Shown here one piece after another: positions 1 to 24,000 of a stretch of 24,000 bases of DNA. Location: assembly GCA_934747965.1 (NCBI GenBank), contig CAKVHI010000003.1, positions 14,850-38,849 on the forward strand. Direction: 5' to 3'. The translations under genes were made by a program, and so were the position numbers. The DNA comes from an uncultured Clostridia bacterium. Its GTDB lineage: Bacteria > Bacillota > Clostridia > Christensenellales > UBA1242. A model generated the notes under the pieces. The model saw only the letters and a program-made list of their open reading frames with translations, was not told the origin of the DNA and did no database searches. Numbering within the stretch: position 1 is the first letter of the stretch; every line of letters starts with the position of its first letter.

Positions 1-25
1 ATTATATATTTTTTAGAGGTGTAAC

Positions 26-1312
26 ATGATAGACATAGAATTAATCAGAAAAAATCCTAATCTTGTTAAGGAAAACATTAAAAAGAAATTTCAAGATGAA
101 AAAATTTCACTCGTAGATAGTGTTGCCAAACTTGATAAAGAAAATCGTGAATATAAGCAAAAAATTGATGATTTAAGGGCAATGAGAAAAAATAAAAGTG
201 CTGAAATTGGAAATTTAATGAAAAATAAAGAACTTGACAAAGCAAATGCTTTGAAAGAAGAAGTTTCAAAAATTAACATTAGCATTGAAGAATTTGAAAA
301 TAAACAGGTTGAACTTGAATCACAGATTAAAAACATTATGATGAAAATTCCAAACATAATTGATAGTAGTGTTCCTGTTGGAAAAGATGACAGTGAAAAT
401 GTTGAAAATGAACGCTTTGGCGAAGCTAAAGTCCCAAATTTTGAAATTCCTTATCATGCTGATATTTTGGAAAGTTTTTGTGGTTTAGACAAAGAAAGTG
501 CTGCCAGAACAAGTGGAAATGGCTTTTATTATTTAATGGGAACACCTGCAAGAGTTGTTACTGCAATGATAAATTATGCTCGTGATTACATGATAGACAA
601 AGGCTTTATTTATTGCATACCACCTTTTATGATAAGAAGTGATGTTGTTAATGGTGTTATGAGTTTTGCCGAAATGAATGCAATGATGTATAAAATCGAA
701 GGTGAAGATTTATACTTGATTGGAACAAGTGAACACAGCATGATTGGAAGATTTAAAGACACAATTTTGAAGGAAAGTGAACTTCCTATAAGAATGACAA
801 GTTATAGTCCTTGTTTCAGAAAAGAAGTTGGCGCACATGGCATTGAAGAGCGTGGAATTTATCGTGTGCATCAATTTGAAAAACAAGAAATGATTGTTAT
901 TTGTAAACCCGAAGAAAGTATGGACTTTTACAACAAAATGTGGTCTTACACTGTTGAAATTTTCAGAAACCTAAACATTCCTGTAAGGACCCTTGAGTGT
1001 TGTAGTGGCGACCTTGCCGACCTTAAGGTTAAAAGTTGTGATGTTGAGGCATGGAGCCCAAGACAACAAAAATATTTCGAAGTTGGCTCTTGCTCAACTC
1101 TTGGCGATGCTCAAAGTCGTAGGCTTGGAATTAGAGTTAAAGGTGCAAACGGCAATTATTATCCTCACACACTTAACAACACGGTTTTGGCTTCAACAAG
1201 AGCTTTAATAGCCTTTCTTGAGAACAATCTTAATGCTGATGGCTCAGTTACAATTCCTGAAGTTTTAAGACCATATTTGGGTGGAATGGAAAAAATTGAA
1301 AAGGTTAAGTAA
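26..1312 (+). CDS. serS: seryl-tRNA synthetase
   Basis: 428-aa ORF with an ATG start and an AGAGGTG RBS upstream. It has an N-terminal coiled-coil arm (K/E-rich, residues ~25-105). Class II aaRS core motifs are present: SPCFRKEVGAHG..RGIYRVHQFEKQE (motif 2 region) and GSCSTLGDAQSRRLGIR...NNTVLASTRALIAFLENN (motif 3 region). Confidence 0.95.
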   Translation: MIDIELIRKNPNLVKENIKKKFQDEKISLVDSVAKLDKENREYKQKIDDLRAMRKNKSAEIGNLMKNKELDKANALKEEVSKINISIEEFENKQVELESQIKNIMMKIPNIIDSSVPVGKDDSENVENERFGEAKVPNFEIPYHADILESFCGLDKESAARTSGNGFYYLMGTPARVVTAMINYARDYMIDKGFIYCIPPFMIRSDVVNGVMSFAEMNAMMYKIEGEDLYLIGTSEHSMIGRFKDTILKESELPIRMTSYSPCFRKEVGAHGIEERGIYRVHQFEKQEMIVICKPEESMDFYNKMWSYTVEIFRNLNIPVRTLECCSGDLADLKVKSCDVEAWSPRQQKYFEVGSCSTLGDAQSRRLGIRVKGANGNYYPHTLNNTVLASTRALIAFLENNLNADGSVTIPEVLRPYLGGMEKIEKVK

Positions 1313-2253
1313 TGGACCAATTAAAGAAAGCAATCATAAATGATTTTGTTAAAGTAAAAAATAAAGAAGATGAAAAAAATTTTAATTTAGTATTAAAAAA
1401 ACTAAATGGTTTTTTAACATTATTTTTTAACAAAACAAAGCAAGAATTTGAAAATAAAATTGATTTTAAAGCCAATTTAATTGGTGACATAAGCATAAAA
1501 TCTAATTACGATTTTTTGGACAACGCTACAATTATGATTGATTATTTCGGAAATAGTGATGATTTGACTTACAGTGAAAGTTACAGCAAAAAGTCTGAAA
1601 TAGGAAAGATGTTGCAAGATAGTATGCATCCAACAAAAATAGCAATTCCTACGACTCAAGATTTGATTTCGAATCTTTATTATTACTTATCATTAAACAC
1701 AAAAGATATGTCATTATTTCAACGCAAAAATGGCATATCCTTAAAGTTTTTTGACTTTAAATTCTTCATTTTTTTTACTTTTGCAAGTCAAAACAATAAT
1801 AACCAAGAATTTGAAATTAAGGGTAAATCTTATAATTTTAATTTTGAATTATTGCATAAAAATTTGCTACAAAAAAACAAAGAAACTAAAGGTAAATTCT
1901 TTGATTTGGTCAAATTTTTTAAGATAATTGAGCGAGAGTTATCACTACTTAGCAAATTAAATTTAAACGCCTCAAAAAACCTTTATTTTTATGAAAATTT
2001 ATTATATAGTTTGGATAATAAAATTTTTGAAGGTGAATATATTTATGATATTTTTCTTAAAATCTACGATTATTTATTCAAAGTTTATAAGTATGAAAAT
2101 TTTGACAATTTAAAAAATGCTGAAAATAACCCCTTGTTTTTAGATAAGGAATATAAACTATTCGCAAAATATTATATTACAAAATATGACCTTAAACTTG
2201 TTTTAAAGCAAAGTAAAATTTTTATTGATAACATTGATGAAATTATAAAGTAA
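1312..2253 (+). CDS. hypothetical protein (313 aa), translationally coupled to serS
   Basis: The ATG overlaps the serS TAA stop by 1 nt (TAATG), and an AAGG RBS lies inside the serS 3' end. The frame is open for 313 codons. The protein is very N/K/F/Y/I-rich and I recognise no confident family. The layout is loosely reminiscent of pol-beta-type nucleotidyltransferases (see findings). Confidence 0.6.
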   Translation: MDQLKKAIINDFVKVKNKEDEKNFNLVLKKLNGFLTLFFNKTKQEFENKIDFKANLIGDISIKSNYDFLDNATIMIDYFGNSDDLTYSESYSKKSEIGKMLQDSMHPTKIAIPTTQDLISNLYYYLSLNTKDMSLFQRKNGISLKFFDFKFFIFFTFASQNNNNQEFEIKGKSYNFNFELLHKNLLQKNKETKGKFFDLVKFFKIIERELSLLSKLNLNASKNLYFYENLLYSLDNKIFEGEYIYDIFLKIYDYLFKVYKYENFDNLKNAENNPLFLDKEYKLFAKYYITKYDLKLVLKQSKIFIDNIDEIIK

Positions 2254-2343
2254 AAGAAACAAGATACATTAAAATTCAAGTGATATTGCAAACATAATTT
2301 ATAAAACAAGTAAATCTTTTCATTATATAAAGTTTAATGTTTT

Positions 2344-2369
2344 ATTACTATGCAAAAATATTTAGTAAT
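2344..2369. repeat. degenerate palindrome carrying the TACTATGCAAAA motif
   Basis: The sequence is ATTACTATGCAAAAATATTTAGTAAT, with outer 7-bp arms ATTACTA/TAGTAAT that are perfectly complementary. The left half is identical to the half-site of the palindromes at 3492-3514 and 17264-17309. Confidence 0.5.
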
Positions 2370-2464
2370 TTGTTATTTATGTTTTATACCAAATTATAAA
2401 AAATTTTAATATAGATTATAAAAAATTTAAAAAGTTATAAATTTTTGTTAAATATTTACCTTTT

Positions 2465-2492
2465 TATTCGCAAAATCTGTATTTTGCGAATA
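2465..2492. repeat. perfect inverted repeat (12-bp arms, 4-nt loop); possible bidirectional terminator-like hairpin
   Basis: The sequence is TATTCGCAAAAT-ctgt-ATTTTGCGAATA, flanked by TTTT on the left and AGTTTTAT on the right. It lies about 210 nt downstream of the 1312-2253 ORF in a 516-bp non-coding gap. Confidence 0.4.
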
Positions 2493-2769
2493 GTTTTATA
2501 AATCAATTTTTTAATTCTCTACTCTACTATTCACAATTTTTATAATAAATTATCTAAAAATTATGTTATTCATTCCAAAAAAATAGGTATTAACCACAAA
2601 AATTTCAAACTTGTTAATCAACCATTGAAAGCGTATTTTTTGTGTCTGTAGAGCTATAAAGCTTCTGTCATACATTTTGTCCAACCTGTTTAATTTACCA
2701 AACCACTGTATATAGTTAGTTAAAAATCAAAATTCAAAATATTGAGTTTAAATTATTTTAACTTTCCTT

Positions 2770-3447
2770 TTAAATTAGTAAATTAAGTAAAAAGCCACAT
2801 TTTTTGAGTTGCTGTTGCATAACTTTATGGTTAGGTTCAACTCGTTTTAATTCCATATAAAAGTTTTCACTATGATTTAATTCAACTAAATGTGTTAATT
2901 CGTGAAATATAACATGGTCAATTAATTCATGAGATAAAAACAAAAGTTTATAATTCAAAAATATATTTTTTTTGCTGTCACACATTCCCCATTTTGCTTT
3001 GCTGTTTATTATAGAAACACTTTTACAGTTTAATTTCATAAAGTTAAGCAATTCTTTTGTTCTGTCTATCAAAATTATTTCAGCATTTTGTATGTAAAAC
3101 TCTTTCAATGCTTTAATTAGCCTTGAAGTTGAAAAATTGAGTTTTTGAGGCAAACATAAGGCATTATCAGTTAATTCGATTTCAGCTTGATTTTTAATAA
3201 AGATAACTGGGTATTTTTTACCTAAAAACAAGACTTCTTCATAATTTAATAAATTTTGATTTATCTCTAGAGTGCTTTTAATTTGAGTTTGCTTTTGAGT
3301 TATCCACTTCTCTTTTTCACATATAAAATTAAAAACTTTGTTTAAGTCAACATCTTTTGGTGCAGAAACAATTAACTGCCCACTTTTATTTATTTTAAGT
3401 GAAATATTTTTTCTGTTGCTCAAAATCAATTTATCGGGTTTTATCAT
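2770..3447 (-). CDS. YgjP/DUF45-family (M48-like, SprT-like) zinc metallopeptidase
   Basis: 225-aa ORF with an ATG start. The C-terminal motif HELTHLVELNHSENFY matches the HExxH..NHS..F signature of the YgjP/DUF45 family. No Shine-Dalgarno sequence is visible upstream, so the mRNA may be leaderless or weakly initiated. Confidence 0.85.
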   Translation of the reverse strand: MIKPDKLILSNRKNISLKINKSGQLIVSAPKDVDLNKVFNFICEKEKWITQKQTQIKSTLEINQNLLNYEEVLFLGKKYPVIFIKNQAEIELTDNALCLPQKLNFSTSRLIKALKEFYIQNAEIILIDRTKELLNFMKLNCKSVSIINSKAKWGMCDSKKNIFLNYKLLFLSHELIDHVIFHELTHLVELNHSENFYMELKRVEPNHKVMQQQLKKCGFLLNLLI

Positions 3448-3491
3448 GTATTAATTTTATCATATTTTGCAAAAAAATAAAACAAAATTAA

Positions 3492-3514
3492 TACTATGCA
3501 AAATTTGCATAGTA
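3492..3514. promoter_or_regulatory. 23-bp perfect palindrome (candidate operator) between divergent genes
   Basis: The sequence is TACTATGCAAA-A-TTTGCATAGTA, with 11-bp arms around one central base. It ends 6 bp upstream of the -35 box of the padR-like gene and lies 45 bp from the divergent YgjP-like start codon. Confidence 0.55.
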
Positions 3515-3520
3515 ATTATA

Positions 3521-3549
3521 TTGACAAATTTTTTATTATTTTATATAAT
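3521..3549 (+). promoter_or_regulatory. sigma-A-type promoter of the padR-like gene
   Basis: Consensus TTGACA (3521-3526), a 17-nt spacer and TATAAT (3544-3549). A GGAG RBS follows at 3564-3567 and the ATG at 3576. Confidence 0.7.
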
Positions 3550-3575
3550 AAAAACAAATTAATGGAGTTATTCAA

Positions 3576-5501
3576 ATGAAAAGTAGCGTTGTTAGCGGTG
3601 AAAACCGTGGTAGTGTGAATGAAATTTTGTTAAAAGCCCTTCAAAGTGGCGATAAGTATGGTTATGAAATTAATAAAGAAATAGAAATTAAGAGTGCTGG
3701 TAAGTTTTTTTTGAAAGAAGCAAGTTTATATTCTGGATTGAAGCGCTTAGAAGCTGGTGGTTTTATTTCTTCTTATTGGCAAGATGGTGATCTTGGAATT
3801 AGAAGGCATTACTACTCTATAACTCAAAAAGGTCTTAATAAACTTAATGCTTCTAACTTCACTTGGGATAGTTCAAAAGAATTTTTAGGAGAAATGTTTA
3901 AAAATCAAAAATTGGAAGATATAAAAACTAATTTTTCAAATGAAAAAGTTTCTTTAAGCAATTCATCAAATGTTGCACAAGCAGAAAATACTGAAATGAA
4001 AAAAAATCCTTTTCAAATTGAAGTGAGCCCTTTTCAACAAAGTTTTTTTGATTTTAATTCTGAAAATCAAGAAAATAAAAATCAAAATGCTGATAATAAC
4101 AACCAAAACGCTATTAACAACAGCCAATATCTTCAACAAGAACAAATAAACTCAAATGTATGCGAAGAAAAAGTTGAAAGCCAAGTTTCTGAAAATGAAA
4201 ATTTAAAACCAAATGCACAATCTTTTGAACCTAAACAAACAGAAATAGAAAAACAAAAAGAGAATTTTGATGAAAACTTCCTAAATATTGTTAATCAAAA
4301 AGAATTAGATAATAAAGCCGATGAAGTGAACAATAATTTAAGTTATGAAAAACTTATAAACAACTACGAAAATAATAATTACACTACTTCCCTTCAAAAA
4401 GAAAATGTGATTGATATTTCAAATTTGTTTAACTCTAAAATAAATGAATCAAGCATAATTATTAACAAATCAAACGATAATAAGCAAGAAAATGAAGGAA
4501 ATCAAAGTGGCAAAATTTTAGAAAACGATAATAAAAATAATGATGAGATTCTGTCAAACTCTGACATTAAAGCCAAAGAACAAGTTAGCCTAGAAAACAA
4601 AGTTGATGAAAATTCTGGCAGTGATAATTCTGTTGCAAACAAAGAAAATTCGCTTGATTTTAAAAACATTTTTGGCTCACTGCTTGCTGATGAAAATAAA
4701 GAAGAAAAGGTTATTTCTGGGCAAATTGAAAATGATGAAACTTTAGAAAAAAAGGTTGAAGAAACTGTTGAATCTCCAAAGCCTGAACTTCCAAGGATAA
4801 ATGTTGATGATGATGTTAATGTTATGTTAAAAACAGAAAAGAATTTCTATAACAATGATTACTCAAAAAATCAAATTCAAAGCCGAAGTTATCAAGACAA
4901 AATTGTTCAGAGTAACGACAACAGCAAAGGTGTTAAGCAATACATAAACAATGTTCACAAACAAACGTTAATTTCTAGGGCAACAAAAATCACTGAAGAA
5001 GTTAATTTGGAAGGAATAAATATAAGAGAATATTCAAAAATGAATAACAAACTTATTAGAAATTCAAACTATATTTATTCAAACAAACTAAATTTTGTTT
5101 TAGCAATAATTTTGTCGTTGTTAATTGTTACTGAAAGCATTATTTCTTTTGTTGTTCTAAGCAAATTTAACCTACTACAAACTTTTGAAATTGTTATTTT
5201 CACGCTAAGTTTACTTGCAGGATTGTTAATTAGTTTTATTTATTCTTTAAAGTTTTTTAAAGACAAATTTAAGGTTGACACAAAAAAATACAATTTTAAA
5301 ACACAATTATTTTATTTTTGCTTAATTTTTGTTGTAAGTTTTGTTTTGATTTTATGTATAAACATATTTGCAGGCATGAACGTCAATAATTCGTTTGATT
5401 TTAAAATGAAAATTATTATGGAAACATTGATGCTTTCAAATTTTATTGCCTACCCTTTGATTAAATTATTACTTTACAAATCAAAATATTTTTCAAACTA
5501 A
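3576..5501 (+). CDS. membrane-anchored PadR-family transcriptional regulator (wHTH + long low-complexity linker + 4 TM helices)
   Basis: Residues ~14-95 (EILLKALQSGDKYGYEINKEI...ASLYSGLKRLEAGGFISSYWQ...RRHYYSITQKGLNKL) match the PadR winged-helix pattern. Residues ~100-500 are N/E/K/Q/S-rich low complexity. The C-terminus has four hydrophobic segments (LNFVLAIILSLLIV.., FEIVIFTLSLLAGLLISFIY, LFYFCLIFVVSFVLILCINIF, IIMETLMLSNFIAYPLIKLLL). Confidence 0.8.
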   Translation: MKSSVVSGENRGSVNEILLKALQSGDKYGYEINKEIEIKSAGKFFLKEASLYSGLKRLEAGGFISSYWQDGDLGIRRHYYSITQKGLNKLNASNFTWDSSKEFLGEMFKNQKLEDIKTNFSNEKVSLSNSSNVAQAENTEMKKNPFQIEVSPFQQSFFDFNSENQENKNQNADNNNQNAINNSQYLQQEQINSNVCEEKVESQVSENENLKPNAQSFEPKQTEIEKQKENFDENFLNIVNQKELDNKADEVNNNLSYEKLINNYENNNYTTSLQKENVIDISNLFNSKINESSIIINKSNDNKQENEGNQSGKILENDNKNNDEILSNSDIKAKEQVSLENKVDENSGSDNSVANKENSLDFKNIFGSLLADENKEEKVISGQIENDETLEKKVEETVESPKPELPRINVDDDVNVMLKTEKNFYNNDYSKNQIQSRSYQDKIVQSNDNSKGVKQYINNVHKQTLISRATKITEEVNLEGINIREYSKMNNKLIRNSNYIYSNKLNFVLAIILSLLIVTESIISFVVLSKFNLLQTFEIVIFTLSLLAGLLISFIYSLKFFKDKFKVDTKKYNFKTQLFYFCLIFVVSFVLILCINIFAGMNVNNSFDFKMKIIMETLMLSNFIAYPLIKLLLYKSKYFSN

Positions 5502-5508
5502 ACAAATT

Positions 5509-5526
5509 TGTAAATTAATATTTACA
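5509..5526. promoter_or_regulatory. inverted repeat overlapping the -35 box of the ABC promoter (candidate operator)
   Basis: The sequence is TGTAAAT-taat-ATTTACA, with 7-bp perfect arms. The right arm contains the TTTACA -35 hexamer. Confidence 0.45.
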
Positions 5527-5549
5527 TCTTTATTATGTTGTGCTATAAT
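5521..5549 (+). promoter_or_regulatory. sigma-A-type promoter (extended -10) for the ABC transporter genes
   Basis: TTTACA (5521-5526), a 17-nt spacer and TGcTATAAT (TATAAT at 5544-5549). An AGGAG RBS precedes the ATG at 5568. Confidence 0.6.
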
Positions 5550-5567
5550 TTTTTATTAGGAGTTTAA

Positions 5568-6515
5568 ATGGAAAAAAAATCAAATTGCGTTTTGTCTGTT
5601 CAAGGTGTTACAAAAATATTTGGAAAAGAAAGAGCGGCAGTAAATAATGTTTCTTTTAACATCTTTGCAGGCGAAATTTATGGCTTGATAGGTCAAAATG
5701 GTGCTGGAAAAACCACTATTATAAGGGTTATTACTGGTCTTGCTAAAGCCACTAGCGGAAAAGTTTTTATTTGTGGTTATGATATTGAAAAAGATTTTCA
5801 AAAAGCAATTAAAAATGTTGGCGGAATAATTGAAAACCCTGAATTATATTCTTACATGAGCGGAATGGATAACCTTAAATATTATGCTTCTCTTTATGGA
5901 AAGGTTGACAAGAATGAAATTGATAAAATAGTTGGCATGCTTGGAATGGAAAATCGAATAAATGACAAGGTTAAAACCTATTCCTTAGGCATGAAGCAAA
6001 GAGTTGGTATCTGCCAAGCCCTACTTCATCATCCTAAGTTGTTGATTTTGGATGAGCCAACAAATGGACTAGACCCAAATGGCATAAAAGATATGCGTAT
6101 GTTTTTAAAAAAACTTGCAAAAGAACAAGGAATTGCAATTTTAATATCAAGTCATATTCTTGCGGAAATGGAATTAATTTGTGATAGAATTGGCATTATT
6201 GACAATGGAATGATTATAGAAAACAAAACAATGGAAGAATTGCAACAGGGCTTAAATTCTAAACTTCAAGTTTCAATAAAAGTTGATTATCCAAATTATG
6301 CTGGAAAAATTTTATTAGATAAATATCCTGATGCTTCTGTGTTCTGCATAGGAAATCGAGTTATTATTGAAACTAAAAATGAGCAAATTCCAATAATTAC
6401 TTCTGTTTTGATAAATAAAGGCATTTCTATTTATGGAATAAGCACAGTAACTAGAAGTTTGGAAGATATATTCCTTGACATCGTACACAAAGGAAAAGAA
6501 CAAAATATTTTATAG
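5568..6515 (+). CDS. ABC transporter ATP-binding protein (ABC-2/CcmA-like subfamily)
   Basis: Walker A GQNGAGKTT, Q-loop, ABC signature YSLGMKQR, Walker B LLILDEPTNGLD and H-loop SSHIL are present. There is a C-terminal extension of about 90 aa. Confidence 0.95.
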   Translation: MEKKSNCVLSVQGVTKIFGKERAAVNNVSFNIFAGEIYGLIGQNGAGKTTIIRVITGLAKATSGKVFICGYDIEKDFQKAIKNVGGIIENPELYSYMSGMDNLKYYASLYGKVDKNEIDKIVGMLGMENRINDKVKTYSLGMKQRVGICQALLHHPKLLILDEPTNGLDPNGIKDMRMFLKKLAKEQGIAILISSHILAEMELICDRIGIIDNGMIIENKTMEELQQGLNSKLQVSIKVDYPNYAGKILLDKYPDASVFCIGNRVIIETKNEQIPIITSVLINKGISIYGISTVTRSLEDIFLDIVHKGKEQNIL

Positions 6516-6532
6516 TTTTTAAAGGAAATTTT

Positions 6533-8296
6533 ATGGGAATTTTTAGATTAACCAAAGGCGAATTAAAGAAAGTATTTTTAAAACCGGGCATTTTTGTTGT
6601 AACTGCCCTTCTTGTTGTTGTTCTAACATTATCAGCACTTTTGTTTAAGCCAGCAACTCGTCAAAACAGTGGTTTGGTGAATTTAACAGGCTCTACTGTT
6701 GGACAAATGTATGACCGAAGTTATGGCTCTACAGACACAAAAAATACACTTTCAAAAGATTATATTTCTTCAAATCATATCATTCCGTCCACAAATATTA
6801 TTGATTTTTATTTGAATGAAATAAATAATAACACCAACTCTAAAAAACAAGAATTGTTAGATAAAATCAAAGAGATTAAAACATTTTTTGTTGATTATCA
6901 AAGAAATTCAACAATAAACAATCCTTCGAATGAAATTAAAAATTTGTTAAATGAGCAAAGGGCGGAATTAAAAACAAAAATTACTGAATTTCAAAGTTTG
7001 TATAACAAATATATCAATGGTTTAAATGGTTTTTATTATTTGCTTTTAGAATCAACTACAAAAAATGACATAGATGTTTATTTGTCAAAATGTTTAACTA
7101 CCCCATTTTCTGGCGAAATGCCTCATTCAGAAACGGTTAAAACAATTTATTATGACCTTGATATGTTTAACACTTTAACAAACTATGTTGAACAAATGAA
7201 AACTTTTTTACCCGAAAAACAAGCACTTGAAAATGCAAAAACTAACCTTGAAGATGCAAAAACTAAAATATCTGAAATTGAAACTGATATTCAAAACTTT
7301 AAATCTGAATATTCTTTAAGTGATAAACTTGAGCATAAACAACAATTCAGAACATTAATCACAAGATTTCAACAGGCCAATGAAAATGCCTATAACCTAA
7401 CATTGCACACTATCAACGCTTCTGCATTAAGTGATTTTAGCGATGATTATATTCAATCATTATATCAAAACTTTCAATTCAAAACTAAATATACCATAAA
7501 TGAGCAAAAAAACATTTGTAAATTTTATTTAGATAACAATAAATATGCCTTTGAATATGCAAGCCCATTAAGTTTAAACGCAACAAGCAACACAGAGCCT
7601 AATGTGTATGATTTTATGTTTTTTGCCATTGAATTTTGCAGTTTTATTGTTGTAATATATGTTGTATTTTTAGGTGCAACCATGATTGCTGGAGAATACT
7701 CAAATGGAACAATGAAATTGCTTGCAATAAGACCTTATTCAAGACGCAAAATCTTATTTAGCAAACTTCTTGCTACTATTTTGATTGGCTTAATTTTCTT
7801 GTTTATGTCATTTATTGTAACTTATATCATTGGTGCTATACTTTATTCTACTGCATCCCTTCCAATATTAGTTATCTTTAATGCTGGAAATTGCACAGCA
7901 GTTAGCCCTATTCTTATAATTTTATTACTATTCTTATGCAAAATGGTAGAATTAATTTTTTACGCAATATTTGCTCTTTCTATTTCAACATGGTTTAAAT
8001 CAAATGCTGGATGCATAGTTGTAAGTTTGCTTCTATACTTTATTTCATTTGTTTTAACAATGTTCACCCCAAGTTTGGGAATAATAAAATTCTTACCTTT
8101 TGTCAACACAAATTTATTTGGTTATTTTGGCTCTCATCTTATTTCAACAACATCAAGCAATATATTTGTAACTATGTTCAGCAAAGTTATTGCAAATGAT
8201 ATGAATTTCTTTATTAGCTTTTCAATAATAACTTTCTTCTCTGTTATAATTTATGTTGTTACAAGTGAAATTTTTGCAAAACGAGATATTAAATAA
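6533..8296 (+). CDS. ABC-2-type transporter permease with a large (~330 aa) extracytoplasmic coiled-coil-rich domain
   Basis: An N-terminal TM (GIFVVTALLVVVLTLSALLF) is followed by a soluble region of about 330 aa with helical repeats (..ENAKTNLEDAKTKISEIETDIQNFKSE..). Five C-terminal TM segments typical of ABC-2 membrane domains follow. The start is 18 nt after the ATPase stop, with an AAAGGAAA RBS. Confidence 0.8.
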   Translation: MGIFRLTKGELKKVFLKPGIFVVTALLVVVLTLSALLFKPATRQNSGLVNLTGSTVGQMYDRSYGSTDTKNTLSKDYISSNHIIPSTNIIDFYLNEINNNTNSKKQELLDKIKEIKTFFVDYQRNSTINNPSNEIKNLLNEQRAELKTKITEFQSLYNKYINGLNGFYYLLLESTTKNDIDVYLSKCLTTPFSGEMPHSETVKTIYYDLDMFNTLTNYVEQMKTFLPEKQALENAKTNLEDAKTKISEIETDIQNFKSEYSLSDKLEHKQQFRTLITRFQQANENAYNLTLHTINASALSDFSDDYIQSLYQNFQFKTKYTINEQKNICKFYLDNNKYAFEYASPLSLNATSNTEPNVYDFMFFAIEFCSFIVVIYVVFLGATMIAGEYSNGTMKLLAIRPYSRRKILFSKLLATILIGLIFLFMSFIVTYIIGAILYSTASLPILVIFNAGNCTAVSPILIILLLFLCKMVELIFYAIFALSISTWFKSNAGCIVVSLLLYFISFVLTMFTPSLGIIKFLPFVNTNLFGYFGSHLISTTSSNIFVTMFSKVIANDMNFFISFSIITFFSVIIYVVTSEIFAKRDIK

Positions 8297-8302
8297 CATT
8301 AC

Positions 8303-8334
8303 AAAAAAGTGAAACTAAATGTTTCACTTTTTTA
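8303..8334. terminator. bidirectional rho-independent terminator (ABC permease / trpS convergent pair)
   Basis: The sequence is AAAAAAGTGAAAC-taaat-GTTTCACTTTTTT. The stem is flanked by an A-run and a T-run, so it reads as hairpin plus U-tract on both strands. Confidence 0.7.
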
Positions 8335-8358
8335 TACTTAATTTTATTTGATTTTTTA

Positions 8359-9360
8359 TTATTTACACAATTTAACGCCAATCGCATCTTTAACCTTTTC
8401 TAAGGTTTCCTTTGCAACTTTTCTGGCTTTTTCTGCCCCGATTTTAAATATTTCGTCAACTAATTGTCTGTTGGCTTGATAGTAGTCATATTTTTCTCTC
8501 ATAGGAGTTAAAACTTTGTTCATAGCATTAAATAATTCTTTTTTTGCATCCCCCCAACTCATGCCACCTAAAAGTTTGTTGCAATATTCTTCATAACCTT
8601 TTTCATTTGAAAACAATTTAAAAAGTTTGCACAAAGTGTTGTCTGTGTCTTTAGGTTCGCCCGGAAGCCTTGAATCAGTAACAATTTTGTTTACGGTCTT
8701 TTGAAGTTGCTTTTCACTGCAAAACAATTCAATGGTATTTTTATAACTTTTGCTCATTTTTCTGCCGTCTAACCCAACAATTTGACAAGTTTCATCTTCT
8801 ACAACACTTTCAGGAAGAGTAAAGACTTTGCCGTATCTGTTGTTAAAACTGTTAGCTATATCTCGAGCAATCTCAACATGTTGAGTTTGGTCTATTCCAA
8901 CAGGAATTTTCTTTGCGTTAAATAGCAAAATATCAGCTGCCATAAGGATAGGATAATTATACAAGCCCATATTAACACCAATATCTTTATCTTGACCTTC
9001 AGCTTCATTTTTTTCAACAATAGCCTTGTATGCGTGAGCCCTATTCATTAAACCTTTGCTTGTTAAGTTGCACAAAATCCAAAAAAGTTCACAATCTTCA
9101 CTTACATCACTTTGCTTAAAAAAAACAACTTTATTTGGGTCTATTCCACAAGCAAGCCATGTGCAAGCAATGTTATATGTGTTTTCAATCATTTCTTGTT
9201 TGGTTTTTACTGTGGTCAAAGCATGATAATCAGCAATAAAGTAATAACATTCAAAATCATTACTGCTATTTGCAAAATCAACTGCCTGTTTAATTGCACC
9301 AAAATAATTACCAATATGAGCAATACCTGTTGGTTTTATGCCTGTCAAAACTCTCTCCAT
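8359..9360 (-). CDS. trpS: tryptophanyl-tRNA synthetase
   Basis: 333 aa. It has the class I HIGH-type motif (TGIAHIGNYFG) and the KMSKS motif (GRKMSKS). A GGGGAG RBS lies upstream of the ATG. Confidence 0.95.
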   Translation of the reverse strand: MERVLTGIKPTGIAHIGNYFGAIKQAVDFANSSNDFECYYFIADYHALTTVKTKQEMIENTYNIACTWLACGIDPNKVVFFKQSDVSEDCELFWILCNLTSKGLMNRAHAYKAIVEKNEAEGQDKDIGVNMGLYNYPILMAADILLFNAKKIPVGIDQTQHVEIARDIANSFNNRYGKVFTLPESVVEDETCQIVGLDGRKMSKSYKNTIELFCSEKQLQKTVNKIVTDSRLPGEPKDTDNTLCKLFKLFSNEKGYEEYCNKLLGGMSWGDAKKELFNAMNKVLTPMREKYDYYQANRQLVDEIFKIGAEKARKVAKETLEKVKDAIGVKLCK

Positions 9361-9377
9361 AATTTCTCCCCATAATT

Positions 9378-9416
9378 AAAAGCAAAACTAGGCTTTCAAA
9401 ATTTAGATTTGCTTTT
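9378..9416 (-). other. AU-rich hairpin in the trpS leader (terminator-like on both strands)
   Basis: Arms AAAAGCAAA/TTTGCTTTT plus an inner CTA/TAG pair. On the minus strand it is followed by UUUUAAUUAU and then the GGGGAG RBS. Its function is uncertain. Confidence 0.3.
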
Positions 9417-9444
9417 TTATTAACAATATATAACTATAAATACA

Positions 9445-9473
9445 ATTATAATTTTATTACACTTTTTTGTCAA
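9445..9473 (-). promoter_or_regulatory. sigma-A-type promoter for trpS
   Basis: The minus strand reads TTGACA (9473-9468), a 17-nt spacer and TATAAT (9450-9445). This predicts a leader of about 80 nt. Confidence 0.6.
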
Positions 9474-9493
9474 AGAAAAGTTGTTATAATTTT

Positions 9494-9530
9494 AAAAAGC
9501 ATACTTTAAAATATTTTAAAATATGCTTTT
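9494..9530 (-). terminator. rho-independent terminator of argR
   Basis: The minus strand reads AAAAGCATATTTTAAAATATTTTAAAGTATGCTTTTT, an extended AU-rich hairpin closed by GCATA/TATGC and followed by a U-tract. It starts about 20 nt after the argR stop. Confidence 0.6.
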
Positions 9531-9551
9531 CACTTTATCTGGAATATTAAA

Positions 9552-10001
9552 TTATATAATATTAATCAATTTTTCATAAACACTTTCAGCATCCATATTT
9601 GTTTCTGTGATGCACATAACAGTGTCATCGCCATAAACAGTACCCATAAGATTTTCTATATTCATTTTGTCTATGTAACTTGAAATTCCGCCAGCAAAGC
9701 CTTTAAGAGTTTTTACAACCACAAGGTTTTGAGCAGTTTTTACAGATATAACAACTTCTTTATATATACCCACAACTTTGTTAGAGATTTGTTGCTTTTC
9801 AGTTTCTACATAAGCATATTTATATTTTTTGCTGTCAGACATAATCTTGATTAAACCAAGTTCTTTTATATCTCTTGAAACTGTTGCCTGAGTTACATCA
9901 TAATTTAATGCACGCAAAGCATTCACAAGTTCATCTTGCGTTTCTATTTCATTTTTTGCAATAATTTCTAAAATCTTACTTTGCCTTAAAGACCTAGCCA
10001 T
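9552..10001 (-). CDS. argR: arginine repressor ArgR/AhrC
   Basis: MARSLRQSKILEIIAKNEIETQDELVNALRALNYDVTQATVSRDIKELGL is a typical ArgR N-terminal wHTH. The C-terminal oligomerisation/arginine-binding domain carries GTVYGDDTV. I chose the ATG at 10001 because AAAGGAGA lies 7 nt upstream. The ORF-track start at 10049 adds 16 aa with no RBS. Confidence 0.9.
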   Translation of the reverse strand: MARSLRQSKILEIIAKNEIETQDELVNALRALNYDVTQATVSRDIKELGLIKIMSDSKKYKYAYVETEKQQISNKVVGIYKEVVISVKTAQNLVVVKTLKGFAGGISSYIDKMNIENLMGTVYGDDTVMCITETNMDAESVYEKLINII

Positions 10002-10040
10002 AAATTTCTCCTTTGCAAGTATTGAATAATTATGTAAATT

Positions 10041-10069
10041 ATTATACAACGCTTTTTATTTTTATGCAA
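10041..10069 (-). promoter_or_regulatory. sigma-A-type promoter for argR
   Basis: The minus strand reads TTGCAT (10069-10064), a 17-nt spacer and TATAAT (10046-10041). Confidence 0.6.
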
Positions 10070-10074
10070 GTGTT

Positions 10075-10092
10075 TTTGAATATTTATGCAAA
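10075..10092. promoter_or_regulatory. ARG-box-like site 1
   Basis: ttTGAATATTTATGCAaa matches the ARG box pattern TGAAT-WWWW-AT(T/G)CA. It lies immediately upstream of the argR -35 box. Confidence 0.5.
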
Positions 10093-10129
10093 AAATTTTT
10101 TATATTTATTCAAAAAATTGAATATTGGT

Positions 10130-10147
10130 TGTGAATATTTATACAAA
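10130..10147. promoter_or_regulatory. ARG-box-like site 2
   Basis: tgTGAATATTTATACAaa is identical to site 1 at 15 of the 16 core positions. It is offset by 55 bp, about five helical turns. Confidence 0.5.
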
Positions 10148-10295
10148 CACAACATATTGTGTTGTAAAAAGAGTGCATAATACTACATATTGTGATTAAA
10201 ATTTTAAATAAAAAAGAGAATTTTTAAACAAATCCCCTTACATTTATAAATTTATGAATTTTTTTGAAAATTTAAGAACAAAACTTAAGCCAAAA

Positions 10296-10913
10296 TTACT
10301 TTGTTTCACCATTATTTTCTTTTTTGTCTTTGTCTTTCTTTTTAGATTTATCAGATTTTTTTATTTTAAAGAAACTTAAAAATTTTCCTACCCTTAAAAT
10401 TATTTGGTCAGAATTGTTTACCGCTACCCCCTTAAAAATTGCCTTTCCAAAAACGGTTAGCGAGGTAACAACACTGCTGACAAGCGCAGGAATTAATATT
10501 GCCAAAAATCCACTTTCACCTGAATAAATAAAAACTGCCAAACTAGCACCAACAGCACCCGATAATATTCCACAACTATCGCCAACTATATCGCAACAAA
10601 AACTCGAGATTTTTTCTGCATTTTTTATTAATTTTATACTTTCCTTTGCACCATTTTCTTTTTTTGAAGCCCTTGCCAAAAATGGCTCAATGTTTCCAGC
10701 GGTAACTGCAACACCTATCATATCAAACAAAATTGATATCCCGACAAAAACAATCAAAATTAAAATAGAAATAATAAGTCCAACACCAGAAAGCACTGCC
10801 TCACTTGAAATGTTAAGCACCAAACTTAATGAAAGTGTTATCAGCAACACCCTAATTGGATAAGCCCATGCAATTTTGGTTTTTTTCGGCTTAGATTCTT
10901 TTTCTTCTTTCAT
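10296..10913 (-). CDS. small polytopic membrane protein; candidate OLE-associated protein A (OapA-like)
   Basis: 205 aa with an ATG start and a GAAAGGAA RBS. It has about four hydrophobic segments, a charged loop (ARASKKENGAKESIKLIKNAEK) and a K/D-rich tail. It lies directly downstream, on the same strand, of the large structured-RNA candidate. The CDS call is solid. The OapA assignment rests on position and topology only. Confidence 0.6.
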   Translation of the reverse strand: MKEEKESKPKKTKIAWAYPIRVLLITLSLSLVLNISSEAVLSGVGLIISILILIVFVGISILFDMIGVAVTAGNIEPFLARASKKENGAKESIKLIKNAEKISSFCCDIVGDSCGILSGAVGASLAVFIYSGESGFLAILIPALVSSVVTSLTVFGKAIFKGVAVNNSDQIILRVGKFLSFFKIKKSDKSKKKDKDKKENNGETK

Positions 10914-10959
10914 TTCCTTTCGACCTTTTTATTTTAGATAAATTATTAATATAAAAAAA

Positions 10960-11482
10960 ATTAGAGAAAATCTTTTGAGTAAACCTTGCAACTTAGGTTC
11001 GGTTGGATTTCCCCACTAAACACACACCGTCGCCGAATGTGTCATTTCTGCTTTGGTTTAGCGCCATAAGGTACCGAATTGCCACTTAGATTACACTATA
11101 ATCCCCAAAAGATATTCTGCCTAGAAGATTTCCTTAACACAAAAATTGTTTAACTAGTCTATTTTGCAAACAATGTTTCAAACATTATGTATTATCCGCA
11201 ATTATTCACTCAAAACAGGCTACTCTGTACATAGCTTTTTGTTCGCCACATAGCAGGTTTAATCCCGATTAGTAGTTAATTTGTCATTATCCACCTTTCA
11301 GGTCTCCACGATAATTGGGTCGGGTATTATATGCCGTTATAATGCGCCCAAAAATCTTAACTTCCAGCATCTGCCCCAGTTTGGGCAACCAAAGCAAACA
11401 CCAGAAACTTCATCGATATGCCCTTCAACGCTATTAATCGTTTTCATTAAAGTTTTTGCGACTAGGATACAGTTTCTCTAAC
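10960..11482 (-). ncRNA. large structured non-coding RNA, candidate OLE (ornate large extremophilic) RNA
   Basis: The xseB-to-membrane-protein gap is 616 bp with no sense-strand ORF. My hand count gives about 39% G+C over 10981-11460, versus about 8-13% in the two spacer lines I counted (2341-2460). A dedicated promoter sits at 11489-11517. There are many local hairpins (for example GCCCAAA..TTTGGGC on the transcribed strand). A 10-nt long-range complement links 11049-11058 with 11387-11396. The synteny matches the published OLE context. Both ends are approximate. Confidence 0.6.
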
Positions 11483-11488
11483 AACATA

Positions 11489-11517
11489 ATTATATCATAT
11501 ACAATATTTTTATGCAA
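11489..11517 (-). promoter_or_regulatory. sigma-A-type promoter in front of the large RNA
   Basis: The minus strand reads TTGCAT (11517-11512), a 17-nt spacer and TATAAT (11494-11489). It lies 13 nt downstream of the xseB stop. Confidence 0.55.
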
Positions 11518-11529
11518 GAGGTTTCTAAA

Positions 11530-11736
11530 TTATTTGTTTTCATCAAAATTAATTTGATTTAGATCCTCAGTTATTTCAATAATCTTACCATCGCATTTTT
11601 TAATAGATTCATAACAATCTTTTATAATCTTTCCAGCCTCTTCATACTTTTCAACGCTTCGTTCTAAGCCTGTGCTTGAATTTTCAATTTCATTAAGAAT
11701 TTTTTCTAATCTCTCCAAATTTTCTTCAATCGTCAT
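11530..11736 (-). CDS. xseB: exodeoxyribonuclease VII small subunit
   Basis: 68 aa. MTIEENLERLEKILNEIENSSTGLERSVEKYEEAGKIIKDCYESIKK is the typical XseB helical hairpin. The ATG at 11736 is preceded by GGAGG and overlaps the xseA 3' end by 11 nt. The ORF-track extension to 11799 lies inside xseA and is rejected. Confidence 0.9.
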   Translation of the reverse strand: MTIEENLERLEKILNEIENSSTGLERSVEKYEEAGKIIKDCYESIKKCDGKIIEITEDLNQINFDENK

Positions 11737-12904
11737 CTTGTTTAACCTCCAAAATTTTTGCACAAAAACTTCCGCCATTAAGATAAATTTTAATCTCATC
11801 CCCAGCCAAAACTTTGCCTATATTTTCAACTCTTTCCCCGTCTTTTTCAACCACAGCAAAGCCTAAGTCTTTATACAACAAAGGATTTAACATTTCTTGC
11901 CTTCTTGCATAATCTTTTATAAAATTTTTAAGTGCTTCTTCTTTTTTTTGCAAACAAATTTTAAAATTATTCTTTAAACTTTCAAGTTTAACAACGTCAT
12001 TATTTCTTTTAACAATCAAACTTCTGTTATCTTTTATTTTAAATTTTAAGCAGTTTAAGCAATTATCTTTTTTTGCCATGACCGCTTTATAAATTTGACT
12101 GTAGTAAAAATTCAACAAAGACTCATAATTTTTGCTTTCTTTAACCGCAATTTCCGCCGCAACAGAAGGCGTTGACGCCCTAACATCTGCAACCAAATCA
12201 ATCAACGTATAGTCAGTTTCATGCCCTACAGCCGAAATAATTGGCTTTTCACACTCAAAACAAGCCTTGGCAACAGTTTCGCTGTTAAAAACATTCAAAT
12301 CTTCACTGCTTCCCCCGCCACGAGCAACAATAATAACATCAACTTCTTCAAAATTCGCGAAAAAATTTATACCTTTACAAATTTCTTTTTCAGCATTTTC
12401 CCCTTGCACTTTTGAAGGAAAAACATAAATATTTACATTAGGATTTCGCCTTTTTGAAACCGAGATAATATCCCTTATCACAGCACCCTTATTTGAAGTT
12501 ACAACACCAATGCTTTTAACAATTTTGGGAAGTTCTTTTTTATTCAAAAAATAGCCTTCACTAGCTAGTTTTTCCTTTAACTCACAAAATCGTTTGTAAA
12601 TATCCCCGTTTCCAAAACTTAATATATAAGTTACATTAAAATTAAGTTTTCCACCTTTAACATAATAATTTGGCTTTCCTACAACTTTAACCTTTTCGCC
12701 AATTTTATAATCTTTGTCAGGGCTAAACCACACACAATTTAAACTTGCGAATTCATCTTTAATAACAAAATATGCAACATTACCAGTAATCTTAAAACTT
12801 GAAATTTCTCCAACAACAGCACAGTTATAAAGCATTTCTTCACAATCTAAAATGTTTTTTATAATGTTGTTAAATTCGACCACACTTAAATTATTAAACT
12901 GCAT
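11726..12904 (-). CDS. xseA: exodeoxyribonuclease VII large subunit
   Basis: 392 aa. It has an N-terminal OB-fold (GEISSFKITGNVAYFVIKDEFASLNCVWF) and a catalytic core (GVVTSNKGAVIRDI.., IIVARGGGSSEDL, PIISAVGHETDYTLIDLVADVRASTPS). Confidence 0.95.
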   Translation of the reverse strand: MQFNNLSVVEFNNIIKNILDCEEMLYNCAVVGEISSFKITGNVAYFVIKDEFASLNCVWFSPDKDYKIGEKVKVVGKPNYYVKGGKLNFNVTYILSFGNGDIYKRFCELKEKLASEGYFLNKKELPKIVKSIGVVTSNKGAVIRDIISVSKRRNPNVNIYVFPSKVQGENAEKEICKGINFFANFEEVDVIIVARGGGSSEDLNVFNSETVAKACFECEKPIISAVGHETDYTLIDLVADVRASTPSVAAEIAVKESKNYESLLNFYYSQIYKAVMAKKDNCLNCLKFKIKDNRSLIVKRNNDVVKLESLKNNFKICLQKKEEALKNFIKDYARRQEMLNPLLYKDLGFAVVEKDGERVENIGKVLAGDEIKIYLNGGSFCAKILEVKQDDD

Positions 12905-13286
12905 CTATCACCTTTGCAAGCAAGCCATTCACAAATTTGTAACTATTATCTAAAGAGTACTTTTTGCTTAAATCAACTGCCTCATTAACAACAATTTTTA
13001 CAGGCTCAGACAGAAATTTTAGTTGATATATTGCCGTTATCAAAATAGCCAAGTCTGTTTTGCAAATCCTGTCCAATTTATAATTAACCAAATTTTTTTC
13101 AACAATTTCAACAATTTCATCATAATGAAGTTTAATACCTTCAAAATTTTGGTTTATATATTCTTTATCTTCTTCGCTTAGATTTTTGTCTTCTAAAAAT
13201 TCATCTTCATCAAAATCACAATTCTTTTCAAAATTATAAGAAAAAACCATTTGCATAAGATTTTCTCTTGCCGAAATTCTACTCAT
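12894..13286 (-). CDS. nusB: transcription antitermination factor NusB
   Basis: 130 aa. Family features include SRISARENLMQMVF at the N-terminus and INEAV-like NEAVDLSKKY...KFVNGLLAKV at the C-terminus. It overlaps xseA by 11 nt. Confidence 0.9.
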   Translation of the reverse strand: MSRISARENLMQMVFSYNFEKNCDFDEDEFLEDKNLSEEDKEYINQNFEGIKLHYDEIVEIVEKNLVNYKLDRICKTDLAILITAIYQLKFLSEPVKIVVNEAVDLSKKYSLDNSYKFVNGLLAKVIDAV

Positions 13287-13656
13287 TTGCTTCTACCCCA
13301 AATTCAACGCCCATAACATGAACATTTATACTGTTAACTTTAATATCAATCATAGATGAAATGCCGTTTTTAACATTTTCTTGCACTCTATGTGCAACAT
13401 CAGAAACGCTATAGCCATAATAAATGTTAAGATAGATGTCAACAGTTATACCATTATTTTCATACGCAACTTTAACACCATCGCTAACATTGCTTGAAAA
13501 AATCCTTTTCAACCCACTATAAAAATTACTACACAAACCTTGAACACCCGAAATTTCTTTCGCAGCCAAACTTATTATAGAAAGCAAAACCTCTTTATTG
13601 CAATTAACCTTACCTTTATTTTTGTTGCCAGAATCTTCGCCAATTTGATAATTCAT
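13279..13656 (-). CDS. Asp23/Gls24-family envelope stress protein (YqhY-like)
   Basis: 125 aa. The pattern VLLSIISLAAKEISGVQGL...GVKV...ITVDIYLNIYYGYSVSDVAHRVQENVKNGISSMIDIKVNSINVHVMGV is typical of the Asp23 family (DUF322). An AAGGGGAAG RBS is present. The position upstream of nusB matches B. subtilis yqhY. Confidence 0.85.
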   Translation of the reverse strand: MNYQIGEDSGNKNKGKVNCNKEVLLSIISLAAKEISGVQGLCSNFYSGLKRIFSSNVSDGVKVAYENNGITVDIYLNIYYGYSVSDVAHRVQENVKNGISSMIDIKVNSINVHVMGVEFGVEANE

Positions 13657-13692
13657 AACTTCCCCTTAATTAGTATAAATTAAATATAATAA

Positions 13693-13722
13693 ATTATAAT
13701 AGAAAAATTACGCTTTTGTCAA
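13693..13722 (-). promoter_or_regulatory. sigma-A-type promoter for asp23-nusB-xseAB
   Basis: The minus strand reads TTGACA (13722-13717), an 18-nt spacer and TATAAT (13698-13693). Confidence 0.55.
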
Positions 13723-13806
13723 TCTAATTTTTAAATTAATTTTTTTGTTTAAAAAAACTTTAAACAAACTTCTAATCTGCTTAAAGTTTTAAAATCATTT
13801 TTGTTT

Positions 13807-14280
13807 TTATTCCACAGGAATAACCTTTATATTGTCAAAACTTGTGCCTGTTTGCTCTTTAACAATAGAGAAAATCTTTTTAATTTCAGCTTTTCCAAGT
13901 TCGCCAGATTTGATAATAACATTTACAGTGTTAGCTGAAGTTGTTACGATACAATCTTCAAATCCTTGAGCTTTTATTAGTCCTTCTGTAACAAGTTCAG
14001 TTTCCATAGCAGAAATTAAACTTAATTTTTTGCTTTCAGCAAGATTTTTTGAGTCGGCACTTGAAGTTTCACTGTTCAAAATCGCATCATAGTATAACAA
14101 TTCCTGATCTCTTGTTGTTTGCCTGTCTGTTCTGTATGTTACAAAGAAATTTCCTGTTGTAACTGTAGTTGAAGTGTTAGACGCTGTTAAATTATTGTTC
14201 AAAACAATGTTTAAAACCCCCGTTACAATAAGCAAACACATCATAACGCTTAAAATGATAATTTTTTTCTTTTTACTCAT
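13807..14280 (-). CDS. spoIIIAH: stage III sporulation protein AH
   Basis: This is the last gene of the spoIIIA cluster. It has an N-terminal signal-anchor (KKKKIIILSVMMCLLIVTGVL) and a soluble C-terminal domain. I chose the ATG at 14280, which follows AAAGGGGTG. The ORF-track start at 14307 is a TTG overlapping spoIIIAG. Confidence 0.75.
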   Translation of the reverse strand: MSKKKKIIILSVMMCLLIVTGVLNIVLNNNLTASNTSTTVTTGNFFVTYRTDRQTTRDQELLYYDAILNSETSSADSKNLAESKKLSLISAMETELVTEGLIKAQGFEDCIVTTSANTVNVIIKSGELGKAEIKKIFSIVKEQTGTSFDNIKVIPVE

Positions 14281-14293
14281 AATACACCCCTTT

Positions 14294-14875
14294 TTATTTT
14301 CCTGCAAAAACTTGGATATTTTCGCTAGGAATAGATACTATTGCTTCTACGGCTTTCAAGATGTTAAGTTTAACATTAATATCTTCAGCCCCACCAGCAA
14401 CAACCAAAACTCCGTTAACTTTTGGCAAAATCTCCATCAAAATTATGGGTTTGCTTGTCCCGTTCTCTGTAACAATAATCGGAGTTTTAACAACTGTTAC
14501 ATTTTTTCCTTTTTCGTTTTCCACTGTTTTTTCCTCAACATTGTTAGCAATCACAACTTCTCCACCACTTGAAACACTAACCACAACAGCAACATTTTTA
14601 ACACCTTTCAAACTACTTAAAGTCGAAGTTAGTTTTTCTTCCAAAAGTTTGGCGTATTCACTTGAACTTGTAACCAAAACTTGGGAAGAAGATTCAGCAT
14701 TTGTTTTTGTACTGCTTTTTTGAGGACTGAAATTTACAAAATAGATAACAAGCAGTAAACTAATAAATATTATGCAAATTATTATTTCAATATGCTTAAC
14801 ATTTTTAAGTTTTTTGAACAACGGCAATTTAAAAAGATTTTCAACTAATTTTCCATCTTTTTTATTCTCACTCAC
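14294..14875 (-). CDS. spoIIIAG: stage III sporulation protein AG
   Basis: 193 aa, GTG start preceded by GGTGGTGA. It has an N-terminal TM helix and a C-terminal ring-forming domain ending ..VNGVLVVAGGAEDINVKLNILKAVEAIVSIPSENIQVF, which resembles SpoIIIAG. It overlaps spoIIIAF by 8 nt. Confidence 0.8.
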   Translation of the reverse strand: MSENKKDGKLVENLFKLPLFKKLKNVKHIEIIICIIFISLLLVIYFVNFSPQKSSTKTNAESSSQVLVTSSSEYAKLLEEKLTSTLSSLKGVKNVAVVVSVSSGGEVVIANNVEEKTVENEKGKNVTVVKTPIIVTENGTSKPIILMEILPKVNGVLVVAGGAEDINVKLNILKAVEAIVSIPSENIQVFAGK

Positions 14876-15359
14876 TTATCACCACCTTTTCACTTTCTAT
14901 CCCCAAAACAGAAATAATGATTGATTTTATTTCCTGATATTTATCTATATGCAAGCCATTATTATTGATAACTAAATTTTTCAAATTAACATTAACTTTT
15001 TCAATTTGAAATCTCTTTGTCGACAAATTCAAACCAATTTCTACTTTACCCCCCCAAAAACCCTTACTATTAAGTTGTTCTACACAAACTTTTTCCAAAT
15101 TTTCTTTATATGAATTATTATAATTTTTTATATAATCTTCATTTATTTCAACACTTGATTGATTGTAAATAAACTTATTAAAATCTATATCATTTATATT
15201 TATTTTAAGAACAGGTGAAATCATAACAAACACAACAAAAACAGAAAAAATCGCTTTTATATATTTTTGCATTTCACCTTCAGGCAATATCAAATCAACA
15301 AGCACACTAATAATAACAATCCCAACAACAGACAAAAGCCATCCAGAAATCAAACTCAT
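14868..15359 (-). CDS. spoIIIAF: stage III sporulation protein AF
   Basis: 163 aa. It has two N-terminal TM helices (WLLSVVGIVIISVLVDLILPEG.., IKAIFSVFVVFVMISPVL) followed by a soluble domain. It sits between AE and AG. Confidence 0.75.
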   Translation of the reverse strand: MSLISGWLLSVVGIVIISVLVDLILPEGEMQKYIKAIFSVFVVFVMISPVLKININDIDFNKFIYNQSSVEINEDYIKNYNNSYKENLEKVCVEQLNSKGFWGGKVEIGLNLSTKRFQIEKVNVNLKNLVINNNGLHIDKYQEIKSIIISVLGIESEKVVISE

Positions 15360-15362
15360 TCT

Positions 15363-16559
15363 TTACCCCCAATAAACATTACCTGAAGTCATTAAAAGTC
15401 CAACAGAAATAAGATACATAAGAGCGACACACAAAATTGACGCAATAAGCATATTTATTGCCTTAGAAACCGAAAACAAAAAGTTTGAAATTTTGTCATC
15501 CATCATAGGCTCAAGAACAGCCGACAATAGATGAAGAGCCCATTTAAACACCAAAATCGTAACTATAGGCGACAAAATAGACAAAATAATAAGCAATAGT
15601 CCTGCAGTGCCAACAGCATTTTTAATCAAAACCGAACTTGCCATTATAAGGTTAAAACCATCACTTAAATAACCCCCAACAATAGGAACATAAGTCTTTA
15701 AAGCATATTTTGTCGTTCTTATTGAAACACTATCAAAACTTCCGGCGCTTATACCTTTTATAGCCATAGTGCCGGTAAACACAGTAAAAACAATGCCTAT
15801 AACCCATTTAAAAACATCATTTAATAAACTAGAAAATTTGTTTAATTTAACATTATTTGATAAATTTCCAACGACCGAAATAACAAAACTTACCAAAAAA
15901 ATAGGCAAAACAATGTAACTAAAAACATTTATAATCAGCCCACTAAGCATAGCCATTATCGGCTGGTAAATTCCAACACTTACGGTATTCCCAACAGAAG
16001 CCATAAGAGTTAAAATTATTGGAAAAATAACTTCCATTTGGTTTTGCATAGATTTTATAGAAGAAGTTGCAATATTTACCAAGTTTGTAATGCTTGCACA
16101 AACAATTATAATAACTGCCGAATAACAAACAAAGTGAACAATACTAGACAAATTTTTGTTGCCTTTTGTTTTGAAATGTCCAACAACATTTGAAAGTATT
16201 GCCAAGGCAAAAACCGAAGCCAAAAGCGGAATTATCTTTTTAAAATCAGACAAAAAAGTTTTTAAAAAGGAAGAAAACAAATCTTTAAAATCAAATGAAT
16301 ACTCGCCACTTATAAGCTTTTTAACCTTGTCTAAAAAACTACTTGCCCCAAAGTTTTCCGAGTTTTCTAGTTTGCTTAATTCATCATCTAAATCTTTAAA
16401 ATCAAAGAAACCGAGTTTATCGTCCGTTTCTTTTTGTAAATCTTCTTCAATAGATATTGAATAGTTAAGCCCTTCACTTTTACAATCTTTGTTAAAACAA
16501 ACAAAACTACAAGAGATTAAGGCTATTATAAATACCAAAATCAAAAAACGCTTTTTCAT
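15363..16559 (-). CDS. spoIIIAE: stage III sporulation protein AE
   Basis: It has a signal peptide (MKKRFLILVFIIALISCSFV) and a polytopic permease-like body, and is the largest spoIIIA membrane protein. I chose the ATG at 16559, which forms an ATGA overlap with the spoIIIAD stop. The ORF-track start at 16616 adds 19 aa inside spoIIIAD. Confidence 0.88.
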   Translation of the reverse strand: MKKRFLILVFIIALISCSFVCFNKDCKSEGLNYSISIEEDLQKETDDKLGFFDFKDLDDELSKLENSENFGASSFLDKVKKLISGEYSFDFKDLFSSFLKTFLSDFKKIIPLLASVFALAILSNVVGHFKTKGNKNLSSIVHFVCYSAVIIIVCASITNLVNIATSSIKSMQNQMEVIFPIILTLMASVGNTVSVGIYQPIMAMLSGLIINVFSYIVLPIFLVSFVISVVGNLSNNVKLNKFSSLLNDVFKWVIGIVFTVFTGTMAIKGISAGSFDSVSIRTTKYALKTYVPIVGGYLSDGFNLIMASSVLIKNAVGTAGLLLIILSILSPIVTILVFKWALHLLSAVLEPMMDDKISNFLFSVSKAINMLIASILCVALMYLISVGLLMTSGNVYWG

Positions 16560-16942
16560 TTTATAATACCCACAATAGTAGTTATCATTGAACTTATTAT
16601 CGGAAGAGCCAAACATAAAATTATTACCTTCCCAGCAAGCAAAACCTTGTCAGCGACCGAACTGTTTCCCGTATCTTGGCAAACATTTGCGCCAAATTCA
16701 GTTATATAACCAACACCTACTATTTTTAATACGCTAGAAAACAACGCAAAATCAACTTTTGTTTTACTCACAATTTGGACAAACGAATTAACAATTTGCC
16801 CTAAATAATTTACTAAACTTATCAAAATTATAATTCCGCCAGCCAAAGAAACCAAAATCGACAATTCTGGTTTAAATTGCTTTAGAACAATAGTAGCAAC
16901 ACAAGTAACAACTCCTATAATAATAATTTTGATTATATCCAC
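16556..16942 (-). CDS. spoIIIAD: stage III sporulation protein AD
   Basis: VDIIKIIIIGVVTCVATIVLKQFKPE...LKIVGVGYITEFGANVCQDTGNSSVADKVLLAGKVIILCLALPII aligns with B. subtilis SpoIIIAD (MQIDIVQIVGLGLIA...IAYIAEFGAQL..ELAGKILIL). I chose the GTG at 16942, which follows GGGGG, giving 128 aa. Alternative upstream starts (GTG 17011, ATG 17002) cannot be excluded. Confidence 0.8.
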   Translation of the reverse strand: MDIIKIIIIGVVTCVATIVLKQFKPELSILVSLAGGIIILISLVNYLGQIVNSFVQIVSKTKVDFALFSSVLKIVGVGYITEFGANVCQDTGNSSVADKVLLAGKVIILCLALPIISSMITTIVGIIK

Positions 16943-17056
16943 ACCGCCCCCATAAGAAAAATAATAAGTTAGCACAAGCCTTGTTACAAATAAAATTAGC
17001 ATTACAAACACGGATAAGTAAAGTTATATTTTAATAACATTAAAACTCAAATCCAC

Positions 17057-17254
17057 TCAAAACAAGGTAAACAAATTTTTAACTGTTGTAAACAACTCGT
17101 TAATAAGTTTTACCACCATTAAAAGTACAATTATTAACCCAGACAAAGTTGTAAAAGTTGCAATTTCATCCTTTCCTGCATATTTTAAAACTTGATTTAC
17201 GACCGCTGTTAAAATTCCTATTCCCGCTATCTTAAAAATTATTTCAACACCCAT
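17057..17254 (-). CDS. spoIIIAC: stage III sporulation protein AC
   Basis: 65 aa. MGVEIIFKIAGIGILTAVVNQVLKYAGKDEIATFTTLSGLIIVLLMV.. closely resembles B. subtilis SpoIIIAC (MGVDVNVIFQIAGVGIVVAFLHTIL..GKKEYAQWVTLLGFI). An AAAAGGGGT RBS is present. Confidence 0.9.
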   Translation of the reverse strand: MGVEIIFKIAGIGILTAVVNQVLKYAGKDEIATFTTLSGLIIVLLMVVKLINELFTTVKNLFTLF

Positions 17255-17263
17255 TTTTACCCC

Positions 17264-17309
17264 TTTTGCATAGTATTTTGCATAGTACTATGCATAGTAC
17301 TATGCAAAA
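17264..17309. repeat. 46-nt repeat block: perfect 34-nt palindrome plus one extra tandem 12-mer, filling the spoIIIAB-spoIIIAC spacer
   Basis: The plus strand reads TTTTGCATAGTA TTTTGCATAGTA CTATGCATAG TACTATGCAAAA. Positions 17276-17309 equal their own reverse complement, which I checked base by base. The block starts immediately after the spoIIIAB TAG stop and ends at the spoIIIAC GGGG RBS. Confidence 0.9.
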
Positions 17310-17780
17310 CTAAATTAAGATTATACAAACCAATATTGCCACCAAAATTGACAGTTTTTTGTACATACTTCCTTGCTTATCATTATTCAATTTTGCCTGT
17401 TTCAACAAACTATCAAAGATTTCAAGATTTTTATCGATATACTCTTTTTGACTTTCGCAATCGCTTTTTCCCAAACCTTTAAAAAAATCTTTTAATTTGT
17501 TGTTTTCCTCTTTAGAAATCAAATTCAAATCAACAAATTCTTTATCTTGCAAACTATTTTTATAATTCAACAATAACTCTGTCAAGTCAGTATTTTTCGT
17601 TTTGTAATTGTCAACAATTTCAACAATATCCCTTTCAAAAAAACCTATTTCACTTTTAAGATAAATTAAAAAATTTTTAAATTCATAGTAAAATTTTTCT
17701 TTTTTCTTAAATTTGTTTCCTATATTAAAACCTAAAACACAAATTGACCCGAAAATTAAACCCAAAATTAAGCTTTTCAT
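17310..17780 (-). CDS. spoIIIAB: stage III sporulation protein AB
   Basis: 156 aa. It has N- and C-terminal TM helices flanking a helical cytoplasmic domain (..LKDFFKGLGKSDCESQKEYI..), which is the same layout as SpoIIIAB. It forms an ATGA overlap with the spoIIIAA stop. Confidence 0.8.
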   Translation of the reverse strand: MKSLILGLIFGSICVLGFNIGNKFKKKEKFYYEFKNFLIYLKSEIGFFERDIVEIVDNYKTKNTDLTELLLNYKNSLQDKEFVDLNLISKEENNKLKDFFKGLGKSDCESQKEYIDKNLEIFDSLLKQAKLNNDKQGSMYKKLSILVAILVCIILI

Positions 17781-18691
17781 AACAACCTGACTAAATTCTC
17801 ATCAAAGATACCTTCAAGCGTTCCTGCCCCATTTTTTTTGCTTAAAACAACATAGCGTTTAAATACCTTTTTTGTAAGAATTTCATTAAATAATTTTTTT
17901 TCTTTCAAATCATTAATATCTTTTGAATGTGTAGTGGCAACAATATTAACTCCACTATTACAAGCATAAATTAAACTATCAACATCATCTTTGTTGCAAA
18001 TTTCATCTGTTATAATAACATTAGGGTTCATTGTTCTTATCCCATTTTCAAAGCCTGTTTTTTTGTTTCCAAACTGAATTATGTCTGTAAATTTCCCCAC
18101 ATCCATGCCGGCTTCGCCTTTGTTTAAACTCGAAATCTCATTTCTTTCATCCAAAATTAATAAATTTATGGGATAGTTTCGTTTACCAATTTGATAGCAT
18201 AAATCTCTTATAAAAGTCGTTTTTCCACTTCCAGGGCTCGAAATGATTAATGTATTCAAAACTTGTCCTGCTTCGACAATGAAATTTAATGAATTTAAAC
18301 TACAATTTCTAACTTCGTGAGGAAATCTTATATTCAAACTATTAAAGTTTTTAACGGTTTTTATGTAGCCATTTTCTTCAACCACTTCGCCACACAGTCC
18401 GATTCTTATTCCGCTGCTTAAAGCGATAAATCCTCTTTTTAAATCTTCATTTACACTATAAAGTGAATAGTTGCTTGCTTTCATAACTACGCTATCAATC
18501 AAATTTCTTGTGCATATTATAGCATTTTCCTCATCATTGCAAAGACCTTCCGGGCTTAAAAAATAAAGTTTGCTTCCATAATTAATAACAATAGGCTTTG
18601 AAATTCTTAATCTAATTTCAAACAAAAAACTATACTTAACTGTTTTTGCAATAAGTTCATACAAGTCTGTTGGCAAAATTTTATCTAACAT
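17777..18691 (-). CDS. spoIIIAA: stage III sporulation protein AA (AAA+ / secretion-type ATPase)
   Basis: Walker A ISSPGSGKTTFIRD and Walker B LLILDE are present. It is the first gene of the eight-gene cluster. I chose the ATG at 18691, which follows AAGGA by 7 nt. The ORF-track start at 18697 is a TTG two codons upstream. Confidence 0.9.
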   Translation of the reverse strand: MLDKILPTDLYELIAKTVKYSFLFEIRLRISKPIVINYGSKLYFLSPEGLCNDEENAIICTRNLIDSVVMKASNYSLYSVNEDLKRGFIALSSGIRIGLCGEVVEENGYIKTVKNFNSLNIRFPHEVRNCSLNSLNFIVEAGQVLNTLIISSPGSGKTTFIRDLCYQIGKRNYPINLLILDERNEISSLNKGEAGMDVGKFTDIIQFGNKKTGFENGIRTMNPNVIITDEICNKDDVDSLIYACNSGVNIVATTHSKDINDLKEKKLFNEILTKKVFKRYVVLSKKNGAGTLEGIFDENLVRLL

Positions 18692-18721
18692 ATACAATTC
18701 CTTTTTACTATAAATATTTAT

Positions 18722-18747
18722 AAAAAAAGCCTATTATTACAATAGGC
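18722..18747 (-). terminator. second of two tandem rho-independent terminators after efp
   Basis: The minus strand reads GCCTATT-gtaat-AATAGGC followed by TTTTTTT. Confidence 0.65.
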
Positions 18748-18751
18748 AAAT

Positions 18752-18784
18752 AAAAAACACAAGATTACATTTTTCTTGTGTTTT
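18752..18784 (-). terminator. first rho-independent terminator after efp
   Basis: The minus strand reads AAAACACAAG-aaaaatgtaat-CTTGTGTTTT followed by further Ts. It begins about 14 nt after the efp stop. Confidence 0.7.
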
Positions 18785-18797
18785 CGCTATTAAATTA

Positions 18798-19352
18798 TTA
18801 TACTCTTTCCATATATTCGCCAGTTCTTGTGTCAATTCTAATTCTGTCATGATTGTTAACGAATAGTGGCACTCTTAATTCTTTTCCAGTTTCAACTTTT
18901 GCCATTTTAGAAGCACTTGTAGCAGTGTTTCCTGCAACTGCTGGGTCACATTCAACAATTTCAAGTTCAACAAAAAGAGGTGGTTCAACTGAAATAATTT
19001 TTCCACTAGCTGAAACAACTGTGCACATCAAGCCATCCATTAGATAATCAAAAATAGCTGTGCAATCTTTGCTGTTTACTGGAAGTTGTTCATAAGTTTC
19101 TGGATCCATAAAATAATAAATTTCACCATCATTATAAAGATATTGCATTTCTTTTCTTTCAACTTGTACGGCTTCAACTTTTTCGTTAGTTTTGAAGTTT
19201 CTTTCAATTACTTGTCCAGTTTCAACATTCTTGATTTTTCCACGAATGAAAGCAGCAAGCCTAGGTTGACAAACATGTTGCCATTCAATAGCTTGATACA
19301 ATTTTCCCTCCCATTCAAAAGTTGTTCCCACTTTAACATCTGCTGTTAACAT
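18798..19352 (-). CDS. efp: elongation factor P (divergent loop variant)
   Basis: 184 aa with a three-domain EF-P pattern (..VGTTFEWEGKLYQAIEWQHV...AAFIRGKIKNVETGQVIE..; ..EMQYLYNDGEIYYFMDPETYEQ..; ..VETGKELRVPLFVNNHDRIRIDTRTGEYMERV). An AAGGAGGA RBS is present. The loop that normally reads KPGKG reads CQPRL here. Confidence 0.9.
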   Translation of the reverse strand: MLTADVKVGTTFEWEGKLYQAIEWQHVCQPRLAAFIRGKIKNVETGQVIERNFKTNEKVEAVQVERKEMQYLYNDGEIYYFMDPETYEQLPVNSKDCTAIFDYLMDGLMCTVVSASGKIISVEPPLFVELEIVECDPAVAGNTATSASKMAKVETGKELRVPLFVNNHDRIRIDTRTGEYMERV

Positions 19353-19364
19353 TATTATTCCTCC

Positions 19365-20210
19365 TTATAAATTATTATATATATTTTTAAGTTTAAGGGC
19401 ATCTGTCGCCATTTTGCCCTTAGACTCACAAATAACTGTTGGATTTAGTTTATATTCCTTAATCACTTTCGCCAAATTTTCAAAATCAGGCCCAAACTTT
19501 GTGTCCGACAAATCAAGATGTTTTAATTCTCCTTTTTCTGAATAAGCGATTTTAGAAAAATGGATATGAACATTTTGAGTTTTATTTATTCCAAGTTTTT
19601 TAATTGAATAATCAAAAATCTTTCTAAAATCATCTTCGGTTTTCAAACCACCTTGCATAACACAATTAATATGTCCAAAATCAAATGTAGGAATTAGGCA
19701 CTTATCAAGAGTGCATAAATCAATAATTTCTTGATAACTTCCAATCTGTGAATATTTACCCATAGTTTCTGGACAAATTATAAAATTATTTAAACCTTTT
19801 TCGTACACTTCACAAAGCAATGCATCATAACCTTGATATAAAACTTTAAGTGCTTCACTTCTTGTATTTTCTAAATTTGTTCCGCTGTGAACAACCAGCT
19901 TTTTGCCACCAAACAAATTCAAAATATTTAGACTGTTTAAAACATAATTTATAGATTTTTGCCGTGCTTCCAAACTAGGATTTGCAAAATTAATAAAATA
20001 TGGAGCATGAACACTAACTTCAATATTTTGCTTTTTTGCTTCAGCACCCAAAAGGCTAGCCGATTCAGGTTTGATTGTTATTCCATTTCCTAGCGAATAT
20101 TCAAACAATTCTAACCCCAAATTGTTTAGCCATTCAAAAACTTCAATAGTTTTTTTATGTCCTTCACTATAAAACAATTCATCATTTCCACTTGGACCAA
20201 ATTTAACCAT
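19365..20210 (-). CDS. endonuclease IV (Nfo)-family / xylose-isomerase-like TIM-barrel protein
   Basis: It has metal-ligand-type motifs in family order: VHAPYFINFANP, LVVHSG, ICPETMG, TFDFGHIN, HIHFS, ICES. I chose the ATG at 20210 (MVKFGPSG..), 2 nt after the truB stop. The ORF-track start at 20255 lies inside truB. Confidence 0.8.
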   Translation of the reverse strand: MVKFGPSGNDELFYSEGHKKTIEVFEWLNNLGLELFEYSLGNGITIKPESASLLGAEAKKQNIEVSVHAPYFINFANPSLEARQKSINYVLNSLNILNLFGGKKLVVHSGTNLENTRSEALKVLYQGYDALLCEVYEKGLNNFIICPETMGKYSQIGSYQEIIDLCTLDKCLIPTFDFGHINCVMQGGLKTEDDFRKIFDYSIKKLGINKTQNVHIHFSKIAYSEKGELKHLDLSDTKFGPDFENLAKVIKEYKLNPTVICESKGKMATDALKLKNIYNNL

Positions 20211-20212
20211 AT

Positions 20213-21070
20213 TTATACCTGCAAATTTGTTTTGATTGAAAGCAAATTGGCACAAACACTGCCAATCCCTATTAACTTATTTTGACAATAAACAACAAGA
20301 TTGTTGGCGTTTTCATGTTCAACTTTAACTTTAACCCCATTAGAAACTTTAAATAACAAATTATCATCTAAAATCAATTTTTGATAGTCTTTAAGCAAAG
20401 TATCTAACTCAGTAATTTTATCAGAAAAGTTGGTATTTGTCAAACTTTTGTAGTAGGTTGAATTTAAAATATCAAATTTTCCGCTTTCAACCCTTATTAA
20501 AGCACTCATAAAAGCACAAGAATTAGTTAATTTCCCCAAATCTCTTGCAAGACTTCTAATATAAGTTCCACCCTCACAAACAATATTAAACAAAAAACTA
20601 CTTTCGTTTATTTTGCAAATTAATTCAAAATTCTCAACCACAACTTCCTTAGGCTTAATTTCAAAACTTTTACCACTTCTTGCAAGTTCGTAAGCCCTTG
20701 TTCCATTAATGTTTTTTGCACTGAAATTTGGCGGAATTTGACTGATTTTTCCAACAAGTTGTTTTAATGCAATTTTTAACTCTTCTTCAGTAGGAATTTT
20801 TTTGCAAGTTTTAATAACTTTTCCTTCACTATCAAGAGTATCCGTTTCTTTTCCAAAACAAAATATTGCTCTATAGACTTTCTTTTTGCTCAAATAATAA
20901 TCAAAAAGTTTTGTTCCCTTATTAACCATAACAGGCAAAACACCACAAGCCAAGGGGTCAAGAGTGCCTAAGTGCCCTAATTTTTTTATGTTTAAATTTC
21001 TTTTGAGATTAGTCAAAACATAATTACTAGAAATTCCACAAGGTTTATACACATTTATTATTCCGTGCAT
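20213..21070 (-). CDS. truB: tRNA pseudouridine(55) synthase
   Basis: 285 aa. MHGIINVYKPCGISSNYV..LGHLGTLDPLACGVLPVMV contains the catalytic Asp motif. GGTYIRSLARDLG is also present. Confidence 0.95.
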   Translation of the reverse strand: MHGIINVYKPCGISSNYVLTNLKRNLNIKKLGHLGTLDPLACGVLPVMVNKGTKLFDYYLSKKKVYRAIFCFGKETDTLDSEGKVIKTCKKIPTEEELKIALKQLVGKISQIPPNFSAKNINGTRAYELARSGKSFEIKPKEVVVENFELICKINESSFLFNIVCEGGTYIRSLARDLGKLTNSCAFMSALIRVESGKFDILNSTYYKSLTNTNFSDKITELDTLLKDYQKLILDDNLLFKVSNGVKVKVEHENANNLVVYCQNKLIGIGSVCANLLSIKTNLQV

Positions 21071-22014
21071 TTAAGATATTCCTTTGCTTTTTCAATAATT
21101 TTTTTCTTTACACTGTTTTTGTTGCCATAAATTTTGCACCCAGAAGCAAATTTATGTCCTCCACCGCCAAAAAGACGGGCAAAATTACAAACATCAGTAT
21201 TTGCACTTCTAAACGAAACCCTAAACACGCCTTCTTTTTCTTCACAAATTACGCAAATAATTTTGTAGTTTTCAAGCCCAGATAACGAAAAAATAATGCA
21301 TGGTGTATAGTCTATTTCAACATCGTACTTTTGTAAATCTTTTTGCAAAATATAGGTTAATGCCAAACTATTGTCAAAAAAACTTTCAAGCCTTTGTATT
21401 GTTTCTGCTGTTAATTTTAATTGATTTAATTTCTTTTCCCTAAACAATGTGTAATTAATTTTTTCTATCTCTTCATTTATATCCTTACAAAGGTTTTCAG
21501 CAACCTCATATAAGTTGTTTGTTATGTTATACAAAAAACACCCACTATCCGTTGCTAAACCCGTGTAAAGCGAAATTTTAATGCTTTTTGTGAAATTTAT
21601 TTTTAATTCTTTTAAAAAATAATACAATATTTCACATGTAGAGCTTGCATCACTATTAACAACCTGAAATTTAGTAAAATTTTCATTATTTAAATGATGG
21701 TCAATATTTATGATATTTTCGCAATTTTTTAATACTTTTTCCATCGTGCCTATTCGTTTAATTTCACCACAATCAAGCACAAAGGCTAGGTCATATTTTT
21801 TGTTTTGACACTCAGTTTTTATTTCATCAGTTTTCAAAAACCACAAACGGTCGCCAATTTCGTCTTGAGAAAATACATCAACATTTTTTCCAAGTTGTTC
21901 CAAAGCTTCTTTAAGTGCCAAACTAGACCCTATAGCATCGCCATCTGGATTAATATGAAAAAATATTGCAATATTTTTTGATTTTTCAATTAAAGTTTTA
22001 ATCTCTTTTGTCAT
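21058..22014 (-). CDS. nrnA: DHH-family phosphoesterase, NrnA-like (oligoribonuclease / pAp phosphatase)
   Basis: 318 aa. Motifs present are HINPDGDAIGS, LDCG, NIDHH, TDSG and the DHHA1 GGGGH motif. The position between rbfA and truB is conserved in Firmicutes. Confidence 0.85.
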   Translation of the reverse strand: MTKEIKTLIEKSKNIAIFFHINPDGDAIGSSLALKEALEQLGKNVDVFSQDEIGDRLWFLKTDEIKTECQNKKYDLAFVLDCGEIKRIGTMEKVLKNCENIINIDHHLNNENFTKFQVVNSDASSTCEILYYFLKELKINFTKSIKISLYTGLATDSGCFLYNITNNLYEVAENLCKDINEEIEKINYTLFREKKLNQLKLTAETIQRLESFFDNSLALTYILQKDLQKYDVEIDYTPCIIFSLSGLENYKIICVICEEKEGVFRVSFRSANTDVCNFARLFGGGGHKFASGCKIYGNKNSVKKKIIEKAKEYLKCTE

Positions 22015-22351
22015 TATTAAGCCCTTTTAAAAGTTCATTTATGCGGTTTTCATTATTTATTCCTTCATCCAAAGAAAAAACAAGTTCTGGAGTTATCCTT
22101 AATTTAACATTTTTAGCAATTTCACGCCTTAAAAACGGAATGCTATTTTTTATTATATTAAAACTCATCTCTTTTTTGTCATCAGGGAAAATGCTTAATT
22201 TTATTTTTGCATGGCTTAAATCTGGTGAAGTATCAACATCAAGAACAGACACAAAAACTCCTTGCAATCTTGGATCAGAAAGTTTAAAAGATATAAGTTT
22301 TGATAATTCTTTTTGAATTTCACTGTTTATTTTTAAAATTCGATTTGACAT
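21998..22351 (-). CDS. rbfA: ribosome-binding factor A
   Basis: 117 aa. RILKINSEIQKELSKLI...DPRL..VFVSVLDVDTSPDLSHAKI...LRITPELVF is the typical RbfA KH-like pattern. An AGGTGGTG RBS is present. Confidence 0.9.
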   Translation of the reverse strand: MSNRILKINSEIQKELSKLISFKLSDPRLQGVFVSVLDVDTSPDLSHAKIKLSIFPDDKKEMSFNIIKNSIPFLRREIAKNVKLRITPELVFSLDEGINNENRINELLKGLNNDKRD

Positions 22352-22361
22352 AACACCACCT

Positions 22362-24000
22362 CTAAAAAACTACTCTTTCCAAATTATATGCACTAATTTT
22401 GTCGCCAACTTCAAATTTTTCAAAGCCCTCAAGCTTGATACCACATTCAAAAGTTACACCAACTTCTTTAACATCATCCTTTTTGATTTTCAAACTTTCA
22501 AGTTTATATGCTCCAATTTCTTCGCCATTACGAATAACCTTACACAATGCCCCTCTTTGAATTTTCCCATCAAGAACGATGCTTCCAGCAACAATGCCAA
22601 TTCCAGTAATTTTGTACACCATTCTAACTTCAGCAGAGCCTGTATAAATTTCGTTAAATTTAGGTGCAAACATACTCTTCATTTTATTTGTTAAATAGTC
22701 TATAACATCATAAATAATTTTTGAATAATAAACTTCGATTTTTTCTTTTTCGATAATATCTCTTGCCTTGTTATCTGTTTTTGTGTTGAAGCAAATAATA
22801 ACCGAATTTGTTGTTTTTGCAAGATTTGCATCAGTTTCATTAACATTACCAACAGAGCTTGAAATAACATTAACTTTAACTTCTTCACTTTGAATAGCCA
22901 AAACACTTTGTTTTAGTGCTTCACTAGAGCCCTGAACATCGGCTTTTATGATAACATTTAATTGCTTTTTCATATTGTCTTCGGCTTTATGGAACAAATC
23001 TTCTGCCGAAACGCCAGATGAATTAGAAATTCTTTCTCGTTTCAAATTTGTTTTTCTTTCTTCAATTAGTTGTTTAGACATTTTTTCATCAACAACATAG
23101 GCTTTATCCCCTGCTTGAGGCACTGCATCCAAACCTAAAACCGATATAGGCATACTTGGTCCAGCAGATTTAACATTTTTACCATTTTCATCAATCATTG
23201 CTCTTATTCTTCCAAGTGCAAGACCAACAACCATAGTATCTCCAACATGAAGCGTTCCGTTTTGAATAAGAATTGTTGCAACCGGACCTTTACCTTTGTC
23301 TAGTTTAGATTCAATAACAGAGCCTGTTGCTTTTTGAGTTGGATCGGCTTTTAAATCTAACACATCGGCTTGTAACAAAACCATCTCAAGCAATTTATCA
23401 ATATTTTGATTTTGCTTAGCACTTATTGGCACCATAATTGTATCTCCGCCCCATTCATCGCTCAAAACATCATGGTCAGCAAGTTGTTGTTTTACTTTTT
23501 CTATGTTTGCAGTTGGTTTATCAATTTTGTTAATTGCAACAACCATTGGAACATTTGCATTTTTTATGTGTTTAATTGCTTCCAAAGTTTGAGGCATCAA
23601 TCCGTCATCTGCCGCAACAACCAAAATAGCAACATCTGTAATATTTGCACCACGCTCACGCATTGCCGTGAAAGCAGCATGACCCGGAGTGTCAATAAAA
23701 GTTATCATTCTATTGTTAATCTTAACTGTATAGGCTCCGATATGTTGTGTTATACCGCCCGCTTCTCCGCTTATAACATTTGTTTTTCTTATTGCATCCA
23801 AAAGAGAGGTTTTGCCGTGGTCAACATGGCCCATAACCGTAACAACTGGTGCACGCCTAACCAAATTACCCTCAACGGTTTCTCCGACCATTTTGCTTAA
23901 TTTTTCCTCAAAAGTTTCAGGTTTTTTATATTCAAGACTAACTCCAAGTTCACTGCAAACAAGTTCAGCCGTGTCAAAATCAATAGAGCTGTTAATAGTG
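22362..24000 (-). CDS. infB: translation initiation factor IF-2 (5'-truncated by the window edge)
   Basis: G-domain motifs [19 protein letters not shown] and NKID are present, followed by the IF-2 C-terminal domains. My manual translation shows the frame stays open upstream of the ORF-track Met (23891) to position 24000 (..[35 protein letters not shown]..), so the gene continues beyond the window. Confidence 0.95.

What the first reader, a model, noticed from the sequence alone, without database searches (positions are those of the whole stretch)
10914..11529. OLE-class large structured RNA locus (or a new large RNA occupying the OLE slot) between xseB and a membrane protein
Seen in the sequence: the gap is 616 bp in an otherwise tightly packed minus-strand gene array, with no sense-strand ORF. 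My hand count gives about 39% G+C across 10981-11460, with individual 60-nt lines up to 47-48%. Two 60-nt lines of the 2254-2769 spacer (2341-2460) count about 8-13%. A TTGCAT-17-TATAAT promoter sits 13 nt after the xseB stop. There are numerous short helices and a 10-nt long-range complement (11049-11058 with 11387-11396). Established knowledge: OLE RNA (about 600 nt, found in anaerobic or extremophilic Firmicutes) was described in Bacillus halodurans inside the array nusB-folD-xseA-xseB-ispA-OLE-oapA-dxs-...-ahrC-recN. B. subtilis has the same array without the RNA, preceded by efp-spoIIIA-accBC-yqhY. The present order efp-spoIIIA-asp23-nusB-xseA-xseB-[RNA]-[4-TM protein]-argR reproduces that context. 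Differences worth noting are that accBC, folD, ispA and dxs are missing from the array, the RNA directly follows xseB, and the candidate (about 520-570 nt) is somewhat shorter than typical OLE. I cannot recall the OLE consensus well enough to confirm primary-sequence identity.
Basis: partly seen in the sequence, partly recalled or inferred. Interest (0 to 1): 0.75.

Follow-up and report, generated by a model that had tools for sequence, protein, structure and literature searches.

The report
Short OLE RNA gene beside oapA
The gap holds a gene for OLE RNA, an already described large structured bacterial RNA that works with the membrane protein encoded next door, and this copy is an ordinary member of a shortened form that is common in gut bacteria.

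Summary
Window 10948-11494 (minus strand) matches the Rfam OLE model RF01071 over its whole length (332 bits, E 2.4e-94), and no other Rfam family hits the window. When the window is threaded on the consensus, 119 of 130 pairs are canonical. In 75 related OLE sequences the structure is 85.6% paired, against about 44% when partners are slid, and 118 of 157 pairs show double changes. The downstream 205-aa gene is an OapA-type protein. It has an invariant DxxxD motif, four long helices and a CNNM/CorB-like predicted fold. OLE lies directly upstream of its homologue in 81 of the 83 fetched loci that hold upstream sequence. A conserved extended -10 promoter sits just before helix P1.

This copy is short: 547 nt for the model match and 517 nt from P1 to P1'. 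It lacks the distal P9 arm with its kissing loop, the P11 hairpin, and the P13 GNRA hairpin that binds OapB. It is not decaying, because it keeps 121 of 125 invariant columns and shows compensatory changes against its nearest relative. This reduced design fits the published "variant 1". At least 120 metagenome contigs carry OLEs with a similarly short P9.

Verdict: a new member of a known kind, of low interest.

The parts
11512..11517 (-). -35-like hexamer TTGCAT of the OLE promoter
   Evidence: Read from the sequence. It lies 17 nt upstream of the -10. It matches the consensus at only 3 of 6 positions, so one search did not list it. Its function is inferred.
11489..11497 (-). Extended -10 element TGaTATAAT. 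The predicted start is about 11479-11482, at or just before P1.
   Evidence: A TGnTAnAnT motif lies 6-16 nt upstream of P1 in 51 of 74 related OLE loci and is visible in the consensus of alignment A2. The transcription start is inferred, not measured.
10948..11494 (-). OLE RNA gene as matched by the Rfam RF01071 model. The first ~15 model positions overlie the promoter.
   Evidence: 332.2 bits, E 2.4e-94, model positions 1-616 of 616, not truncated.
10963..11479 (-). Structured OLE core of 517 nt, from the P1 5' strand (11474-11479) to the P1 3' strand (10963-10968)
   Evidence: P1 (AGAGAA/UUCUCU) is not in the Rfam structure. It is 96% paired, with 5 of 6 pairs covarying, across 75 sequences. 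The sense-strand fold has z = -1.87 against -0.29 for the antisense strand.
11117..11472 (-). P2 (11462-11472 with 11117-11124) and P3/P3.1 (11447-11460 with 11138-11153, 8+5 bp). These long-range helices enclose domain 1.
   Evidence: P2 is 100% paired in 74 sequences. The window carries a unique A-U to U-A flip that is compensated on both strands. The base of P3 covaries, but its distal part aligns poorly. The 13 bp agree with the ~12 bp P3+P3.1 described in PMC12265935.
11427..11442 (-). P4 hairpin with an A-rich loop (AUUAAUAG)
   Evidence: Rfam alignment. The literature describes the A-rich P4 loops as a dimer contact (PMC12265935, PMC12286853). That role is inferred here.
11408..11423 (-). 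J4a/5, GGGCAUAUCGAUGAAG, the k-turn strand (the OapC site in H. halodurans)
   Evidence: The motif is conserved, with invariant columns in A2. The site is defined in PMC9723947 and PMC12286853.
11361..11407 (-). P5 hairpin of 20 bp with an invariant GCCCA loop (11382-11386)
   Evidence: 94.6% paired, 12 pairs with double changes.
11310..11356 (-). P6 hairpin with loop AACGGCAU (11331-11338). GGCA in this loop is complementary to UGCC in the P5 loop region.
   Evidence: The P5.1-P6.1 kissing contact between monomers is described in PMC12265935. That role is inferred here.
11302..11310 (-). J6/7, CGUGGAGAC, the second strand of the k-turn
   Evidence: Conserved in A2. PMC12286853.
11264..11302 (-). 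P7 hairpin, short form (39 nt)
   Evidence: Length is 31-60 nt in most relatives and 58-60 nt in the Oscillospiraceae-type OLEs.
11225..11256 (-). P8 hairpin, short form (32 nt)
   Evidence: Length is 46-51 nt in the Oscillospiraceae-type OLEs.
11157..11216 (-). P9, truncated. After the conserved GGAU...UGAAAC internal loop only 4 bp and a 5-nt loop remain (11181-11193). The distal arm with the palindromic kissing loop is absent.
   Evidence: 5 nt where the model has 44; 5-6 nt in the window lineage against 39-61 nt in 69 of 71 other genome loci. Most of those carry a GGCC, GTAC or GCGC centre.
11125..11135 (-). P10 hairpin with a GGAAA loop
   Evidence: 98.7% paired, 3 of 3 pairs covary.
10969..11114 (-). 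3' domain, P12 to P15. It includes P12.2 (11073-11078 with 10998-11003), P14/P14.1 (11014-11063) with a GCGA tetraloop in 11027-11034, and P15 GGGGAAAUCC (11005-11014).
   Evidence: helices 16-21 are 92-99% paired. The four-way junction is defined in PMC7936274.
11064..11072 (-). P13 remnant ACCUUAUGG. It has no GNRA tetraloop and no bulged nucleotide, so the primary OapB site is missing.
   Evidence: 2 nt where the model has 15; 9 nt against 22-23 nt in the 43 relatives with a standard-length P13. In one search those show GNRA-type loops (GCAA, GUAA, GCGA and GAGA in two).
10296..10913 (-). oapA, a 205-aa OLE-associated membrane protein. A Shine-Dalgarno-like AAAGGA lies upstream.
   Evidence: Pfam CNNM, 30 bits. 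D108-x3-D112 is invariant in 24 homologues. The AlphaFold model (pLDDT 77) has four long helices, and its best PDB matches are the MtCorB and CorC transmembrane domains. OLE lies directly upstream of its homologues in nearly all loci.

Best explanation
The gap encodes a genuine OLE (ornate, large, extremophilic) RNA of the short, reduced type, followed by its obligate partner gene oapA.

Shown here: the sequence fits the OLE covariance model from end to end. Its helices are maintained by compensatory changes across relatives. It has its own conserved extended -10 promoter just upstream of helix P1. No intrinsic terminator separates it from oapA.

Inferred from work on H. halodurans and on two Clostridium OLE RNAs: the RNA is made as an abundant, stable non-coding transcript, from its own promoter and probably also by read-through from xseB. 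It folds into domain 1 (P3-P9) and domain 2 (P1, P2, P10-P15) and dimerises. A dimer of the four-helix CNNM-like protein OapA binds it and takes it to the membrane. The resulting ribonucleoprotein helps the cell cope with stresses such as alcohols, cold, excess Mg2+ and poor carbon sources. Its chemical activity is still unknown.

Specific to this copy: it lacks the P13 GNRA hairpin that binds OapB, the long P9 arch whose loop forms one of the four dimer contacts, and P11. It probably works as a minimal OLE-OapA particle that dimerises through the P4 and P5-P6 loop contacts only. It keeps the k-turn strands and the secondary GCGA loop.
For: Fit to the model: Rfam OLE at 332 bits, E 2.4e-94, full model length, and the only family hit in 24 kb. 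119 of 130 consensus pairs are canonical.

Covariation: on 75 OLE sequences, 85.6% of cells are paired against 40-50% when slid. 118 of 157 pairs have changes on both sides, and no shuffle out of 500 reaches the observed values.

Conservation: the window matches 121 of 125 columns that are invariant in the 71 sequences of other lineages. Two of the four mismatches are a compensated pair flip in P2. There are 8 double compensatory changes against L007.

oapA: DxxxD is invariant, the fold is CNNM-like, and OLE is found beside oapA homologues in 82 of 86 loci.

Promoter: an extended -10 motif is found in 51 of 74 relatives. No terminator-like site lies in 9300-12000.

Short form: OLEs of the same design (547-558 nt, 308-367 bits) occur on many metagenome contigs.

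Function and architecture come from the literature: PMC12265935, PMC12286853, PMC7936274, PMC9723947, PMC11332333.
Against: There are no expression data, so the transcript ends, abundance and processing are inferred. Three elements that matter in H. halodurans or in the cryo-EM dimer are missing: the P13 OapB site, the P9 kissing loop and P11. Two nucleotides that are invariant elsewhere in the P14 internal loop are changed. The bit score is the lowest of the untruncated matches among the 15 related genome loci scanned with Rfam. I could not check whether the source genome encodes OapB or OapC. The biochemical activity of any OLE RNA is unknown, so the mechanism is a description of the particle and not of a reaction.
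Confidence: 0.94

Rival explanations
1. It is a decaying OLE remnant. The gene is losing parts (P9 arm, P11, P13) because the reduced-genome host no longer needs it, and the RNA is non-functional.
For: The score is the lowest among the untruncated matches in related genome loci that were scanned (332 against 355-542 bits). There are three deletions. Two changes fall at otherwise invariant positions in the P14 loop.
Against: 121 of 125 invariant columns are kept, and 119 of 130 pairs are canonical. The same architecture persists in L007, whose OapA is only 70% identical, and 8 pairs changed on both sides without loss of pairing. oapA is intact with all invariant residues. The promoter is intact. 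At least 120 metagenome contigs carry a similarly short P9, and those examined are 547-558 nt. The deletions remove whole peripheral arms cleanly.
Confidence: 0.03
2. It is a cis-acting leader. The structured region is a long 5' UTR that regulates oapA (riboswitch-like or attenuator) and is not a trans-acting RNA.
For: The RNA lies immediately upstream of oapA on the same strand with no predicted terminator between them. A U8 run follows the P1 3' strand at 10953-10960.
Against: The sequence is a full-length member of a family shown experimentally to be a stable, abundant RNP component (PMC12265935). In L042 the OLE gene lies 3.3 kb from oapA. A U run after P1 is present in only 24 of 75 relatives. 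At 517 nt with about 20 helices, it is far larger than any known leader.
Confidence: 0.02
3. It is a new large RNA class that merely occupies the OLE slot.
For: None was found. The only hints were the shorter length and the missing neighbours.
Against: The covariance-model match runs end to end with the conserved OLE motifs in register. nhmmer homology links it to 82 OLE loci.
Confidence: 0
4. It is a small protein-coding region. One of the 30-36 aa sense-strand ORFs (10993-11085, 11287-11397, 11337-11447) would be the functional product.
For: These ORFs exist.
Against: They are no longer than expected by chance. The alignment of relatives is full of indels that are not multiples of three. Substitutions follow base-pairing and not codon structure.
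Confidence: 0.01

Closest known systems
OLE RNA, full-length form (Rfam RF01071; H. halodurans, C. acetobutylicum, C. botulinum)
   Same: It has the same family-defining conserved motifs and helices P1-P10, P12, P14 and P15. It has the same partner gene oapA immediately downstream. It sits in the same neighbourhood of nusB, xseA, xseB and argR. The host is a Bacillota anaerobe and spore-former.
   Different: It is 547 nt rather than about 577-610 nt. The distal P9 arm and its kissing loop, P11 and the P13 GNRA hairpin are missing. P7 and P8 are the short forms. ispA, dxs and folD are absent from the array.
OLE 'variant 1' of Fernando and Breaker 2024 (PMC11332333), commonest in the TANB77 gut clade
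   Same: The published description fits: shorter P7, P8 and P9, and loss of the OapB-binding nucleotides at the end of P13. The bit score falls in their 310-390 band. The host is an uncultured, low-GC gut organism known only from metagenomes.
   Different: Their thresholds refer to their own covariance model and not to Rfam's, so the band is only indicative. The GTDB order of this organism was not established. The nearest P13-less genome relatives in my set still keep a full P9 arm, so loss of P13 and loss of the P9 arm are separable events.
OLE 'variant 2' (RF39 clade)
   Same: It is also a reduced OLE from uncultured gut bacteria.
   Different: Variant 2 lacks P7 and P8 entirely and scores 235-310 bits. 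The window keeps both hairpins.
OapA and the CNNM/CorB/CorC/MpfA Mg2+ transporter transmembrane domain
   Same: The predicted fold is CNNM-like with four long helices, and the best structural matches are 7M1T, 7M1U, 7CFF and 7CFG. There is a weak Pfam CNNM hit. The DxxxD motif that distinguishes OapA from CNNM domains is present and invariant (PMC11332333).
   Different: It has no CBS or CorC cytosolic domains and consists of the membrane domain plus Lys-rich tails. It was not compared directly with the H. halodurans OapA sequence.

Membership tests
OLE RNA (RF01071) | Scores above the curated threshold of the family covariance model over its full length | tested here: met
   332.2 bits against a gathering score of 50, model 1-616 of 616, E 2.4e-94
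OLE RNA (RF01071) | Many highly conserved nucleotides in register (about 25% of positions) | tested here: met
   121 of the 125 columns invariant in the 71 sequences of other lineages are matched. The motifs GGGCA, GAUGAAG, GCCCA, GGCAU, GUGGAGAC, AACCUG, GUAGCCUG, UGAAAC, GCAAAA, GGAAA, CUAG, GGAUUA, CUAAGUGG and GGGAAAUCC are present.
OLE RNA (RF01071) | Ornate secondary structure supported by covariation | tested here: met
   119 of 130 pairs are canonical in the window. 85.6% of cells are paired, and 118 of 157 pairs have double changes, in 75 sequences.
OLE RNA (RF01071) | The ole gene lies adjacent to oapA | tested here: met
   oapA starts 35 nt after the model match. OLE is found in 82 of 86 loci fetched through OapA homologues, directly upstream in 81 and 3.3 kb away in L042.
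OLE RNA (RF01071) | The host is a Bacillota anaerobe or extremophile, often spore-forming | tested here: met
   A spoIIIA operon is in the window. The closest records are uncultured Clostridia from gut metagenomes.
OLE RNA (RF01071) | Abundant stable transcript that localises to the membrane through OapA | not testable with these tools
   This needs RNA-seq or northern blots and localisation experiments. Only a promoter-like site and the absence of a terminator are seen.
OLE RNA (RF01071) | Dimer contacts at the P4 A-rich loop, between the P5.1 and P6.1 loops, and at the P9 kissing loop (PMC12265935, PMC12286853) | tested here: inconclusive
   The P4 loop is A-rich, and the L5 UGCC and L6 GGCA are retained. 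The P9 kissing-loop arm is absent. Dimerisation itself cannot be tested here.
OLE RNA (RF01071) | Binding sites for OapB (P13 GNRA loop plus bulge) and OapC (k-turn of J4a/5 with J6/7) | tested here: inconclusive
   The k-turn strands are conserved, but the P13 site is not present. The literature says OapB and OapC are dispensable in some clades (PMC11332333), so this is not a strict family criterion.
OLE 'variant 1' (Fernando and Breaker 2024) | Untruncated Infernal score of 310-390 bits | tested here: inconclusive
   The score is 332 bits, but with the Rfam model and not the authors' model.
OLE 'variant 1' (Fernando and Breaker 2024) | Shorter P7, P8 and P9 | tested here: met
   P7 is 39 nt, P8 is 32 nt and the P9 distal arm is 5 nt. 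In the Oscillospiraceae-type OLEs these are 58-60, 46-51 and 40-48 nt.
OLE 'variant 1' (Fernando and Breaker 2024) | Missing OapB-binding nucleotides at the end of P13 | tested here: met
   P13 is reduced to ACCUUAUGG, with no GNRA loop and no bulge.
OLE 'variant 1' (Fernando and Breaker 2024) | The host genome lacks OapB and OapC (TANB77-like reduced genome) | not tested
GTDB placement is unresolved. Neighbouring lineages include UBA1242/4C28d-15 (PMC8035907) and 'Ca. Onthoplasma'.
OapA | DxxxD motif | tested here: met
   D108-IVG-D112 is invariant in 24 homologues down to 44% identity.
OapA | Protein of about 21 kDa with four transmembrane helices and a CNNM-like fold | tested here: met
   It has 205 aa. 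Helices span 17-43, 46-72, 99-129 and 136-166. Foldseek probability is 1.00 and TM-score 0.55 to MtCorB 7M1T/7M1U. Pfam CNNM gives 30 bits.
OapA | Sequence homology to H. halodurans OapA (WP_010898928.1) and binding to OLE RNA | not tested
Binding needs experiments.

The most novel reading that the evidence does not exclude
This lineage's OLE may be close to a natural minimal core. It is a 517-nt RNA that has simultaneously lost the P9 arch and kissing loop (one of four dimer contacts), P11 and the OapB-binding P13 hairpin. It has also changed two otherwise invariant nucleotides of the P14 internal loop. It is nevertheless still under structural selection next to an intact oapA. If it is functional with OapA alone, it defines which parts of the OLE particle are dispensable. 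It would also be a smaller and simpler target for structural and biochemical work on an RNA whose chemistry is still unknown.
Probability: 0.4. Interest if true: 0.3.

Novelty: new member of a known kind. Interest (0 to 1): 0.17.

Why it matters
Little is new. OLE RNA has been known since 2006, is in Rfam, and has been surveyed across GTDB, and reduced gut-clade variants were described in 2024. The modest value here has three parts. First, an unaided reader recognised the locus correctly from context. Second, the copy documents clean, separable losses of the P9 kissing-loop arm and the P13 OapB site while 121 of 125 invariant columns stay fixed, which helps to delimit the essential core of a still enigmatic RNA. 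Third, covariation in 75 sequences supports helices P1, P2 and the base of P3, which the Rfam structure line does not annotate.

Tried and rejected
I rejected it as a structural element.

An intrinsic terminator after OLE was not found. The scan gave none in 9300-12000. The U8 run after P1 recurs in only 24 of 75 relatives, so I do not claim a terminator.

A PDB sequence search with OapA gave no hit at E <= 1. NCBIfam has no model for it. Only the fold comparison linked it to CNNM.

I tried to place the organism in TANB77. The record titles give only NCBI names. One neighbouring lineage is GTDB 4C28d-15/UBA1242. The passage on 'Onthoplasma' lies beyond the held text. The placement is unresolved.

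The supplement of PMC11332333 holds no sequence lists, so I could not look up this lineage there.

A calibrated covariance model of the whole RNA could not be built because of the 400-column limit. I used nhmmer, MAFFT and explicit pair counting instead.

Pfam on ORF 1312-2253 at E <= 1 gave nothing, although a weak CD_NTase_C hit is on record.

Full report
**Observation.** The gap between the xseB stop (11530-11532) and the next minus-strand start codon (10913) is 616 bp. On the sense strand it contains only three ORFs of 30-36 aa. Its G+C is 39.0% over 10981-11460, against 29.2% for the window and 18-19% for the other long spacers. TTGCAT-17-TATAAT is present at 11517-11489 and carries an extended -10, TGaTATAAT. 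The 10-nt complement 11049-11058 with 11387-11396 is exact, but 21% of dinucleotide shuffles contain such a pair. The flanking genes are confirmed by Pfam: efp, spoIIIAH, asp23, nusB, xseA and xseB upstream, and a CNNM-like membrane protein, argR and trpS downstream. The other spoIIIA genes are seen on same-species contigs.

**Identity.** A scan of the whole window against all 4227 Rfam families gave one hit. It is OLE (RF01071) at 10948-11494 on the minus strand, with 332.2 bits, E 2.4e-94, and model positions 1-616 of 616. Threading the window on the consensus gives 119 canonical pairs out of 130. The sense strand folds better than shuffles (z = -1.87), and the antisense strand does not (z = -0.29). 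The minimum-energy fold recovers P5, P7, P8, P9, the long-range P3 and the 3' domain.

**The partner gene.** The downstream 205-aa protein scores 30 bits on Pfam CNNM. It has 234 homologues at E <= 0.001, none of them named by any source. D108-x3-D112 is invariant in an alignment reaching down to 44% identity. DxxxD is the motif that separates OapA from CNNM domains (PMC11332333). An AlphaFold model (pLDDT 77) shows four long helices. Its only confident PDB matches are the transmembrane domains of MtCorB and CorC (probability 1.00, TM-score 0.55), and CorB is the protein to which OapA was compared in the literature. The exact protein occurs on nine metagenome contigs with identical synteny.

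**Relatives.** A genome scan with the OapA alignment confirmed 580 relatives, and I kept 80 loci. The best is only 70% identical (L007, an uncultured Clostridia MAG from a human gut). nhmmer with the window's RNA finds an OLE homologue in 82 of the 86 loci held at that point. Three of the four without a hit have no upstream DNA on the contig. The fourth, L036, has xseB and the oapA homologue only 69 nt apart. Rfam confirmed OLE in the 15 loci I scanned that had an nhmmer hit, at 355-542 bits when untruncated.

**Structure and covariation.** I aligned 75 OLE sequences (A2) and projected the Rfam structure from the window row onto the alignment. I added three helices that the Rfam line lacks but that the literature describes. 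These are P1 (11474-11479 with 10963-10968), P2 (11462-11472 with 11117-11124) and P3/P3.1 (11447-11460 with 11138-11153). Of all cells, 85.6% form standard pairs, against 40-50% when partners are slid by 1-3 columns. 118 of 157 pairs have changes on both sides, and no shuffle out of 500 reaches any observed measure. P1 is 96% paired and P2 is 100% paired. The window carries a unique A-U to U-A flip in P2 that is compensated on both strands. The distal part of P3 aligns poorly and is not resolved. Helix names were assigned from text descriptions in PMC9723947, PMC12286853, PMC7936274 and PMC12265935, because the figures are not held. This mapping is my inference.

**What is unusual about this copy.** It is the shortest in the genome set, with a 517-nt core against 548-663 nt.

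- The distal P9 arm is 5 nt where the model has 44. It is 39-61 nt in 69 of 71 sequences from other lineages, most with a palindromic GGCC, GTAC or GCGC centre. That loop is the symmetric kissing contact of the cryo-EM dimer (PMC12286853, PMC12265935).
- P13 is reduced to ACCUUAUGG, with no GNRA loop and no bulged nucleotide. That hairpin is the primary OapB site (PMC7936274). 27 relatives also lack P13, and 43 keep a 22-23 nt hairpin with a GNRA-type loop.
- P11 is absent.
- P7 and P8 are the short forms.
- Retained features are the k-turn strands J4a/5 and J6/7, the GCCCA and GGCAU loops, the A-rich P4 loop, the P14.1 GCGA loop and P15.

**Not a decaying gene.** The window matches 121 of the 125 columns that are invariant in the 71 sequences of other lineages. 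Two of the four misses are the compensated P2 flip, and two lie in the P14 internal loop. Against L007, eight pairs changed on both sides and stayed paired. oapA keeps every invariant residue.

**Already described.** Fernando and Breaker 2024 (PMC11332333) sorted 2,846 GTDB hits into three groups: full-length (390 bits or more), variant 1 (310-390) and variant 2 (235-310). They describe variant 1 as having shorter P7, P8 and P9 and often lacking the OapB site at the end of P13. It is commonest in the reduced-genome gut clade TANB77, which also largely lacks OapB and OapC. The window fits that description and, with the Rfam model, that score band.

To see how common the short P9 is, I searched metagenome contigs with a pattern that in my loci matched only the window lineage and L059/L069. 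All 120 are OLE by nhmmer. The AT-rich ones are 547-558 nt and score 308-367 bits. At least 44 also lack P13, and 22 keep it. The design is therefore widespread, and the two losses are separable.

**Context.** The compact order spoIIIAH-asp23-nusB-xseA-xseB-OLE-oapA-argR recurs in L009, L010, L013, L016-L018, L022, L055 and L064. Oscillospiraceae-type loci have about 1.3 kb between xseA and OLE and about 3.6 kb between oapA and argR. That is room for the ispA and dxs genes of the classical array, which I did not annotate. The missing neighbours are a clade trait and not a peculiarity of this locus.

**Expression signals.** TGnTAnAnT lies 6-16 nt upstream of P1 in 51 of 74 relatives. No terminator-like site was found between xseB and argR. 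I infer transcription from the RNA's own promoter, plus read-through from upstream, with oapA co-transcribed. The polycistronic arrangement is reported for H. halodurans (PMC12265935). None of this is measured here.

**Mechanism.** From the literature, OLE RNA dimerises, is bound cooperatively by an OapA dimer and is taken to the membrane. The P3 helices are proposed to span the bilayer. The particle is needed under alcohol, cold, Mg2+ and carbon-source stress, and its chemistry is unknown (PMC12265935, PMC12286853, PMC10898510 abstract). For this copy I infer a minimal OLE-OapA particle without OapB, with three of the four dimer contacts.

**Verdict.** This is a new member of a known family, in a known reduced form. 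Interest is low.

Noticed in passing
L036:5653-6534: This locus has an OapA homologue (201 aa, DxxxD kept) in the same xseA-xseB-oapA-argR-recN order but only 69 nt after xseB. No OLE is found anywhere in the 12.5-kb locus by nhmmer or Rfam. The literature says ole and oapA almost never occur apart, so the RNA is either elsewhere in that genome or lost.
   Followed up: partly
L042:2243-2853 and 6001-6537: Here the OLE gene (376 bits) lies about 3.1 kb upstream of oapA instead of directly beside it. This argues against an obligatory leader role.
   Followed up: partly
window 9552-10049 (argR) and 56 of 86 loci: argR follows oapA directly in the window's clade and lies within about 4 kb in most other loci. 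PMC12265935 mentions ArgR as an unpublished candidate protein partner of OLE RNA, so the tight linkage may be meaningful.
   Followed up: no
window 11042-11055 (A2 columns 783 and 788): In the P14 internal loop, whose consensus is UAAAGGGAAACC, the window lineage has CAAAGCAGAAAUGA. This changes two positions that are invariant in the 71 sequences of other lineages. The function of this loop is unknown.
   Followed up: partly
window 10948-11494, model positions 1-16: The first positions of the Rfam OLE model align to the TATAAT box of the promoter. The family model therefore includes sequence that is probably not transcribed, and its reported 5' boundary overshoots the RNA by about 12-15 nt.
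   Followed up: partly
A2 columns 170-209, 265-364 and 393-490 (L028, L029, L033 and others; L084; L046): Oscillospiraceae-type OLEs carry an extra 18-39 nt GC-rich hairpin between P5 and P6. L084 has a 100-nt P7 and L046 a 97-nt P8. Peripheral arms therefore expand as well as shrink.
   Followed up: no
window 1312-2253 (+): This 313-aa ORF starts at the serS stop (overlapping start and stop codons). It has no Pfam hit even at E <= 1, although a weak CD_NTase_C hit is on record for the identical protein. Its function is unknown.
   Followed up: partly
window 2254-2769: This 516-bp spacer has 19% G+C, with 60-nt lines of 8-13%. It lies between convergent genes, and no Rfam family hits it at the gathering threshold.
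   Followed up: no
window 9445-9473 (-): A perfect TTGACA-17-TATAAT promoter sits in the 190-bp gap upstream of trpS. No T-box or other leader reached the Rfam gathering threshold there, which is unusual for a Bacillota trpS.
   Followed up: no
window 3576-5501 (+): This 641-aa protein has only an N-terminal PadR domain (residues 18-90). It is followed by an ABC ATPase and an ABC-2 permease. The large remainder of the protein is unannotated.
   Followed up: no
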